Source: a virus. From it: 64,000 bases of DNA. The position numbers and the translations under genes are program-made. Positions 1 to 64,000 of this stretch are shown here, in pieces. The stretch lies in IMG/VR virus record IMGVR_UViG_3300028610_001991. The stretch is one strand, 5' to 3'. Below the pieces are notes generated by a model that was not told where the DNA came from, did no database searches, and saw nothing but the letters and a program-made list of their open reading frames with translations. How positions within the stretch are numbered: the first letter of the stretch is position 1; every line of letters starts with the position of its first letter.

Positions 1-6
1 TTTCAG

Positions 7-2904
7 ATGAAGACTGCTGCAGATAGGCCAGAAGTGCAAGAATCTGTTTCTGGAGGAGGTGCGGTTGGTGCGGTTGTAGGTAAGCAGCTAGGTACTACTG
101 CGGGTGCAGCTCTAGGGGCTGCATTAGGTGGTCCTGCAGGAGCTAAGATAGGTGCTGCAATTGGTGATGTAGCTGGTGATATACTAGGATCTGTAGTAGG
201 TTCTTGGTTAGGGGAATTATTTGCTCCAAAGGAAACAGAAGAAGAAAAACAGAAAAGGGAAATTGAGTCAGCTATTAACTCTGCTAAGTTATTTGGTTCT
301 GCTTTAGATAGTTTAAGCTCGGTAACAGCTTTAGCTACGGAGAGTATGAGTGTAGTTTTTGACGATATGAAAGGTAAAATTGGGGAAGCTATAACTTCCT
401 TTGGTAGAGGACTTGAAGATGGAAAATTACTTATTAGTACTTTTGGAAAGGAGTACATAAAAACGACAGATAATGTTAAAGATGCGGCTGGTAATATAAC
501 TCAGTTTGGTACTGTCGATATAGACTATGATAAAATAAAATCTGATTATGAGGATTTGAGTGTACAGATAAATGAAGCATCTTCTGCGGCACAGTTTAGT
601 GCTGAGGGATTTAAGAAGGCAGCGGCTACAGGAGGAGAAGCTTCTTTTGTAAGTGAGGAAGGAGAGGAGACAGGACTTTACGATTTATTGATCGATATAA
701 CAGATCAGATGAGTGAGTCTTTTGATTTACTGGATTCACAGGCAATAAAGACATCAGCTACTTTAAACCTATTTGGCGGTGTTATGACTGCAGCGGGTGG
801 TAATGTAAAAGAAGCCGGACGTGCGATGATGGGTATGGTTGTTGAAGGCTACAAGGTAGTAGAAGTTTTTAAAGATATGGGTGAAGGTGGTGGTAAGAAG
901 TTAAACTTTGATGCGCTGTTAGGACCTACAATGGCTGAGATAGGTGCTATGATGGCTGATTCCGAACTTATAGGGGCTCAAAGAGATGCCTCTAATGCAA
1001 TGCGAGATTTATATACAGAACAGGCTGGTGTTGAGGCTAAACAGGATGTTAAAGAGGATAAAAGTTTTTTATTTTGGAAATGGAAGGGTAAAGAAGATGA
1101 TCCTATTAAGGTTGCTGAAAGAAATAAGGCTATATTGGACGCTCAAAAGAATGCTGCGGCTTCTGCATCAGAGGCAGCGGCTTTAGATAAAAAGATAGCA
1201 GACCTTAAGAAGGAAGTTGAAAAAAAGACACAAGAAGCAATTTCTAAGATGGACGAATACGCTAAGACTATTAATGATTTAATGACTACTGGTGTTGCTT
1301 CTAGAGAGGCGTGGGGTATGGTAGGTAGTATGTTTCAGAGTATGGGAGGTCTTGCTAGTGAGTTTGATATGTTGGCTGATGCTTTTGGTCAGGCAGGTCA
1401 AGATATTGGAGGTCTTTTTTCCGGGGTTGGTGTTGCAGGCGGTTTATCTCTATTACCTGAGGGTGATGTTAATCGTGCATCTAAGATATTAACAAGTTCA
1501 ACACAGGAAGGTTTAAATCAGTATAATAAAATAATAAAAGGTCAGGCTGATAATTTTGCGAAATCAAGCGATAAGCTAGTTTCTTCTACCGGAGATATGT
1601 TAGCTTTATCTGCTGAGCAGGTTTCTACGTTGTTAGGTGTATCTCAAGAAGTTGCTCAGCAGTTGGCCGGTATGAGTTTACGAGAAATATATCAGGAATA
1701 TAGAAACTTCTTACAAGGTGAAGCTCAGAAGAGTGTAGAGTTGCAAAGAAAAGAATTAGATATGCTTGCCAATGTAACTGTTACTGGCTTTGATTCTATC
1801 ATGTTTACTCATCAGGATTATTTGCAGGCAATGAGTGATACTTTATCACAGTGGGCGGCAGATAATGATTTAATAAAACAGGGAATAGGAGAAGCTATAG
1901 ATAAGTTTAGTACAACAGCAGAGTATATAGCTAAAGATGTATTTGCTACATCTATATCTGGACTAGGAAGTGATCTTGCTGGGATTTTTGATGTTTTTGG
2001 TAACGCACCAAAAGAAAGTTTGCAGTTATTTACTGAAACAGGCCGAGGTCAGTTAGAAGTTTCAGGTGCAGCAAAAGAGTTTTACGGAGAACAGCTAAAA
2101 CTTATGTCTGATCAGATTCAAGCAATAAAAGATATGCAGTTAGCTAATGTAGCAGGTATGCACTCTTTAGCTTCAGAGGTAGGAACTGCAGTCGTAGGGC
2201 AGGGTCCTGCAGTTGCTGCTGCAATGGGAAGACTAACATCTGCAACTACTTTTGGTAGTGCTACTTACGGAGAAGCATTGATTGCTGAGGATTTGGCTAT
2301 TTTGGAGGAGGCAATTCAAAGTGGTAATTTATCTCAGGATGAGCAATTACGTTTACAAGGACGTTTGTTTTCCCTTAATTCAGATATAGCTAAAACAAAC
2401 CTTGATATATCTCAAAAAGAATCGGAGTTGATTAATTTAGGTCAAGAGTCAAATGACTTATTGAATAGACAGATAGATGCTTATCAAAAAGAGTTTGGGA
2501 AACCAGGGTTAGAAAAGGAATTTATTCAACGTAACATGGAGTTTCTACGTAATATGCAGCAGTCTATTAACAGGGCAACTGGAGGAGTATTTACTACAGA
2601 GACTGGTGATATTTCACGAATATCAGAAGCTGAATGGGTGGCATTACAGGGAGTAGGTGAAGGTCAGTTTCAAATAGCTCAGACATTAGAAGAGTTTGAG
2701 AAGTTATATGGTCAGAAGATTGATCGAGGACCTAAAGAGGTTGCTACTTATGCTACTGTAAGACCTATAACTAATAATATAGATATTCGTATTGATGCTG
2801 ACTTTATTGATCCTTCTCAGTTAGATGCCGATAGACAACGTAGTCTTGCATTAATGGTTAAAGACGCTTTAATTGAAGAAGGTTTTAGATACTCAACAGA
2901 TTAA
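7..2904 (+). CDS. Tail tape measure protein (C-terminal part; the frame is open at the window edge, so it is probably 5'-truncated)
   Basis: 965+ aa, Ala/Gly/Ser-rich and helical, with a glycine-zipper stretch (GTTAGAALGAALGGPAGAKIGAAIG). It lies directly upstream of the tail genes, and there is no stop before the ATG at 7. Confidence 0.75.
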   Translation: MKTAADRPEVQESVSGGGAVGAVVGKQLGTTAGAALGAALGGPAGAKIGAAIGDVAGDILGSVVGSWLGELFAPKETEEEKQKREIESAINSAKLFGSALDSLSSVTALATESMSVVFDDMKGKIGEAITSFGRGLEDGKLLISTFGKEYIKTTDNVKDAAGNITQFGTVDIDYDKIKSDYEDLSVQINEASSAAQFSAEGFKKAAATGGEASFVSEEGEETGLYDLLIDITDQMSESFDLLDSQAIKTSATLNLFGGVMTAAGGNVKEAGRAMMGMVVEGYKVVEVFKDMGEGGGKKLNFDALLGPTMAEIGAMMADSELIGAQRDASNAMRDLYTEQAGVEAKQDVKEDKSFLFWKWKGKEDDPIKVAERNKAILDAQKNAAASASEAAALDKKIADLKKEVEKKTQEAISKMDEYAKTINDLMTTGVASREAWGMVGSMFQSMGGLASEFDMLADAFGQAGQDIGGLFSGVGVAGGLSLLPEGDVNRASKILTSSTQEGLNQYNKIIKGQADNFAKSSDKLVSSTGDMLALSAEQVSTLLGVSQEVAQQLAGMSLREIYQEYRNFLQGEAQKSVELQRKELDMLANVTVTGFDSIMFTHQDYLQAMSDTLSQWAADNDLIKQGIGEAIDKFSTTAEYIAKDVFATSISGLGSDLAGIFDVFGNAPKESLQLFTETGRGQLEVSGAAKEFYGEQLKLMSDQIQAIKDMQLANVAGMHSLASEVGTAVVGQGPAVAAAMGRLTSATTFGSATYGEALIAEDLAILEEAIQSGNLSQDEQLRLQGRLFSLNSDIAKTNLDISQKESELINLGQESNDLLNRQIDAYQKEFGKPGLEKEFIQRNMEFLRNMQQSINRATGGVFTTETGDISRISEAEWVALQGVGEGQFQIAQTLEEFEKLYGQKIDRGPKEVATYATVRPITNNIDIRIDADFIDPSQLDADRQRSLALMVKDALIEEGFRYSTD

Positions 2905-2914
2905 GGAACTATAA

Positions 2915-4975
2915 ATGGCTAATATAATATTACCTTATGGATGGCAGACGACAGGAATCAACAGATGGAGAATTGGTCCGTATGCGGCTTTTGGGAAAGG
3001 TCTGGAAAAAGATATAGACGGAACTGAGTATAAGCATTTGTTAGAAGTAGACAGCGTTGATCATTCTCCTGTGTATGGGGATGTGGATGTAAAAAGTGAA
3101 GAAGAAAATAACTTTGAACTTTTATATAAAGATCAGAATAATAGTCCGGATTACCCTAACAATTTAGATTTAATAGATGACTTCCGTAATTATATAAATT
3201 CGGAACCTTTATATGTGTACAATGTTTTAAATTCAGAACCGACTAATTTAACAGTACATACTGAGTTTGGCCCTATTATTCTTGGGGATGCTACGATGTA
3301 TCCACTTGACTGCCCAGTCATTTTTATTATCAGTAAATCCGGAGTTATTAAAACTTATATAGATGATTACACACTTGAGGATTACGATTCTGCTAGTAAA
3401 GATAGATTAGCAGTTTATCCTGCTAATATTTTAATGAGTAATGAAATTGTTATAAACTCTTTTCCTGCATACCCTGCGTTTGAGTGGGAGGACGGGGATA
3501 CAGTATTAATTTCTTATGTTTATTTTCATCATACTGACATGCTACGGGATAAAAAAGATTATACTGCTTGGTCGAGTGCAAAGGGCAGGATAAGTTCTTA
3601 TGTATCTATCGATGTTAGTCCTGCAGGTAACGTTGGATTGTTACAGGAGATTAATAACGTAGAGCTTGTAGCTTCTGATATAAATTTACCGATAGGTGCC
3701 ACAGAGTATATTGTACAAGCAGGTATACCCGATACATTTGGTAATATACAATATAAAGTATTAGCGAGTGGTAATTTGCCAGCGATAGTATCCGGTGAAA
3801 GTTATGTAATAAAATTTGATGCTATTAGTTTAAGATACCTGAGAGTTATTTTAATGGGATCTTCAGTTGGTAATTATATGACAGTAGATATACACAGTAC
3901 TGATCCTACGTTATCTGCTAGTTTAACAGCAGATGATTTATACAATATAACGCTTGTACCTTACTATGTTAATGCTGATGTAACAGATGTTCAGAATACA
4001 CTTTTAAGAGGCACCCCTATAACTGCTAAGGATATCAAGCATGATAATATAGGTAAGATGTATGTTCCCCAGTATAATGTGTATGATGTTGCAGAGAGAA
4101 GGCATTACGTTTTATCTCATTTTGATTTAAGAATAGGCACTTCATTTATATACAGTGGGTTACCGAGTAGCTTTTTGAGATCAGATGCGTACACTATAGG
4201 AGGTATAGGTAAGGTTGCTATTGCTGATATATCTGAGATAGCGGGCGCAGATGTGTATTTACCAATAAAATATGATTTAGTTTCTCGAAATAGTGCTTCT
4301 GATCGTTATTTTAGAACCATGTTTGGCAATATAGATACCTTTAAATTATTTTTAGTAGCTGTTACAGGCAGTGAGGTTGAACTAACTGAAACATATGATT
4401 ATTTAGTGGATACTGTTACGGGTAACATAGACTACATGACCGGTTTAAATAGCGGAGAATCTTTAAAAGCTATGTATACCTTTGATGTTGTTAAGTCTAA
4501 TGAAGTAGATACACCGGAAAAATATCTTAACTTTATAAGGGCTCATAGTCATTTAGAATCTATAAATTATTCTGAAGTAAAGGTTTTTTTAAGTAATTAT
4601 TTTCTTGATTTTGTACCTAATAACGAGTTACACGTATATGAGTTTGAGATTAATCCGGAACAGTTATCTGATACTACGGGGTCAAAGGCTGGGTTAGTAG
4701 CATTGCTAGATGGATCTCATATTAAACAGTATTTCGGAAGCAGTAAATCGAGATGGAACTTATCCGGAAATAAAATAAGTGCTACTATGTATAGCAAACT
4801 TAAAGAATTTGAGGCTACAAAAGAGCCGCTTGGTATTGTTGATGATATGCTTGAGTTAAAAAGGATAGTAATAGTACCAGGTAGTTTAAAAGCACAGAGA
4901 AGAAGAACTACATTAGGCGAGCAGGAAGGTATGACTACAAGTTGGTCATACTCTATGGACGTTCAGGAGGTTTAA
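2915..4975 (+). CDS. Putative distal-tail-like protein with inserted beta-sandwich domain(s)
   Basis: Sits immediately after the tape measure. The C-terminus (…WSYSMDVQEV) resembles distal tail protein ends, and there is an internal discoidin-like strand (LRYLRVILMG). Confidence 0.45.
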   Translation: MANIILPYGWQTTGINRWRIGPYAAFGKGLEKDIDGTEYKHLLEVDSVDHSPVYGDVDVKSEEENNFELLYKDQNNSPDYPNNLDLIDDFRNYINSEPLYVYNVLNSEPTNLTVHTEFGPIILGDATMYPLDCPVIFIISKSGVIKTYIDDYTLEDYDSASKDRLAVYPANILMSNEIVINSFPAYPAFEWEDGDTVLISYVYFHHTDMLRDKKDYTAWSSAKGRISSYVSIDVSPAGNVGLLQEINNVELVASDINLPIGATEYIVQAGIPDTFGNIQYKVLASGNLPAIVSGESYVIKFDAISLRYLRVILMGSSVGNYMTVDIHSTDPTLSASLTADDLYNITLVPYYVNADVTDVQNTLLRGTPITAKDIKHDNIGKMYVPQYNVYDVAERRHYVLSHFDLRIGTSFIYSGLPSSFLRSDAYTIGGIGKVAIADISEIAGADVYLPIKYDLVSRNSASDRYFRTMFGNIDTFKLFLVAVTGSEVELTETYDYLVDTVTGNIDYMTGLNSGESLKAMYTFDVVKSNEVDTPEKYLNFIRAHSHLESINYSEVKVFLSNYFLDFVPNNELHVYEFEINPEQLSDTTGSKAGLVALLDGSHIKQYFGSSKSRWNLSGNKISATMYSKLKEFEATKEPLGIVDDMLELKRIVIVPGSLKAQRRRTTLGEQEGMTTSWSYSMDVQEV

Positions 4976-7900
4976 TTGGCGTACCCACTACAGTTAGCTA
5001 CAAAACGTGAACTAGAAAGTAAAGCACAAGATATTAAGTTTTTTGTTGAATTGGATTGGATGAGAAATAGATGGGAATATAATATAGATTCCTATGACGC
5101 TTGGGTTCAGTTTAGGGAAGTTATTTATTTATTTAATAGTTCTGTTTCGAGTGCAACTACCGACACACTAACGCTAAATGATAGTATGAGTGGTAGTAAT
5201 ATGTATATAGGAAAATATTTATTAATTAGAGAAGGAGGGGCAGAAGGGCAGCTAAGAAAAATTGAATCTCATACAACAGAGGTTATAACTTTAGAAAATT
5301 CATTTGATATTGTTCCTTATGCGGGTGTATCTGCAAGTGTTATCAATATACTTGGCGTTAATGACATAGATAGTAATTCAAGAATAGGCGCTAGTGCGTT
5401 TAATTCTTTTGGTGTTACTGCTCTTCAGGACAATATTGGTAGTGGGACAGTTGCCAATGTTGCTTATACACTATCTGCTCAATCTGATATCTGGACATTA
5501 ATATGTATAACTTCTGAGGAGATTGATGGGGTACAGACAGCTAGGTTTTTAGTTAAAGGTGAAACTAATGGATTACAGGAAGATGCTTTTTCTGATATAA
5601 GTTATAATAACGGACTTATATCTTTTACAGTAGAAAGCGGTAGTCGTGATTTTGAAGAGGGTGATACATTTATTTTAAGGCCAGCCTTAACTACAAAAAA
5701 AGATGATGCCGGTGATTTTCAGGAAGCTACTGTTTTTAGTGGTACAGATTATACTTCTGCTCCGCTATTATACGGTGGGCCTGATTTTTTAGCATGGGAT
5801 GAAATAACATGGGAAGGTTCAAATGTTGAAGTTTATGTAAGAACAAGTAATAGTGATACTGAGCCAACTTGGTCAAGATGGAGTTTAGCTATTAAGGATC
5901 AAATTATATCTGGTGAACAATTAGGGATGTATTTACAGATTAGAGTAAAGCTTATACCCCCTACGCCGACTACGCAGCCTATAATATACGGTTTAAAGAT
6001 TAAATATAAAGTAAAGGCACATACTAATTTTACTAGTCACTACCAGCATGTCTATGGTTTTAACAGAATAAAGAGTATTAGGGTTAGTAGGAGTAAGTCA
6101 GAAGCGTTGGAGGGTTATTCTGCTGCTGATATGAATATAACATGGGATAACAGTGATGGTAGTTTTAGTAAAGAGAATGTAGACAGTCCTTACTTTGGTT
6201 ATTTAAGACCGAATATAGGGGTTAAAATATATACCGGTTTTAGTGAAGAGCTTATCCCCCGTCTTGATGGATTTATAGGCGGATTTAACGTACAGGCCGG
6301 AGGTAGAAGTTTTACTACACGAGGTAAAGATAGAATTAAATTATTAATAAAAAAGAAAATCAAAAAAGGTGATGCCGGTTTTAGGTCTTGGACAAATCAG
6401 ACATTAGCTTTTTTAGTTAAAATACTTGCTTTAGATTCTGATTTTCCATTAGAGGATTTAGACCTGTTTGATTTAGTTGTTAACCCTGAAATATCATATG
6501 TTACTTTTAAAGGTAAACATGCATGGGAGGCAATTCAGGCCTTGGCTACAGGTGCTTTAGCAGATGTATTTGCAACAGAGAATGGTAAGTTAAAAGTTAT
6601 TGATAAGTTTAGCCCTAAGTATAGTATTCCGGCACCTGGTATATACACAGACGGTGCAGATTATTTAAATATTATACATAATGATTATTTTAAACAGGTT
6701 GTTTTTAGTGTTATGTATAAACAGGCAAATGTTTTGTACAGTTACTTAAACAGTGAGCTCCAGTTAATAACCGAAGGTGTTTTTGGTATGACGTATGTAT
6801 ACAATGATGATTTTCAATCAGGCAGGGAAAGGCATAATATATGGTTTACTAGTGAAAATACTTTGTATAGATTACTGGGCTCTTTAACAGAGATAGGATT
6901 TGAAGAGATAGCTAACATACAAACTATTGATATTAACATTAAATTTACTAACCTAAGTGTTTATAATAAAATTTATAAGGATTTGATAGGTGGGTATGTA
7001 AGTAAAAATACAGAAGTCGATACGGCTACTGCGAATCTCATTACAGTTAAGGACAACTTAGGGGTAGTGGACACGTATAAAGGTGATTACGTGCTGATTA
7101 AAAGTGGGGTAGAGTCTGGTAATATGCGTCAGATAAAGACGCATACTAGCCTTGTAATTACACTTGAGACTTCTTTTGATACTGTTTTAGTTGCTGATGT
7201 AGACATAGATATCATAGAACTTCCGAAACGTACTATAGCAGATTTAATTTATTATGCAGGTGTATTTGGTATTATTCTTTCTGATAGGTTATCTTACTAT
7301 AAATATTCTGTTAGAGATACAGAGAATATAACAGAAGAGTTTCAAGCTGTTGATTTTGAAGATCATACGGATTCTCAATTAGATCCGTATGAGTATAACA
7401 CTGCAACAGGCATTCTATATAAAAATTCAAAACTGAATTTAGAAAAAGAGTCTTCTGGTAAATTTGATACAGAAGTCTTTAAGGTGTCAGTTAGTGATGG
7501 TTCTTTAACTAAATTACAGTACGATGATACATTTAACGGTAATCAGTTTTTCTTTGTTCCAGAGGGTGAGACTGTTACAGAAGGTAATGGTGAGGAAGGA
7601 GGTTACAGAGTACCTTGGAGTGGAAACGGATTTAAGTCTGGCTACGCGCAAAGTCCTTCAAGCTGGAGGTTTGGCGACACTAATGACGAAATAATAATAA
7701 ATTATAGAGGGTCATTTGAGGCTTTAGGTGATTATTATCGAATAGTATACACTGCTAAGATACCTATTAGAAAGGTACTTGATACAAACCTATATGAGGA
7801 TTACAGAGTTTATAAAAATTTAACCTATAACGGTGTCCCTGGGTATATGCTATCTTTAGTAAGCGCACAGACAGGTTTTAGTGCAAGTGACGGGGATGTT

Positions 7901-10900
7901 GTGACAGGTAATAACGGAGAAGCAGTTGTTTTTAAACATATATTACCTGATGGTGACATTTACGATTTACATAGACTTTATATTTATGACATTACAGGAG
8001 AATTTGAGGAAGAGGATACTATAACTGTAAATGGAAAAACTGCTGAAGTAGAACATGTATACAAGGTAGATAAAACAAACGAGGTTTTCTTTAATAGAAT
8101 AATAACAGTATATGAAGAGTCTGGAAGTGATTACCATGGACATTTATTTTATTTAGATACAGCAGATAGTTACTGGGGACCTGCTTCTCTTGTTGTTAAA
8201 TCAACTAGTTTTGATTTTGCTACAAGTATTCCTGGTGCTTATCCGTATGCACAAGTAAATATGTTTACCATACCTAACAGTAGTATGCTGGATACATCAC
8301 AGACTGGAGAGATACATAAAGTGATTGCGGTTGAGGCAATGCCTAACCACAGCATAGTTGTTGTACTGTGTGAATGTTTTAAAGAGGCACAGGCATATCC
8401 ATATACTACGTATAGTAAGACAGAGTATACTTATAAGTTGCATTGGTTTAAAGTAGATAAACCTTACGGGTATACAGGTAAGGAAACAGAAGGAAGCGAG
8501 ATAATTTACGGTGTTGAAACATTAGACTTAGGGGATCCTCGCGTTAGATTGTATGATGCTGTCTATAACCCTGTATATAAACATCTTGATATAGCTGGTG
8601 GTTTTACTGATGATATTAATCAGATAGCTAAATTGTATAGATGGAGTTTAACTAATATTGTTGTTGAGTTTGATAATTTAGCGGGTAAGCCTTTCAGTAA
8701 TATTTATCCCGACAATGCTGTGGATATTAATACTGTTATAGAAAAAGAGTATTATTACTATTTTCAAAAGTATGGTGGTTATAAATCTACTACAAGTGAG
8801 ATATATGCATGGACAGATTTTATGCGTACATCTGAGGATAAAGAGAGATGTGCTGTGACACAGGAAATAATTACGTTAGGTACAGGCGACGGGGTTATTA
8901 CAGAATTTAGTGTACCTCTTGCTAATAGGCCTTTTGATTTACAATATGTTTATATTGACGGAGAAAGTATAGGGACTAATTTTAACTTTGACGGTGAGAA
9001 CGCTTTTCTACTGGAAGCACCTTCCTCAGGTTCTGTAGTTACAGCTGGCGCAGGTAAGAGAGTATATCGTTATTATGGGACTTTTTTAAGTTATGATTTA
9101 TCTTCTCAAATCGGAGGTACGCCTATCTGGAGAGACTTTACGGTATCACATGATCCTTATAAGCCATGTAAAATACGTATTACAATTAATAGTGATTGTA
9201 ATGCCGGTACAGTACATATATACGGGACAAATGAACTAGGATCTCCTATCGATGAGATATTTGATTTTGGAGGGGCAGGTATACAGACAGATGAAAATGG
9301 AGATAGATACTTAGAGTCCACTAATTTATTTGGTACGTTTAATAATGCTGCACCCTTAAGCGATGCAGATACTTGTTATAATACTACTGAGAGCCGGTTT
9401 AGGGTTGAGAGTGTTTATTCCGATTTGATACCTGGTGTTATACTTGAGATTTTTACTTCGGTTAGTGACCTGGATGATCAATTTGGAGGAGATGGAACAT
9501 TATCCGGTTATATAGACAAAGTACTTATTGATGTTAAGAAAGAGGGTGGCTTGGTAGAGGTGAAGAAGATAAGTTCTGAAAAAAGATTTAAAGTTTCTGT
9601 AGTTGATAAGCTAAATGGTGTACTATACCTAGGGACAGAAAATGCTGGTTTTACCAGTAGGTATTCAATCACTGGTTTAGATCCAATAGCCGACTATATA
9701 TTAGAGTACGATAAGAACATAACTGATTTATCCTATGGCTGGGATGATAATAGTATTAAAAATGAAATAATAGTAAAAAGTAATAAGATGGAGACAGTAC
9801 CTTACAGAGATGTTGATATAGAAACTGGTGATCCTGTAAGCGGTAATGTTCCTCCGAGCTTATGGTCTGGTACTCTAAAAGAATGGTTATGGGCTCGTCT
9901 TGAGAGAGTTTGGAAATCTTCAGCTCCGAATTACTTATATAAGGGTCATTACTTAGAGTATGATGTAACATTTAAAGACCCTGTTGATAATGGGGGTCAG
10001 ATTAATAACATTAAGTTTAATGCTCAGTTTGTTGAGAATATAGGATACTTAGATGAAAATGGTTATTTTAAAGATTCAGGAGATGCGTTGAATAGTGATT
10101 TTCCTGATCATAAATTAAGTGACACTTTATTTGGGCTGCATGCAGGATATGGCACAAGTCACACTATAGACATTACTGAAAAATATTATAGGATTTTTAC
10201 ACCGTGGGATGTAAGTACAACTACGTTACCTGCTGTTTATCCAATACGTTATGAAGATGATTTTGAGATAAGCGGAGATGCTGTAGATGTGGATTTAACA
10301 GACGGTATAGACTTAAGTGGAGGAGATACAGTTATTTTGAATATAGGAGGCAGCGGTGCTGTAACGGTTAGTTGTGCGTCACATGCTGAAGATAATACGA
10401 AAGTGACTGCTACAGACATTGTTGTTGCTATCAATGAAGCATTTCTAGGGTTTCCGGCTAGTGTTTTTATAAGCAGGCATACTACAACGCCTCATGTTTT
10501 AGTTCAGTTAAAAAGTACTACACGTAGTGATTCTACAGTAATAAGTGGAGGTAGTGCTGCTGTAGCTATATTTGGAACAGCGAGCCTTACGAGAACTAGC
10601 AGAAGTTATACGAGAGGCGAATTAGAGAAGAGAAATCTTATTATATACGCAGGTACAGTTCGTGAGCCTTTAACTTATGAAGCTGGTGATTTTGATATTG
10701 TTGAAGTTCTTTATCCTATTGCTGGAGATGAGGTATGGGCGCTTGAGTTAACGAATCCAGGTGATCATGTTGATAAATTTTTACAACTAGTATATCCGGA
10801 TAGAATAAATGTTGTAAGGTCGGATATTGATAAAACGTATAGAGACTCTGATGGAAGTATTACAAATCTTTTAATACAAGGTAGTGATAGAACATTAGAA

Positions 10901-11527
10901 TCGTATGATCCTACCGGTGTATTATACACAACATCTGTAGGTATAAGCGGTTTTCATTTAAATATGATATGGCCGAACGATGCTGTACTACACGGTGTAA
11001 GTTTTTTAAGAATCGAGAATCCTACTAATGACCCTGTAGATTCTTTATATAGCTCAACTGAAGATCCATCACAACTTGGAGTATGGATAAATAAAATTGA
11101 ATTAAGAGGGCTTCCCGTAGTAGCACAGACTATAGATATGGCTTCAGTAAGAGATGAGAAGTCTATAAAAGAGTATGGTAAGTCAGAGTTGTCTTTCCAG
11201 AATGAATATATACAAGACGGAGAAACTGCTTTAAAGGCTGGTAACTATTTGCTAAAAAGAAAAGCTCATCCTATAATTAAACCTAATTTAAGTATTATTG
11301 GTTTACCTAATTTACAATTAGGAGACACAGTTAGTATTCGTGAGATTAATTCCGGGTTAGCTTATGACTTATGTGAAATTCTTAGTTTAGAGGATAATTT
11401 ATCAGGAGCAACGTATACTATGAGTATAACTACTTTTAAAGTACTAGATAAACCTTTAGGTTCATTACTGATTGAAGATATATATAAAAGGAAATTATTA
11501 AAGAATAAATTTAAAGGGGCGGTATAA
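4976..11527 (+). CDS. Large (2183 aa) central tail / host-specificity protein
   Basis: TTG start after an AGGAGG RBS. Contains the tail-hub-like segment SAADMNITWDNSDGSFS and the C-terminal DEKSIKEYG…IIGLPNLQLGDTV motif typical of minor tail proteins. Has an internal ~65-aa duplicated module. Confidence 0.7.
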   Translation: MAYPLQLATKRELESKAQDIKFFVELDWMRNRWEYNIDSYDAWVQFREVIYLFNSSVSSATTDTLTLNDSMSGSNMYIGKYLLIREGGAEGQLRKIESHTTEVITLENSFDIVPYAGVSASVINILGVNDIDSNSRIGASAFNSFGVTALQDNIGSGTVANVAYTLSAQSDIWTLICITSEEIDGVQTARFLVKGETNGLQEDAFSDISYNNGLISFTVESGSRDFEEGDTFILRPALTTKKDDAGDFQEATVFSGTDYTSAPLLYGGPDFLAWDEITWEGSNVEVYVRTSNSDTEPTWSRWSLAIKDQIISGEQLGMYLQIRVKLIPPTPTTQPIIYGLKIKYKVKAHTNFTSHYQHVYGFNRIKSIRVSRSKSEALEGYSAADMNITWDNSDGSFSKENVDSPYFGYLRPNIGVKIYTGFSEELIPRLDGFIGGFNVQAGGRSFTTRGKDRIKLLIKKKIKKGDAGFRSWTNQTLAFLVKILALDSDFPLEDLDLFDLVVNPEISYVTFKGKHAWEAIQALATGALADVFATENGKLKVIDKFSPKYSIPAPGIYTDGADYLNIIHNDYFKQVVFSVMYKQANVLYSYLNSELQLITEGVFGMTYVYNDDFQSGRERHNIWFTSENTLYRLLGSLTEIGFEEIANIQTIDINIKFTNLSVYNKIYKDLIGGYVSKNTEVDTATANLITVKDNLGVVDTYKGDYVLIKSGVESGNMRQIKTHTSLVITLETSFDTVLVADVDIDIIELPKRTIADLIYYAGVFGIILSDRLSYYKYSVRDTENITEEFQAVDFEDHTDSQLDPYEYNTATGILYKNSKLNLEKESSGKFDTEVFKVSVSDGSLTKLQYDDTFNGNQFFFVPEGETVTEGNGEEGGYRVPWSGNGFKSGYAQSPSSWRFGDTNDEIIINYRGSFEALGDYYRIVYTAKIPIRKVLDTNLYEDYRVYKNLTYNGVPGYMLSLVSAQTGFSASDGDVVTGNNGEAVVFKHILPDGDIYDLHRLYIYDITGEFEEEDTITVNGKTAEVEHVYKVDKTNEVFFNRIITVYEESGSDYHGHLFYLDTADSYWGPASLVVKSTSFDFATSIPGAYPYAQVNMFTIPNSSMLDTSQTGEIHKVIAVEAMPNHSIVVVLCECFKEAQAYPYTTYSKTEYTYKLHWFKVDKPYGYTGKETEGSEIIYGVETLDLGDPRVRLYDAVYNPVYKHLDIAGGFTDDINQIAKLYRWSLTNIVVEFDNLAGKPFSNIYPDNAVDINTVIEKEYYYYFQKYGGYKSTTSEIYAWTDFMRTSEDKERCAVTQEIITLGTGDGVITEFSVPLANRPFDLQYVYIDGESIGTNFNFDGENAFLLEAPSSGSVVTAGAGKRVYRYYGTFLSYDLSSQIGGTPIWRDFTVSHDPYKPCKIRITINSDCNAGTVHIYGTNELGSPIDEIFDFGGAGIQTDENGDRYLESTNLFGTFNNAAPLSDADTCYNTTESRFRVESVYSDLIPGVILEIFTSVSDLDDQFGGDGTLSGYIDKVLIDVKKEGGLVEVKKISSEKRFKVSVVDKLNGVLYLGTENAGFTSRYSITGLDPIADYILEYDKNITDLSYGWDDNSIKNEIIVKSNKMETVPYRDVDIETGDPVSGNVPPSLWSGTLKEWLWARLERVWKSSAPNYLYKGHYLEYDVTFKDPVDNGGQINNIKFNAQFVENIGYLDENGYFKDSGDALNSDFPDHKLSDTLFGLHAGYGTSHTIDITEKYYRIFTPWDVSTTTLPAVYPIRYEDDFEISGDAVDVDLTDGIDLSGGDTVILNIGGSGAVTVSCASHAEDNTKVTATDIVVAINEAFLGFPASVFISRHTTTPHVLVQLKSTTRSDSTVISGGSAAVAIFGTASLTRTSRSYTRGELEKRNLIIYAGTVREPLTYEAGDFDIVEVLYPIAGDEVWALELTNPGDHVDKFLQLVYPDRINVVRSDIDKTYRDSDGSITNLLIQGSDRTLESYDPTGVLYTTSVGISGFHLNMIWPNDAVLHGVSFLRIENPTNDPVDSLYSSTEDPSQLGVWINKIELRGLPVVAQTIDMASVRDEKSIKEYGKSELSFQNEYIQDGETALKAGNYLLKRKAHPIIKPNLSIIGLPNLQLGDTVSIREINSGLAYDLCEILSLEDNLSGATYTMSITTFKVLDKPLGSLLIEDIYKRKLLKNKFKGAV

Positions 11528-14208
11528 TGAGCGGTAAATTAATTCCTATATTAGATGATAGCGCTATAACACACGGTAATCTATGGAATAACTTTAAGTA
11601 TTTAGAGGAATATCTGAGAGCTATTGCTGTTAATGCTGAATTAATAACAGGCGTATCTTTGGATACTGATTTTCAACAAGCTGTAGCTGATATACTGGCT
11701 GCGGATCTCGACTCTTTTATTACTAATTTAGCTGATTCCATATATAATCAGGATGATTTTCTATCTAGGATAGTTGAGGAAGATAGCAGCACAGGTGGAG
11801 AATTTGATGGATTAGAAAACAACCTAACTTTTTTAGGGAATCTTATCGATGAGTTATCTGATTCGACAACATTTATATCTGCATTTGTTGATTACTTACA
11901 GAATAATGCACCGGACTTTTTTGCATCTTTAGAGGGTGATGTGTTTAAGGCTTACTTCGGGCCTGCTCTAGATTTATTAATGTTTGCTACTACGTTACAA
12001 GAGACAGGGGTAGTGGGAGTATACTCGTTATGGGAGACAGGGGAGCCGGACATTATAGGGGATGATGCTACAAAATATGTAGGTGTAACTTTTGGGTTAG
12101 AAGATAATTTTCAATCAGATTTTAATTTGTTTGTGTCTCGTGATAGTAATTTTTCTAATATAGCAGTACATCCTGATGACGTAGGTGCTTATCCGCTAGA
12201 GGATCCCCCTACAGCTGTTTTAAGGTATACATATGATGCGTTTGATAATACAGGAGGTAATGCTGCCGGTGTTATAGCGGGTGCTTTTTTTAGTTCTATA
12301 GACGGAGCGCTACTATTAGATATATCTAAATTGGAATGGGACGGGCAGTCAGAGTTATATGTTAAACTAATGGGAACAAAAAGTAATTTAACGTATATAA
12401 GGGTTGGGTTCGATTATGCTACACATGCTTCTCAAGTTACAGAGGGTACTAGTGTAGGGGCTAGTACAGGGTTTGCAACAGTGGTTGTAAATACTCAGGA
12501 TGAGTGGGAAAAAATTGCAGGTAAAGCAGGGGAGCCTGAAAAAGCTGTCGGGTACTGGGACGGAACTAAGATAGTGTGGCCAGCTACAATGAAAGTTATT
12601 CTTGGAACAATAGACATACAGGACGCAGGTGCGTCAGGCGGTGATGTATTTGATGGCGGTTATGCTTATAAGATGCCTTATTCGATTTATTTTGATGGAG
12701 ATAATATACAGATATTAGGTCAAGGTAAGGTTACGCTTGTTAAGGGAAGTGATGATGCAGTATTTAAATCTTTGATACAACTAGAGGAGGCAAGTACAGG
12801 CCACCTAGAGACAGGAGATAAGAACATAATTTACATAGTTATTGATGAAGGTGATTTCAAGAAAGGTGATTTGATTCATTACGCATTAAATGATGGGTAC
12901 TATACTGTAGTAGACATTGATGTGATAGGAAATAGTATTACGGTGGACAGAGCTATTATAGAGGCAACAGCAGGAAGTACGATTACAGTACTTATAAATA
13001 ATCTTAAAATGGAAGGCTTCACTTTTGATGGTAGAGGAGGGGTACTTACAGGACATGGTTCTTTAAAGACCGGTGATAATGATGGTGGTAATGAGGGGGG
13101 TGGTTTTGCTCAGTTACAGGCAGTAGGTAATAGCGAGATATCCTGTAGGGTTGTTAATTGTAAAGCGAAAAACGGTGGGGCGTTTTGGTTAGACCGGTGT
13201 TATAATATACAGATATCTAATATTCAGTTTTGTGAAGCAGAGAAATTTGTTGGAGTAGGTGGTATGGGCGGAGGTGTTTATGGAGGTCAGTTAATTAGAG
13301 GGCATGTACATAGATGTCATGCAGATCAGGGCGGTGGTTTTGCTGCAGTTAAGAATGGTGAGTTATATGTATTCGATTGTACGTCTGGTGTTGTAGGTAA
13401 GGAAGCGTTTCATGTTTGTATTGATTCACTTATTGCTTTTAATAAGAAATTAATTATTGATGATCTTGACATATTGGGAGACTTTAATATTACAGGAGAT
13501 GCAGATATTCAGGGAAATTTAAATGTTAAAAATGATCTTGATACAGAAGGTTATTCCTCTCCTTCAGGAACCGGACGGTTATATGCTAAACTCGGTGAGA
13601 TTCGTGATCAAGGAAATGCAGTAGTAATTGAGGCTGATGGACATCTACATCCCAGTGGGGCATCTGGAATTAAGAGATGTGCAATTGATGTTAGCGGTAG
13701 TCCTTCTACTGTGGGTACGGCAGGAGATGATGTGGCAGTAACTGAGGGGTCTGGAACAGTAGTTAACAGAGAATTTATTGCTGAAAAAGTATGGAATGCA
13801 CAGTGGAATGATGTAGTTGATTTTATGGAGCTTGATGATAAACTGGTATCTGGTATGTGTTACTATATTACGGACAAGGGCGCAAAGCTATGTACTAAGC
13901 GGTGTCAGGCAGGCGTAATAGGTCTTGCGTCAGATACATTTGGTTTTGGTGTAGGTAGTTCTCCGGAACGAAAATTACCATTATCAATTGCTGGTCGTGT
14001 ATTAGCGTATGTAGATAAATGCTATAAAGCAGGAACAGTTTTAGTTAATAATAGCAAGGGTGGTTTAACTAAAGCCCGTTGGTATGAAGAGATATTATTT
14101 AGTAGTAGACTAGCGGCTATATACCAGAAAAAGGAATATGCAAAAAAATGGGGTACTAGTAAAAAGAAGATTAAAGTTAACGGAAGACATTGGGTAAAGG
14201 TATTATAA
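11527..14208 (+). CDS. Tailspike/tail fibre with beta-helix region and C-terminal intramolecular chaperone (Peptidase_G2-like)
   Basis: Gly-rich parallel beta-helix-like repeats (GGGFAQ…GGAFW…GGGVYG…GGGFAA). The C-terminus WNAQWND…GVIGLASDTFGF…PLSIAGRVLAYV matches the pattern of autocleaving chaperone domains. Confidence 0.65.
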   Translation: MSGKLIPILDDSAITHGNLWNNFKYLEEYLRAIAVNAELITGVSLDTDFQQAVADILAADLDSFITNLADSIYNQDDFLSRIVEEDSSTGGEFDGLENNLTFLGNLIDELSDSTTFISAFVDYLQNNAPDFFASLEGDVFKAYFGPALDLLMFATTLQETGVVGVYSLWETGEPDIIGDDATKYVGVTFGLEDNFQSDFNLFVSRDSNFSNIAVHPDDVGAYPLEDPPTAVLRYTYDAFDNTGGNAAGVIAGAFFSSIDGALLLDISKLEWDGQSELYVKLMGTKSNLTYIRVGFDYATHASQVTEGTSVGASTGFATVVVNTQDEWEKIAGKAGEPEKAVGYWDGTKIVWPATMKVILGTIDIQDAGASGGDVFDGGYAYKMPYSIYFDGDNIQILGQGKVTLVKGSDDAVFKSLIQLEEASTGHLETGDKNIIYIVIDEGDFKKGDLIHYALNDGYYTVVDIDVIGNSITVDRAIIEATAGSTITVLINNLKMEGFTFDGRGGVLTGHGSLKTGDNDGGNEGGGFAQLQAVGNSEISCRVVNCKAKNGGAFWLDRCYNIQISNIQFCEAEKFVGVGGMGGGVYGGQLIRGHVHRCHADQGGGFAAVKNGELYVFDCTSGVVGKEAFHVCIDSLIAFNKKLIIDDLDILGDFNITGDADIQGNLNVKNDLDTEGYSSPSGTGRLYAKLGEIRDQGNAVVIEADGHLHPSGASGIKRCAIDVSGSPSTVGTAGDDVAVTEGSGTVVNREFIAEKVWNAQWNDVVDFMELDDKLVSGMCYYITDKGAKLCTKRCQAGVIGLASDTFGFGVGSSPERKLPLSIAGRVLAYVDKCYKAGTVLVNNSKGGLTKARWYEEILFSSRLAAIYQKKEYAKKWGTSKKKIKVNGRHWVKVL

Positions 14209-14209
14209 A

Positions 14210-15592
14210 ATGGCCGGTAAAATAAGGTATATTAGAGATCGTGTTAACGGTAGTAATGCAAGTGGTGGTAATTATTGGGTGGAGATAGAAGTATATGACG
14301 AGGATGGAAACAATATTGCTCTGGGTACATCTGTTTCTGTTAGTCCTGCTTATGGTGGGAGTGGAACTAACCTAGCCAGACTTACAGATGGAAATTTAGA
14401 TACAGCGCAGTATGGCTCTATTAGTGGTGGATCAGGCGGGAACGGGGAGATACAGATTGATTTAGGAGGATTGTATCTTGTAGCTTATATAAAGGTATGG
14501 CATTATTACGGGGATAAACGAAATTTTAATAGTAAACGAACACAGGTATCTGATAACGGATCTACCTGGATAGATATGGCATTACCTGGAACAGGTAGTT
14601 ACCAGGAGCATAGTGGTGGAACAGTAATTAGAATACCATCTGTTTATTTTGATTTAATTCCTGTACATAGTCATAAAGATGCTGAATCTTCTGATGTAAC
14701 AGATGCGATCAAAGCATTGCGTCAGTCTATGTCTCAGCGGTTTGGTAGTATACCTGATTTAGGGGCTCAGTATAATATAGGAAATGATATTAAGGAAGGA
14801 ACGACACTAGGTACTATAAATACAAAATTAAAGGCAGTGGATGCTTTATATGGGTGGGATGTAGATCCTCCTAATAAATTTGAATATGATGATATTCAAG
14901 GTATGCTTTCTGAGACGGATAGGATTTCTAGTTTAACAGAGTGTAGTTCAGACTGTTCTAGTTTATGTAAAAATAATTGTTCAAATAGTTGTTTTGGTAT
15001 ATGTAAGGATTTATGTATAGTTGGTTGTGGTGATGGGTGTGCTGCTGCCTGCAGTACACCCTGTACTACAAATTGTTCAACAGCATGTTCAGGTTGTGGT
15101 GTGTCTTGTGCGATAGGGTGTGGGGCTGCTTGTCAGAGTAGTTGTGGTGGTTCTTGTGAATGGGGGTGTGTTGGTAATTGTGATACTCAGTGTGGTGTCT
15201 GTGATGTTCATTGTACGGCTAATTGTTCGGAGGGATGTCGTAGTTTTTGTGATGCTGGTTGTGGGGTTGTTTGTGATGGTGGTTGTGGTAGTACTTGTGC
15301 CCATTCTTGCTATACTGGATGTAAGGACTATTGTGAACTTTCGTGTGGGGCACAGTGCTACGCTGCTTGTGCAAATGGTTGTGGGACTGCTTGTGCTTCA
15401 GGGTGTGGTGCTTGGTGTGACGGTGGTTGTTCTTCTTCATGTGCAGGTAATTGTTATGCTGCCTGTGTAGCTTATTGTGGTACAATATGTCAAACTAATT
15501 GTGGAGGTTTATGTTTTACATCGTGTTTAAATTGGTGTACAACAACTTGCGGAGATGAATGTTCAAATTACTGTTATGGATCGGCGGTATGA
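14210..15592 (+). CDS. Discoidin (F5/8 type C-like) domain fused to a 54-Cys CXXX-repeat tail; predicted radical-SAM substrate
   Basis: The N-terminal IRYIRD…WVEIEVY…TDGN…IQIDLG…YIKVWHYYGD…VSDNGSTW segment is a phage-tail discoidin-like domain. The last 216 aa contain a Cys every fourth residue (54 Cys counted). Confidence 0.85.
   Translation: MAGKIRYIRDRVNGSNASGGNYWVEIEVYDEDGNNIALGTSVSVSPAYGGSGTNLARLTDGNLDTAQYGSISGGSGGNGEIQIDLGGLYLVAYIKVWHYYGDKRNFNSKRTQVSDNGSTWIDMALPGTGSYQEHSGGTVIRIPSVYFDLIPVHSHKDAESSDVTDAIKALRQSMSQRFGSIPDLGAQYNIGNDIKEGTTLGTINTKLKAVDALYGWDVDPPNKFEYDDIQGMLSETDRISSLTECSSDCSSLCKNNCSNSCFGICKDLCIVGCGDGCAAACSTPCTTNCSTACSGCGVSCAIGCGAACQSSCGGSCEWGCVGNCDTQCGVCDVHCTANCSEGCRSFCDAGCGVVCDGGCGSTCAHSCYTGCKDYCELSCGAQCYAACANGCGTACASGCGAWCDGGCSSSCAGNCYAACVAYCGTICQTNCGGLCFTSCLNWCTTTCGDECSNYCYGSAV
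14942..15589 (+). repeat. Cys-Xaa-Xaa-Xaa protein repeat (54 units, 12-nt period)
   Basis: Runs CSSD CSSL CKNN … CGDE CSNY CYGSAV. Only two units are CXX (CSG, CGV). Confidence 0.97.
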
Positions 15593-16854
15593 CGGAAACA
15601 CATAAAGATTTTATGGTTATTTCTAAAGGTAACTGGTCTAACGACTATGCATCTATGTTTGGTGGAATAAGTATGCCTAAGTCTATATCTATTCAAGTTA
15701 CTGAAAGATGTAATTTAAGATGTACCTACTGCTATTTTTATAAGAGGCGCGGTAAAGATATAACATATGCTATTTTAGACAAAATAATTAGTATGGTGTA
15801 TACAAACCCTTTTTTTAGTGACACGCCTTCCTTTATATTTGATTTTATAGGAGGGGAGCCTTTACTGGTGAGCGATAAGTTACAGTACTTTATAGAAAAT
15901 TACTATAAAGAAGGCTTAAAGAGAAACGTTAAGAATATACAAAAATTGTATAGTACTCGATTCTCCATGTCTTCTAATGGGGTGTTATATTTTTCAGATA
16001 AAACTAGAAGTTTATTAAAAAGGTATGCACATATAATTAGTTTTGGCATTACTCTTGATGGTTCTCCCGAGATGCATAATAAATGTAGAATTTATCCAAA
16101 TGGTGATGGTTCTTATGCCGATGTAAGAAAAGCTGTAGATGAACAATTAAAATATAATAAAGGTTTATCCAGTAAGGTTACTTTTTCGGTGGACAATATA
16201 CATATGCTATACGATGCTATAAAACATCTAATAAGTATAGGCATTAAAACAATACACGCTAATCCTGTTTTTGAAAAAGGATGGAAAATAAAACATGCAG
16301 AAATATATTATGATGAATTAATAAAATTAGCTAATTATATACTAAATAATGATTTGGAAAATAAAGTGGATGTTAATTTATTTACACAAAATATCGGAAA
16401 ACCAATGGATGAACGTGAGAATAGTAATTGGTGCGGAGGTACAGGTGCGATGTTAGGCATAGGTTTTGATGGTAGTATCTACCCATGTGCTAGATATTTT
16501 CCAACAGCTCTAAGTAAATATAAGCCACCTGTAATAGGAAATGTTTTTGATAATAAAATTGATTGGGCATGTAATAAGGTAACAAAAGGTATTGATAAAA
16601 TAACTCGTAAAAGTCAGTCATCAAAAAGATGTTGGGAATGTTTAGTTGTACAGGGATGTGCTTGGTGCTCCGCTTATAATTATGATTATTATGGTATAAT
16701 TAATAAACGGACAACTCATATTTGTAACATGCACAGAGCTAGGGTAAGGGCTAACTATTATTATTGGAATTCAGTTTATCAAAAATATAATATGGATACT
16801 GAGTTTATTCTTTATCCGTGTGAATGGGTTGAAGATCCTGAATACGGATACTAA
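15589..16854 (+). CDS. Radical SAM/SPASM peptide maturase, CXXX-repeat target family (TIGR04115-like)
   Basis: CNLRCTYC SAM-cluster motif, GGEPLL and SLDG-like TLDG motifs, and SPASM cysteines NWCGGTGAM…IYPCARY…CWECLVVQGCAWCSAYNY…ICNMHRAR. The likely start is the ATG at 15589, overlapping the substrate stop (ATGA). Confidence 0.9.
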   Translation: MTETHKDFMVISKGNWSNDYASMFGGISMPKSISIQVTERCNLRCTYCYFYKRRGKDITYAILDKIISMVYTNPFFSDTPSFIFDFIGGEPLLVSDKLQYFIENYYKEGLKRNVKNIQKLYSTRFSMSSNGVLYFSDKTRSLLKRYAHIISFGITLDGSPEMHNKCRIYPNGDGSYADVRKAVDEQLKYNKGLSSKVTFSVDNIHMLYDAIKHLISIGIKTIHANPVFEKGWKIKHAEIYYDELIKLANYILNNDLENKVDVNLFTQNIGKPMDERENSNWCGGTGAMLGIGFDGSIYPCARYFPTALSKYKPPVIGNVFDNKIDWACNKVTKGIDKITRKSQSSKRCWECLVVQGCAWCSAYNYDYYGIINKRTTHICNMHRARVRANYYYWNSVYQKYNMDTEFILYPCEWVEDPEYGY

Positions 16855-16867
16855 AAAGGAGAGTTTT

Positions 16868-17176
16868 ATGGATACAGTAAGTAGTAATGTAAAAGTTAAA
16901 GTAGACAAGAAATTTGTTGACAGATTAAAGGGACTTAACTACGAGTTGGAAACAATTAAGATGTTATTTCAGATGGATGATGTTTCTGATAATGTATACC
17001 AGCGTATTAAAAAAGACCTTATTGCTGTTAAGAAACAGTATGACGAAGTTTGGTATGAGATGAAAAAGAAGTATGATTTATTTAAGTATGAAAAACCACA
17101 TTTTAGGTGGAATCTTGATTTTGAGCTTGCTGAGGTTATTTTAATTACACAGGGAGAGTATACGGGTAGGAGGTAA
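16868..17176 (+). CDS. CXXX-repeat modification system accessory protein (TIGR04116-like)
   Basis: About 102 aa after an AAGGAG RBS. The pattern VYQRIKKDL…YDEVWYEMKKKY…WNLDFELAEV matches, from memory, the small partner protein of CXXX-repeat maturases, and the gene directly follows the radical SAM gene. Confidence 0.7.
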   Translation: MDTVSSNVKVKVDKKFVDRLKGLNYELETIKMLFQMDDVSDNVYQRIKKDLIAVKKQYDEVWYEMKKKYDLFKYEKPHFRWNLDFELAEVILITQGEYTGRR

Positions 17177-17179
17177 TCA

Positions 17180-17902
17180 ATGAGACGTAAAGAGTATAGA
17201 AGCGGTTTTATAGTACGTACTGCATTAGACAAGTTTGATCTTGTACCACGTACACTAAGAGATATCGATGGCTTTAGTGTAGTGGATGCTAATGATACAG
17301 ATTTTACTGGACTGGGGGATAACAGGGTTGTAAAGTGGCAGGGTGATCTAGCTACAGGGAAAATGATTAAGGGCCCCTTACTCGTATCAGATATAGGCGA
17401 CGATACTACACCTGGGAGTACTGATAAAGTACCGGATGAATTTGCTGTAAAGCAGTTCCTTAAACTATACATGTCAGGTTTTGATTTACAGGAGAGTGTT
17501 CTCCATAAAGGATTTAATAGCCCTTATGAAGCAGGAGGTGGACCTTTTACACATAATGAGGGTTATATGATTGGTGGGTCTCCGGTAGATGAATGGGCAG
17601 GACACCCTTATGCTTTAGCTTATTGGGATGAGGGGTTATATCCTGCAGAAGGTTGGCGTTTTGTTGATATAGATACCGGCTTGATAGTAGAAGTTGAAGA
17701 TGAAAATGCAGGGTTAGGGATATTTTATTATTGGACAGGAGGAGATACTTCTCAGGATCGGTGGAAGGCTATACCGTATTTACAAGATATAATAAAACTA
17801 GGTGCTATTGATCCTACAGAAACAATAAAAGGTGCAACTCATGAAGCAATATACAATTTTACTAAAGAGGAAGCAGTAAAGGCTGCTATAATTTTTGGCT
17901 AA
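17180..17902 (+). CDS. Virion structural/fibre protein
   Basis: Contains a GFDLQESV motif of the kind seen in phage fibre proteins; lies within the tail operon. Confidence 0.45.
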   Translation: MRRKEYRSGFIVRTALDKFDLVPRTLRDIDGFSVVDANDTDFTGLGDNRVVKWQGDLATGKMIKGPLLVSDIGDDTTPGSTDKVPDEFAVKQFLKLYMSGFDLQESVLHKGFNSPYEAGGGPFTHNEGYMIGGSPVDEWAGHPYALAYWDEGLYPAEGWRFVDIDTGLIVEVEDENAGLGIFYYWTGGDTSQDRWKAIPYLQDIIKLGAIDPTETIKGATHEAIYNFTKEEAVKAAIIFG

Positions 17903-17913
17903 GGAGTAGATAA

Positions 17914-18258
17914 ATGATTAAAAATATTGATTTTGTAAGTACAAGCGAGATTACTCTATACGAACGAATTGATACTGATGATTCAGAAGCTATGATACTG
18001 ACTGTGTATTTTCTTAACTATAGTGGTAGTTCAGTGAATCTTACTATATACCTAAAAGAGGTTGGGAATGCTACAGCAGATGATGATAATGCAATACTTA
18101 AGGATGAACCTATTGCAGCTGGTAAGACATATGAGCTTAATGCTTCCGAAAAGATTATGTTAAAAGGACATACGGCTGCAGCAAGTAGAAATAAACTATC
18201 AGCTAAAGTAGATACTGCGGATGCTATGACAGCTACTGTTTCTTACACTGATTTATAA
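17914..18258 (+). CDS. Small beta-sandwich virion protein
   Basis: 114 aa with the pattern TLY…ILTVYFLNYS…VNLTIYL…IAAGKTYEL…IML…LSAK…ATVSY, common to small tail-associated proteins. Confidence 0.5.
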   Translation: MIKNIDFVSTSEITLYERIDTDDSEAMILTVYFLNYSGSSVNLTIYLKEVGNATADDDNAILKDEPIAAGKTYELNASEKIMLKGHTAAASRNKLSAKVDTADAMTATVSYTDL

Positions 18259-18271
18259 AGGGAGGCCTTAA

Positions 18272-19900
18272 ATGCCTGGTAGAAATAGATTAAAAAATTG
18301 GCTTAATCAGTCTTTCGAGATACCTGTATACTTTAGGGAGCTTTTTGATGTTCTTTTGAGTTATACTGGTTTAAAAGGAAGCCCTTTAGTTATAAACGAT
18401 ACAGAAGATGGTGTTAACACAAGCGAATTTTCTGCGGAGATATTTAACGTCGCTAAGCTTGCAGGGTTTGGAACTTCAGCCCTTGCTAAAGGGGATGGTA
18501 CTTTATCAATAGCTCACGGCCTTGTTCCTTTTTTAGATACCGTAGGGGATTGCTACTTTATTATTTATAATAGTGGTTTTCAGGGTAGATGGAGATGGAC
18601 TGCAGGAGGAGGGGCCGGTTTAAAATCGACTATTCCAGCACTTTCTGCAGACGGAGGAGGAGAAGGAGATTTTTGGTTAGGTACATCTGGTACTAATTGG
18701 ACAAGTTTTGCGAATGTACCTACTGGCTATTATACGATTTGTTTACCCGGAACTACCGGTAGGCCTACTAGAATGTGGTACGATGAGACTAAGGTGACAG
18801 CTGCCTTGACCGGATCCAGTACTAAAGTATATGTAGATAAGGCCGGATGTATGTGGAAAGAAGGAGCAACATGGGCCAGAGGTGAGTTTATATGTGGTCC
18901 TACAGTGGTAGATGGGCACGGTAAGAACATGTTAAATTCTTATGCTGATGATACTAACCCTAGAGCAAATGTGATAGGCTTTGCGCCTATGAAGGGCTCA
19001 GGAAATGCAAGTATAGAGGTAATAGGTGCAGGTGAATATGGGTGGTATTATGCATCTGTAGGAGATGCTGTCGCTATAAACGGTATTGGTTGGGCTGGAG
19101 TATATACGAATGTTCCAGGGTTTTATCTTGTTACAGCAACTAATTGGGATACTTTCGCAGATGTTTCTCCAGGGCTTAAAGAAATTCAGCTTAAATATTA
19201 TGATGGTGCCAATGTTGTAGATGGCACAAAGATTTTGATGTATTATGATAGGACAAAATTAATTAAATATTTTTCTGGTAATCAGGCTAATGCTTATATT
19301 GATATGCTTGGAAATATATGGAAAGGAAATCCGGAGTCTGGTGGTGTATTTGTATGTGGTCCTTATGAGTCTTCGGGTATTTTTGATGAAAGACATACTA
19401 AGTTGAAAATTTCTTCTAACGATACTACAGAAGATTACCTTATTAATAAATTGACTGAGACAGCTAACATAAAGTTGATTGAAATAAATGATGGCGGTGA
19501 TGAAGGACTTGAGGTTAAGGCTACACGTCTCCCAGTATGGGATTCTACATATGAGTATGCAGAAAACGACCATGTTGTATATAGCGATAAGATTTATAAA
19601 GCGATACACAGCGGGGCAGGGAATACTAATAAAACGCCTTCCTCTGAAACTGCTTATTGGGAATTAGCTACGGGAAAGGCTGGTAATGGAACAATAAGTA
19701 CGGGAAATACAGAAGTGGCTGTAGTCATTGTTGGTGAGTATAATAGGGCAGCAGTATCTGCTGTAGGGTTAAACGCTACGCAGCGTACACCTCAGGTTAA
19801 ATCAATAGCTTATTCTGTCCCGAATACAACAGTGACGGTTATGATAGGTTCGTCTTATGTAGAAGATATAGTTGTACATGTAATTGTTTCTAGGGAGTAA
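18272..19900 (+). CDS. Tail fibre-like protein with internal duplication and CBM5/12-like module
   Basis: Two ~70-aa repeats (WTSFANV…YVDKAGCMWK…FICGP and WDTFADV…YIDMLGNIWK…FVCGP), plus WDSTYEYAENDHVVYSDKIYKA…PSSETAYW, a carbohydrate-binding module pattern. Confidence 0.6.
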   Translation: MPGRNRLKNWLNQSFEIPVYFRELFDVLLSYTGLKGSPLVINDTEDGVNTSEFSAEIFNVAKLAGFGTSALAKGDGTLSIAHGLVPFLDTVGDCYFIIYNSGFQGRWRWTAGGGAGLKSTIPALSADGGGEGDFWLGTSGTNWTSFANVPTGYYTICLPGTTGRPTRMWYDETKVTAALTGSSTKVYVDKAGCMWKEGATWARGEFICGPTVVDGHGKNMLNSYADDTNPRANVIGFAPMKGSGNASIEVIGAGEYGWYYASVGDAVAINGIGWAGVYTNVPGFYLVTATNWDTFADVSPGLKEIQLKYYDGANVVDGTKILMYYDRTKLIKYFSGNQANAYIDMLGNIWKGNPESGGVFVCGPYESSGIFDERHTKLKISSNDTTEDYLINKLTETANIKLIEINDGGDEGLEVKATRLPVWDSTYEYAENDHVVYSDKIYKAIHSGAGNTNKTPSSETAYWELATGKAGNGTISTGNTEVAVVIVGEYNRAAVSAVGLNATQRTPQVKSIAYSVPNTTVTVMIGSSYVEDIVVHVIVSRE

Positions 19901-19908
19901 ATAGCATA

Positions 19909-22461
19909 GTGGCAGAACTAAAACTTTGGAATAAATTAGAATCAGGTACAAGTGAGGTCGGTGTAGATGGCTCAGTTACAGGAGGTACGTTTGTTCCGGC
20001 TAAATACAATAATGGATTTCAAATAGATGCTATTAGTGAGTATATAGATTTTAGTATAGTTCCTGATGAAGATTACGGAGCTATAGAGTTATGGTTTATG
20101 CCATCTTTTTCAAGTACCGATACTACAAACAGATATATTGTGGACAGATCCGATGTAACTACTAGGGTAGGATTTAGGTGGGATTCTACTTCTATGTTTA
20201 TAGTGCAGCACGGTGGTGTAACTGTTTCTGCAAACCCTGTATCCTTTTTAGCTGGAGATTTATTACACTTAGCTGTTGTTTGGGATGTTGACGGTATAGA
20301 AGGTTCTGCAGATACATTACGATTTTATTATAATGGTATATTGCTCGGTAGCACAACTTCAGTGTTGAGTTCACTAGCTCAAACAGATATAAGGGTAGGT
20401 ACTGATCAGGCAAATGCATTGTATGCTAACGGTGTAATAGATAATTTAAAAATGTATGATTATGCTAAGACTGATTTTTCAGATAGATTTTGGGAAGGTT
20501 ATTCTCCTGTCACAGAGCAACAATTTGATCGGTTAGATAAAGCACCCGCAGTGTTGGAGTCTACTTCTTATCTATCCGGTAAAGAGATCGAAGTACCGGA
20601 ACCAGATCATTATTGGAAACTTGATGAGGTTAGTGGAGATAAAGTAATTGATTCTGGAAAAAATCAAATTAATGGAATAAATAGTAGAGTAGCTGTTAAT
20701 CAAGATGGTTCTTATTTATTTGATGGTACCTCTGGTTATATAAATATAGCAGTTTCTGATATACCTATAGGAGCAGAGGCAAGAACTACTATTGCATGGA
20801 TTCAAGCTTCAACTATTTCTGGATATGATACAATATTATCCTGGGGAACTGCTTCTGCTGATCAAATATGGACAATGTATTCAAATGCAGGAGATTTGAT
20901 ATTATCTATGTCTGGTACTAGTTTAACAGCTTCTAGTGTTATATCAATTGATACTTGGTATCATGTAGCAGCAACTTATGACGGTACAACAGTCAGATTA
21001 TATCTTGACGGTGTTCTTATAGGTACATTGGTTCGTACTATTAATACCGGTTCTAGCGATTTTCACATAGGTGTATATATTGATAAGTCTCAAGAGTGGT
21101 TTGATGGGAATATAAAGAATGTTAGTATATATAACCAAAATTTAAGTTTATGTCAGATAAAAACAATATATGAGCAGGAAAAAGCTGAGCTTATTGAATC
21201 AGATATACCAATACCAGAACATCACTATCTTCTTGATTCCCTTGCTATAGCAGATAAGGGTAAAGGTAGTTTGATACTGCCAGGTCATTATTATGCAATG
21301 GATGAAACAGAACAAACAGTCAAAGCATTAGATGGCGGGATATACCCAGTTATTGCAGCAATGAATAATACACCTGTTAGTGAGGTTGGTAAGTATGGAA
21401 AAGCATTGCATTTAAATGGTACTACTCAGTATGTTAGTGCTGTTTCTATAAGCATAGGTAAAAGTTTTACTGTGTGTGTTTGGGTAAAGGCAGATGGTAC
21501 TACCTGGAATGATAATGCAGTAATAGGCAGCGCAAGGGCAGCTAATGGTTATGTAATGAACTGCGGTACCGGAGTTACTACATTTGGCGCATATGTTTAT
21601 AATTCATCGGGGGGACCTATTCAGACGATGGTAGCTCAGGATATTGGATTTGTTAATCAATGGAGACATTATGCTATAGTTCATGATAATGATAATGATA
21701 AAACATATCACTATGTGGATGGTAAGTTACTTTATATATACAGCGGTGCTATTGTAAGAACAGTAGGGACAATTAGTCCGGAAATAGGAAAAGATTCTAC
21801 ATTCGCAAGATACCACGATGGTCTTATAGATGATTATAGATTATATGATAAAGTATTATCGCAGCAGGAACTAATTGCTGCTATGAATAATACAGATACA
21901 CGCCGTCTTGCTTATGGTACTCTTTCAGCCACACCTCCTACTCTTGTATATGATAGTGAGATTGGTGAGTGTTTGAGCTTTAATGGTACAAATAACAGTA
22001 TAGGTTGTGGTAATACTTGGAACTTTGAAAGTAATGAGAGTTTTGCTGTATCTGGTTGGTTCAAGATGGCATCCCCACCAGTAACTACAAGGGATGTAAT
22101 AATTTCAAATAAATTAGAAACAGGTTCTCCTACCAGAGGATGGGAAGTATTTGTGCAACATACATCCGGTAACTTAAGATTTAGTATAACTGGAGATACA
22201 GGTACAAGTATAGCAGTAGAGCCTGCCGTAGATGTTGCTGATGATACCTGGCATAGTTTTTATGCAGAATATGACGGTTCAGGAAAAGCTTCCGGGTTGC
22301 TTTTATATTTGGATGGCGTTAGGCTATCACAGACTATTGAGGCAGATAATCTTGCCGGTTCTATAGTAGACTCAGCTTCTGATGCGTCTATAGGCTCAAA
22401 TAACAATGCTGACTTTTACTGGAATGGAAGACTAAAAGATATGAGGGTATGGAATAAATGA
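19909..22461 (+). CDS. Multi-LamG (concanavalin A-like) virion protein 1
   Basis: GTG start. About four LamG units with HYWKLDE…WYHVAATYDG…LYLDG…FDGNIKNV motifs. Confidence 0.85.
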   Translation: MAELKLWNKLESGTSEVGVDGSVTGGTFVPAKYNNGFQIDAISEYIDFSIVPDEDYGAIELWFMPSFSSTDTTNRYIVDRSDVTTRVGFRWDSTSMFIVQHGGVTVSANPVSFLAGDLLHLAVVWDVDGIEGSADTLRFYYNGILLGSTTSVLSSLAQTDIRVGTDQANALYANGVIDNLKMYDYAKTDFSDRFWEGYSPVTEQQFDRLDKAPAVLESTSYLSGKEIEVPEPDHYWKLDEVSGDKVIDSGKNQINGINSRVAVNQDGSYLFDGTSGYINIAVSDIPIGAEARTTIAWIQASTISGYDTILSWGTASADQIWTMYSNAGDLILSMSGTSLTASSVISIDTWYHVAATYDGTTVRLYLDGVLIGTLVRTINTGSSDFHIGVYIDKSQEWFDGNIKNVSIYNQNLSLCQIKTIYEQEKAELIESDIPIPEHHYLLDSLAIADKGKGSLILPGHYYAMDETEQTVKALDGGIYPVIAAMNNTPVSEVGKYGKALHLNGTTQYVSAVSISIGKSFTVCVWVKADGTTWNDNAVIGSARAANGYVMNCGTGVTTFGAYVYNSSGGPIQTMVAQDIGFVNQWRHYAIVHDNDNDKTYHYVDGKLLYIYSGAIVRTVGTISPEIGKDSTFARYHDGLIDDYRLYDKVLSQQELIAAMNNTDTRRLAYGTLSATPPTLVYDSEIGECLSFNGTNNSIGCGNTWNFESNESFAVSGWFKMASPPVTTRDVIISNKLETGSPTRGWEVFVQHTSGNLRFSITGDTGTSIAVEPAVDVADDTWHSFYAEYDGSGKASGLLLYLDGVRLSQTIEADNLAGSIVDSASDASIGSNNNADFYWNGRLKDMRVWNK

Positions 22462-24818
22462 TACTAACACCAAGCCAGATTAAATTTTTATACGATAACG
22501 GGATCGCTACTACACCAACAGATTATAGACATGGGAAGTTCCATAAAGGTGTATTTGATTTATCTTATTATGGTTTACCTACGAATTGGCAGTTAATGTC
22601 AAGCAGTACTTTATCTGCATGGATAAAGGCTAATCCAGATGTAGTACGTGATGACTATCACATATTCGGAAATGATAAACTTGCGTTAGTTAGAAATGAT
22701 AGCAAGATAGCTGTAGTTCAAAACATCCCAGAGAGGCAGTGTATACTATGGAACAAGATGAAAGCTGCGGAAAGTGAAATTGGTCCAGATGGTGTTGTTA
22801 CTGGAGGAAGTTATGTAGCTTGTAAATTTAATAATGGTTTTCAGGTTGATGCTGATTCTGAGTATTTTACATTTAGTTCGATTGTTAATGGGTACGTTGG
22901 TTGTGTTGAGTTATGGTTAAAACCAGTTTCTTCTTTTGATGATGGTTCCACTGATAGATATATCTGGACATCAGTTGGTGGGGATACGTATTTATTTTAT
23001 GACGCAAGTGCTAATGCTTGGGTATTTACTATTGGAGGCCAGTCAGTATCACTTTTAGATAGTTCTGTACCGGATTCTACTTTAATACATATTGCAGCTT
23101 CTTGGAATTATTCTGAATCAAATAAAGCAATTGTTTTTAGGAATAGTGTTCAAGGAAGCGCTTTAACTACTGCTTATACAGTTCCAAACGATACTGATTT
23201 TCGTTTTGGAAATAGTAATGTAAATACAGACGATGCTCATGCAATTCTTGATAACATAAAAGTATGGAATTATGCAAAAACTGATTTTTCTGACCGTGAA
23301 GTAGAGGATGCAGCTAATTTTACTGAGGGAGACAATGGTATAACAATTCCGTCTGATAATCAATATTTTCATATTGGTTGTAGAATTAACGATGACCAAA
23401 CCTTTGATCTTTTTCTTGATGGTGTGAAGGTACATAGCTCAACTATGAAGATACCAGGTGAATGTTTTGAAGATATTGAAGAGAAGTTCTGGCCAGAGCA
23501 TTGGTGGAGGTTTGATGAGGGTTCTGGTACGGTTGCCTATGACTCTGGAAAATCGGGTGGCAAAAATGGAACCATTTCAGGTAGTCCTTCTCTTGGTCAG
23601 ATTGGCAAGAGAGGAAACTGTTTTGATTTTGTGGCAGCTAGTTCTCAATATGTAGATATAGGCGATGTAGCAACAAACATGAAGTCCATTAGTTTTTGGG
23701 CTAAGCTCGATAGTACTACAGAAGAACTAATAGCTTTATCAGGTGCAGTTCGAAGTATAGAAATAACAAGTGGCACTATTACAGCTACAGGGTTAACGTC
23801 TCCAGATATATATATAGATGGCGTGAAGATATCAACTTTTGCTGATACCAATTGGCATATGATAACTGTTACTACAGCGACAGCATTTGATCCTGATAAT
23901 ATGGATATAGGTAGAGTAGATACTACATATCTTGATGGTTTAATTGACGATGTAAGACTTTTTATTAATAAGTTATCTATTCAGGAAGTTCGTCAGCTTT
24001 ATGAATATACAAACAATTACTATTTTCCTCAACCAAGAATAAGTATAGGTGAAACCATTAGCGGAAGACTTGCTAAGTCACTTCATTGGTGGAAGTTAAA
24101 TGAGAGAAGCGGTCTTACTATTAAAGATTATGGCATAAGTAAAAATGATGGAGCTATAACAGGAGGAACAGTAAACCATCCAGGAAATTTTGGATCTAGA
24201 GTTTCAAGATTAGACGGTGGAACAGATCAGTTTTTAAGCACTTTTGTTTATGACCATACTAACTTTACTGTATCTTGGTGGATGTGTCCTGATGACACGT
24301 CTATAGCTAGTAATACTCTTGTAGCTGGAGATGACTGGACCAAGTTTTTATTTTATACAACTGTAGCAGCATCGCCTACTACAGGTTATATAGGTATAGC
24401 TACATCTGATAGAATTAACCCTACGAATTTTCCAACTCCGTGGATACATGCATATGAATGGCAGCAGATTGTTTTTGTGTATGATGGAACAAATGGGAAT
24501 TTATATAGAAATGGGCAGCTCTTATATGCTAAAGCGATGGCAGCCCCAACTGCTAGTTTTGCTAGATTTCTTGTAGGGAACTACGGTGGTGGAAATGAGT
24601 TTAGTGGTAAATTTTCAAATATAAAAATTTATGACTTTGATTTAACATTAGATGAAATACGTCAGTTGTATACTTTAGGAAGAACTTCTGATGGTGAAGT
24701 TTGCGATATACGTTATGACAGATTGGCTTTATCTGATGAAGAGATTAAGTTATTAGCTGAATCTAATCGTCCGACAGATTCCGATCAAAATTCTGAAGAG
24801 AGGTATATAAGATTATGA
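22458..24818 (+). CDS. Multi-LamG virion protein 2 (nested domains)
   Basis: Three complete LamG units are inserted into the fragments of a fourth. Confidence 0.85.
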   Translation: MILTPSQIKFLYDNGIATTPTDYRHGKFHKGVFDLSYYGLPTNWQLMSSSTLSAWIKANPDVVRDDYHIFGNDKLALVRNDSKIAVVQNIPERQCILWNKMKAAESEIGPDGVVTGGSYVACKFNNGFQVDADSEYFTFSSIVNGYVGCVELWLKPVSSFDDGSTDRYIWTSVGGDTYLFYDASANAWVFTIGGQSVSLLDSSVPDSTLIHIAASWNYSESNKAIVFRNSVQGSALTTAYTVPNDTDFRFGNSNVNTDDAHAILDNIKVWNYAKTDFSDREVEDAANFTEGDNGITIPSDNQYFHIGCRINDDQTFDLFLDGVKVHSSTMKIPGECFEDIEEKFWPEHWWRFDEGSGTVAYDSGKSGGKNGTISGSPSLGQIGKRGNCFDFVAASSQYVDIGDVATNMKSISFWAKLDSTTEELIALSGAVRSIEITSGTITATGLTSPDIYIDGVKISTFADTNWHMITVTTATAFDPDNMDIGRVDTTYLDGLIDDVRLFINKLSIQEVRQLYEYTNNYYFPQPRISIGETISGRLAKSLHWWKLNERSGLTIKDYGISKNDGAITGGTVNHPGNFGSRVSRLDGGTDQFLSTFVYDHTNFTVSWWMCPDDTSIASNTLVAGDDWTKFLFYTTVAASPTTGYIGIATSDRINPTNFPTPWIHAYEWQQIVFVYDGTNGNLYRNGQLLYAKAMAAPTASFARFLVGNYGGGNEFSGKFSNIKIYDFDLTLDEIRQLYTLGRTSDGEVCDIRYDRLALSDEEIKLLAESNRPTDSDQNSEERYIRL

Positions 24819-24889
24819 TTGGCTGTGTACTTATAGGAATAGCAGTAGTATTATTTATTATTGATTTTATACAGGATAGTAGAGTATGA
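24815..24889 (+). CDS. 24-aa hydrophobic micro-protein (MIGCVLIGIAVVLFIIDFIQDSRV)
   Basis: Not in the ORF track. It fills the gap exactly and has ATGA overlaps with both neighbours (24815-18 and 24886-89). Confidence 0.55.
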   Translation: MIGCVLIGIAVVLFIIDFIQDSRV

Positions 24890-27006
24890 GTAATTATGAT
24901 ATAAACTGGGAACAGTATTTTTTACCCGATCATCACTGGAAGCTTAACGAGGAGAGCGGTATAGCTGTTCCTGATTCAGGAAAGATACCGGCTTCTGATG
25001 GAGTAAATAATGGTCCTACTGATATTAATAGGATAGGCAAGGTTGGCAAATGTTATGAATTAGACGGTACAAGCAGTGAATATATAACTGTTGTAAATAA
25101 CGGAACATTTCAGCTTGGGTTTCATTTTACCTTTACCGCCTGGATTTATATGAACTCAGTTGCTGGAGCACCAAGGTTTATATCAAAGAGTGAGAGTGCT
25201 GGTGGTACTTCATATGATTGGTGGTGGCAGATGGCAGCTGGCCCAAAGCTTCATGCTGGTTTTGTAATGGAAGATGCAACTAATGTTAGTTACCTAAGCA
25301 CAGGTCAAACATTAGTTATTGGAAGATGGTATTTTATATGTGTAGTATTTACAGGGGATTTGATACACCATTACTTAGATGGTGAATTTGATGATTCTGG
25401 AATAAGTACGCCTGTACCAGGCAAAAGACCTCGAGACACTGCTGGGCGAGGATTTAATATATGTAGACTTTTTTCAGGTGTTCCTGATTACTATGATTTC
25501 AATGGAAAAATAGATGATGTTCGTATTTATAATGAGAAAGCATTAAGTGCATCTGAAATCAAACAACTATATGATTATACTAATAACTATCGTAACCAAG
25601 CACTTCCTATCGTACATAAACCAACACATGATAAATATACTAAGGTATATTGTACTTTTGATGGTGATTTACACGATGAATCAGAAAGAGAACATATAGT
25701 AAATCCTTTTGATGCGGCTCAACTTAGCAATGCTCAGAGTAAGTTTGGTACTGAGTCTGTTTATTTTGATGGGACTGGTAGCAGATTAGAAATACCGGAT
25801 AGCGAAGACTGGTATTTTGGCACTGATGATTTTACTATTGACTTTTGGATATACTTTAATACGCTGCCTTCCACCTCTAGTTGGACTAATCTTATAACTC
25901 AGCGAGTAGACGGCACTAATATGCTTCAGTTTTTCTATGACGGTAGAACGGCAAACCAGGGATTTGCCATGGATGTATATGATAGTGGTCTGGTTATTCA
26001 GGTAGCGGCAACTGGTAACCCAGTAAGTACAGGACAATGGTATCACGTTGCGTATGTTAGAAACGGTACTAATTTCCGCATCTATCTGGATGGTTTGATG
26101 GTGGAAGAAATTACAGATGCAGACTTGCTACCTAATCTGGCTGCTCCTTTACTTATAGGCAGGATGTCCATAGCTAATGGTACATATTTTGACGGATACT
26201 TGTCTGATTTTCGTATATCAAAAGGTATAGCTCGTTGGTTTTCTGATTTTACACCCCCAACAGCACCCTATGTGTCTACAAGATACATTAATCTCAGTAG
26301 AAATAGGCAAGATATAGTTACACAGTGGCCTGTACATTGGTGGAAATTAAATGAGACAGTAGGCATAGATGTTATTAATAGCGGATCAGCTGCTGTTTTA
26401 GGTGTTAATTCAAATGCAGGAATAGCACAGGAAGGCTATCATCAGAAAAAATGTTATAAGTTTAATGGAACTTCTAGTTACATTGATGTTGGTGATACAA
26501 ATACTAATATTAAATCTGTTGGGTTTTGGATATATGTCAATTCACTTACAGAAGATATTATGGATCTCGATGGAGGCACGCATACTATAGAAGTGACAAA
26601 CAGAACTATTACTGCTACTGGATTTGTTTCTCCTACAGTATATACAGATAGTGTAATAGCTTCAGATTTAACTATTGGTTGGCATCATATCTTTATTACA
26701 ACTGCTACTGCTATTGATGTTAATAATTTAGATATAGGTAAAGAGACAAATTATTTAGACGGGTATATGCAGGATGTACAGATGTATACTGAAGAGCTAT
26801 CATTTTCAGATGTATATCGTATTTATAAGTATGGATTACCTACAAATGCATTAGGCGATTATTGTGCCAAATATTATCCGACCTTATTGGAAAAAGGCCA
26901 GATAAAGGCTGTATCTCAGAATAGATTTACCGGTGCAGTATTACCAGAAAAGCTAAGATCGGTTGATCCCGACGAGGCTCTTATCATACAGCCAGGGAGT
27001 TTTTAA
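24886..27006 (+). CDS. Multi-LamG virion protein 3
   Basis: Three LamG units, including an ISKGIARWFSDFTPP-type unit. Confidence 0.85.
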   Translation: MSNYDINWEQYFLPDHHWKLNEESGIAVPDSGKIPASDGVNNGPTDINRIGKVGKCYELDGTSSEYITVVNNGTFQLGFHFTFTAWIYMNSVAGAPRFISKSESAGGTSYDWWWQMAAGPKLHAGFVMEDATNVSYLSTGQTLVIGRWYFICVVFTGDLIHHYLDGEFDDSGISTPVPGKRPRDTAGRGFNICRLFSGVPDYYDFNGKIDDVRIYNEKALSASEIKQLYDYTNNYRNQALPIVHKPTHDKYTKVYCTFDGDLHDESEREHIVNPFDAAQLSNAQSKFGTESVYFDGTGSRLEIPDSEDWYFGTDDFTIDFWIYFNTLPSTSSWTNLITQRVDGTNMLQFFYDGRTANQGFAMDVYDSGLVIQVAATGNPVSTGQWYHVAYVRNGTNFRIYLDGLMVEEITDADLLPNLAAPLLIGRMSIANGTYFDGYLSDFRISKGIARWFSDFTPPTAPYVSTRYINLSRNRQDIVTQWPVHWWKLNETVGIDVINSGSAAVLGVNSNAGIAQEGYHQKKCYKFNGTSSYIDVGDTNTNIKSVGFWIYVNSLTEDIMDLDGGTHTIEVTNRTITATGFVSPTVYTDSVIASDLTIGWHHIFITTATAIDVNNLDIGKETNYLDGYMQDVQMYTEELSFSDVYRIYKYGLPTNALGDYCAKYYPTLLEKGQIKAVSQNRFTGAVLPEKLRSVDPDEALIIQPGSF

Positions 27007-27173
27007 TGTCAGTAAAGTATTTCAAATGCAGAAAGTGTAGGAGTGTGTGTATCAGGCATACTGATAGTGAAAATATTATTTGTGATAGGTGCGCATTTAA
27101 CTCTGTCATGGTTGAAATATCTGTAGAGGAATTTCAAAGGTGTTTTATTAAACATGGATCGGGAGTAAAATAA
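27006..27173 (+). CDS. 55-aa zinc-ribbon protein
   Basis: Not in the ORF track. TAATG overlap with the upstream stop; sequence MSVKYFKCRKCRSVC…ICDRCAFN… with two CxxC pairs. The stop lies just before the GTG at 27175. Confidence 0.6.
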   Translation: MSVKYFKCRKCRSVCIRHTDSENIICDRCAFNSVMVEISVEEFQRCFIKHGSGVK

Positions 27174-27174
27174 G

Positions 27175-27903
27175 GTGGAAGGTAAAATAACAGTAATACC
27201 GAAGTTTGATTTAGATAACTATAATAACCTATACTGCGCACTGGAGGGTAACCTTAATGATGAATCCCGGTATAACCGTATAGTTACCTCTGTCGGTAAT
27301 AACGTATCTTTTAGTACGATACAAAGTAAATTCGGAAGCCGATCTCTTTATATTGACGGAACAGATTCTAATAGGCTAGAGGTAGATAACCGAGTTGGTG
27401 GTTTAAAAATGAGGCAGCAAGACTATACCATACATTTTTGGTGGTACAGAACGTCTATCATAGCAGACGAAAACTGCTTTTGTGAGATAGGTGATATTAA
27501 TGTAGGAGCAGAGAAACATATTTTATTCAGAACAAGTTCTACAGGTCAGGGAATTCAGCTGTATATTAATGGGACGGTAGGTTACATCATTAATAGTGCT
27601 TATACATTTTCTCTTAATCAGTGGTATCATATTGCTCTTGTAAGATCAGGCGGATTTACTACAGTTTATGTAAATGGTCTATTCGTTGCATCAGGAGCAG
27701 ACACACACGATATAAATCCTACAACTAGTAATGCATACCTTTTTTCTGCAGTTCATTCAACAACGCAAGTTGCTGAGGGTTATTTTTCTGATTTTGTTAT
27801 AGATAGAGGAATAGGGCGCTGGAACTCTAACTTTACCCCTCCTTCTAGATATTCTATAGAGGCATTATCTATTTCTAAACATGGAGAACATATAGTATTA
27901 TGA
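27175..27903 (+). CDS. LamG virion protein 4
   Basis: One LamG unit (WYHIALVRSG…VYVNG…IDRGIGRWNSNFTPP), followed by the apparent first strands of another unit. Confidence 0.8.
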   Translation: MEGKITVIPKFDLDNYNNLYCALEGNLNDESRYNRIVTSVGNNVSFSTIQSKFGSRSLYIDGTDSNRLEVDNRVGGLKMRQQDYTIHFWWYRTSIIADENCFCEIGDINVGAEKHILFRTSSTGQGIQLYINGTVGYIINSAYTFSLNQWYHIALVRSGGFTTVYVNGLFVASGADTHDINPTTSNAYLFSAVHSTTQVAEGYFSDFVIDRGIGRWNSNFTPPSRYSIEALSISKHGEHIVL

Positions 27904-30137
27904 GTAGTTTTAATAAAGAACAAGGGACTATAGGTTTTTGGGCTAAGAATAGTTTACCACAACCCTACACTTACTGGAAGTTAAATGAAACAACCGCAGG
28001 ATCAGTAATAGACTATGGTTTTTTTACACTGCATGGTTCAAATAACGGGGCAACTATTAATCAAGACGGCTATCGTGGTAAATGTTATGATTTTAACGGT
28101 ACATCCTCTTACATATCTGTAGGGGATACCCAGTCTGATATTCGTACAGTAGCATTTTGGATGAAAGCAGATAATACATCTAAAGATATTATTGACTTAG
28201 ACGGAGGCACACATTCAGTAGAAGTTACAGCAGGAGTATTATCGGCAACAGGGTTTGTGTCTCCTAATATATATATAAATGGTGTTAGATCAACCTCCGT
28301 AGATACAAGTTGGGTATTTGTAGTTGTTACTACAAGCACTGCTATATACGCCAGTAATGTACAGATAGGCACAGAGACCACCTTTTTTGACGGTAAACTG
28401 CAGCATATAGCTTTGTATCAAGGCAGCTTAACTGAAGATGAAGTTAAACAGTTATACCAAGATACGCGTTACATAGTATCAGCAGACAGTACCCCTACTC
28501 CTATACACTGGTTTCCTTTAGACAAGTATTATGTCGAAGATGTGGGTTTACGACTTGTTAGTGGGCCTTATAGTAATGGAGCAGAACTAAGAACAGATAA
28601 CTACAGAAAACATTATTATTTTAATGCTGATAATATCGAACTGTCAACGGACGATGGTATTCTTGAGCGCACAGATAAGTTTACTATTAATGCCTGGGTG
28701 TGGGTTGATACCAGCGCTGGTGATTTTAGAATAGTAAAAAAATTGAGTGGGGCGGAAGGGTACGCTGTTGATTTACTTGCAGTAACTGCTACCGAATTTA
28801 TACTTTCTTTTTATATGGCAGGTCCTTCGAGTAGTGCTACTATAACCAGTTCTATGGATGCTGATGGGTATGTATATTCTGACGGATGGAATATGCTGAC
28901 GGTAACTAATGACGGTACAGGAGATCATACAGGGATACGTTTCTACTGTAATGGAAGTGTACTCAAGATAGGTACTGCAACCGGGGATCTTTCTCAATCA
29001 ATAAAGTCTACTGTTCCGTTTTACGTAGGAACAATAGGGGTTGGAAAGATTAGTGATTTAAGGATATACCTGGCACAGTTAACCGTAGAACAATTGCAGT
29101 TAGTAATGGATGAGCGCGAGTCATTTGAACTTAAGATAGACGAGAAAACCAGTCTTATTAAAGGATCGGTTAATGAGAGTGATACAGAAAGTTCCATGAC
29201 ACTGCCAGATTTGAGTAGTTGGTACCACATTGGGATTACTTGGTTACAGCAAAATATTACGAATGCAGCAAATCTTGTTTTATGGAATAAGTTAGGCAGC
29301 ACCATAGAGTCTGGAAGTAGCGAAGTTGGATCAAATTTCACTGAAGTTGGAACACCGGTGTATGCTAGTGGAAAATTTAACAACGGTTTTAATTCTACGA
29401 ATAGTGCTAATTATCTAACAGTTACATTTCCAGTTTTACAACCTACACAAGGATGTATGGAAGTTTGGTTGAGACCTCATTTTATACCTAGTAACGCTAC
29501 TCCTTACCAGGTAACAACTGTTACTGATGGAGGGACAGCTAGTTCAGCAAATTGGAGAGGACCGCTTCTTTACTGGAGAGATGCTACTTTCAAATGGTCT
29601 TTTTTATGGGCAGATGGTACAGATAGATACTGTGATTCTAATCACGCAGGGTTTGATGCAGCGGAAGATTTAGTTCATGTTGCATGTGTTTGGGATCAGG
29701 CAGGTATTGATGGAAGTTCTGATACAATGAGAATATATATAAATAACATGCTTAAAGGAACTGTTACATCGGCTATTACTGTTAGTAGTGATTATACGGA
29801 TTTGTACTTAGGAAAAGAGCCGGCTGTTTATCCATCTAGAATAGCAAATGCAGTTATTGATAATATCAAAATATGGAGTCAGGTTAAGACTGATTTTAGT
29901 GATAGATTTTATGAGGCTCCCCAGGAAGTTGTAAATAAATTATATCTTAGCGGGCAGAAACAGGCTGAATCTACTAGTTCAGGATTGGTAAAGAAGCCAG
30001 CAAGACAGGCTTTATTTGGATCAGATAATGTTAAAGGTAGACAGAGTAACCTGTTATATGATAGAATATATATAGGTAGACGGCAGTTATCTGATTTAGA
30101 GATGTATAACTTATATGCATCTAAATATTTAAAATAA
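27900..30137 (+). CDS. Multi-LamG virion protein 5 (nested domains)
   Basis: Three complete LamG units lie inside the fragments of an outer unit. Confidence 0.85.
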   Translation: MSSFNKEQGTIGFWAKNSLPQPYTYWKLNETTAGSVIDYGFFTLHGSNNGATINQDGYRGKCYDFNGTSSYISVGDTQSDIRTVAFWMKADNTSKDIIDLDGGTHSVEVTAGVLSATGFVSPNIYINGVRSTSVDTSWVFVVVTTSTAIYASNVQIGTETTFFDGKLQHIALYQGSLTEDEVKQLYQDTRYIVSADSTPTPIHWFPLDKYYVEDVGLRLVSGPYSNGAELRTDNYRKHYYFNADNIELSTDDGILERTDKFTINAWVWVDTSAGDFRIVKKLSGAEGYAVDLLAVTATEFILSFYMAGPSSSATITSSMDADGYVYSDGWNMLTVTNDGTGDHTGIRFYCNGSVLKIGTATGDLSQSIKSTVPFYVGTIGVGKISDLRIYLAQLTVEQLQLVMDERESFELKIDEKTSLIKGSVNESDTESSMTLPDLSSWYHIGITWLQQNITNAANLVLWNKLGSTIESGSSEVGSNFTEVGTPVYASGKFNNGFNSTNSANYLTVTFPVLQPTQGCMEVWLRPHFIPSNATPYQVTTVTDGGTASSANWRGPLLYWRDATFKWSFLWADGTDRYCDSNHAGFDAAEDLVHVACVWDQAGIDGSSDTMRIYINNMLKGTVTSAITVSSDYTDLYLGKEPAVYPSRIANAVIDNIKIWSQVKTDFSDRFYEAPQEVVNKLYLSGQKQAESTSSGLVKKPARQALFGSDNVKGRQSNLLYDRIYIGRRQLSDLEMYNLYASKYLK

Positions 30138-30150
30138 TAAGGAGTTACTT

Positions 30151-31113
30151 ATGTATTACGCGTATTTTAAAGGAAAGAATAGTGAGTTGGCTACAGAATT
30201 ACCAGGGGTGGATTGTACAGTTGTTGCTCGTCCGAAAGACAATCAGAGTCTTCAGTTATTCAAGTATGTAGCAAAGGCTATTACTGCTCAAAATCCACTG
30301 GTTGTGACAGGAAATAAATTATATGAAATTACCTCCGATACAACTTGTGTAAAGAAACTTGAATTAGCTGAAAATGATAAGTTTGGGGTGTTGGATAAAA
30401 TAGATAATTATCCGGCAGAAGGATTTACACATAAACAGTATTATGATGAATATGCAGCACTTGATGATACAGTTGTTGCACGTATCTCAAGTGAATCGCC
30501 TTTTACACAGAGTATACTTACGTATACAGAAGCATTAGCTGAGGTTAAAACCCTTGAGGATGATGTTGATTTCACATTTGACAAAATCAGCAGTGAGATA
30601 AATTGGGAAGTTAAAAACCGTCTTGCTGAATTACGGATGGCTATGTCTAAAAGAGGAATGTTACTATCTAAGTTGTCTAACATAGCTGCTGCTAATGGTG
30701 GGTATGACGCTGCTAATTGTGTAGTTGATGCTTTTGATGGTGATTCGTTAGTTGATGCGTATAACTCTGATGAGTTTAATGTAGTTAATATTAATAATGA
30801 AACTGTATTACAGGCCGGATCTGGTCAGGAGTCTTATACTTTCCAATCATTACCTATATCAGTTAATATGACACATTGTTTTGTAATGGGTTATTGTATT
30901 AGCGGAAGCTTTTCTGTTCAGATATCTAATGACGGCGGAGCTAACTGGGAAGATGTCACTTTTGGGGCAGGTGAAGACAGTAAGATTTCTAATGAAGTTA
31001 CATTTTCTGAGAGTCCTACAGGATCTGTATTACTTAGAGTAACGATGGATAACGGAGACTTACAGTATAGCCCGATTCTTGTTAGTTGGGGTATTCTCTG
31101 GAAGAATGTTTAA
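30151..31113 (+). CDS. Putative virion structural protein
   Basis: Last gene of the tail block. Has a VVDAFDGDSLVD motif and a beta-rich C-terminus (VQISNDGGANWE…LLRVTM) typical of tail-associated proteins. Confidence 0.45.
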   Translation: MYYAYFKGKNSELATELPGVDCTVVARPKDNQSLQLFKYVAKAITAQNPLVVTGNKLYEITSDTTCVKKLELAENDKFGVLDKIDNYPAEGFTHKQYYDEYAALDDTVVARISSESPFTQSILTYTEALAEVKTLEDDVDFTFDKISSEINWEVKNRLAELRMAMSKRGMLLSKLSNIAAANGGYDAANCVVDAFDGDSLVDAYNSDEFNVVNINNETVLQAGSGQESYTFQSLPISVNMTHCFVMGYCISGSFSVQISNDGGANWEDVTFGAGEDSKISNEVTFSESPTGSVLLRVTMDNGDLQYSPILVSWGILWKNV

Positions 31114-31128
31114 GGTAGGTAATACCCT

Positions 31129-31461
31129 ATGCAAGAATATTTAGCACGTCTTGTTAGTGTGGTTGATGGTGGAGTAATATATCTCGACATTGACTTGGGA
31201 TTGTGTAATGTACATGTATACAAACGAGTTTATTTAAAAGATATAAATATACCTAGTATAGACTCTTGTTTACCAAAAGATAAAAATCAGGCGTTGGCGG
31301 CAAAACAGCGCTTAACAGATCTTTTAGCTAAAGCTGAGGGTGGTGTACTTAAGATTAAGACAGAAGAAGAAAAGGGGAATATTTTTGTTACTGTGTATAT
31401 AGGTGGTATGAATGTCAACAAGACACTTGCGAACGACTGTTTAACAAAAAATTCCAGATAA
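31129..31461 (+). CDS. Degenerate thermonuclease (SNase)-fold protein
   Basis: Aligns by eye with the SNase at 54060, but DGDT→DGGV, GIDTPE→DINIPS, and the KYGR motif is lost. Confidence 0.6.
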   Translation: MQEYLARLVSVVDGGVIYLDIDLGLCNVHVYKRVYLKDINIPSIDSCLPKDKNQALAAKQRLTDLLAKAEGGVLKIKTEEEKGNIFVTVYIGGMNVNKTLANDCLTKNSR

Positions 31462-31464
31462 TAG

Positions 31465-31493
31465 TTGAAAAATAATGTGTAATATACTATAAT
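31465..31493 (+). promoter_or_regulatory. Sigma70-type promoter upstream of the lysis and glycan genes
   Basis: TTGAAA (31465-70), 17-nt spacer, TATAAT (31488-93), then an AAAGGA RBS before the ATG at 31506. Confidence 0.7.
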
Positions 31494-31505
31494 AAAGGAA
31501 TTACT

Positions 31506-31877
31506 ATGGCAAAAGTAAAAGTTGAATTAAAAGATTATTATACAATAGCCAGTGTAATAATTGCTCTAGTGACCTTGTCTCTATGTTATTTACATAGAGA
31601 AATGGTCAGAGGCGTGATGGTTTTTGTCCCTATAATGCCGGGACATCAATGGACTACTGTAGCGACAATGCTTTTTATGAGAATGTTTGCTTCAAAATTA
31701 GCTAATAGAGAGCAGGCAAAAGTAATTCAGCATGTTTGCGGCATAGTTGTTGTCACTTTGTTTATACTGGCCGGTGTATTTGAGTATTTTAAGATTGATC
31801 CCGGATCTTTTTACTGGGGTTTAATAGGCTCAGTATTAGGTACTTGGTTAGGGACAGGTGAAGGCTCAGGAGTTTAA
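31506..31877 (+). CDS. Putative holin (multi-pass membrane protein)
   Basis: 123 aa with three to four hydrophobic segments, directly upstream of the endolysin. Confidence 0.55.
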   Translation: MAKVKVELKDYYTIASVIIALVTLSLCYLHREMVRGVMVFVPIMPGHQWTTVATMLFMRMFASKLANREQAKVIQHVCGIVVVTLFILAGVFEYFKIDPGSFYWGLIGSVLGTWLGTGEGSGV

Positions 31878-31892
31878 ATGTAAGGAGTAAAC

Positions 31893-32597
31893 ATGCAAGG
31901 AAAAATAGTCGGAGAAATGATTATTAGATTATTAAAGCTAATTATAGAGTTATTAAGTAAACAGGTAAAAAAGGGTAGAGAGGCAAAGGAACTTAGAGAG
32001 GAAGGGCCGGTTAATATTAATGTACCCAATAAGGAAGAGATAGTTAAGAAGTTATCCCCTCTAGATCAGGTAGCGATTGACTTGGAAGTTGATAATAAAC
32101 TAATCAAAGCGTTTATTGATGTAGAGTCCGGTAGGTATCATAAATTCGATGGTCAGCTTGTGATTAATTACGAAGCTCATTATTTTAAAAAGTTTTCAGG
32201 TATAGTTGTGCCTGATAGAAATATTATAAGAGGAGACGGACTTAATCAGGAAGATGAATGGCGTAATTTTATAGAGGCAAGGGGTAAGGAGGAGGAAGCT
32301 GCTTACAAAAGTATATCGATGGGGAAAACTCAAATTATGGGTGCTAACCATAAGATTCTTGGATATAAATCTGCAAAACTTATGTTTGAGGCATTTGATA
32401 AAACAGAAGATAATGCTATATACGGTTTTGGTTCATTTGTAAAAGCTCATAGGGGACTATTAAAGGCTTGTAGGACAAAAGATTATCATAAAATGGCTTA
32501 CTATTACAACGGAAAGGCATACAAAAAATATAAAGATTCTAAAGGACGTACTTACGCAGATAAAATCCGAGAGGCCTATGAAGCGCTATGCGTATAG
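31893..32597 (+). CDS. Endolysin, N-acetylmuramidase family (DUF3380/PF11860-like)
   Basis: Motifs AFIDVESG…INYEAHYF…SISMGKTQIMGANHKILGY…MAYYYNG. Confidence 0.85.
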   Translation: MQGKIVGEMIIRLLKLIIELLSKQVKKGREAKELREEGPVNINVPNKEEIVKKLSPLDQVAIDLEVDNKLIKAFIDVESGRYHKFDGQLVINYEAHYFKKFSGIVVPDRNIIRGDGLNQEDEWRNFIEARGKEEEAAYKSISMGKTQIMGANHKILGYKSAKLMFEAFDKTEDNAIYGFGSFVKAHRGLLKACRTKDYHKMAYYYNGKAYKKYKDSKGRTYADKIREAYEALCV

Positions 32598-33394
32598 AAG
32601 ATGCAACTATTATAATACCTTATTCAGGTGATTATACTTATTTAAAATTGTGTCTTAAAATAGGACTTGCCCGCCAGGAATTAAAACCAAAACATATCAT
32701 AATTATATTTGATAACTGTAATTTAGACATAGAAGAGTATCCGGATAAGTATGCTGTTTCTGATATGGATGCTCAGGTGTTTAGTTATTCGGATCAGGAA
32801 GGTGCAGGAAATAGAGCTGCAGTTAGAAACTGCGGTATACGAGCAGTTAAAACAGAATGGTTATTTCTTTTAGATGAGGATATAGTATTATTTCCATCTT
32901 ATTTTACAGAGCTGCAAAGAGTAGCTAGTTCTATTCCACTTAATCATGTTATCCATGGATCATTAATTAATAGAAAAGTTGAAACTACTTTACCTCTTGA
33001 AGAAATAATAAAGATGACTGAAGATCCTGGTAAAGTTACGGATAAACATAGACAAGCAGCTTCTACGATTAGTCCTAATAGATGGATGTCTTTTTGTACA
33101 GGCAATTTATTAGTGTCTAAAAAGTTAATGGTAGATGCAGGGCTTTTTGATGAGAAAATAAAGGGATGGGGGGAGGAGGATACTGAGATGGGATTTCGTG
33201 TGTACAAGGCAGGAGGACAGTTTTTTAATATGCTTTGTTTAAGAGGGTTTCATCTTGCTCGATCCGGTATAAATCGTAGAAGTAGAAATAAAGGGTGGTC
33301 AAAGAATTTAGAGTATACTTTAGCGAAACATAAGGGCACAGAATATGTTAAACAGAGAAGTTCCAGTTTGAGTTTTGCAAGGAGGTATAGTTGA
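32588..33394 (+). CDS. Glycosyltransferase, GT2/GT-A fold
   Basis: Motifs IIIPY…RAAVRNCGI…LFLLDEDI…GWGEEDTEMGFR. Confidence 0.85.
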   Translation: MRIEDATIIIPYSGDYTYLKLCLKIGLARQELKPKHIIIIFDNCNLDIEEYPDKYAVSDMDAQVFSYSDQEGAGNRAAVRNCGIRAVKTEWLFLLDEDIVLFPSYFTELQRVASSIPLNHVIHGSLINRKVETTLPLEEIIKMTEDPGKVTDKHRQAASTISPNRWMSFCTGNLLVSKKLMVDAGLFDEKIKGWGEEDTEMGFRVYKAGGQFFNMLCLRGFHLARSGINRRSRNKGWSKNLEYTLAKHKGTEYVKQRSSSLSFARRYS

Positions 33395-34008
33395 TTAATA
33401 TTATAATCGCGACGTACAAATCTGCAGAAGAAATAAATCCCTTAGTTCAAGAAATACAGAGAGAAACACATTCAGATTATAGATTAATTTTAACCTGCCA
33501 GAAGGACAGTGCGGCAGTTAATAGAAACTACGGGTTAGACAGGGCAGAGTCAGAAATAGTTATAATGATTGATGACGATACTTTCGGGTATAAGTGTGAC
33601 TGGGAAAAGAATCTTATTGAGCCTTTAAAGGACATTAATATTTTAGCTGTTTCTGCGAGATTGATGGGTAAGACATTTAGAGGCCAGGTAGATTACACTA
33701 AGCCTGGGCTGGTGACCTGTCAAAACTATGATATTAATAAACCAGTTGTAGAAGTTAAGTATATACCTACTACCTGTGTTGCTTTCAGAAAAACTGATTT
33801 GAGATTTCATGAAGGATTTAAGGGTAGTGGTTTTGAAGATACATATTTCTTCTGGCAGTTGCAAAAAAGAAATATTAATGGTAAATTGGTTATTTACAAT
33901 GAGGTTAAAATTAAACATAAGAATGAAAAAAAGAACCAGATAGAGTATTGGATAGAGAACACAAATCTTTGGAATAAATTAACTAATAAGGCTAAGTGGC
34001 ATGGCTGA
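33391..34008 (+). CDS. Glycosyltransferase, GT2
   Basis: TTG start; motifs IIIATY…AAVNRNYGL…IMIDDD…GFEDTYF. Confidence 0.8.
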   Translation: MINIIIATYKSAEEINPLVQEIQRETHSDYRLILTCQKDSAAVNRNYGLDRAESEIVIMIDDDTFGYKCDWEKNLIEPLKDINILAVSARLMGKTFRGQVDYTKPGLVTCQNYDINKPVVEVKYIPTTCVAFRKTDLRFHEGFKGSGFEDTYFFWQLQKRNINGKLVIYNEVKIKHKNEKKNQIEYWIENTNLWNKLTNKAKWHG

Positions 34009-34642
34009 GATAAGTATTGTAATACCTTCACTTAAACAAGAAGATGAGTTAAAAGATCAGGTTAAAAGTATACGTCAAACAGCTATTAATGATTGTCAAA
34101 TATTAACTATTTGTAAAAAGCAATCTGCAGCAAAGAATAGAAATGAATGTATTGAAAGGTCTATATTCGATTTAATTATAATGCTAGATGATGATATAGG
34201 TAATTTTTTTCCAGGGTGGGATGAATTGCTTATTCAGCCTTTTAGATCAAACCCTATTAAATATTCTATTGTTGCAGCTAGATTGATTGATAAAGAGGGT
34301 AATAGGTCTCCCCAACTAGGGGATTGTGATAGGTGGAATAAGTCCTTTGATTATGTACGTGCAGTGCACACATTGAAAACCGGTTTAAATGTTGTAGGTA
34401 GTTCTTGTATTTCTTTTTATAAAGATGATTTGAGATTTGATGAATTGTATCTAGGTGCTACATACGAGGACGCAGATTTTTGTATGCAGATGAATAAACA
34501 ATGTCCGGAGAAAGAGATTATAATAAATAATCAATGTAAGTTAATACATAATAATGAAGGTAAGGGTAGAAGTATAGGGTCTAATAATTACAGTATTCAT
34601 AATAAAAAATACTTTGCGAAAAAGTGGGGAATAGAGGTATGA
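34001..34642 (+). CDS. Glycosyltransferase, GT2 (paralog of the preceding gene)
   Basis: Motifs SIVIPS…SAAKNRNECI…IMLDDDI…YEDADFC. Confidence 0.8.
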   Translation: MAEISIVIPSLKQEDELKDQVKSIRQTAINDCQILTICKKQSAAKNRNECIERSIFDLIIMLDDDIGNFFPGWDELLIQPFRSNPIKYSIVAARLIDKEGNRSPQLGDCDRWNKSFDYVRAVHTLKTGLNVVGSSCISFYKDDLRFDELYLGATYEDADFCMQMNKQCPEKEIIINNQCKLIHNNEGKGRSIGSNNYSIHNKKYFAKKWGIEV

Positions 34643-35508
34643 TAAAGGATATAGGGTTGTATTGTTGTACTCCTGATCAGATAGTAGGCTGTAGGAAAGT
34701 ATCGTTAAATTTGTTAAGAGGGCTAGAGGAACTTGGAGTTACGGTACACCTTAATAAATCCAGGGAATCTACAGGCTGTATACAGGGTATTCTTCAGCTG
34801 AGGCAGCATAAACTACCTACGAATACTTTGGTAGGACCAGAGATAATGGTATTACCAAATGAGATGCCGCAGTTATGGAAAAGACATCAGTATTGGGTAC
34901 AACCTGCACAGTGGGTTTGTGATTATATGGATGAATTTAAAGAAATTCATGATAATAAAATAAAATTGAATGTATGGCCTGTAGGGGTAGATGTGGATAT
35001 GTTTAGTGATAGAGATCGAGGTCATTTTAAATATGACTGTTTTGTATATTATAAAGATGTTACTAAGCAAGTTACACATAAAGATCTTGTTACTATTTTA
35101 ACTGGTTTAAAGGAAAGAGGCTTAACTTCGCTTGTTCTTACTTATGGTAAATATAAAGAGAAACAATTTATAGAGTATTGTAAGCGATGTCGTTTTGGTA
35201 TATTTATAACAGGTACCGAGAGTCAAGGTATAGCTTATATGGAAGCTCTGGCATGTGGCATTCCTTTATTTATTTGGGAAATTGATTGTTTTTTGTACGG
35301 CAGCTACAAATTTTATGGAAAAAACGTTAGTGCTGCACCCTATTTTGATGAACGGTGTGGTATGAAGGCAAATAGATACGATTGGAATAAATTTGATTTA
35401 TTCCTTAGTAAATTGGCGGAGTATAGCCCGCGAGATTATATATTGGAGAACCATACTCCATGTATGGGGGCTAAAAAGTATATGGATATATTAGAAAGGA
35501 TAATATAA
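34639..35508 (+). CDS. GT-B (GT4-like) glycosyltransferase
   Basis: Motifs PVGVDVDMF and TESQGIAYMEALACGIPL (the E-x7-E-like region). The likely start is the ATGA overlap at 34639. Confidence 0.7.
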   Translation: MIKDIGLYCCTPDQIVGCRKVSLNLLRGLEELGVTVHLNKSRESTGCIQGILQLRQHKLPTNTLVGPEIMVLPNEMPQLWKRHQYWVQPAQWVCDYMDEFKEIHDNKIKLNVWPVGVDVDMFSDRDRGHFKYDCFVYYKDVTKQVTHKDLVTILTGLKERGLTSLVLTYGKYKEKQFIEYCKRCRFGIFITGTESQGIAYMEALACGIPLFIWEIDCFLYGSYKFYGKNVSAAPYFDERCGMKANRYDWNKFDLFLSKLAEYSPRDYILENHTPCMGAKKYMDILERII

Positions 35509-36323
35509 TGATTAACATTTTAATCTTTAGTAAGGATAGGGCTTGTCAGCTTGATTTATGTATCAGATCTATACTTGAAAAGTTACACTTAGGCTATAGA
35601 CTACATGTGCAGTATACTACTTCAGATGAGATGTTTGATAAAGGGTACGAGTTGCTAAAACAAAAATATGGGCATTTTATTAAGTTTGTTAAAGAGTCTA
35701 ATTTTAAAACAACACTGCTTGAAATGGTGTCGAAGTTCGAAAATGAATATTGTATGTTTTTGGTTGATGATGATGTATTTATCAATGATGTTAGTGAAGA
35801 TGAGTTTTGTAAGCTATTTAAACTTTATAAAGAGAATACTAAGGTAGCTACAGTATCGTTTAGAATGAATCCTTTCATAGATTACTGTTTTCCTGCTAAA
35901 AAGAAAATGATAATACCAGAATTTATGGAAGAAACTATGTATCTTTTGTGGGCATGGGTAGACTACGATTCGTTTACTTGTTGGGGATACCCCATGGCAA
36001 TAGACACACATGTATATAATGTAAAGAGTATAAGTGCTTTATTTAACCGACTTAACTATAGCGATGTAAATACCCTTGAGCTTAATATGACGTATAATAC
36101 ACCAAAAGAGAAACCGTATATGATTTCGTTTAAAGAAACTAAAGTATATAATATACAACATAACTTTGTACAGGAGGACAGTCGCCAAAAAAGTAAGTGT
36201 GCTGTACATACATTAAATGAAAAGTTTCTTAAGGGTGCGGTTATATCTACAGAGGATATTTACAGGCTTAAGCCTACGGCGGCGCATGGAAAACTTGAAT
36301 ATAAACTTATAGGAGGATGTTAG
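35508..36323 (+). CDS. Putative GT-A fold glycosyltransferase
   Basis: N-terminal ILIFSKDRACQL, a DXD-like FLVDDDVF motif and WGYPMAID; lies within the glycan cluster. Confidence 0.55.
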   Translation: MINILIFSKDRACQLDLCIRSILEKLHLGYRLHVQYTTSDEMFDKGYELLKQKYGHFIKFVKESNFKTTLLEMVSKFENEYCMFLVDDDVFINDVSEDEFCKLFKLYKENTKVATVSFRMNPFIDYCFPAKKKMIIPEFMEETMYLLWAWVDYDSFTCWGYPMAIDTHVYNVKSISALFNRLNYSDVNTLELNMTYNTPKEKPYMISFKETKVYNIQHNFVQEDSRQKSKCAVHTLNEKFLKGAVISTEDIYRLKPTAAHGKLEYKLIGGC

Positions 36324-37078
36324 TGGAAAAATTTGTTATTGATATAGTTATGCTTGTTGGTAAAAAGGACTGTAATAAAGCTGTTAACTCGATAGCTTTT
36401 GTACTTAAACATCTTACAGATGTTATCATCGATAATTTCTATATTGTTACACCAGTTAAGGAGTTAAAAAATATTCTTACCTCTAGAGAGTTTATCTTTG
36501 TTGAGGATAGCAGTATACCTTTTAGTAAGGAAGGCATTAGTTTTCGTCCGGGATGGACATGGCAGCAATTAATTAAACTATTTAATACTTTTGTAAAAAA
36601 CAGATACTATTTATGTATTGATTCGGATTGTTTTTTTATAAAAGATATTAGTTTATTTCATGAGAGGGGCATACCTTATATTTTTAGAAATATGCATAAG
36701 TATAACCTACATGGACCTTATTTTGATTTTATAGAAAAGAAATGTGGATTGCCTGTTTCCCGGGATAAAACTTATGTATGTGATTTTATGCTGTTTGACA
36801 AGAAGATTATAGATTCTTTGATACTTGATCTTTTTGAGAACAGGGATAAAGCTATTGATACTATTATGAAGCATGATGCTTCTTGTACGTTTAGCGAGTA
36901 TGAAACTTACGGTCATTATGCTATACATAAGGGCCTTGTACTTGAAAAACAGATACAGGGAGGAATGAAGGGTAAGTATAATGAAGATGTTACAAATGAA
37001 GAATTTATTGATTTTATGAATGAGGTTAAACAAAACGATGATTTTACTTATTTTAGCTATCATACATGGGGATCGTAA
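36317..37078 (+). CDS. Putative glycosyltransferase-like protein (DUF6492-like)
   Basis: Motifs WTWQQLIKL, YLCIDSDCFF (DXD) and FSEYETYG. The true start may be the GTG at 36323. Confidence 0.55.
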   Translation: MLVEKFVIDIVMLVGKKDCNKAVNSIAFVLKHLTDVIIDNFYIVTPVKELKNILTSREFIFVEDSSIPFSKEGISFRPGWTWQQLIKLFNTFVKNRYYLCIDSDCFFIKDISLFHERGIPYIFRNMHKYNLHGPYFDFIEKKCGLPVSRDKTYVCDFMLFDKKIIDSLILDLFENRDKAIDTIMKHDASCTFSEYETYGHYAIHKGLVLEKQIQGGMKGKYNEDVTNEEFIDFMNEVKQNDDFTYFSYHTWGS

Positions 37079-37608
37079 TTGTGAAATTATCTTATCGTGA
37101 GAGTGGTTATGCTACACATCAACCCTATATAATAGCTGTTTGTGATAAGATACATAACGGTAAAATAATAGAGTATGGTTGTGGTAATTTTAGTACGCCA
37201 TTATTACATGAGATATGTGAAAGAAATAGCAATCAACTTTTATCAGTGGACCATGATTCTGCATATATGGAACCTGTACTTAAATTAGAAACTGAGTGGC
37301 ACAGGTTTGTAAGGTTAGTTGATTATACTGAATTGTTATTTGATTTTGATTTTACTTGTAATCTTGCTTTTATAGACTCTGGGTTTTGGGGGTCTAGGCT
37401 GATGATCGTAAACGAGTATAAAAGACTTAACAGTTTTGATTATTTGATATTACATGATAGCGACTATATCCTTAATAAACTTCCGGCTTTATTTAAAGAG
37501 TATCCTCATAAACAATATGGTGTTTTAAAACCGCCAACAACTGTAGTAAGGCAGGTATCACAAAAGAGATTAAATATCAATATAGATTTAGGTATGGAGG
37601 TGTATTAG
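37066..37608 (+). CDS. Class I SAM-dependent methyltransferase-like protein
   Basis: Motifs IIEYGCGNFSTPLL, LSVDHD, AFIDS and LILHDS. Confidence 0.6.
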   Translation: MGIVIVKLSYRESGYATHQPYIIAVCDKIHNGKIIEYGCGNFSTPLLHEICERNSNQLLSVDHDSAYMEPVLKLETEWHRFVRLVDYTELLFDFDFTCNLAFIDSGFWGSRLMIVNEYKRLNSFDYLILHDSDYILNKLPALFKEYPHKQYGVLKPPTTVVRQVSQKRLNINIDLGMEVY

Positions 37609-38108
37609 TGTCTCTTAATGAGCATATACTTAATAAGTATAAGAGAGAAGTGTTTATAGAGACAGGGTTACAGGACGGAGAATCAGTAGATTATGCTCTC
37701 AAATGTAATTTTAAAGATATATTCAGTATAGAGGTAGATAGGCATTATGTTAGTCTGGGTTTAAATAAGTATGTGAATAACCCAAATGTGCATATAATAC
37801 AGGGAGATAGTTCCGTAGAGTTAGAAAAGTTGCTTATATCCGTTACGGCTAGTCCTCTGATTTGGCTAGATGCGCACCCCTTTAGGGAGGACATGAGGTT
37901 AAATCAATGTCCCTTATTAGCTGAGATAGAAGCAGTGGGAAAGCATTACGATAGATTAAAGCCTGTATTGATGATAGATGATATGAGAGTTTTTAATGAA
38001 GAAGATAAAAACATTATAAAAGAGAAAGTGCTTGCTTTTGCTCCTGATCACGTAGTTTATTTAGATACAAGATGCGGAATTAGAGATATATTTTGTATAG
38101 AGGTGTGA
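37608..38108 (+). CDS. Class I SAM-dependent methyltransferase-like protein
   Basis: Motifs FIETG…IFSIEVD…IIQGDS…IWLDAH…LMIDDMR. Confidence 0.65.
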   Translation: MSLNEHILNKYKREVFIETGLQDGESVDYALKCNFKDIFSIEVDRHYVSLGLNKYVNNPNVHIIQGDSSVELEKLLISVTASPLIWLDAHPFREDMRLNQCPLLAEIEAVGKHYDRLKPVLMIDDMRVFNEEDKNIIKEKVLAFAPDHVVYLDTRCGIRDIFCIEV

Positions 38109-38109
38109 T

Positions 38110-39081
38110 ATGGATTTAAATTGGGAAAAGCCTGACTACGGGAATGGTGTTTCTTCAATAATTTATAAATCGGAATTTGTATATAAGAAGCAACCTGTAG
38201 GGATGCAAAAACGAGAGCTTGAATTTTTAAATATACTTTACCCTTATGGATATATACCGGATTATAAGATTATATCTGAGGAGATAATTGAATTCAATAG
38301 AATTTATGTAGATAAGGTTACAAATGAAGATGAATTTTTATCACATTATGATAAGTTTTTAAGTATACTCAAGAAGAAAAATATAAGACACGGAGATCTT
38401 ACTTCGGCTAATATACTACCTTATAAAAACAAGCCTTATATCTTGGATTGGAATGAGAGTAGGTATTACAGTGAAAATTTATCGGATAAAAGACCGGAGA
38501 AAGATGCTTTTTGGTTTTGGAGATCAATGGTATACTATATAGATATATCTATATATCCTCTGCCAGGTAACGGACGTGGGCCTGAGATGTGGTATATATT
38601 GAGGGATCATGTATTAAATCCAGAGTACAAGACAGTTATAGACCTTGGGTGTGGTAGAGGTGATTTTAGTATACGTTCATTGATGAATGGAAAACAAGTA
38701 AATATGGTAGATTTTGATGAGGGGCAATTAAATATAGGGAAAGAAAAAATAGAGAAGAGGGGCCTTACTAATGTTACATATTACATTGAAAATATACTTG
38801 ACTTTATTAAAAGAGATATTCAGTCGGATATACTGTTTTGTTTTTCTGTTCTTCCTTATCTTAGTAGAAGTGATATGCTTGAAGTAATACGCTACGCAAA
38901 AAAGTTTAGTAGATTTTCATTTTTTGAGATACAATATACAGGGGATGGTCCTGGATATATAAAAGGGGATTCTGAAATTATAGATATTTTTAAGCAATGC
39001 GGGTTTATACATGTAGAAAAGATAGGATTTACTACTGTGGAGTACAGAAAAAAAGATAGAATTATCTGGAGGTGTACATGA
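38110..39081 (+). CDS. Kinase (RIO/Bud32-like) – class I methyltransferase fusion
   Basis: N-terminal IRHGDLTSANIL…YILDW catalytic loop; C-terminal VIDLGCGRG SAM-binding motif. Confidence 0.75.
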   Translation: MDLNWEKPDYGNGVSSIIYKSEFVYKKQPVGMQKRELEFLNILYPYGYIPDYKIISEEIIEFNRIYVDKVTNEDEFLSHYDKFLSILKKKNIRHGDLTSANILPYKNKPYILDWNESRYYSENLSDKRPEKDAFWFWRSMVYYIDISIYPLPGNGRGPEMWYILRDHVLNPEYKTVIDLGCGRGDFSIRSLMNGKQVNMVDFDEGQLNIGKEKIEKRGLTNVTYYIENILDFIKRDIQSDILFCFSVLPYLSRSDMLEVIRYAKKFSRFSFFEIQYTGDGPGYIKGDSEIIDIFKQCGFIHVEKIGFTTVEYRKKDRIIWRCT

Positions 39082-39896
39082 CATTGGTACTAATACATTT
39101 CGGGGAAAAGATACCCTATGCTGAACAGTGCGTTTCTGCTATTAAAAAAGTCTCTAATATAGTTATTCATTGGATAGCTGAGTACCCTATCGAGGGAGTA
39201 GAATCTTTTGATATAAATAAATACTCTATGGATGATTACTGTGCTTGGTTTAACGGCCATAATAATTTCTTAAGATGTTCCGGGGACCTCTGGAACTATT
39301 CCCTACAGAGGTTTTACATACTATACCTACATTGTTATGCACATAGCTTAGAATCAGTATTACACATTGAGAATGACCAAGTAGTTTATTATGATCCTTT
39401 GGGTATTGGGGGTATATTAAAGAAGAGCGATAAGTTATTAGCATTAGATCTCGGACCAAAATATGCGTCCGGAGCAATAATGTACTTTAGTAATATAGGT
39501 TTACTATATAATATGAATCAGGAAATTAATAAGTGTTTGATTAAAGGTGATGCATGGATAAAAAAGACGATGAACTTATGTGAGATAGAGGTATCTTCAG
39601 AAATGGTTATTTTAAAGTACTTATTGATGAATAATATTATTAAATCGCTACCTTTATTTCCAGAAGATTCAGATGAGTATGGTTATATATTTGATCCGGC
39701 AAGTTACGGACAATATTTTGGGGGTACCCCTGCAGGTCATTCTCCGGGTACATTATTTGAGCATCATTATATAGGTAAGAGGATTAAAGAGACAAATGAG
39801 AAATTAAGTATGATAAGGGGTAAGCCATACTTTAACGATACACCTATATTTAACCTGCACATACATACAAAAAAATTGCAAGATTTTATTCAATGA
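39078..39896 (+). CDS. Putative glycosyltransferase-like protein
   Basis: Motifs LHIEND, FDPASYGQYFGG and IFNLHIHTK, a pattern seen in viral glycan clusters. Starts at an ATGA overlap. Confidence 0.45.
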   Translation: MTLVLIHFGEKIPYAEQCVSAIKKVSNIVIHWIAEYPIEGVESFDINKYSMDDYCAWFNGHNNFLRCSGDLWNYSLQRFYILYLHCYAHSLESVLHIENDQVVYYDPLGIGGILKKSDKLLALDLGPKYASGAIMYFSNIGLLYNMNQEINKCLIKGDAWIKKTMNLCEIEVSSEMVILKYLLMNNIIKSLPLFPEDSDEYGYIFDPASYGQYFGGTPAGHSPGTLFEHHYIGKRIKETNEKLSMIRGKPYFNDTPIFNLHIHTKKLQDFIQ

Positions 39897-40534
39897 CATT
39901 TTCATTCCATGCTATGAAAAGAAGTGGGCATCATGCTGTTATCTATTGGGTAGCAAAACATTTACCTTATAATGTTATCCCTAATAGTTGTGGTGCTTAC
40001 TTCCCTGAGGAGTATTGTAATAAAGGCTTTAAATTTACTGTTGAATTTTGTGATTATGAAGATTATGAAGTACGCACTGAGATACATAAAAGATTTACAA
40101 GTATACTAGTAATGAGAGACCCATTTAATTTATTTGCTAGTCGAGAGAAATTAGCTGAACATAAAAAAATGGATGGATTATCTACAGGTGTACTCGACTT
40201 GTATGAGGGTCAGATAAAAGCCATGTCTGCTTTTTCATTCATTATATTTTTTAATTACTGGCTTGAAAAAGAAAATAGAAAGATAATAGGAAAGATGTTA
40301 GGTTGTGATAAAAACTGTGAGGAGCTATACACTGGGATATCGAAAGAGGGATGGGGTAGTAGTTTTGATTTATTAAAGTATCAGGGGGATCCTCTGAAGA
40401 TGGCTTTAACTAAAAGATGGAAATATTTAAGTAAAGGCAGGCTGGAGAGAATATTAAAAAGAAAGGTAATTTACCATTTTGCTGAAACTTATTTTAGTGA
40501 ATTATTAAACGATGTACTTGAGTATGTAGGGTAA
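39893..40534 (+). CDS. Sulfotransferase-like protein
   Basis: AMKRSGHHAVIYW resembles the 5'-phosphosulfate-binding loop, and LVMRDPFNLFASR resembles the 3'-phosphate-binding motif. Confidence 0.6.
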   Translation: MTFSFHAMKRSGHHAVIYWVAKHLPYNVIPNSCGAYFPEEYCNKGFKFTVEFCDYEDYEVRTEIHKRFTSILVMRDPFNLFASREKLAEHKKMDGLSTGVLDLYEGQIKAMSAFSFIIFFNYWLEKENRKIIGKMLGCDKNCEELYTGISKEGWGSSFDLLKYQGDPLKMALTKRWKYLSKGRLERILKRKVIYHFAETYFSELLNDVLEYVG

Positions 40535-41286
40535 TGGATATAACAAGAGATTATATACATGGAGATAAATTTGAAATAATAGCTGATTTTATATGGTCTG
40601 ATAGCGTGAAGGACATAATAGATAATGATGGCATAATACTGTGTTATACACATTATTTAAATGAACTGTTTGACTATTTGAGAAATAAAAAGCATAAGTG
40701 TCTATTGATCAGTCACAACTCTGATGATAATATAAGTGAAGAATTGTACAGAAGAAAATCTGATTGTATAAAAGTGTGGTACGGTCAGAATAGGATTTTT
40801 AACTGTGATGTTACGCCGCTGCCTATAGGTATTGAGCGGCCTATATGGGGAAATTATGGAGATATGAGTTATGTGGCTAGTATTAAAAATTCAGAGAGAA
40901 AAGTTTTTAATAAGTATCTACTGGCGGTAAATATAAACAACAATCCCGGAGGCAGACAAGCGTGTATCGATTATTACAGATCTTTTAAAACTGTCACTTA
41001 CTTACCCGAGAAGATACCCTTTAAAGAATATGTGAAGTTATTATATACACATAAATATGTAATCAGTCCTCCGGGACATGGCTATGATTGCCACAGAACA
41101 TGGGAAGCAATGTACCTAGGTGTTATCCCTATAGTTTTTGATATGGATTATTTTTCTGATTTACCACTCATATCAGTACATGAATGGAAAGATATAACAG
41201 ATGAGGTGCCTGGTAGGTGTATTGATAAGCTTGATATAAATTATTGGATGCAAAGGATAAAGGATGGTTATTCAGGACTTGATTAA
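40534..41286 (+). CDS. Exostosin-like (GT47-related) glycosyltransferase
   Basis: Motif HKYVISPPGHGYDCHRTWEAMYLGVIPIV. Confidence 0.7.
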   Translation: MDITRDYIHGDKFEIIADFIWSDSVKDIIDNDGIILCYTHYLNELFDYLRNKKHKCLLISHNSDDNISEELYRRKSDCIKVWYGQNRIFNCDVTPLPIGIERPIWGNYGDMSYVASIKNSERKVFNKYLLAVNINNNPGGRQACIDYYRSFKTVTYLPEKIPFKEYVKLLYTHKYVISPPGHGYDCHRTWEAMYLGVIPIVFDMDYFSDLPLISVHEWKDITDEVPGRCIDKLDINYWMQRIKDGYSGLD

Positions 41287-41845
41287 TGAGGAAGGAACGA
41301 AGCTTCCTTGGTTTACGTATCCTGCGATAGAGTATTTGAGGCAATTAGATATGTCCGATAAGAAAGTATTTGAGTGGGGCTGTGGTAGTTCGTCTTTATT
41401 TTTTGCAAACAGGTGCTGCTCTATAATTAGTATTGAGCATAATATAAGTTGGTATGAGAAGATAATAAAAGGTAAACCAGATAATTTGACCGTATTACAT
41501 ATAGATAATACCCTTGATGATTATTATTTATGTATAAATAAACATGATAAGTTTGATATAATTGTGGTTGATTCAGAGAATAGAAAGAAGTGTTGCGAGC
41601 AGGCTATTAATAAGTTAAAATCAGGAGGTATAATCATCTTTGATAATTCCAATTGGTTTGTAGATGCTTGTAATTACCTTAGAGGGACAGGATTAATACA
41701 AGTTGATTTTCATGGTAATGGTCAGTCTAATGCATATGCTTGGACAACATCAGTATTTTTTACTAGGGATTTTGACTTTTTACCAAAAGATAATACGCAG
41801 CCTATGAAGCCTATAGGAGGAACACTTTTTAATGAATCTCAGTGA
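41264..41845 (+). CDS. Class I SAM-dependent methyltransferase
   Basis: Motifs PWFTYPAIEYL…VFEWGCGSSSLFF…SIEHN…FDIIVVD…GGIIIFDN. Confidence 0.75.
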   Translation: MVIQDLINEEGTKLPWFTYPAIEYLRQLDMSDKKVFEWGCGSSSLFFANRCCSIISIEHNISWYEKIIKGKPDNLTVLHIDNTLDDYYLCINKHDKFDIIVVDSENRKKCCEQAINKLKSGGIIIFDNSNWFVDACNYLRGTGLIQVDFHGNGQSNAYAWTTSVFFTRDFDFLPKDNTQPMKPIGGTLFNESQ

Positions 41846-42443
41846 TTTTGTATTTGATCTGTTTAACTATAACAGAGGAGTCTATGTAGAGGCTGGAGCA
41901 AATAATGGTATTTCACAAAGTAATACATATAGACTGGAGAGAGAAAGAAATTGGTCAGGAATGTTGATCGAGCCTTCTTTAATAAGCTTAAATAAATGTA
42001 TTGAAAGTAGAGGTAAGGGAAACATATTTGTTAATTGTTGCTTAGTGGCGGATAATTACGGGAAGAAATATATACATGGTGATTTTGACGGGCATTTGAT
42101 GGCAAGTGTGGATGGTAAACGACTGAAACGGGGACGGGATATAAAGGCATTAGCGCAAACATTAATGAGTGTAACAACTAAGTATAAGTTTTTTAGTGTG
42201 GATCTGTTAAGCTTGGATGTAGAGGATTACGAGGTACAGGTTTTAGAGGGGGCTGATTTTAATGTATTTAAACCAGAGTATATAATAATTGAGATTCATA
42301 TAAACCATTTAGGTACAGTTAAAGGACAGCTATTGAAAAACTATAAATTTATAGGTAATATAACTAATTATAATATAAAGGATAATCCTTTTTGGGATCA
42401 AGCTCATGATGATTATTTATTTAGAAGGAAGTTAGATGAATAA
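41832..42443 (+). CDS. FkbM family methyltransferase
   Basis: Motifs YVEAGANNGISQSNT…MLIEP…VDLLSLDVED. Confidence 0.8.
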   Translation: MNLSDFVFDLFNYNRGVYVEAGANNGISQSNTYRLERERNWSGMLIEPSLISLNKCIESRGKGNIFVNCCLVADNYGKKYIHGDFDGHLMASVDGKRLKRGRDIKALAQTLMSVTTKYKFFSVDLLSLDVEDYEVQVLEGADFNVFKPEYIIIEIHINHLGTVKGQLLKNYKFIGNITNYNIKDNPFWDQAHDDYLFRRKLDE

Positions 42444-43371
42444 AAACTCAAAAGTATATGTTGCAGGGCACACAGGCCTTGTTGGTTCTAATTTGATAAA
42501 GGCTTTATATAGCAGAGGCTATAATAATATTATTTATTATACGCATAGGGGTTTAGGGGGTTTAGACTTACTTAACCAAAAAGAAGTAACAAATATGTTT
42601 GATACGCAGCGACCAGAATATGTATTTTTATGTGCGGCTCGGGTAGGAGGTATTAAGGCTAATGATGACTTATGTGCTGATTTTATCTATGAGAATACCA
42701 GAATTCAAATAAATATAATAAAGGCCTGTCATGACTATAAAGTTAATAAATTGTTATTTCTTGGTAGTTCCTGTATTTACCCTAAAAGTGTAGACACACC
42801 TATAAAAGAGAGTTCTTTACTGGAAAGCGTACTTGAAGAGACTAATATAGGTTATGCTATTGCTAAAATCAACGGAATAAAGATGTGTCAGTTATTTAAT
42901 AAACAGTACGGCGATGTTTTTATTTCTATTATGCCTACGAATCTATACGGTAGAGGTGACACGTATGACCTACAGAAAGGTCATGTATTTTCAACCTTAA
43001 TTATGAATATCCATAAAGCTAAGGTGACAAACGCACCATGTATAGAACTATGGGGCTCAGGGAAACCTTTAAGGGAGTTTTTATTCGTAGAGGATTTTGC
43101 TGATGCTCTTATATTTTTAATGAATGACTACAGTAGTCCGGAAATAATAAATGTAGGCACAGGTAAAGACATTCCAGTTTATGATTTGACTAAATTGATG
43201 TGCGTGATAATTGGATATGAAGGGAAAATTGTTTTTGATTCTTCAAAGCCTGACGGCACGTATAGAAAGGTTATGGATGTATCAAAAATAAATAGTTTAG
43301 GCTGGGAGGCCAGCACTTCTCTAAGAGACGGAATAATTAAAACATACCAATATTATCAGGAGACTTTATGA
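42436..43371 (+). CDS. fcl: GDP-L-fucose synthase
   Basis: Motifs [55 protein letters not shown] and KPDGT. Confidence 0.93.
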
Positions 43372-44339
43372 AAGCATTTATTACAGGTATTACCGGCCAG
43401 GACGGATCCTACCTTGCTGAATTATTACTTGAAAAAGGGTATGAGGTACATGGACTTATTAGGAGAGCCGCTTCTTTTAATACAGGGAGAATAGATCATA
43501 TTTTCGATAAATTACATTTACATTTTGGTGATCTCACAGATGGTTTAAATATATTTCATTTGATACATAAGATAAAACCTCAAGAAATTTATAATATGGG
43601 TGCGCAATCTCATGTACGTGTATCTTTCGATACCCCTGTCTATACGATTAATACTATTGTTCAGGGGATTACTCATATATTAGAGTCAGTTAGACAAATT
43701 GATTCATCAATAAAAGTATATCAGGCTTCTAGCAGCGAAATGTATGGTGGAGTAGAAGAAGTACCGCAGTCAGAAACAACTCCTTTTTACCCACGTAGCC
43801 CTTACGGGTGTGCTAAAGTTTTTGCTTATCACCTCTCACGGAACTATAGAGAGTCATATAGTATGTTTGTATGTAACGGTATTTTATTTAATCACGAGTC
43901 GGAACGAAGGGGAGATACGTTTGTTACTAAAAAAATAACTAATTATATAAAGCTAATTCGTAAGTGTGATCACTGGTTTGATAATACGCCGGAATATATT
44001 ATAAAAAATATAGGTAAGTTAAAGTTAGGAAATCTTGATGCTAAACGAGACTGGGGGTATGCTCCTGATTATATGGAAGCTGCTTGGCTGATGTTACAGC
44101 AGCAGGAACCCGATGATTATGTAATAGCTACAGGAGAAACGCATACAGTAAGGGAGTTTTTAGAGATAGCATTCGCTCACGTAGAAAAGGATTATAAAGA
44201 CTTTGTTGAAATTGATCCTAAGTATTTTAGACCAACCGAAGTTGACACATTATTAGGAGACTATACTAAAGCTTGTAATAAGCTAGGATGGAAACCTAAG
44301 ACTACTTTTAACAAACTAGTAAGAAGGATGATAAAATGA
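43368..44339 (+). CDS. gmd: GDP-mannose 4,6-dehydratase
   Basis: Motifs [49 protein letters not shown] and [11 protein letters not shown]. Confidence 0.95.
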
Positions 44340-45145
44340 ACAAGACACTATTTTTTACAGGATTATCCGGGAGCGGTAAGACAACACTGGCTTTAGCATT
44401 AAAGGATAGGCTCGATGCTGTTTTACTGGATGGAGATATATTAAGAAAAGGACTCAATAAAGATTTGTGTTTTTCAAGAGAAGACAGGTGTGAAAATATA
44501 CGTAGAGTTATAGAGCTATGTAAACTTTTTAACGTTAACGGTAGGGACGTAATAGCCGCCTTTATTTGTCCGTATGAGGATTTAAGAAAAGCTGCCCAAA
44601 AAGGTATAGATAGCTGTTTTATTATTTACTGTGAGTGTAGTATTGAGGAGTGTGAGCGTCGTGATCCAAAAGGGCTGTATAAAAAAGCTCGTGCAAGAGA
44701 TATAAAGTATTTTACTGGAATAAGTAGTGTCTTTGAGAAACCAAAGTGCGCTAATATTATTGTTAATACAGAAAAATATACAGTAGACGAATGTGTTAGT
44801 CAAATTTTATTAAATGTAGATAATAATCAGCATCTTTGTTTTATCGGAAGATGGCATCCTCTACATGAAGGACATAAGCATATAATGAAAATAAAATACA
44901 AAGAGAAGGGGTTACCCCTACTTATCCTTGTACGTGATACTCATGAAGCAATGTCTGCTTATAAAAGAAAACATTTAATTGAAAAATGGTTTGCAGAAGA
45001 AAATATTCAAGGTAAAGTAGTTATTATACCGGATATTGAAGGTGTATACTACGGTAGGGGTGTTGGTTACAATATAGAACAAATAGAAGTCCCGAAGGGT
45101 ATTGCTGATATATCAGGTACAAAGATACGAGAGGGATTAGTATGA
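44336..45145 (+). CDS. cysC: Adenylylsulfate kinase fused to a HIGH-type nucleotidyltransferase domain
   Basis: N-terminal [17 protein letters not shown] and RRDPKGLY (APS kinase); C-terminal [12 protein letters not shown]…ISGTKIR (cytidylyltransferase-like). Confidence 0.85.
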
Positions 45146-45888
45146 TACCAAAACAAATATTTACATATTGGGAAGGTATGTCCTTCGATTATATCAAGTA
45201 CTGCTTTAAAACAATTGAAGAAAGATCTGAGTGTAAGTTATTTAAATTAAATCCAACAAATATAGATGAGTATATAGATGGCTCAGGATTAAGTAGAAGA
45301 TGGAAATGTTTAAAGATTATATCTCAAAAAGTTGATTGTTTGAGGGCAGCCCTTTTATACAATAACGGAGGTATGTGGTGCGATGCAGATACGGTATGGC
45401 TTCATAAAATACCTGAGGAATTATTTCAGAATGATCATGACATTTGTCTTTTAAAGTGGCCAAGCGGTATTATCCTGAACGGTTATTTTATAGCTAAGAA
45501 AAACAGTGTTTTTTTACAGAAGGTGATTGAGAGAATTAACACATACTTAAGTGACGGACGAACTAAATATCCAGAGAATGGGTTTGTTTTATTCGGAGAA
45601 ACTGTATTTAACGAAGTAGCTCAGCAATATCCGGATTTAGTTAATATATTACCAACCGATATTTTTCTTCCTGTTGAATTTCAATTTAATCCTAGGATAT
45701 GGGAAGTGAAGAAAAAGATAAATGAGTTTATTAAACCAGAAACATTATGTATTGGTCTTAGCCATTCAACCAATTTTATTTATTCTCGTAAGTCTGTGTA
45801 TCAGGCTGTGAGTATCTTAGCTAATCAGGACAATTTATTCGGAGATATTTTTAAACATTCTATAAACTTAGGCGAAGTAAATTCTTGA
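45142..45888 (+). CDS. DXD glycosyltransferase (GT32 / capsular polysaccharide synthesis-like)
   Basis: Motifs [10 protein letters not shown]…KVDCLRAALLYNNGGMWCDAD. Confidence 0.8.
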   Translation: MIPKQIFTYWEGMSFDYIKYCFKTIEERSECKLFKLNPTNIDEYIDGSGLSRRWKCLKIISQKVDCLRAALLYNNGGMWCDADTVWLHKIPEELFQNDHDICLLKWPSGIILNGYFIAKKNSVFLQKVIERINTYLSDGRTKYPENGFVLFGETVFNEVAQQYPDLVNILPTDIFLPVEFQFNPRIWEVKKKINEFIKPETLCIGLSHSTNFIYSRKSVYQAVSILANQDNLFGDIFKHSINLGEVNS

Positions 45889-45913
45889 CATCTTAATATT
45901 TTGATGATATAAT
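45885..45913 (+). promoter_or_regulatory. Perfect consensus sigma70 promoter with extended -10
   Basis: TTGACA (45885-90), 17-nt spacer, TG-n-TATAAT (45905-13), at the boundary before the replication module. Confidence 0.85.
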
Positions 45914-45928
45914 CCCCCTCACATATTC

Positions 45929-45956
45929 TTACAGTAGCGGGACATTTTTACTGTAA
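45929..45956. promoter_or_regulatory. Inverted repeat TTACAGTA-N12-TACTGTAA (operator or 5'-leader hairpin)
   Basis: Perfect 8-bp arms just downstream of the predicted transcription start. Confidence 0.5.
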
Positions 45957-45958
45957 TC

Positions 45959-46001
45959 AAAAAAGTACTTAACTTTTTTTACAAAATGAGGATATATAGT
46001 A
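45959..46001 (+). repeat. 43-bp intergenic direct repeat, copy 1
   Basis: AAAAAAGTACTTAACTTTTTTTACAAAATGAGGATATATAGTA, identical to 57480-57522. Confidence 0.9.
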
Positions 46002-46034
46002 GTAGAGAGAAATAATAAAAACGGGAGGGAAGAA

Positions 46035-46706
46035 ATGCCAGTCAAGATAAAAATTCCAACTTTAAAGTCATTAAAACAGAATGCTAAAAGAACAGTTACT
46101 AAGTACTATGTTGAAGTTAATAAGCTGTTAAAGGAGTATGAGTCTAAAGATGCTCCTGCTTCAGCTAACCTGCAGTTTCATTTAGATAGGTTGATAAAAA
46201 GATACACAACGAAATCACTCGATACAATAGATAGTTACTTTAAACACAAAGGTACTGTCACTTGTCCTAAATGTAAGAAGAAGGTAGATACTGTTATTGT
46301 ATCAAATTTTAGTACACGGTGTCCTTTCTGTGTTAATCTTAATTGGTTAGACCTCGTATCTACAGTAGGGAAAACTCCGGAGGGGGCATCAAAAACAGTA
46401 GCTTTTTCTTGTCATATTAAAGACCCAAAACATAAAGAAAATAACATGGTTATTAAGGGCCCAAGACAATCACTATTGTACTGGATATTAAATAAAATAT
46501 CATTTGGAAAAATAAAAAAGAGGTATAGTCGGTTCGGTTATTTAAAAATATATGCTAACCCGGGTATATTAAAAAACGCTAAGGAATTTGATAAAAAGTA
46601 TTTAGTTGTAGTTGGCGCAACACCAAAAGAATTAATAGTAAAATATTTCGGGGACGTACAGATGACAGTAACAAAACAGGTAGAAGATATGAAAAAGTCT
46701 AGGTAA
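46035..46706 (+). CDS. Hypothetical protein with zinc ribbon
   Basis: CPKC…CPFC motifs; GGGAGG RBS. Confidence 0.7.
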   Translation: MPVKIKIPTLKSLKQNAKRTVTKYYVEVNKLLKEYESKDAPASANLQFHLDRLIKRYTTKSLDTIDSYFKHKGTVTCPKCKKKVDTVIVSNFSTRCPFCVNLNWLDLVSTVGKTPEGASKTVAFSCHIKDPKHKENNMVIKGPRQSLLYWILNKISFGKIKKRYSRFGYLKIYANPGILKNAKEFDKKYLVVVGATPKELIVKYFGDVQMTVTKQVEDMKKSR

Positions 46707-46711
46707 GAGTA

Positions 46712-49153
46712 ATGCCGGAGATTACTCTAACTGTTGATAATTTAATTCGTATCCCATTTCTTTTATCAGATCAATTAATTTCTATGATCAAAAAACGATT
46801 TACAAAAAGAAATCCTGTTTATGATCTGCAGCTTGCGATGGCGTATGGTAAGCCTACGAAAGTGACAGTCCCCAAAATAATTATATCGTGGTGTGAAAAC
46901 GAGAAATATTTAATGATACCCAGGGGGACAGGTAAGTATGTGCGGAACTTGTTAGAAGAACACGACTATACTGTCCATATAAATGATCAAAGGGTATACA
47001 CTACTAAATTCATAAAGTTTTATCCTAAGCCAGGGTGGGATCTGAGATCTCATCAGAAAGAAGCGAGAGATGTTTTAAATAGCCATGAGCAAGGAGTCCT
47101 GGAGAGCCCGTGCGGCGGAGGAAAAACGTTATCCATGATAATGAATATAGCAGATAAGCGGCAGCCTAGTATTATTATAATGCATAAGAAAGATCTGATA
47201 AAACAGTGGATGAATGAAATTAACGATAAGTTTATTTTAGAGGAAGGCGCTATAGGTACTATTGCAGAGGGTATTTTTAACCCACAGGTTATAACGCTGG
47301 CCTTAGTTCAAACTATGATTAATTTAACCCAGCAACAGTGGGCGCGTATACAAACAATTTTTGGGATGGTTGTTGTCGAGGAATGTTATGTTGAAGGATC
47401 TCGTGTTACCATGAGGGACGGTACATCAAAGACTATTGAAAATGTACATAACGGGGACAGAGTATATCTAGGTGGAAAAGTAAGTAATTACTTTAGCAGA
47501 GAAGCAGAGGGTTATTACTATATACGAACAAGCATAGGGCCCTTAAATTGTACAGAGAATAATGTATGTAAGGTTGTACAAAGACAGAGAGATAAAAAAA
47601 ATAACCAATATTACGCTTTTGATCCAAAGACTGATATACGAGATAAATTAGCGAGGGACATTAAAAAAGGGGATTTATTTTATACACCTGTTTGGTACGA
47701 TTTTCACGGTATGCTTGGATGCCGTGGTAATTTTCCTGCACTCCTAGCAGCTATTTTAGCAGACGGTAGTATTTCTAAGTGTAGAATTAGGATTGAGGTT
47801 GTTAAAGAACGGAAAGTATTAGCGTTTAAAAAGTTATTTAAAAAATGGAAATTTCGTTTTAACCCAAAGAAAAAATCGTATATTTGGTGGATAAATAGTA
47901 AAGACGAAGATTATTATAGAATAAAAAAAGAGATACCCTTTGTTGGTAAAAAATCGGATAAGATATTTATTCCTGAATGCATTTATGAGGGTAACCTTGT
48001 TGTTAAGTATAAGTTTTTACAAATGCTTATACTTTGTGACGGTCACATATATCCTAACTGTGTAGATTACTACACTACATCTTATCGGTTTGTTTATGAT
48101 TTATTATTATTACTTAAACAGGTTGGTATTTACGCCACGGTTATAATGTGTAAAAAAAAGAAACAGTTTCACAATACTAGGTATAGTGTACGAATCGCAG
48201 GAAAATTAAATCTTGAGAAATTAAATAACATGCATAGAGCAGGGTATACTTTTAAAGAAAGGGATGTATGTAATCAAGGATATTCGATTGACTACGATTA
48301 CCATCATGTAAAAGTTCTTGATATAAAGTGGGTTAATAAAAAAGTTATGGTTTATGATTTTACTACTGAAACTCACCAGATAGTTGTTAACCATATGATT
48401 CATAAAAACTGTCACCATACACCGGCTGAAACATTTTTATATTGTGTAAATAAATTTCCTGCTAGGTTCAAGTATGGCGCGACAGCTACGCCCACCAGGA
48501 AAGATCATCTGGATTTTCTTTTGTTCGATTTTGTAGGTGACATCTTATATTGTATCCCTGATATAGAATTAGAGGCGCGAGGGATTACTATGAAAGCTCA
48601 AGTTCAAAGAGTTATAACAGAATATTTTTATGACTATACAGGCCCCCATTGTTGGGTTTTTATGGTTACAGAAATTACTAAGGATGAGGATAGAAACGAA
48701 ATAATTATTCAGACAGTAGCCGAAGATGTTAAGCAGGGAAACTTTGCGCTTGTGCTGTCTGATAGAATAAAACACTGTAAATACTTAGCTGAAAGACTAT
48801 CTGCATATAATGTTACAGTAAGATTATTAATCGGTGATAAAAGTACTGAGGAAAGGGAAACAATACGCCAGGAATGTTTACGCGGGGAAGTAGATGTACT
48901 CATAGGCACTACAGTAGCTGATGAAGGAATGGATATACCTAACTTAAATTCACTACATTTAACCTGTCCCTCAAATAATGAGGGTAAATTAAAACAAAGA
49001 TGTGGTAGGGTTAAGCGCAGTATAGCTAATAAAGATATGCCTACTATTTATGACTATGTAGATCATAACATAGATAAATGTTGTAAGATATGGTGGAATA
49101 GAGAAAAGTGGTATATGAAATGGGATTTTAAACTATTATATACGGAGGGTTAA
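46712..49153 (+). CDS. SF2 (DEAH-type) DNA helicase with intein
   Basis: SPCGGGKT (motif I), VVEE|CHH (motif II split by the intein), GATATP, IGTTVADEGMD and QRCGRV. Confidence 0.9.
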   Translation: MPEITLTVDNLIRIPFLLSDQLISMIKKRFTKRNPVYDLQLAMAYGKPTKVTVPKIIISWCENEKYLMIPRGTGKYVRNLLEEHDYTVHINDQRVYTTKFIKFYPKPGWDLRSHQKEARDVLNSHEQGVLESPCGGGKTLSMIMNIADKRQPSIIIMHKKDLIKQWMNEINDKFILEEGAIGTIAEGIFNPQVITLALVQTMINLTQQQWARIQTIFGMVVVEECYVEGSRVTMRDGTSKTIENVHNGDRVYLGGKVSNYFSREAEGYYYIRTSIGPLNCTENNVCKVVQRQRDKKNNQYYAFDPKTDIRDKLARDIKKGDLFYTPVWYDFHGMLGCRGNFPALLAAILADGSISKCRIRIEVVKERKVLAFKKLFKKWKFRFNPKKKSYIWWINSKDEDYYRIKKEIPFVGKKSDKIFIPECIYEGNLVVKYKFLQMLILCDGHIYPNCVDYYTTSYRFVYDLLLLLKQVGIYATVIMCKKKKQFHNTRYSVRIAGKLNLEKLNNMHRAGYTFKERDVCNQGYSIDYDYHHVKVLDIKWVNKKVMVYDFTTETHQIVVNHMIHKNCHHTPAETFLYCVNKFPARFKYGATATPTRKDHLDFLLFDFVGDILYCIPDIELEARGITMKAQVQRVITEYFYDYTGPHCWVFMVTEITKDEDRNEIIIQTVAEDVKQGNFALVLSDRIKHCKYLAERLSAYNVTVRLLIGDKSTEERETIRQECLRGEVDVLIGTTVADEGMDIPNLNSLHLTCPSNNEGKLKQRCGRVKRSIANKDMPTIYDYVDHNIDKCCKIWWNREKWYMKWDFKLLYTEG
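47384..48409 (+). mobile_element. Intein (342 aa) with LAGLIDADG homing endonuclease
   Basis: Begins CYVEGSRVTMRDG, has AILADG and LILCDG motifs, and ends VYDFTTETHQIVVNHMIHKN followed by Cys. Removing it restores VVEECHH. Confidence 0.9.
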
Positions 49154-49156
49154 TAC

Positions 49157-50212
49157 ATGGATACAGAAGAACTTAAAGATATGCAGATATACATACCGGA
49201 TGATAACAGTTCTAAACTAGAAGCTGTACTTTTCGGCTTGAGATTTGTAGATGGCCTTGATTCTTTAGATAGGGATATTTTTAACTTAATTATAGGTACC
49301 CATAAGCGAAATACTTACCAAGGGCTTGACATGGAACTACTAATGGCTTTTACGCGTAGGTCTGAGCGTAGAGTCCGTGAAAGAATAAGGAGATTAATTA
49401 ATTTTAAATTAATAATAAAAAAGAAAGAAGGAAATAGACATTTTTATAGATTTGATTTAAATCCAATAAGAAAATTGGCCTGTACTTCAAACTTATGGGG
49501 TGTATACAAGGACTCCTTTAGTAATACCTACACACCTCCGCCTATTACATTTAGTACTGAAACTGAAGAGGAGGTAGAAGCTGCAGAGAAAATGGGTAAG
49601 GATGCTCAGGCTGTTAGAATTAAGCGCACAAAGAATTTAAATGAGATAAAAAAAAGTAATGAGGTAGATAGGGAGCGGTGCATCACTGCTTTTTACAAAG
49701 AATTAAACGAGAATTGTTTGAGGAAGTTTCTTAGCTTATACTTTTTTTTGCAGTTTAAAGAGTACGGGGAAGCTTTATATAAATTTGTTTTAAAGATAAG
49801 GGATTTAAAGAATCCGCATTTAGTAGATATAAAACAGTTCGAAGATACGTTAAGTGCATTTATTAAAATTGTTGAAGACGGTTCTCTTTTTAAAGGTAAA
49901 GGGAGAAATGTTTTTTATAAACGTGGCGTGCTTATGAAATATTTTAAGAATATTCAGCGGCCTAAATTTGCCAGCTGTATTAAAGGTGTTAGTAATGAGT
50001 TAGCAGACAAGTTAGCTTCTATGGATGGATTTAAGGAAAGAGCGATAGCTATATTTAAAGCAGTTAAAAATATTAAGTATCCGTATAAAGATAAATTGTG
50101 GTATGTTATTGATACTAATGGTTCTCCTTATCTCCCTGCACCGTATAGAGAAGATCATTTATATGCCAGCTACCCTATCTACAACGAAGCAAAATATAAA
50201 GATAAAAAATGA
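49157..50212 (+). CDS. Putative DNA-binding replication protein (N-terminal winged-helix)
   Basis: HTH-like segment LMAFTRRSERRVRERIRRLINFKLI; lies within the replication cluster. Confidence 0.4.
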   Translation: MDTEELKDMQIYIPDDNSSKLEAVLFGLRFVDGLDSLDRDIFNLIIGTHKRNTYQGLDMELLMAFTRRSERRVRERIRRLINFKLIIKKKEGNRHFYRFDLNPIRKLACTSNLWGVYKDSFSNTYTPPPITFSTETEEEVEAAEKMGKDAQAVRIKRTKNLNEIKKSNEVDRERCITAFYKELNENCLRKFLSLYFFLQFKEYGEALYKFVLKIRDLKNPHLVDIKQFEDTLSAFIKIVEDGSLFKGKGRNVFYKRGVLMKYFKNIQRPKFASCIKGVSNELADKLASMDGFKERAIAIFKAVKNIKYPYKDKLWYVIDTNGSPYLPAPYREDHLYASYPIYNEAKYKDKK

Positions 50213-50829
50213 GGAAAGTTATACTAGGTTTAGATCCCGGGTATGAGGGTGGTATGAGTGTGATAGATTATGCGGGGAATATAATTGAGAGTAGGCCAAT
50301 GCCCTTGATTAAAACATTTAAAGACTACAAGGAGAGAAAGAATAAAAAAACAGGGAAAATACACCTGATTAAGCGATATAATAAAGAAATAGATATATAC
50401 GCAATAGCATACATCGTTAGATTATGTTGTGATGGTTCTACTTCGGATGTCTGGTATAACTATGTTATAGCGTTTATAGAGCATGTTCATGCTATGCCAA
50501 AACAGGGCACTACGTCAATGTTTAATTTTGGTGAGGGATACGGGGAACTAAAAGGGTTCCTAAAAGTTTTACCTATTGAGTTTTATAAAGTCTCACCTAC
50601 TAAATGGAAGAATTATTTCTTTAAGACAGGCTATGATAAAAAGAGAAAACGTGCTATATACAGTATTTGTCTAGCTGATAAAAAGGCTGTTGCTATGTAT
50701 GCTAAATCTGTAACAGGATTCCACTTTAAAACTAGTGACACAAGTACTATTCTTAATGACGGTATGGCAGAGAGTTATTTACTAGCAGAATACGGAAGGA
50801 GAAATTTAGATGAATATACCTCTAAGTAA
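50209..50829 (+). CDS. RuvC-like Holliday junction resolvase
   Basis: Motifs ILGLDPG, AFIEHV, SMFNFGEGYG, VSPTKWK and DGMAES. Confidence 0.85.
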   Translation: MRKVILGLDPGYEGGMSVIDYAGNIIESRPMPLIKTFKDYKERKNKKTGKIHLIKRYNKEIDIYAIAYIVRLCCDGSTSDVWYNYVIAFIEHVHAMPKQGTTSMFNFGEGYGELKGFLKVLPIEFYKVSPTKWKNYFFKTGYDKKRKRAIYSICLADKKAVAMYAKSVTGFHFKTSDTSTILNDGMAESYLLAEYGRRNLDEYTSK

Positions 50830-51538
50830 AAAGTTTAAGCCGTGTGGTAAGTGCAATAAAGGATATGTTTTTAGAGGGGAAATGGCTGTTTATTGTGATT
50901 GCCTTAGAGAATATGAAAAGAAAGATAGTATACGAAGGATGGCTGGTTATACTAACTTACCTTTGGATTATCTGGATTGTGAAATAAATAATTTTGAGGT
51001 ATTGAGTAACGCTGCAGTTAATTTTGACTCTTTTACTAAGGTAAAACAATTTGTAAGTAGACTGGACTACCATTTAGAGGAGGGGCATGGTTTAGTTTTA
51101 ATGGGGAATAATAATTGTGGTAAAACTCATATAGCAACAGCTATTCAGAAATTAACTTTTAGTAAATATACATCTCATTTTATACTAGCCGCTTCTTATA
51201 TAAATTTAATAACAAAATCGTGGGCAACAAAAGATATAGAGGATATAGACGATATTGATAATATTAGAACAGTTGAGTTATTAGTTTTAGATGACTTAGA
51301 TAAAGCTGTATTATCAGCAGCACCGTTCAAAAAAGAAGTTTTAGATGAATTACTAAGAACCAGAATAAGTAATAGAAGATCAACAATTATAACTACCAAT
51401 CTACCAACCGAAGATGCAATAAAGGGTTTTCTAGAGTATCATATGTTTTCTTTATTAAAAAGAAAGAGTTACTTTTTAACGTTTGAAGGTGAATATACAG
51501 ATACGATTGTAAATAATTTAGATAAGGATCTTACATGA
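50810..51538 (+). CDS. DnaC/IstB-like AAA+ helicase loader
   Basis: N-terminal CxxC…CxC, Walker A GNNNCGKT, Walker B LLVLDDL, and TIITTN. Confidence 0.85.
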   Translation: MNIPLSKKFKPCGKCNKGYVFRGEMAVYCDCLREYEKKDSIRRMAGYTNLPLDYLDCEINNFEVLSNAAVNFDSFTKVKQFVSRLDYHLEEGHGLVLMGNNNCGKTHIATAIQKLTFSKYTSHFILAASYINLITKSWATKDIEDIDDIDNIRTVELLVLDDLDKAVLSAAPFKKEVLDELLRTRISNRRSTIITTNLPTEDAIKGFLEYHMFSLLKRKSYFLTFEGEYTDTIVNNLDKDLT

Positions 51539-53103
51539 GTGAAATTCCAGCTATACCATTAACCCCGGAAAGACTGAATGAGAAGGTACTCCTGGGATCA
51601 TTATTAGTAAATGAAGATATAAGAAATGATTTTGCATTTGATATTTCTCCTGAGGATTTTATTGATCCTGATCATGCGTGTTTTGCTTATGCTATCAGTT
51701 ATGCTCATGGTAATAATATCACAGTGACAACTGATTCTATATTCGAATTATCTACTAAGTATAATAATAAAGTTGAAATAATGTATGACACTTTGTTACA
51801 TTTAGTTAAGATAGGAAATGAACAAAATATAAATGCTACCTCCTTTAAATATTATTTAGAAAGAGTGAGGTGTAGGACATTAGCGGTAGCAGTTAAATTG
51901 GAGTACGGTGATAAGTTTATAGTGTTATTAAAAAATCCGGATGCAAAATATTCTGATATTATTACATCTATTGAGAGTATGCGGGATAAGTTTATCACAT
52001 CTAAGATAGGAAACGACGAAGGTTATAAATCTTTAAAGATGTATGAGGCAGCATGGAGGGCTGAATTTGAAATAAGAAAAAAGGGACGGACTTTTTCTCC
52101 TTCAGGTTATCCTCATCTTGATTACTTTTTAACTGAGGGTTTTGCTATGGGTAAAGTATCTGTAGTCGCAGGACGGCCAGGTAGTGGTAAAAGCTCCTTC
52201 GTTTGTAATATAATGGATCGTATCTCTATTATGTCAACTACTGTAAGTATGAGTAATGTTATAGGAGGACCGCCGATAAGTCCCTTTATTCTTAGTAGGC
52301 CTATTCCTTGTGCTCTATGTGCTTTAGAAATGAATAGTATAGGTACTATAGATAGGTTATTGGCGATAAGAACAAGATTACCTTTAATAGATATTATAAG
52401 AAACCCTAGTTACCTGAATAAGGATGAGCTAAAGACAATTGATACTTTTGTGACTGATTTTGCTGATAATCGTTATTTGTATATAGATGATACTCCTCAG
52501 CAGAATATTGATATACTAGCTCAAAGAATAACTAGATTAAAGAAAAAGATAAATAGTGAAGAGCTGATTGTTTTTGTAGATCTATTCGGTAAATTAGAGG
52601 ATATGAATGAAAATATAGCGACTACTACTGCGGCAGCTTATGAGAGTACCTTAAGAAAGATTCAGATATTAGCTAGGGATCTGAATGTTCATTTTTGTTT
52701 AGTTGCTCAGATTGGTAGAAAAGCAGAGGCAGTGAGGGATAAAGCTAAGAAAAATAAAGTGATAAACAATCGACCTGCTATGCGTCACTTAAAGAACTCT
52801 GGTGCATTTGAGGAAGTAGCAGATCTTATTTTGTTATTATATAGACAAAAATATTATCAACCAGACTTAACTACAGATATTTGTGAGGTAAACATCGCTA
52901 AACAAAGGCAGGGAGTAGGGGGTAAGGTAGTTAACTTATTGTTTGACGGAATAACAACTACACTACATTCAACAAATGAGCGTTTAGTGGAGCAAGAGGC
53001 GCTTAATTTAAATATAGTAACAGAGAGGGATTTTAGTAATGAAGATAAGTATTTATACTATTCAGGATTTGATAGAGAGGAAAAAGAGAAGTTAAATGGC
53101 TAA
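51535..53103 (+). CDS. dnaB: Replicative DnaB-like helicase
   Basis: Motifs AGRPGSGKS, LEM, YIDD, VAQIGR, LKNSGAFEEVADLILLLYR and IAKQRQG. Confidence 0.88.
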   Translation: MSEIPAIPLTPERLNEKVLLGSLLVNEDIRNDFAFDISPEDFIDPDHACFAYAISYAHGNNITVTTDSIFELSTKYNNKVEIMYDTLLHLVKIGNEQNINATSFKYYLERVRCRTLAVAVKLEYGDKFIVLLKNPDAKYSDIITSIESMRDKFITSKIGNDEGYKSLKMYEAAWRAEFEIRKKGRTFSPSGYPHLDYFLTEGFAMGKVSVVAGRPGSGKSSFVCNIMDRISIMSTTVSMSNVIGGPPISPFILSRPIPCALCALEMNSIGTIDRLLAIRTRLPLIDIIRNPSYLNKDELKTIDTFVTDFADNRYLYIDDTPQQNIDILAQRITRLKKKINSEELIVFVDLFGKLEDMNENIATTTAAAYESTLRKIQILARDLNVHFCLVAQIGRKAEAVRDKAKKNKVINNRPAMRHLKNSGAFEEVADLILLLYRQKYYQPDLTTDICEVNIAKQRQGVGGKVVNLLFDGITTTLHSTNERLVEQEALNLNIVTERDFSNEDKYLYYSGFDREEKEKLNG

Positions 53104-54067
53104 TGTTCCTTATAGTATTTTAATTAAGTATGTAGATATCGGTGCTGTTATAAATGCTTTAGAGATAGAAGTATCTAAGATTACCGGTAGATCTATTATA
53201 TGTCAGTGTATTATGCCGAAGCATAGAGATTCTACACCATCAATGCATATAGACAAAAAGACTGGTATTTACTATTGTTTTGGATGTAGGGAGAAGGGTA
53301 CTCTACTAAAAGCTATTACCATAGTAAACGGTATGGAATACCCTGAAAATAAACTATATCTGGAAAGTTTTTCTAACATACATAATATTTCGATGAGGGA
53401 TATTATTGACGATATAGATAGAGATAAAGAACCTGATGCTGAGCAATCCGATGTCTTAGTTAAAGGTTACAGGAGAAATTATTCTGCTGAGAGTATAAAT
53501 ACAAAGCCCGTCTACTACCCTATGGGTACTGATTCTTGGTCAGCAGAAGTTTATGAATGGTGCGAGAGGGCGTTAATTAAATATAACATTGTTAAACCAT
53601 ATTTTAATTTAGGGTACTGTAGGGTAGGTAAGTATAAAGATAGAATTATTATCCCTGTATGGTTTAAAGGTAAATTAGTAGATTTCCAAGCAAGAGCTGT
53701 TAATAAAGAGACAGAGCCTAAAGATTTGTTTATATATGGTATACCTGTGGGTGTATTTCTATTTAATTATGATAATATTAATTGGGATTATGCTGTATGT
53801 ATCGTAGAGGGGGCTGTTGATGTATTGCGTTTATGGCCTTACTCTACTAACTGTGTTGCTGCTTTAGGATCTTATCTGTGTGAACCTCAGGCAGAGTTAT
53901 TAAAGAGAAGTAAAAGTCTGATTACCTTACCTGATAATGATATGGGCGGTCTCAGCTTATTGAATTCTATTAAATCTCAGCTGAACGGTATGGAACTATG
54001 GCTTAGGTATTTTGATAAGAAAGACATACCAAATTTATTAAAAAAGGTGGTGAAGGTAAATGGATAA
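53096..54067 (+). CDS. DnaG-like primase (CHC2 zinc finger + TOPRIM)
   Basis: Motifs CIMPKH…PS…YYCFGC, RIIIP, IVEGAVD and PDNDMGG. Confidence 0.85.
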   Translation: MANVPYSILIKYVDIGAVINALEIEVSKITGRSIICQCIMPKHRDSTPSMHIDKKTGIYYCFGCREKGTLLKAITIVNGMEYPENKLYLESFSNIHNISMRDIIDDIDRDKEPDAEQSDVLVKGYRRNYSAESINTKPVYYPMGTDSWSAEVYEWCERALIKYNIVKPYFNLGYCRVGKYKDRIIIPVWFKGKLVDFQARAVNKETEPKDLFIYGIPVGVFLFNYDNINWDYAVCIVEGAVDVLRLWPYSTNCVAALGSYLCEPQAELLKRSKSLITLPDNDMGGLSLLNSIKSQLNGMELWLRYFDKKDIPNLLKKVVKVNG

Positions 54068-54437
54068 TCTAGTTTTAAACCCGTGGATATATAAAGCAAC
54101 ATATATATCAAACTACGATGGTGATACCATTCGATTTTTAAGAGATTGTGGCTGCAATGTTTTCCACACTGTTACTGTAAGGCTGTGGGGGATTGATACT
54201 CCCGAGTTAAGAAGTAAGGATATTATTGAAAAAGAAAAAGCGTATGAAGCTCGTGATGTAGTTAAAAAGATACTTACTGAAGCTAACTGTATCTATATTG
54301 AAACTATAAAGGGTAAAAAGGGTAAATACGGTAGATACATAGCGAACATATGGTACGCAGAGAAAAAGCTTGGTGAGTTATTTTGTTTAAATGAAGAGCT
54401 AGTTAATAGAGGCTTAGCTGTATACAGGGAGTACTGA
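54060..54437 (+). CDS. Thermonuclease (SNase-like)
   Basis: Motifs YDGDT, VRLWGIDTPE, KYGRYIA and LNEELV. Confidence 0.88.
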   Translation: MDNLVLNPWIYKATYISNYDGDTIRFLRDCGCNVFHTVTVRLWGIDTPELRSKDIIEKEKAYEARDVVKKILTEANCIYIETIKGKKGKYGRYIANIWYAEKKLGELFCLNEELVNRGLAVYREY

Positions 54438-57400
54438 TGGAAGAAAAGACATTATGTTTTGGCTGTGATCGTTCAAAAAATAGATATTGTAAGATGGATG
54501 CTGTTACTCATTATGATAAACAGGACGGGGTAATGCTTATAGGCTCTTTCCCGGACGAGAGTGCAGCTATTAATAATACCCATTTTTACCAAGAATACCG
54601 TATGTTATTAGATAATATTTTACTAGAGGAAAAAGCGGGTATAGATCATTATAAGGTAATCTATACTTATGCCTGTAAGTGTAGGTTAAAAGGATATGAT
54701 AAAGGTCCGTCTCTTAGTCAGCTTAGGTTGTGTAGACAGCGTACATGGGAAGAAATAAAAAAGTATAAGCCTAAGTTGGTTATAGCTATGGGTAAAGAAG
54801 CAATGGCCCTTTTCAAGAATACTGATCAGGGAATTATGCTTATTAGAGGAACAGGTGAAACTTATAGTGATGATATTATAAGTGGTGTTACAGTATGCTA
54901 TACATCAGGATTAAATATTTTCGATGTAAAAAAATCTAGTGCCGGTAAGTCAGAGGACTGGAAAAGGGACGAAAGGAATTTAATGTATAGCGATTTTGAG
55001 TGGATAGGTAAAGTGTATAAGGAACCTATATACTTACACCCACAACAGGCTTTGAATTTTAAGACAAATTATGTTGTTTTAAAAAACGATGATACCTTAG
55101 AGAAATACAAAGAGGCATTAGATAAGATTGAGAATGATAATCGGGGGATAATATCCTATGACGTAGAGACTAGATCGCTAATCGATATAACAATTTTATG
55201 TTTATCTATAACATTAATACCAGGGGAGGCGTATGTATTTCCTTTGTTAAAAGAAAGGGTGGTTAACCAAGTTAAGGTTGACATGTATAATAAAAGCATA
55301 AAAATGGATAGCAATGGAAAAAAGCCATTAATAGATGATAAGGGTAAGGTACTAACTACTTTGAAAAAGAAGAACGGAGGTATAAGTGTACGTGGGTATA
55401 CCTATGCCGCATTACCGGATTATTTCGGAGAAGAGTACATAATTGAAAATAAGAAGGTAAGGAAATATGTATGTGATAGGTTAAAGAAAATACTAACCAA
55501 CCCTAATATAAAGAAAGTAACTCAGAATGGAATTTTTGACATTCATGCTGTAAGGCATACTTTCGGTATAGATGTTCAGGGGTGGTCTGACGATACAATG
55601 CTAATGTACAGTATGATCGATGAAGAAAGTATTAGGGGTTTAAAAGCTATGGCAGATATGTATATTCCGAGATTAAGAGGCTATGACCACACCCTATCAA
55701 GTTATATTAAAAAGAATAAGATAAAGGACCGTATAGAGTTACCTTATACCACTATGCAAGGTCCCTACAACGCTATGGATACTGACGCAACGCTTTCTTT
55801 ATACTGGCAGTTTAAGAGTATTATAATCGATAGAGACCCTAAAGATTGGGATTTTTATAAAAGATATGCTATGCGGTTACAGTTAATTATGTACGGTGTT
55901 GAAAAGAGAGGTGTTTATCTAGATTATAAATTTATTAAAAGTAAAAAAGAAGAACTTACACAGAAGATGAAAGATATGGCTATACCTATAATTGACTTTG
56001 TTTCTGGATCAGGCATTAAACGTTTTAAAGGCTTGACATATGATAACATTGATTTGGTAACAGGTAGGATGGATAAGCGTACAAAAGAATGCCCGGCTGG
56101 TTTTAAGGTAGAAGGTAACACAGATGTGAGTGATGTTTTAATAGCTGTAGGTGTTTGCTTAAAAGATAAAACTCCGAAAGGTACATATAAGCAGTCTGGA
56201 GATGCATTGAAGCAATTTTTAGATCATAAAGTTGCGGGTAAGTTTATTCAGGACGTTATAGGTTATAGAGAAATAAGTAAAAAGAATGCTTTCCTTATTG
56301 ATTATGCTAAGAAATTAAAAGGGAAGGATAGACTCTATGCTAGATTTACTGTTCATGGTGCTAAGACTGGACGTTTTTCGGTCAAGGAGCCGAACCTGCA
56401 GCAGATACCCAGGGACGGTGATGTTAAAAATGTAATAGTGGCCCCAAAAGGATATCATTTAGTTCAGGTAGATTTATCTCAAGCAGAGTTACGTATACTA
56501 GCACACTATGCCGATGAAATTTCAATGAAGCAGGTTTTTAAAGGGTTTACTGCTACATGTAGTGGAGCTAAGGATGGTTATGTTTTTATAAAAGATAAAA
56601 CAGCAGGAGACATGAATTTCTTTTTTGCTATTAAAAACCTTAGGGACGGGGAATATTATTGTTTTGACTCATTTAAAGATAGGCCTGATCTTATTCATGT
56701 CTTAGGGAGGATGTTACTAGAGAAAAGCGGCGATAAAGATTTTAAAATAGCGTCTGATAACGTAGAAAATAAACAGTGGATACACCCCCTAACCCCAGAT
56801 GAAGTTAATAAAGTGTTTTTACCCGGTGATAGTCTAGATACCGGTTCAGGCGATATACATATGTTTATAGCATCACAAATAAATAATAAGGTTATATGGA
56901 AAGTAATTAAAGAGGAAAGATATGATGCTAAGGCAACAAGTTTTGGGATACCTTACGGTACTACAGAAGTAGGATTAGCTTATAGACTCAATAAGTCTAT
57001 AGAAGAAGCGAAAATGTTAATAGCTCTTGTTTTTGGTAAATTTCCAAAAATAAAACAGTATATTGATGATACTATAACAGCGGCTCAACTAACAGCTAGG
57101 CATAACGGGGGTATAGGTATAGTTAAGACTGAGTTAGGTAGAAAAAGACATCTTTTAGATATAGTAGATAGAAATCCTAGGAGAAGAGCGCAGGCTAGAA
57201 GACAGGCGGTAAATTTTAGGATACAAGGTACCTGCCACGACTTAATGGTAAATCACACAATAAGGGTAGATGAGGAGCTAAAGAAACGTAAATCTGGCGC
57301 TTACATTGTTAATCAGGTACATGATAGTTTACTATTTTATTGTCCTAAAAAAGAAACAAAGGGTTTTATATCGTGGATAAAACCAATTATGGAGATACAG

Positions 57401-57481
57401 TATTTAAACTCAGATGTTGATTTTCCTGTTGATATAGAGGTGTATGAGAGGTGTTGGGGCGGAAAAAAAGTAAATATATAA
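54437..57481 (+). CDS. polA: Family A DNA polymerase with N-terminal uracil-DNA-glycosylase-like domain and 3'-5' exonuclease
   Basis: UDG4-like CKCR…CRQRTWEEI…PKLVIAMG; exonuclease YDVET, QNGIFD and YNAMD; polymerase TGRFS…NLQQIP, DLSQAELR, AKATSFGIPYG and QVHDS. Confidence 0.92.
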   Translation: MEEKTLCFGCDRSKNRYCKMDAVTHYDKQDGVMLIGSFPDESAAINNTHFYQEYRMLLDNILLEEKAGIDHYKVIYTYACKCRLKGYDKGPSLSQLRLCRQRTWEEIKKYKPKLVIAMGKEAMALFKNTDQGIMLIRGTGETYSDDIISGVTVCYTSGLNIFDVKKSSAGKSEDWKRDERNLMYSDFEWIGKVYKEPIYLHPQQALNFKTNYVVLKNDDTLEKYKEALDKIENDNRGIISYDVETRSLIDITILCLSITLIPGEAYVFPLLKERVVNQVKVDMYNKSIKMDSNGKKPLIDDKGKVLTTLKKKNGGISVRGYTYAALPDYFGEEYIIENKKVRKYVCDRLKKILTNPNIKKVTQNGIFDIHAVRHTFGIDVQGWSDDTMLMYSMIDEESIRGLKAMADMYIPRLRGYDHTLSSYIKKNKIKDRIELPYTTMQGPYNAMDTDATLSLYWQFKSIIIDRDPKDWDFYKRYAMRLQLIMYGVEKRGVYLDYKFIKSKKEELTQKMKDMAIPIIDFVSGSGIKRFKGLTYDNIDLVTGRMDKRTKECPAGFKVEGNTDVSDVLIAVGVCLKDKTPKGTYKQSGDALKQFLDHKVAGKFIQDVIGYREISKKNAFLIDYAKKLKGKDRLYARFTVHGAKTGRFSVKEPNLQQIPRDGDVKNVIVAPKGYHLVQVDLSQAELRILAHYADEISMKQVFKGFTATCSGAKDGYVFIKDKTAGDMNFFFAIKNLRDGEYYCFDSFKDRPDLIHVLGRMLLEKSGDKDFKIASDNVENKQWIHPLTPDEVNKVFLPGDSLDTGSGDIHMFIASQINNKVIWKVIKEERYDAKATSFGIPYGTTEVGLAYRLNKSIEEAKMLIALVFGKFPKIKQYIDDTITAAQLTARHNGGIGIVKTELGRKRHLLDIVDRNPRRRAQARRQAVNFRIQGTCHDLMVNHTIRVDEELKKRKSGAYIVNQVHDSLLFYCPKKETKGFISWIKPIMEIQYLNSDVDFPVDIEVYERCWGGKKVNI

Positions 57482-57522
57482 AAAAGTACTTAACTTTTTT
57501 TACAAAATGAGGATATATAGTA
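57480..57522 (+). repeat. 43-bp intergenic direct repeat, copy 2
   Basis: Identical to 45959-46001; begins within the polymerase stop codon. Confidence 0.9.
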
Positions 57523-57537
57523 ATAGAGGTGGCAAAG

Positions 57538-57879
57538 ATGAAAACAGAAGATTACTTTAAACCCATGTGTTTTTTAGAGAAACAGAATAGGGTGGCTTTA
57601 ACTCTAATCTCAACAAATAATTACACTAAGCAGGCACAAGATATTTTAAACAGAAAAGGCGTGGTTAAAATATTGGATCTATATAATAAAAACATTAGAG
57701 ATCAGATGCGGGTTGCTTTTTTAAAATACTATAGAAAAATAGACTATATTAGTAAATATAAAATACTTGATAAAGATACAATGCTTGTAGAAGTAGCAAC
57801 AACTTCTAAGGATAATAAAAAACAAACGCATCAGTATTATATAAGAGCTGTTAAAGTGTCAAAGGATTTTAAAATTTAA
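57538..57879 (+). CDS. Hypothetical protein
   Basis: Open frame; the GAGGTGG RBS favours the ATG at 57538 over the GTG at 57529. Confidence 0.65.
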   Translation: MKTEDYFKPMCFLEKQNRVALTLISTNNYTKQAQDILNRKGVVKILDLYNKNIRDQMRVAFLKYYRKIDYISKYKILDKDTMLVEVATTSKDNKKQTHQYYIRAVKVSKDFKI

Positions 57880-57909
57880 AGATACTAATTTTATAAAAAA
57901 GGAGGAATA

Positions 57910-58500
57910 ATGGAAGAAAAAACAGTGAAAGAGATAATTGCAGAGGTTGATGAGTCTATAGAAGGTTATATTAAGTACCTCAAGGAAAAGCATGAAGAGT
58001 TTGAAACAAAGTTTAATGTGTTAAAGGAGATCAAAAGTCAAGTAGGAACTAATCAGATTAAGACAATTAATCCTGATCGCCTTATTTTAGTCTGTGCTGA
58101 TTATCCTAACATAGCGGACTGGTTTTTAACTGAGTACGGTATAGTTACAAAAAGATTAACAGAGATGGAAGAAGTTTATGTTAAATGGTATGGCCCCAGA
58201 GCTAACTACGCTGAAACAGAAATGCAGAAAAATAAAGAGCATATAACACAGGCTACCATAAAAACTAAAGTTTCAATACTGTATGCTACTGAGTACAAAG
58301 ATTGGCAGAATGAGTTATTAAAAATGAAGGTTGATAAAGAAATGTTAAAAGAGAGACTTAAAATAATTCATGATGCGCGATACTCTTTAAATACGCTGTC
58401 CATCCTGCGTCCTATATGGGATGTGGCTACCAGAGGTGATGCTCCCGTTGACGCTAATATGATAGACGCAGCAGACAATGAAATGAAAAACAATAAATAA
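57910..58500 (+). CDS. Coiled-coil protein, possibly a UvsY-like recombination mediator
   Basis: Helical and heptad-rich, upstream of SSB and RecA. The function is inferred from context only. Confidence 0.4.
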   Translation: MEEKTVKEIIAEVDESIEGYIKYLKEKHEEFETKFNVLKEIKSQVGTNQIKTINPDRLILVCADYPNIADWFLTEYGIVTKRLTEMEEVYVKWYGPRANYAETEMQKNKEHITQATIKTKVSILYATEYKDWQNELLKMKVDKEMLKERLKIIHDARYSLNTLSILRPIWDVATRGDAPVDANMIDAADNEMKNNK

Positions 58501-58519
58501 AATAATTAGGAGGATTTTA

Positions 58520-60103
58520 ATGAAAACAGTAAATGGTTTTACTTATGAACAACTAAAACTTGCAGGATGGACTGACGAAGTAATAAAAGGACATCCTGTG
58601 TACAAAGCTTTTTTTGAACCTGAATCAGCTCCACAGGCATCTGATGCGACACCTCAGGTTGTAAAAGGGGATGACAGATCCACTTTGAGTAAAGGAATGC
58701 ATTCGTCGGATGATATGCAGGGAGATGCCTCTAATGTTCAATTTGGCGGTCCAAAGTTTGAATCTTGTGTAGTAGAGGCTAATAACCAGAAAACAATGAG
58801 ATTTAAAGGTCCTTACACCAGATCAAGAAAACATTGGATAGTGTGTGATGATGGAACAACTAGGCCTTTTAATTGTGGTTACGTTGAAGATGGAGGAAGA
58901 TGTATAGTAGAGGATGTTACGGATCCTCTGATTGGCGAAGATTCTTATGAGTTAAAGGCTGATCCTAATGTTCATGTATTACCCGGACAGAGACCGGCAA
59001 AGAAAAGACATTACAAATGGAAAGAATATAACCCTACCCTTTTAGCAGAATTACTAGGAGAGGGCGCAGCTAATGCAAATTCATGGTATTCCAGGGAAAT
59101 GTTTCTTTTTAATACAATTGATAGGGATTCTGTATGGTGTCAAAAAAATAAACATACAAAAATACTTTGTAAATCAGATAAAACAATAGGGATAGGCTCA
59201 ACTCTTTTTATTGAGATAAATAACCAAGCCAACGTGCATGGTAAGTATTTTACTTTTGATTATGTTATTGGTAAACAGGGTAGCGGTAGAAATACTAAGT
59301 ATTCTGCTACAGTTGCTCCGGGAGAGAATGCCAAGAATGCTTTAACACCAGAGGAAGCGGCATATGAAACATACGATTTATCTTCTTTTATAATACCTGC
59401 TGCTGAAAAATATATACTAGAGAATCTGGCGCAAAAGTTTAAACTGGTAATAGACTTTTGTAGAAAGATGAAGATTATTACCCAAAAACAAATAGAGGTA
59501 GAGAAAAGATTATACGCAGAAGGTTATCTTACAGATGACGGTTTAACAACGGCTAATTATACCCCACCGAGCCCTGCTCCCACGGATACACCTGTATCAC
59601 CTGCACCTGCACCTGCACCTGCAGCAGAAGTAGTAACAGAGACACCGCCTCAGCTTGTTAATACAGCTTCAGATGCTTCGCCTGTACTACCATATGCCCC
59701 GCCTGTACCACCAGAGGCTCCACCTGCACCACCAGCTGCTCCAGTTGCTTCATCTGCTCCAGTTGCTTCATCTGCTCCGCCTGCACCACCAGCTGCTCCG
59801 CCTGCACCACCAGATGCTCCGCCTGCACCATCAGAGACTCCACCTGTTGCTCCAGTTGCTTCAGCTGCTCCGCCTGTGCCTCCAGATGCTCCATCTGCAC
59901 CACCTGTACTGCCAGCCCCAGAAAAAACTGCTGCTGCACCGCCACCTCCTTCTGCTCATGTATCATCGGCTTTACCAGTAGCAGAAGAGCTTCCTATAGA
60001 TGTATCTGAACCGCCGGGAGTTCAATGTCCTTCATGTAGAACAGTTAGTGGATTAAATGAGACGGCGTGTAAGAACTGTGGAGGAAAACTAACACCATTT
60101 TAA
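58520..60103 (+). CDS. Putative single-stranded DNA-binding protein with Pro/Ala linker and C-terminal zinc ribbon
   Basis: gp32-like core (…FNTIDR…DYVIGKQGSGRNTKYS), adjacent to recA; ends CPSC…CKNCGGKL. Confidence 0.6.
   Translation: MKTVNGFTYEQLKLAGWTDEVIKGHPVYKAFFEPESAPQASDATPQVVKGDDRSTLSKGMHSSDDMQGDASNVQFGGPKFESCVVEANNQKTMRFKGPYTRSRKHWIVCDDGTTRPFNCGYVEDGGRCIVEDVTDPLIGEDSYELKADPNVHVLPGQRPAKKRHYKWKEYNPTLLAELLGEGAANANSWYSREMFLFNTIDRDSVWCQKNKHTKILCKSDKTIGIGSTLFIEINNQANVHGKYFTFDYVIGKQGSGRNTKYSATVAPGENAKNALTPEEAAYETYDLSSFIIPAAEKYILENLAQKFKLVIDFCRKMKIITQKQIEVEKRLYAEGYLTDDGLTTANYTPPSPAPTDTPVSPAPAPAPAAEVVTETPPQLVNTASDASPVLPYAPPVPPEAPPAPPAAPVASSAPVASSAPPAPPAAPPAPPDAPPAPSETPPVAPVASAAPPVPPDAPSAPPVLPAPEKTAAAPPPPSAHVSSALPVAEELPIDVSEPPGVQCPSCRTVSGLNETACKNCGGKLTPF
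59600..59900 (+). repeat. Coding tandem repeats of the Pro/Ala linker
   Basis: CCTGCA x4 (59600-23); 18-mer CTGCTCCAGTTGCTTCAT x2 (59736-71); 21-mer CTGCTCCGCCTGCACCACCAG about x3 (59772-59834). Confidence 0.9.
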
Positions 60104-60119
60104 TAAAGGGTAAAAAAAA

Positions 60120-61544
60120 ATGAGTAAGAAAGATAATTCAATTCCTTCCCTAATAGATTTTATGACAAAATCTATAGGGAAGAGCGAATATATATTTAAA
60201 CTAAGCGAGATAAAGGAGCGGGATTATGTAGGCTGTCTCGTTCCTTCTCCCCAGTTTGAGCATGTTCTTGAAAGTAGTAAGGGCTTAATTCCTTATGGGA
60301 GTATAGTGGAATTTATAGGATGGGAGTCTGTAGGGAAGACAACATGGGCATGGCAGATTTTAGCATCTGAGCTATTATATGATCTTAGGTCTATAGGACA
60401 TTATAACGATGTTGAAAGGTCTGGTCAGGGATATCAGATGGCTGAAGTTTTTAATGTAGATAACAATAGGTGTTGGATAAGTCAGCCTAATAGTGCAAAA
60501 GAAGCACTAAACAGCACTACAGCTTTTTTATTAAAGATGAAAAGTTTTAGGGAACAGCCGGGAGTTATAAATTTACCTGAAAAAGATAAACCGCATTGTG
60601 TTTGTATACTGGATTCAGTTGCAGCTTTAAACCCAACAGTTTTAATAGCAGGGGATGAAAAGGAAGAGAAGAAATCAAAACAGAAAGCTCTTTTAGCTAG
60701 TATGATGAGTGAGTACTGTAAAGGGATTACATCATTAGTAGTTAATGCAGGAGCTATACTAATCTTTATAAACCAGTGGAGACATGCTTTTGATTTTAAA
60801 AGATCGTGGAATGAGCCTTGTGGAGGTACAGCTCTGCGTTTTACTTATGACCTTAGATTTAGCATCATAAAATTATCTGTTGAAAAAGTAGGGGATGAAG
60901 AAGTTGGTTTAAAATGCCTTATAAAAAATATTAAACATAAATTTGGAACATCTAACAGAAAAGCAGAAGTTGTATTTGGGTGGGGTAACGGTCCTTATGA
61001 TTTAGGTATGGATTTGTTTTATGATTTACATATTATATCAGAAAAAAAAGGATTTAGATTTCAGCCTAAAGGTAATACGTGGTCAACTATATTTATAAAT
61101 GAAAAGGGTAGTGTAGCCTGTACCTCAGATTTAGAACCTGAGTTATTAAAGACACTAGCTGATACAAAAAATAAAATAAAAAGAAATGATACGCTGAAAG
61201 AGTTAAAGTTAACGGATATCAGATTTCAAGGCATAAGCGGATTGAAAAAAAAGTTACTTAAGGATAAAAAGTTACTTGATGAGTTAATAGATGCATGTGA
61301 GCTTAAAAGGTATAAAGCTTTATTTCATGACAGGTATAAGGCAATGAAAAAAAGACAAGAGGAGCTTAGTATAATAGAAGAAGAAGATATTACACATGAA
61401 GTTGATATTGAAAAAGATGAGAGTGGTGGTAAGATTAAGCAGATAGATGATGGAGGGTATACCTCTCCATTAGATGAAGCGCATAAACGTATGACGGAAG
61501 ATGTGGCGGCTTTAAAAGGGAAAGAAAATGGAACTCAAGTTTAA
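60120..61544 (+). CDS. recA: RecA/UvsX-like recombinase with acidic C-terminal extension
   Basis: Motifs GWESVGKTT, ILDSVAAL, IFINQWR, GGTALRF and KHKFG. Confidence 0.85.
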   Translation: MSKKDNSIPSLIDFMTKSIGKSEYIFKLSEIKERDYVGCLVPSPQFEHVLESSKGLIPYGSIVEFIGWESVGKTTWAWQILASELLYDLRSIGHYNDVERSGQGYQMAEVFNVDNNRCWISQPNSAKEALNSTTAFLLKMKSFREQPGVINLPEKDKPHCVCILDSVAALNPTVLIAGDEKEEKKSKQKALLASMMSEYCKGITSLVVNAGAILIFINQWRHAFDFKRSWNEPCGGTALRFTYDLRFSIIKLSVEKVGDEEVGLKCLIKNIKHKFGTSNRKAEVVFGWGNGPYDLGMDLFYDLHIISEKKGFRFQPKGNTWSTIFINEKGSVACTSDLEPELLKTLADTKNKIKRNDTLKELKLTDIRFQGISGLKKKLLKDKKLLDELIDACELKRYKALFHDRYKAMKKRQEELSIIEEEDITHEVDIEKDESGGKIKQIDDGGYTSPLDEAHKRMTEDVAALKGKENGTQV

Positions 61545-61800
61545 AAGTTTACCTATTACTGAAAAGCAGAAAGAGTTATTTACAAAGATTTATCAGCTTT
61601 TTTTTAAGTATTGTAGTAAGAAATATGGCAGAGATACTAAGCACATGAGTTATATAAGTGCTTTTTTAAAGATAATAGAGCTAGACGTACTGCTGCTTCT
61701 ATCTGCAGAAAAAGATCCTGATTATTTTATTGAATTAATGCAGCAGTTTGCAGCAAATATAGAAGATAAACTAATAAAATTAGAAAAGGGGTCCGCATGA
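61528..61800 (+). CDS. Hypothetical protein
   Basis: 90-aa ORF that overlaps both neighbours. Confidence 0.6.
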   Translation: MELKFKSLPITEKQKELFTKIYQLFFKYCSKKYGRDTKHMSYISAFLKIIELDVLLLLSAEKDPDYFIELMQQFAANIEDKLIKLEKGSA

Positions 61801-62621
61801 AAGAAATAATTGTAGCTTTAGACTTAGACACACCTGTAGAGGCTATGGAATTAGTAAAGAAATTTCGTGAAGCAAAAGAGGATGTTTGGTTTAAGGTAGG
61901 TAGTGTATTGTTTACACATAAACATGGTCGACAGCTTATTAGTAGAATTAAAGGGGGTGGTTTTAAATTGATGCTTGATCTTAAGTATCACGATATTCCG
62001 AATACAGTTAACAAAGCTTGTAAAAACGCAGCAGAGATAGGCATAAGTGCAGATATGCTTACAGTACATTTGTCCGGCGGACTTGCAATGCTTGAGGCAG
62101 CAATGGAAGGAGTAAGGGCAGGTAAGCGTTATAGTACCAGTAGATTATGTAAGGTATTTGGTATCTCTATATTAACATCTATAGATCAGCGTATTTTAAA
62201 TGAAGAATTAAATATTGATATGGAACTCAGCACGCAGGTTGATACTTTGGTCGGACTAGGAGATAAGGCCGGTATTGACGGAATAGTATGCTCAGCTCAT
62301 GAAACTGAAGATGTGCGAAGAGAACACCCAAAATTGAAAATAATCAATCCGGGTATTAGGGTGAAAGATTGTGGGAATTGTAAATGGCCTGACGCAGGTA
62401 CATGTGATCATTGTGCAGGAGAAAACTTCGGACATACTACTGAAATAGGCGGGACGCATGGCTGGCATTGTGAAAATTGGAAACCTAAGGATGACCAGAA
62501 ACGTATCGCAACACCTAAAGTAGCATTTGATGCTGGCGCTAATTTTATTGTAATGGGTAGGCAGGTTTATCAGAACCCGGACCCTGTTAAATTTATTAAA
62601 GAAGTAAAGAGTAATCTGTAA
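61797..62621 (+). CDS. pyrF: Orotidine-5'-phosphate decarboxylase with Cys-rich insertion
   Basis: Motifs IVALD, FKVG, DLKYHDIPNTV, TVH, LTS, DGIVCS, PGIR, DDQKR and IVMGR. Confidence 0.92.
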   Translation: MKEIIVALDLDTPVEAMELVKKFREAKEDVWFKVGSVLFTHKHGRQLISRIKGGGFKLMLDLKYHDIPNTVNKACKNAAEIGISADMLTVHLSGGLAMLEAAMEGVRAGKRYSTSRLCKVFGISILTSIDQRILNEELNIDMELSTQVDTLVGLGDKAGIDGIVCSAHETEDVRREHPKLKIINPGIRVKDCGNCKWPDAGTCDHCAGENFGHTTEIGGTHGWHCENWKPKDDQKRIATPKVAFDAGANFIVMGRQVYQNPDPVKFIKEVKSNL

Positions 62622-62830
62622 TGTATAAAGTAAAAACTGATCTATCTTTATTTGAAAGATCAAAGAGGATACAGAGCGTTACTAGAGTTCTTTCTAGTAT
62701 AGTACAAAACGATATGGAGATATCAGGTAACGACCTTATTGAATTTAATAGGATTGTAGATTCTTTAATAAATGATATACAGCAATACAGAGAAGATGTA
62801 AATAAATATATAAAAGGAGGGAACTTATGA
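62621..62830 (+). CDS. Hypothetical protein
   Basis: 69-aa ORF translationally coupled between pyrF and pyrE. Confidence 0.55.
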   Translation: MYKVKTDLSLFERSKRIQSVTRVLSSIVQNDMEISGNDLIEFNRIVDSLINDIQQYREDVNKYIKGGNL

Positions 62831-63522
62831 AACAGCAGTCAGGGTATAAGTACAGCTACAGCACTACAACTATTATTGAGTGGTTAATGAAAAATAACAT
62901 TTTGTTATTTAATAAAGAGAATCCGTTTACATTAAAGTCCGGAAAAACTAGCAGCTACTTTTTTAATATGGGTAACATTAATAAGGGAGGGTCTCTTGCA
63001 ATAATGGGTTTAATGTTTCAACAAAAGATTACAGAGATTATTAATCGGCTTGATCAAGATATTGTTGTGTTTGGGTCTGCTTATAAGGGTATACCTATCT
63101 GTACAGTAGTTGCTCAAACTCTTGATACGATGAACATTAAAAGAAATGCTTATTTTTGTTTCGACAGAAAAGAAGAAAAGGACCATGGAGACGGGGGGAA
63201 GTTTGTAGGGAAGGACCCAAAAGGGATGTATGTAATTATTGTAGATGATGTTCTTACTTCCGGAAACTCTTTATTACAGGCTGCAGAGAAGCTTAAGAAA
63301 TGGGGCGGTACTGTTGTTGGTGCATGTGTTGGTATTGATCGTATGGAGCCAGGTGATGTAGATCCTGGCGGAAATCCAATGACTATGAGAGAGGTTATTT
63401 CAAGACAGATGGGTGTTACGATTGCTAGTGTAATTGATGTAGAAACTATAGCGAAAAGCCTTATTGAAGGTAACCAACATGAAGAAGAGTGTTTAGAAAT
63501 GCTTAAAGCTATAGGACGTTAA
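62827..63522 (+). CDS. pyrE: Orotate phosphoribosyltransferase
   Basis: Motifs FTLKSGKTSSYFFN, FGSAYKGIP, DRKEEKDHGDGG and IVDDVLTSG. Confidence 0.92.
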   Translation: MKQQSGYKYSYSTTTIIEWLMKNNILLFNKENPFTLKSGKTSSYFFNMGNINKGGSLAIMGLMFQQKITEIINRLDQDIVVFGSAYKGIPICTVVAQTLDTMNIKRNAYFCFDRKEEKDHGDGGKFVGKDPKGMYVIIVDDVLTSGNSLLQAAEKLKKWGGTVVGACVGIDRMEPGDVDPGGNPMTMREVISRQMGVTIASVIDVETIAKSLIEGNQHEEECLEMLKAIGR

Positions 63523-63525
63523 AGA

Positions 63526-63969
63526 ATGAAAATATATGTAGCTTCTTCCTGGAGAAATGAAAGGTACTCTGCAGTAGTTAAAAGATTAAGAGAGGAAGGC
63601 TTTGAAGCATATGACTTTAAAGAGACTGATGACTTTGGTTGGGGTGGTTTTAGTTGGGGAGATATTGATCCTAAATGGAAAAACTGGACATCAGTAGAAC
63701 TTATTAAAGGACTGCAGCATCCCTTAGCTGAACAAGGATTTAAAAGGGATAAAGAAGCATTAGATGAATGTGATATTTGTATATTAGTTATGCCTTGTGG
63801 TAGAAGTGCTCATCTTGAGTTAGGCTACGCTGTAGGAAAAAATAAGAAGACTATTGTACTTCTAGACAACGGTGAGCCAGAGTTAATGTATAAATTTGTT
63901 GATCTTGTGGCTGATTCTATTGAAGGTGTTATTTTGTGGTGTTATGCACTTAAAGGAGAAGGTAAATGA
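63526..63969 (+). CDS. Nucleoside 2-deoxyribosyltransferase-like protein
   Basis: Motifs KIYVASSW…DKEALDECDICILV…GRSAHLELGYA. Confidence 0.75.
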   Translation: MKIYVASSWRNERYSAVVKRLREEGFEAYDFKETDDFGWGGFSWGDIDPKWKNWTSVELIKGLQHPLAEQGFKRDKEALDECDICILVMPCGRSAHLELGYAVGKNKKTIVLLDNGEPELMYKFVDLVADSIEGVILWCYALKGEGK

Positions 63970-64000
63970 AAGTTACTACAGTAGATATATGCCCTAGTTG
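63966..64000 (+). CDS. Start of a further ORF, truncated by the window edge
   Basis: ATGA overlap; reads MKVTTVDICPS… with no stop before 64000. Confidence 0.4.
   Translation, partial: MKVTTVDICPS

Follow-up and report, generated by a model that had tools for sequence, protein, structure and literature searches.

A three-gene radical SAM cassette in a phage tail-fibre gene block suggests enzymatic cross-linking of part of the virus particle

The tail-fibre gene block of a large uncultured phage (IMG/VR record IMGVR_UViG_3300028610_001991, of which I call the 64,000 nucleotides analysed here the window) contains a cassette of three genes suggesting that a portion of the virus particle is chemically cross-linked by the phage itself. 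I propose that the cassette is transcribed along with the late genes for tail and fibres and that its first product, a protein of 460 amino acids, forms an appendage of the virion or a subunit of an adhesin. A ladder of cysteines at the C-terminus of this protein would be modified many times by the adjacent radical SAM maturase, in the cytoplasm, ahead of assembly. The maturase, which has no leader-binding RRE domain, would act in complex with an accessory protein docked on it by a helical hairpin. The most likely chemistry would be serial small-ring cysteine thioether cross-links, of the sactionine or ranthionine type, turning a segment rich in Gly, Ser and Ala into a covalently stapled rod resistant to proteases and to reduction, and a galactose-binding-like N-terminal domain would supply glycan binding. 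I put the probability of this reading as a whole at about one half.

The three open reading frames all lie on the plus strand. The substrate gene (14210-15592) ends in a TGA at 15590-15592 overlapped, as ATGA, by the ATG of the maturase gene at 15589. The maturase gene (15589..16854) encodes 421 amino acids, or 431 if an in-frame upstream ATG at 15559 is used, and both starts appear in public gene calls. The accessory gene (16868..17176, 102 aa) most likely begins at the ATG at 16868, with AAGGAG upstream; a GTG at 16820 is a less likely start. Inspection of the reading frames and the sequence thus bore out the initial annotation in its three coupled genes, the ATGA overlap and the partner of about 100 amino acids. 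From flank to flank across the cassette the gaps are 1, -4, 13 and 3 nt, and there is no excess of promoter-like or terminator-like sites around it. Gaps so small, with no such excess, indicate that the cassette is embedded in a long structural operon. Its GC content is like that of its surroundings.

As judged by PHROG matches, the wider gene block is virion- or tail-like: a protein of 2183 aa upstream matches a tail-fibre PHROG, and downstream proteins of 850, 706 and 242 aa match baseplate-wedge and virion-structural PHROGs. The nearer neighbours are less helpful. Neither the 893-aa protein upstream (11527-14208) nor the 542-aa protein at 18272-19900 gave a match to a PHROG, a Pfam family or a phage record, so that the labels first given to them, tailspike and fibre, find no backing, and I count both failures against the main reading. 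A megablast search with positions 11000-20000 gave no match.

The ladder occupies residues 245-455 of the substrate (14942..15574) and has the form (C-X3)n, its register being broken twice by C-X2. Fifty-four cysteines had been reported at every fourth residue over 216 aa. The count is right, but the span is 211 aa and two of the 53 gaps, after Cys293 and Cys328, are of 3 residues, the other 51 being of 4. When the C-terminal segment is shuffled, 20 or more gaps of 4 occur in none of 100,000 shuffles. The DNA of the ladder shows only a weak periodicity of 12/24 bp, with 68-90% matches, and is not a recent tandem repeat; the cysteine spacing is therefore kept at the level of the protein, and the X positions, mostly G, S, A or T, vary freely. 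The codon TGT is used for 50 of the 54 cysteines. The identical 460-aa protein is present on contigs up to 187 kb. A second cysteine-rich reading frame, near 59660, proved to be an off-frame shadow of a linker rich in Pro and Ala.

It is the ladder that is presumably the substrate of the maturase. CXXX targets are characterised by a long stretch with cysteine in every fourth position, and the 54 cysteines conform to this pattern. A faint precomputed match to PF27846 (tSAM_targ_Cxxx_rpt) is on record for the protein, and an NCBIfam search with it gave no match to TIGR04114; at E values up to 10 there were only TIGR04118 (11.3 bits) and TIGR04117 (9.5 bits). Two observations count against the main reading. 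AlphaFold2 (AF2) gives the ladder no confident fold (pLDDT 30-45), and the positions +1 to +3 after each cysteine are variable, with no fixed acceptor residue like the Asp of the CX3D motif of PapA.

Cysteine accounts for 26% of the ladder's residues and most of the rest are small, a composition that might also suit an element of the metallothionein type, binding metal or iron-sulfur clusters or active in redox chemistry. The part of the radical SAM enzyme would then be to prepare this element or to load it, with no cross-linking. Yet a regular C-X3 with Gly/Ser filling corresponds to no known Fe-S or Zn motif. Homologues in Bacteroidales and Proteobacteria carry twin-arginine (Tat) signals, marking a route typical of exported proteins that are folded and bear cofactors; a protein cross-linked in the cytoplasm would fit that route equally well. 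The Crp genes of Methanococcus are reported to be upregulated on pyrite (PMC13692751), which also favours a metal. Against it, the nearest characterised enzymes (PapB, CteB and those of the QhpD type) make C-S bonds and load no metal, and I consider a metal-binding ladder distinctly unlikely.

The N-terminal part of the substrate also points to the virion. Residues 4-144 (14219..14641) are predicted to form a beta-sandwich of the F5/8-type-C, galactose-binding-like kind, for which AF2 gives strands at pLDDT 55-87. The description of this domain as discoidin-like holds insofar as it matches PF00754 (22.7 bits, E 1.2e-4) and PF22633 (22.4 bits, E 1.9e-4) and precomputed matches to these families exist for eight homologues, but here both fall below their gathering scores (28.2 and 27.8 bits). 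Stronger are the matches to phrog_36443 (E 1.4e-15) and to phrog_21973, a 'tail protein' (E 3e-11), and by tblastn to minor-tail and tail-fibre genes of Bacillus phages (E 2e-17, 37% identity over 140 aa). By these alignments the domain is homologous to domains of Bacillus-phage tail-fibre proteins, and the idea of a protein-sized precursor joined to a virion-type domain stands. Context and domain homology together make the 460-aa protein a candidate virion component. Foldseek with a model of the whole substrate (pLDDT 47) returned generic beta-sandwiches only, with nothing at E 0.001 or better.

Between domain and ladder lies a linker of about 100 aa (residues 145-244, 14642..14941), for which AF2 draws helices at pLDDT below 50. 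It is a possible recognition segment, similar to a leader. By eye it resembled the N-domain, about 105 aa long, of CXXX proteins of the prophage type, a likeness rejected because an HMM of 14 members gave no match (score -1.5, E 0.48, in a search of three sequences). Neither a signal peptide nor an evident motif for leader cleavage can be read from the sequence of the 460 residues.

There is little reason to question the family of the maturase. TIGR04115 is the best match (341.4 bits, E 7.8e-102, model positions 2-359 of 359), and homology to it is not in doubt on a profile alignment of this length; the score is 9 bits short of the curated cut-off of 350, so equivalog status is not reached. 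The PapB family NF047865 comes second (168.9 bits, E 1.6e-49; cut-off 340 bits), far ahead of the remaining families and about 90 bits above any non-thioether family, and TIGR04463, the CrpC family, receives 43.7 bits only. In an alignment with 20 relatives, the CX3CX2C motif (C41, C45 and C48), C166 and the SPASM cysteines C282, C300, C348, C351, C357, C360 and C379 are invariant. On a tree the maturase is a long, deep branch beside a clade of Clostridia phages.

The closest solved structure is CteB, the SCIFF thioether maturase (PDB 5WHY, E 8e-17), which resembles the maturase in its radical SAM core and SPASM domain. Only CteB residues 84-444 align, and since the alignment starts at residue 84, the N-terminal RRE that CteB possesses is absent here, in contrast to the RRE-fused RiPP maturases of the CteB, QhpD and CrpC type. 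Ahead of its radical SAM core the maturase has some 30 residues only. A further difference counts against the main reading: of the six positions that lie close to the catalytic site and line the substrate in CteB, none agrees (Y, I, S, T, A, R here, where CteB has F, F, T, S, H, Q, by the profile of PMC10288494 as applied to CteB alone), and the profile thus points to no one type of thioether.

This mismatch would also fit a maturase that performs some non-thioether chemistry on the ladder: anSME-type oxidation of cysteine, epimerisation, or C-C or S-S links. The enzyme does match anSME and other SPASM families (E 3e-21, with 4K36 among the structure matches), and its SPASM core is a variant, CX2CX5CX2C. 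The lead of the PapB family over every non-thioether family tells the other way, as do the substrates, in which cysteine itself is the only invariant feature. I regard a different chemistry on the ladder as very unlikely; by likeness to PapB, thioether cross-links would be the expected product.

The accessory protein is a more distant relative of its family. Against TIGR04116 it scores 26.8 bits (E 4.4e-6), missing the curated cut-off of 50, and against an HMM built from 29 co-located partners it scores 41.2 bits over positions 4-94. Because the best of 1000 shuffles reached only 11.6 bits, it is, on profile comparison, a TIGR04116 homologue below the curated threshold. The AF2 model (pLDDT 83) has the topology beta-alpha-alpha-beta-beta, for which Foldseek found no match of fold in the PDB and no likeness to PqqD or an RRE. 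A model of the maturase-accessory complex scores 0.68, compared with 0.00 for the best control, a mark to which 58 of 80 solved complexes came up, as did 2 of 110 mismatched pairs; this calibration is a rough one here, since the model was built with alignments of my own. At least 49% of contacts agree between runs, and the pLDDT of the partner is at least 76. In the model the interface is formed by residues 14-54 of the accessory protein and residues 103-124 and 145-149 of the maturase. The model supports, short of showing, the binding of the accessory protein to the maturase.

If the cassette belongs to the virion, then its relatives should tell something of tails. An alignment-based scan of viral contigs found relatives of the maturase on at least 520 IMG/VR contigs (a scan with the single protein gave none), and a CXXX reading frame lies on the same strand within about 2 kb in nearly all of 80 fetched viral loci and in most genome loci. 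In each of the three loci with annotation, the cassette is surrounded by tail genes or comes immediately behind them. A prophage of Desnuesiella massiliensis mt10 has, in sequence, tape measure, tail, baseplate wedge, tail fibre, CXXX, 185 aa, 113 aa, radical SAM, holin and endolysin. A gut siphophage has tape measure, Dit, minor tail, 795 aa, CXXX, accessory and radical SAM, and the ladder is followed in the CXXX protein by a variable, receptor-binding-like C-terminal domain. In the human-gut contig MT835573 the cassette sits among fibre-like genes. Comparison of the genes that precede CXXX in three phages gave no significant similarity (best stretch 44 aa, E 0.011). The initial annotation had named homologous cassettes without ties to tail genes as grounds for giving up its reading; what was found is such cassettes in the tail modules of unrelated phages. 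Its hint of an anaerobic host fares less clearly. The genome relatives of the maturase are overwhelmingly strict anaerobes, but radical SAM maturases such as PapB work in facultative aerobes too.

There is another way to look at these loci. The 460-aa protein could be cargo rather than part of the virion, a RiPP-like or adhesin product of infection or lysogeny that is released at lysis or stays within the cell, in which case the tail block is merely tolerant of insertions. Moron genes are often located at the junction of fibre and lysis genes, and this is where the prophage cassettes lie. Bacterial homologues with no relation to phages are exported proteins, CXXX proteins of Bacteroidales and Proteobacteria having a Tat signal instead. 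Fusions of a discoidin domain to a CXXX ladder are rare, with three protein clusters found, two beyond this phage, of which one (P0005) is followed by an accessory-sized reading frame and a TIGR04115-like radical SAM gene (209 bits). Apart from the protein studied here, the fused homologue with known context (locus L003) lies beside sugar and radical SAM genes with no recognisable tail module, which favours cargo and counts against the main reading. Cargo genes, however, would not be expected to overlap or abut their neighbours, with no promoter or terminator of their own and a GC content like the surroundings, nor to encode a domain otherwise seen in tail-fibre proteins. The receptor-binding-like domain that follows the ladder in gut siphophages, and a substrate with neither signal peptide nor obvious cleavage motif, also tell against it. 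I therefore think cargo unlikely.

Returning to a ladder that is part of the tail, how does the cassette compare with systems already described? It had been assigned to the layout TIGR04114/04115/04116. The maturase and accessory are indeed homologous to their families, but none of the three curated cut-offs is reached (341 bits where 350 are required, 26.8 where 50 are, and no match to TIGR04114), which I count against the main reading. What the cassette shares with the NCBIfam CXXX system (TIGR04115, TIGR04116, TIGR04114/PF27846) is the maturase family, the partner family and an adjacent target on the same strand with cysteine at every fourth residue. It differs in its target, 460 aa long and fused to a domain of the tail-fibre type instead of being short or equipped with a Tat signal, and in gene order, which is target, enzyme, partner here and target, about 190 aa, partner, enzyme in the CXXX prophages. 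The NCBIfam system is so far defined in silico only, and the literature searched held no experimental data on any TIGR04115 system, which also counts against the main reading.

Better understood systems resemble the cassette in chemistry. PapB, which acts on PapA (freyrasin, a ranthipeptide), is likewise a SPASM radical SAM enzyme that modifies the cysteines of a repeat substrate again and again, as is predicted here, but PapA, a short peptide, carries six CX3D motifs in which Asp is the defined acceptor, unlike a ladder of 54 cysteines. In Methanococcus voltae, the SPASM radical SAM enzyme CrpC was shown to introduce ranthionine cross-links into CrpA, a protein-sized Cys-repeat substrate whose N-terminal parts help engagement (PMC13692751, 2026). 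The likeness, seen here from the genes alone, is a protein-sized Cys-repeat target beside a SPASM radical SAM gene. CrpC, however, belongs to TIGR04463 and has an RRE, and CrpA has a 17-residue repeat with a C-X-X-Q/D motif and is archaeal and cellular, whereas the ladder is C-X3 and viral.

To my knowledge, the products of radical SAM peptide chemistry are small natural products that are secreted, together with a few proteins of cells; virus particles are not among them, and literature searches found no such instance. A wider claim is that in phages of several unrelated lineages a dedicated complex of radical SAM enzyme and partner introduces thioether rings by the dozen and so staples a cysteine ladder of a tail appendage, the ladder being fused in this phage to a glycan-binding domain; this I hold tentatively, at somewhat less than even odds. 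If the proposal is true, the TIGR04115/04116 system, so far uncharacterised, would gain a first biological role, and a maturase with no RRE and a small predicted partner point to a mode of recognition unlike that of classical RiPP maturases. There would also be a genetically encoded route to long, multiply stapled protein rods. For phages, enzymatic covalent cross-linking would join autocatalysis of the HK97 type among the means of building a tail, and the virus particle would contain an enzymatically cross-linked structural element.

The substrate gene (14210-15592, + strand) encodes a 460-aa protein with 54 cysteines, confined to residues 245-455. There they form a ladder in which 51 of 53 gaps are exactly four residues and the other two are three; shuffling the cysteine-bearing segment 100,000 times never produced 20 gaps of four. 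No recent tandem repeat was found in the DNA of the ladder, and the three positions between cysteines (mostly G, S, A or T) vary freely, so the cysteine spacing itself is under selection. AF2 gave no confident fold for the ladder or the linker before it. The radical SAM/SPASM gene (15589-16854) overlaps the substrate gene by ATGA, with its start codon at 15589 (or, as the alternative, the ATG at 15559), and the 102-aa accessory protein (16868-17176) most likely starts at 16868, with AAGGAG in front. The three coupled genes and the 54-cysteine ladder described in the initial annotation are therefore borne out.

The same annotation saw a discoidin-like domain at the N-terminus of the substrate (residues 4-144) and the layout of the CXXX-repeat systems. 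Both readings stand in part. Homologues of the domain carry PF00754/PF22633, but its own F5/8-type-C Pfam matches are sub-threshold. It also matches PHROGs, one labelled 'tail protein', and, at 29-38% identity, parts of proteins annotated as minor-tail or tail-fibre in phages of Bacillus and Rossellomorea. The enzyme aligns with the whole TIGR04115 maturase model and the accessory is homologous to TIGR04116, yet both fall short of the curated cut-offs (341.4 bits against 350, 26.8 against 50), and the TIGR04114 HMM has no match in the ladder. A faint PF27846 record is on file for the substrate.

Against a custom model of 29 small ORFs found together with TIGR04115-type enzymes the accessory scores 41 bits (11.6 for the best of 1000 shuffles), and the motif W-x-h-D-F-x3-E is common to the C-termini of these ORFs and the window's protein. 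AF2 models the accessory (pLDDT 83) as a three-stranded sheet bearing a helical hairpin, and a PDB fold search found no match for this model. The predicted complex of enzyme and accessory scores 0.68, a mark attained by 58 of 80 solved complexes and by 2 of 110 mismatched pairs; the best of three controls gave 0.00. The calibration is only rough, since own alignments were used. At least 49% of contacts agree between runs (partner pLDDT at least 76), and the hairpin is placed against enzyme residues 103-124 and 145-149. The prediction supports binding of the accessory to the enzyme.

An alignment-based scan found relatives of the enzyme on at least 520 IMG/VR contigs, and in nearly all of 80 fetched viral loci a cysteine-ladder ORF lies on the same strand within about 2 kb. 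Species-representative genomes gave 531 more matches, mostly in Clostridia and Bacteroidales, the remainder including some Deltaproteobacteria and Ignavibacteriota; these organisms are overwhelmingly anaerobes. Substrates fall into two main types. In Clostridia and viral contigs a conserved N-domain of about 105 aa precedes the ladder, often accompanied by a second, leaderless ladder protein; in Bacteroidales and Proteobacteria a twin-arginine signal peptide precedes it, and tandem paralogues are frequent. In a tree, the enzyme of the window sits on a long branch that joins the first type's clade with support 0.96, and not the Tat type. Loci L136-L166 (for example L149 5849-7920 and L146 6719-7860), like L002 (2222-2746), carry SRREFFKKAAK-type Tat signals, often on two to four tandem paralogues in Bacteroidales, Proteobacteria and Ignavibacteriota. 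L002 (MT837480.1, 6.8 kb) is filed as 'Bacteriophage sp.' and looks bacterial, with no phage gene seen: its Tat-signal CXXX protein, maturase, second 321-aa SPASM-like protein and accessory are followed by tatA- and tatC-like genes.

The invariant co-occurrence across hundreds of loci, together with translational coupling, strongly suggests that the ladder is the enzyme's target. Among 20 relatives compared, the CX3CX2C triad and eight more cysteines are invariant, the SPASM core CX2CX5CX2C among them. The second-best family is the thioether-forming PapB (168.9 bits), with the remaining SPASM maturases far lower, and the nearest solved structure is CteB. CteB is aligned only from residue 84 onward, so the window's enzyme lacks the leader-binding RRE domain. 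Because PapB and CteB are the nearest characterised relatives, I infer that the enzyme makes thioether links. This reading gains support from a 2026 demonstration that a SPASM enzyme puts ranthionine links into a protein-sized substrate with Cys repeats (PMC13692751). Two points weaken it: the ladder has no fixed acceptor residue, and the proximity-residue profile is uninformative (PMC10288494).

The window's + strand is a single long run of co-directional genes. A 2183-aa protein matches a tail-fibre PHROG, several large proteins match virion-structural and baseplate-wedge PHROGs, and a replication module (DnaB-like helicase, second helicase, PolA, SSB-like protein) lies downstream. The SSB-like protein (58520-60103) has a Pro/Ala-rich linker of about 150 aa, which locally raises GC, removes GC skew and creates off-frame shadow ORFs, and ends in a CxxC...CxxC zinc-ribbon-like motif. 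The cassette lies 1 nt and 3 nt from its flanking genes, with no enrichment of promoter- or terminator-like sites, so the three genes belong to the structural operon. Just after the cassette, 17180-17902 encodes a 240-aa protein with a sub-threshold DUF2793 match (E 3e-5) and a phrog_5363 match. An identical substrate occurs on public contigs up to 187 kb, which makes the window part of a large uncultured phage; database searches found no cultured relative.

Discoidin-ladder fusions are rare: a search of 5.8 billion clusters, within a set length range, gave only P0001 (the window's protein), P0005 and P0011. The contig of P0011 measures 3.5 kb and has a weak tail-fibre match ahead of the fusion. 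Behind P0005 come a small ORF and a TIGR04115-like enzyme (209 bits). At L003 890-6686, directly upstream of the second fusion, are four other radical SAM genes (B12-type, HemN-like, SPASM/twitch-type, MoaA-like), an aminotransferase and a nucleotidyltransferase, a possible gene set for modifying a sugar or cofactor on the viral contig that carries the fusion.

The initial annotation proposed to check whether homologous cassettes sit in tail modules, and in several phages they do; the neighbourhood of P0005 has no recognisable tail genes. In a Desnuesiella massiliensis prophage (L089) the order is tape measure, tail, baseplate wedge, tail protein, fibre-like protein, CXXX, 185 aa, 113 aa, rSAM, holin, endolysin. 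In a family of gut siphophage contigs of about 60 kb the cassette follows tape measure, Dit, minor-tail protein and a 795-aa structural protein. A variable C-terminal domain of about 140-190 aa comes after the ladder there, as in receptor-binding proteins. MT835573 has the same cassette among fibre-like genes. The C-terminal domain comes in at least three variants (gut contigs L022-L073, e.g. L027 5934-7553). It is fused to the ladder in about 20 contigs and split from it by an in-frame stop in L028 (5935-7014 and 7015-7551) and L057 and by a frame change in L040 (7000-7551). These splits might reflect an assembly error in the repeat or else read-through or frameshifting of a programmed kind. 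Prophage-type cassettes (L001 7041-7649, L089 7003-7560, L014 7065-7637) have an extra gene of conserved size (about 185-200 aa) between CXXX gene and accessory, with no PHROG or NCBIfam match and no counterpart in the window.

A literature search turned up nothing on the chemistry of TIGR04115 or on phage structural proteins modified by radical SAM enzymes. The window cassette is homologous to, and works like, the CXXX-repeat radical SAM system defined in silico, but it misses the curated thresholds, and in place of a peptide its target is a protein to which a tail-fibre-type domain is fused. What sets it apart is the discoidin-type fusion at the N-terminus, the divergent enzyme and the order target, enzyme, partner; the enzyme's lack of an RRE and its predicted complex with the partner may be further distinctions. 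The original observation is confirmed and its interpretation supported in part: the cassette is a variant of a known, uncharacterised system, and its position in the operon, the domain of tail-fibre type and the fibre-like arrangement seen in other phages suggest that its product is part of the virion.

Follow-up and report, generated by a model that had tools for sequence, protein, structure and literature searches.

A viral APS kinase fused to a small NMNAT-like nucleotidyltransferase domain: a candidate minimal PAPS synthase

A 269-residue protein encoded by a virus (IMG/VR record IMGVR_UViG_3300028610_001991) joins an intact APS kinase to a HIGH nucleotidyltransferase domain of ~105 amino acids, hereafter the mini domain. 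From sequence comparison and gene context we propose that the mini domain is probably a non-orthologous, minimal ATP sulfurylase which, with the kinase, would form the smallest known synthase of PAPS, the universal sulfate donor, and feed a glycan-sulfation cluster of the phage. Two types of enzyme, Sat and CysDN, are currently credited with sulfate activation, and it seems fairly likely, if a shade less so, that this ~105-residue, NMNAT-derived domain, which would combine with APS kinase into such a synthase, stands for a third class of ATP sulfurylase that arose independently.

Results

The gene lies on the plus strand of the 64,000-nucleotide stretch of DNA that was analysed (the window), part of a 187-kb phage contig, where the ATG-started open reading frame spans exactly 44336..45145. 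Its start overlaps the stop of a gmd-like gene upstream (ATGA), and the start of a glycosyltransferase gene directly 3' (Caps_synth / DXD motif; 45142..45888, plus strand) overlaps its end by 4 nt. The gmd-like gene (43368-44339) and an fcl-like gene (42436-43371) form a GDP-fucose pathway pair (42436..44339, plus strand; PF16363, PF01370), which is directly 5' of the fusion gene and translationally coupled to it. The idea that the open reading frame arose by chance fusion or faulty assembly was rejected, since the identical protein is present on three contigs from different samples. No related cultured phage was found for the window by megablast.

By its scores, which lie beyond the equivalog cut-off, the N-terminal domain (residues 1-160; 44336..44815, plus strand) is a bona fide APS kinase. 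The Pfam APS_kinase model (PF01583) matched residues 3-143 with an E-value of 1.7e-46 and 158.5 bits against a cut-off of 21.1, and the protein scored 170.2 bits with the NCBIfam apsK model TIGR00455 (cut-off 138.7) and 172 with NF003013 (cut-off 163). The set of APS kinase signatures is complete, all on the plus strand: GxxGxGK[ST]T as the P-loop GLSGSGKTT at residues 9-17 (44360-44386), DGDxxR within LDGDILR at residues 31-37 (44426-44446), the FSxxDRxENxRR site at residues 46-57 (44471-44506) and the lid KGLYKKA..FTG at residues 109-129 (44660-44722), with the FISP of APS kinases replaced by FICP. In the AlphaFold model of the protein (pLDDT 95.1), the kinase part superposed on the kinase domains of human PAPSS1/2 with an rmsd of 1.2-1.4 Å and 42-44% identity, and Foldseek recovered the APS kinase fold (E 9e-16) with matches to 2ofw, 7yq1 and 5cb8 at a TM score (by target) of 0.78-0.90 and an rmsd of 1.1-1.4 Å. 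As the domain is a true APS kinase, its substrate APS needs some source.

The mini domain (residues ~166-269; 44831..45142, plus strand) has a reduced NadM/NMNAT-like fold of three strands and a loop, as judged from the profile match to 1f9a and from VIA-align. A preliminary description of this DNA had reported a CysC domain fused at 44336-45145 to a ~105-residue domain with HPLHEGH and ISGTKIR motifs, and the PF01583 and TIGR00455 matches together with the motif coordinates confirm it. RWHPLHEGH belongs to a 12-residue stretch at residues 169-180 (44840..44875, plus strand) that provides the HxGH nucleotide-binding motif, and ISGTKIR at residues 259-265 (45110..45130, plus strand) is the second HIGH nucleotidyltransferase signature, common to NMNAT and Sat. 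Across 95 aligned relatives R172, H177, H180 and S260 are invariant, and T262, R265 and R200 are conserved in at least 90%. R200 is at the end of strand 2 in the family-specific VRDTH (44930..44944, plus strand), where NMNATs have IGSAQ in the 1f9a alignment, and R241 lies in the family-specific loop YGRGVGY (45050..45070, plus strand); both are near-invariant arginines, new relative to NadM-type NMNATs. In MJ0541 (1f9a) the segment from strand 3 to GYEV, which we take to hold the nicotinamide/NMN-binding residues of archaeal NMNATs, comprises 33 residues, in place of which the mini domain has 8, a net loss of ~25.

Comparisons of sequence and fold place the mini domain nearest to archaeal NadM-type NMNATs, not Sat. 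The best match of the domain profile in the PDB was 1f9a (E 1.4e-16), and 1f9a was also the closest fold by VIA-align (Z 10.2, rmsd 2.1 Å over 102 residues), followed by PPAT (Z 10.1), with Z 8-10 to NMNAT, PPAT, CCT and Sat of the HIGH superfamily. The predicted structure does align to Sat, with 108 of 110 residues matched to Thermus thermophilus ATP sulfurylase 1v47 at Z 8.0, but 1f9a is nearer. HxGH and ISxTxxR on a Rossmann-like fold, by which the PF01467 clan is defined, are present, and Pfam assigned PF01467 (CTP_transf_like) in 66/95 relatives. The NadM motifs GRxQPxHxGH and SGTxxR are found as well; the NadM models scored 17.7 bits against a cut-off of 127 (NF002243) and 13 against 181 (TIGR01527). 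The isolated domain, modelled with a pLDDT of 92.4, gave no Foldseek match at E≤1e-3, and phmmer with the single domain against the PDB returned only noise, with RAD54B at the top.

Likeness to Sat is limited. Neither PF01747 nor TIGR00339 matched the window protein at E≤0.1, PF01747 was reached by 9/95 relatives at E≤1e-3 (best 7e-7), and P0006, a relative from Gottesmanbacteria with the nucleotidyltransferase before the kinase, could be aligned without a break to the Sat-APSK model NF004040 over the junction of its two domains. The Sat motif QxRNPxHxxH is absent from the window protein, where the corresponding stretch has one residue more between Arg and His, and GRDHAG is missing, its topological equivalent being IPDIEG by a low-confidence hhalign comparison of the domain profile with four Sat sequences (~12% probability, used for topological equivalences only). 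In place of the N-terminal PUA-like domain and ~200-residue catalytic domain of Sat there is a 105-residue domain preceded by a kinase. The mini domain had initially been suggested to be, perhaps, a stripped-down ATP sulfurylase of the Sat kind; because NadM-type enzymes are nearest and GRDHAG, the RNPxHxxH spacing and the PUA-like domain are absent, it looks like an independent recruitment inside the HIGH superfamily instead. The sulfurylase activity of human PAPSS1 is reported to depend on H425 and H428 of its HxxH motif (PMC11697783).

The mini domain is, by sequence similarity far beyond chance, a member of a large unannotated family. Searched alone, the C-terminal 110-residue piece matched 578 protein clusters at E≤1e-3, 137 of them at E≤1e-10, among 1.84 billion representatives, and the family further counts 232 hits in species genomes and at least 585 viral contigs; a literature search found no description of the domain or of any minimal or alternative ATP sulfurylase. 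PF01583 is present in 79/95 family members of at least 196 residues. The 165 loci comprise 76 fusions with the kinase first, 39 with the nucleotidyltransferase first and 36 adjacent split pairs, the latter separated by gaps of −58 to +25 nt, and the tree of the domain implies at least 21 changes of architecture. The domain is also kept as a separate protein of 100-160 residues adjoining cysC, and a kinase-free query found two stand-alone members, both beside an APS kinase gene. A complex prediction for a split pair from a marine Flavobacteriales genome scored 0.00, which speaks neither for nor against an interaction. Activity across the family may be non-uniform, because neither an APS kinase nor a sulfotransferase lies near some of the peripheral members: the P0030 subfamily, P0180, whose fusion partner is DHHA1-like, and the short versions carried by cultured phages (Salvo gp32, for instance). 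Some members without APS kinase sit in phage nucleotide-metabolism contexts.

We then consider the occurrence of canonical sulfurylases in genomes that carry the mini domain. Among 50 carrier genomes from many phyla, mostly incomplete MAGs or SAGs, Sat was found in 4 and full-length CysD in 7, and both were absent in 39; when truncated CysD-like genes were counted, 32 lacked all three, and a canonical sulfurylase is also present in 11-18 of the 50. One carrier is a complete 1.09-Mb chromosome of Gottesmanbacteria (CPR), which lacks both Sat and CysD and whose sole APS kinase is the fusion. A random sample of Omnitrophota (n=151) held 3 true carriers, too sparse for statistics, and was replaced by the test on known carriers and a control in Flavobacteriales. 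Of 121 Flavobacteriales genomes, 55 have cysC, and in 51 of the 55 it is accompanied by cysD, usually right beside it; the four with cysC and without cysD are exactly the four mini-domain carriers, which also lack Sat and have the mini domain directly downstream of cysC (51/0/0/4, Fisher p ~3e-6, uncorrected, and the four carriers may be one lineage). A search of five carrier genomes revealed no SulP-type sulfate permease.

Genes for the use of PAPS are found close by. The product of 39893..40534 (plus strand; 213 residues), earlier called sulfotransferase-like, stands as a candidate sulfotransferase and presumed PAPS consumer on the strength of its invariant RSGHHA and RDPFNLFASR motifs and of ESM Atlas look-alikes that carry PF00685/PF13469 (feature score 0.96, TM 0.66-0.68); it had no Pfam, PHROG or PDB-profile match, and its HH match is at the level of motifs only. 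In the wider family, the mini domain is surrounded by sulfotransferase and glycan genes and by a CysQ-like phosphatase. In 54 loci, sulfotransferases validated by Pfam are encoded no more than 10 kb away, and in small carrier genomes the only sulfotransferase is 2-3 kb from the mini-domain locus. One locus (L005) has the order cysC, mini domain, unknown, CysQ-like, Wzx, three sulfotransferases and Wzy, and in another (L083) the fusion has an ABC importer on one side and, on the other, an ABC-2 exporter with a sulfotransferase. A separate, canonical 143-residue cytidylyltransferase is present in 13 mini-domain loci.

Discussion

The fusion in both orders, the complementarity with Sat and CysD, and the clustering with sulfotransferases and a CysQ-like phosphatase strongly support a putative role of the mini domain in making APS, as the preliminary description had suggested under a different view of its origin. 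In the proposed mechanism, the C-terminal domain would bind ATP through HxGH (H177, H180) and ISGTKIR, while R172, R200 and R241 may hold sulfate for attack on the alpha-phosphate, yielding APS and pyrophosphate. The parts given to R200 and R241 are read from the alignment, not from coordinates; the new conserved arginines would suit an anion, and with 33 residues of MJ0541 reduced to 8 there is room only for a small acceptor. The N-terminal kinase would then phosphorylate the 3'-OH of APS to give PAPS, and the fusion, or tight operon coupling in relatives, may pull the unfavourable first step by channelling. The PAPS would serve the product of 39893 in sulfating a glycan, possibly the fucose-containing, methylated one of the surrounding 13-kb cluster. 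CoA synthase follows the same two-step logic: a HIGH adenylyltransferase (PPAT) forms an AMP conjugate, whose adenosine 3'-OH is then phosphorylated by the fused dephospho-CoA kinase, a P-loop enzyme, although the acceptor is phosphopantetheine and the kinase is of another family.

The closest parallel is the metazoan PAPS synthase (human PAPSS1/2; 1xjq, 1x6v), which also has an N-terminal APS kinase and a C-terminal HIGH-superfamily adenylyltransferase, and whose overall chemistry, sulfate to APS to PAPS, would be the same. Its sulfurylase is a Sat-type domain of ~390 residues with a PUA-like domain, QxRNPxHxxH and GRDHAG, whereas the partner here is NMNAT-like, has 105 residues and none of these elements, and the whole protein has 269 residues as compared with ~620. 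The Sat and Sat-CysC enzymes (T. thermophilus 1v47, Aquifex aeolicus 2gks, NF004040) share the superfamily fold (Z 8.0 and 6.7) and ISGTxxR, and the Sat-CysC enzymes also the fusion to APS kinase; the mini domain differs by the Sat features listed above and by being one third the size. NadM-type NMNATs (M. jannaschii MJ0541 1f9a, M. thermoautotrophicum 1ej2) have GRxQPxHxGH with identical spacing and SGTxxR, but the mini domain lacks ~25 residues of the stretch from strand 3 to GYEV, has VRDT for IGSAQ and the new R200 and R241, and was never seen here with NAD genes and almost always with APS kinase. CysDN occupies the same slot adjoining cysC and shows a complementary distribution in Flavobacteriales, as expected of functional equivalents, although CysD, a PP-loop ATP pyrophosphatase powered by the GTPase CysN, has an unrelated fold and different energy coupling.

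The resemblance to NMNAT, PPAT and cytidylyltransferases, together with the CTP_transf_like assignment in 66/95 members and the members in nucleotide-metabolism contexts without APS kinase, would also fit an enzyme that transfers adenylyl or cytidylyl groups to NMN/NaMN, glycerol-3-phosphate, phosphocholine, a sugar phosphate or a phosphonate, and that is co-located with the kinase only as both serve glycan decoration or as the kinase acts on the 3'-OH of an adenylate without sulfate. We consider this unlikely: the presumed acceptor segment of MJ0541 is mostly gone, the NMNAT score is far under its cut-off (17.7 vs 127 bits), the partner is an equivalog-level APS kinase, and the 143-residue cytidylyltransferase in 13 of the same loci already fills that role; the exact mutual exclusion with cysD, and the occupation of its place by cysC in Flavobacteriales, would be left unexplained. 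ATP sulfurylase catalyses a freely reversible reaction in which ATP formation is the favoured direction, and the same active site would bind APS, so the domain could instead tune nucleotide-sulfate pools, by recycling of the APS:phosphate adenylyltransferase/ADP-sulfurylase type, by selenate or molybdate activation or by making ATP from APS and PPi. Such a role appears very improbable, since it would leave the pathway hole in sulfurylase-free genomes unfilled and the presence of sulfotransferases and CysQ in the same clusters argues for a net supply of PAPS.

It is also conceivable that the mini domain is a non-catalytic, nucleotide-binding module that regulates or scaffolds the kinase, with APS coming from the Sat or CysDN of the host, on which a phage can rely; a canonical sulfurylase is indeed encoded by 11-18 of the 50 cellular carriers. 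The sulfurylase-like domains of Entamoeba and Thiobacillus denitrificans APS kinases act as modules of this kind. Entamoeba EhAPSK, Thiobacillus denitrificans APS kinase (PDB 3cr8) and fungal Sat with a dead kinase-like domain likewise fuse an APS kinase to a HIGH-fold module, and in EhAPSK a catalytically dead sulfurylase-like domain has lost its substrate-binding loop (doi 10.64898/2026.04.02.716029). The EhAPSK/3cr8-type modules, however, are Sat homologues of full size in which substrate-binding elements have been lost, and they coexist with an active sulfurylase, whereas HxGH, GR and ISGTxxR are (near-)invariant over hundreds of divergent mini-domain members and another sulfurylase is usually absent. 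With 32-39 of the 50 carriers, one of them a closed chromosome, offering the kinase no other sulfurylase, and the domain persisting as a separate protein adjoining cysC, a purely regulatory role seems quite unlikely.

If the mini domain is indeed a third, very small sulfurylase, it would close the holes in reduced genomes that have APS kinase and sulfotransferases and no sulfurylase, and sulfate would be activated by it in many CPR bacteria, DPANN archaea, Marinimicrobia, marine Flavobacteriales and Omnitrophota, as well as in some haloarchaea, in Chlamydiia and in hundreds of phages. A single-chain PAPS synthase of 27-30 kDa would also be attractive as a source of PAPS where sulfated glycosaminoglycans and drugs are made with enzymes or microbes. 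Viral cysC genes are currently read as assimilatory auxiliary metabolic genes (e.g. PMC10914622); many of them would then serve glycan sulfation, not sulfur assimilation, and phages would be able to carry a self-sufficient sulfation route for their own glycans or those of the host.

The fusion gene and its phage context

The APS kinase-nucleotidyltransferase fusion was confirmed where the preliminary description had placed it, as an open reading frame (ORF) of 269 amino acids at 44336..45145 on the + strand. It comes after fcl-like and gmd-like genes within a 13-kb glycosyltransferase/methyltransferase block and overlaps both the stop of the upstream gmd-like gene and the start of the downstream glycosyltransferase gene, and is therefore part of a closely packed operon. 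The window is phage DNA, with genes for baseplate-like structural proteins, a DNA polymerase, a DnaB-like helicase and a UvsX-like recombinase, and all of its long ORFs are on the + strand. The 269-residue protein occurs in identical form on three metagenomic contigs, the longest of 187 kb.

Other features of the window were also observed. A 323-aa protein of the glycan cluster (38110-39081) has a RIO-like kinase region (weak match) at its N terminus and a SAM methyltransferase at its C terminus. An 813-aa ResIII/Helicase_C protein (46712-49153) is split by a ~330-aa insert with a weak LAGLIDADG_3 match, resembling an intein that carries a homing endonuclease in a phage helicase. A composition break at 58001-60000 (GC 0.41 against ~0.34, with GC skew dropping from ~0.3 to 0.01) coincides with an SSB-like ORF (58520-60103).

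Two domains of different kinship

The kinase half matches APS_kinase at residues 3-143 (E 1.7e-46), the protein scores above the NCBI apsK equivalog cut-off, and all hallmark APS kinase motifs were found. In the AlphaFold model (pLDDT 95.1) this half overlays APS kinases from human, fungi, plants and archaea with rmsd of 1.1-1.4 Å and 38-44% identity. Judged by sequence and model, it may be regarded as a functional APS kinase, which means that its substrate, APS, must be supplied.

Residues 166-269 bear [12 protein letters not shown] and ISGTKIR. A single small-domain sequence gave weak matches to CTP_transf_like and NadM-type NMNAT, and in an exhaustive HMMER search 578 clusters matched the 110-aa small-domain piece. 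The top matches of a profile built from 52 stand-alone members (A3) were archaeal NMN adenylyltransferases (1f9a, E 1.4e-16; 1ej2), followed by PPATs, and no ATP sulfurylase was among the best 60 matches listed. In fold comparison the small-domain model (pLDDT 92.4) reached Z 10.2 with 1f9a and Z 10.1 with PPAT; the value for T. thermophilus ATP sulfurylase was 8.0 over 108 aligned residues, and those for PAPSS1 and soybean ATPS lay near 7. These profile and fold matches place the domain in the HIGH nucleotidyltransferase superfamily, and it appears to be NMNAT-derived, or to have NMNAT as its nearest likeness; the trimmed Sat proposed earlier was not borne out.

Compared with MJ0541, the M. 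jannaschii enzyme of 1f9a, 8 residues (xVxYGRxV) stand in for the 33 between strand 3 (..DIE) and GYEV, and VRDT takes the position of IGSAQ. The lost stretch presumably comprises the nicotinamide-contacting residues of archaeal NMNAT structures. Invariant or near-invariant over 95 relatives are G171, R172, H177, G179, H180, R200, P232, D233, G240, R241, V243, G244, S260, T262 and R265. By alignment, the domain appears to keep the nucleotide-binding signatures, with the large acceptor pocket gone and two new arginines, and this pattern of conserved positions would suit a small anionic acceptor.

Linkage to APS kinase and frequent absence of canonical sulfurylases

PF01583 was found in 79 of 95 family members (≥196 aa). 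Among 165 loci from species genomes and IMG/VR, a sample biased by ranking loci with the full-length query, there were 76 kinase-then-nucleotidyltransferase fusions, 39 in the reverse order, 36 split pairs (gap of -58 to +25 nt in 34 clean pairs) and 13 further loci with a kinase within 10 kb. An APS kinase gene also adjoins two stand-alone representatives retrieved with a kinase-free query. The mini-domain tree, which is noisy as the domain has only 105 aa, requires at least 21 architecture changes against a mean of 71 with shuffled labels, and it seems clear that fusions and fissions arose several times independently. Kinase-then-nucleotidyltransferase fusions from Chlamydiia and related metagenomic proteins (L003, L008, P0008-P0019) start with ~20 hydrophobic residues ahead of the P-loop that resemble a signal or anchor, suggesting that the candidate PAPS synthase is tethered to the membrane or exported.

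Fifty carrier genomes were searched, from Bacteroidota, Chlamydiia, CPR, Marinimicrobia, Halobacteriales, Omnitrophota, Planctomycetota, Acidobacteriota and DPANN. Sat was present in 4 and full-length CysD in 7, so 39/50 are without a canonical sulfurylase, or 32/50 when truncated CysD-like genes, found in 8, are counted. In these truncated genes (e.g. G006:C45:11362-12153) the match, at 190-230 bits, is confined to positions 1-205 of the CysD model's 294, and they could encode an active sulfurylase independent of CysN; their carriers (G006, G173, G182, G185, G186, G192, G194, G196) are mostly Omnitrophota or DPANN-like. On a closed 1.09-Mb Gottesmanbacteria chromosome the fusion is the sole APS kinase, and neither Sat nor CysD was found. 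As a control, 121 Flavobacteriales genomes were sampled: cysC occurs in 55, with cysD, mostly adjacent, in 51 of them, and the remaining four coincide exactly with the four mini-domain carriers, in which the domain is encoded directly downstream of cysC; Sat is likewise absent from these four. The association (51/0/0/4) gives Fisher p ~3e-6, uncorrected, and the four carriers possibly share ancestry, so there would be fewer than four independent events.

Sulfotransferases and glycan neighbourhoods

An iterated HMM seeded with one Pfam sulfotransferase retrieved 71 ORFs across 54 loci, and all ten sampled matches exceeded Pfam thresholds (PF13469 and PF00685). PF13469 is present in 30/50 carriers against 2/14 control genomes, and in small carrier genomes the distance between the fusion and the lone copy is 2-3 kb. 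Other common neighbours are sugar epimerase/dehydratases, UDP-glucose dehydrogenase, glycosyltransferases and methyltransferases. A marine Flavobacteriales locus (L005) reads cysC, mini domain, a 236-aa gene without assigned function, CysQ-like phosphatase, Wzx-like flippase, three sulfotransferases and a Wzy-like gene; in the closed Gottesmanbacteria (CPR) genome the fusion is flanked by a NitT/TauT-type ABC importer on one side and an ABC-2 exporter, sulfotransferase and glycosyltransferases on the other. From this gene content the steps of a sulfation cycle are thus all recognisable except the sulfurylase, whose place the mini domain takes. The importer in the Gottesmanbacteria genome (L083, 7449-9955) lies directly upstream of the fusion gene, has a binding protein of the NMT1/SsuA type and may bring in sulfate or a sulfonate with which glycans are sulfated; a search of this genome for a SulP permease found none.

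In the window, the sulfotransferase-like ORF at 39893 had no HMM match. Its nearest ESM Atlas clusters bear sulfotransferase families (features 0.96; structure TM 0.66-0.68), and RSGHHA and RDPFNLFASR, which appear similar to the PAPS-binding motifs 5'-PSB and 3'-PB of sulfotransferases, are invariant in its eight homologues. The assignment as a sulfotransferase is plausible, not established.

Alternative functions

The small domain could be a dead regulatory domain of the APS kinase, as has a precedent in Entamoeba APSK (doi 10.64898/2026.04.02.716029), but the conservation of the catalytic signatures and the carriers without a sulfurylase speak against this. An acceptor other than sulfate is suggested by the NMNAT-like ancestry and by peripheral members without kinase, namely the P0030 subfamily, P0180 and short phage forms of ~245 aa, and function may not be uniform at the family edges. 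P0180 (432 aa) joins the mini domain to a DHHA1-like C-terminal domain (23.6 bits, just below the Pfam cut-off), with no APS kinase nearby on its phage-like contig; NrnA-type DHH/DHHA1 enzymes hydrolyse pAp, a by-product of sulfotransfer. The short forms, annotated 'kinase', occur in Xylella phage Salvo, Stenotrophomonas phages and Clavibacter phage 33 (phrog_10255). Those of the cultured phages Salvo (L164, gp32, 15167-15913) and Stenotrophomonas phage DLP_6 (L165, AAY80_227) are shortened versions of the fusion with 27-29% identity, are without the APS kinase lid and are surrounded by early and DNA-metabolism genes with no annotated sulfotransferase; the Salvo genome also has a 'cysteine dioxygenase' gene 4 kb upstream.

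Searches of full-text literature yielded no account of this domain or of an alternative ATP sulfurylase. Viral cysC genes are treated as assimilatory AMGs (for example PMC10914622), and database labels of the family are adenylyl-sulfate kinase, kinase, cytidyltransferase-like or hypothetical. Comparative genomics gives good support to the earlier idea of the small domain as the APS-making part of a candidate minimal PAPS synthase, but the domain looks like an NMNAT-like recruit, not a reduced Sat.
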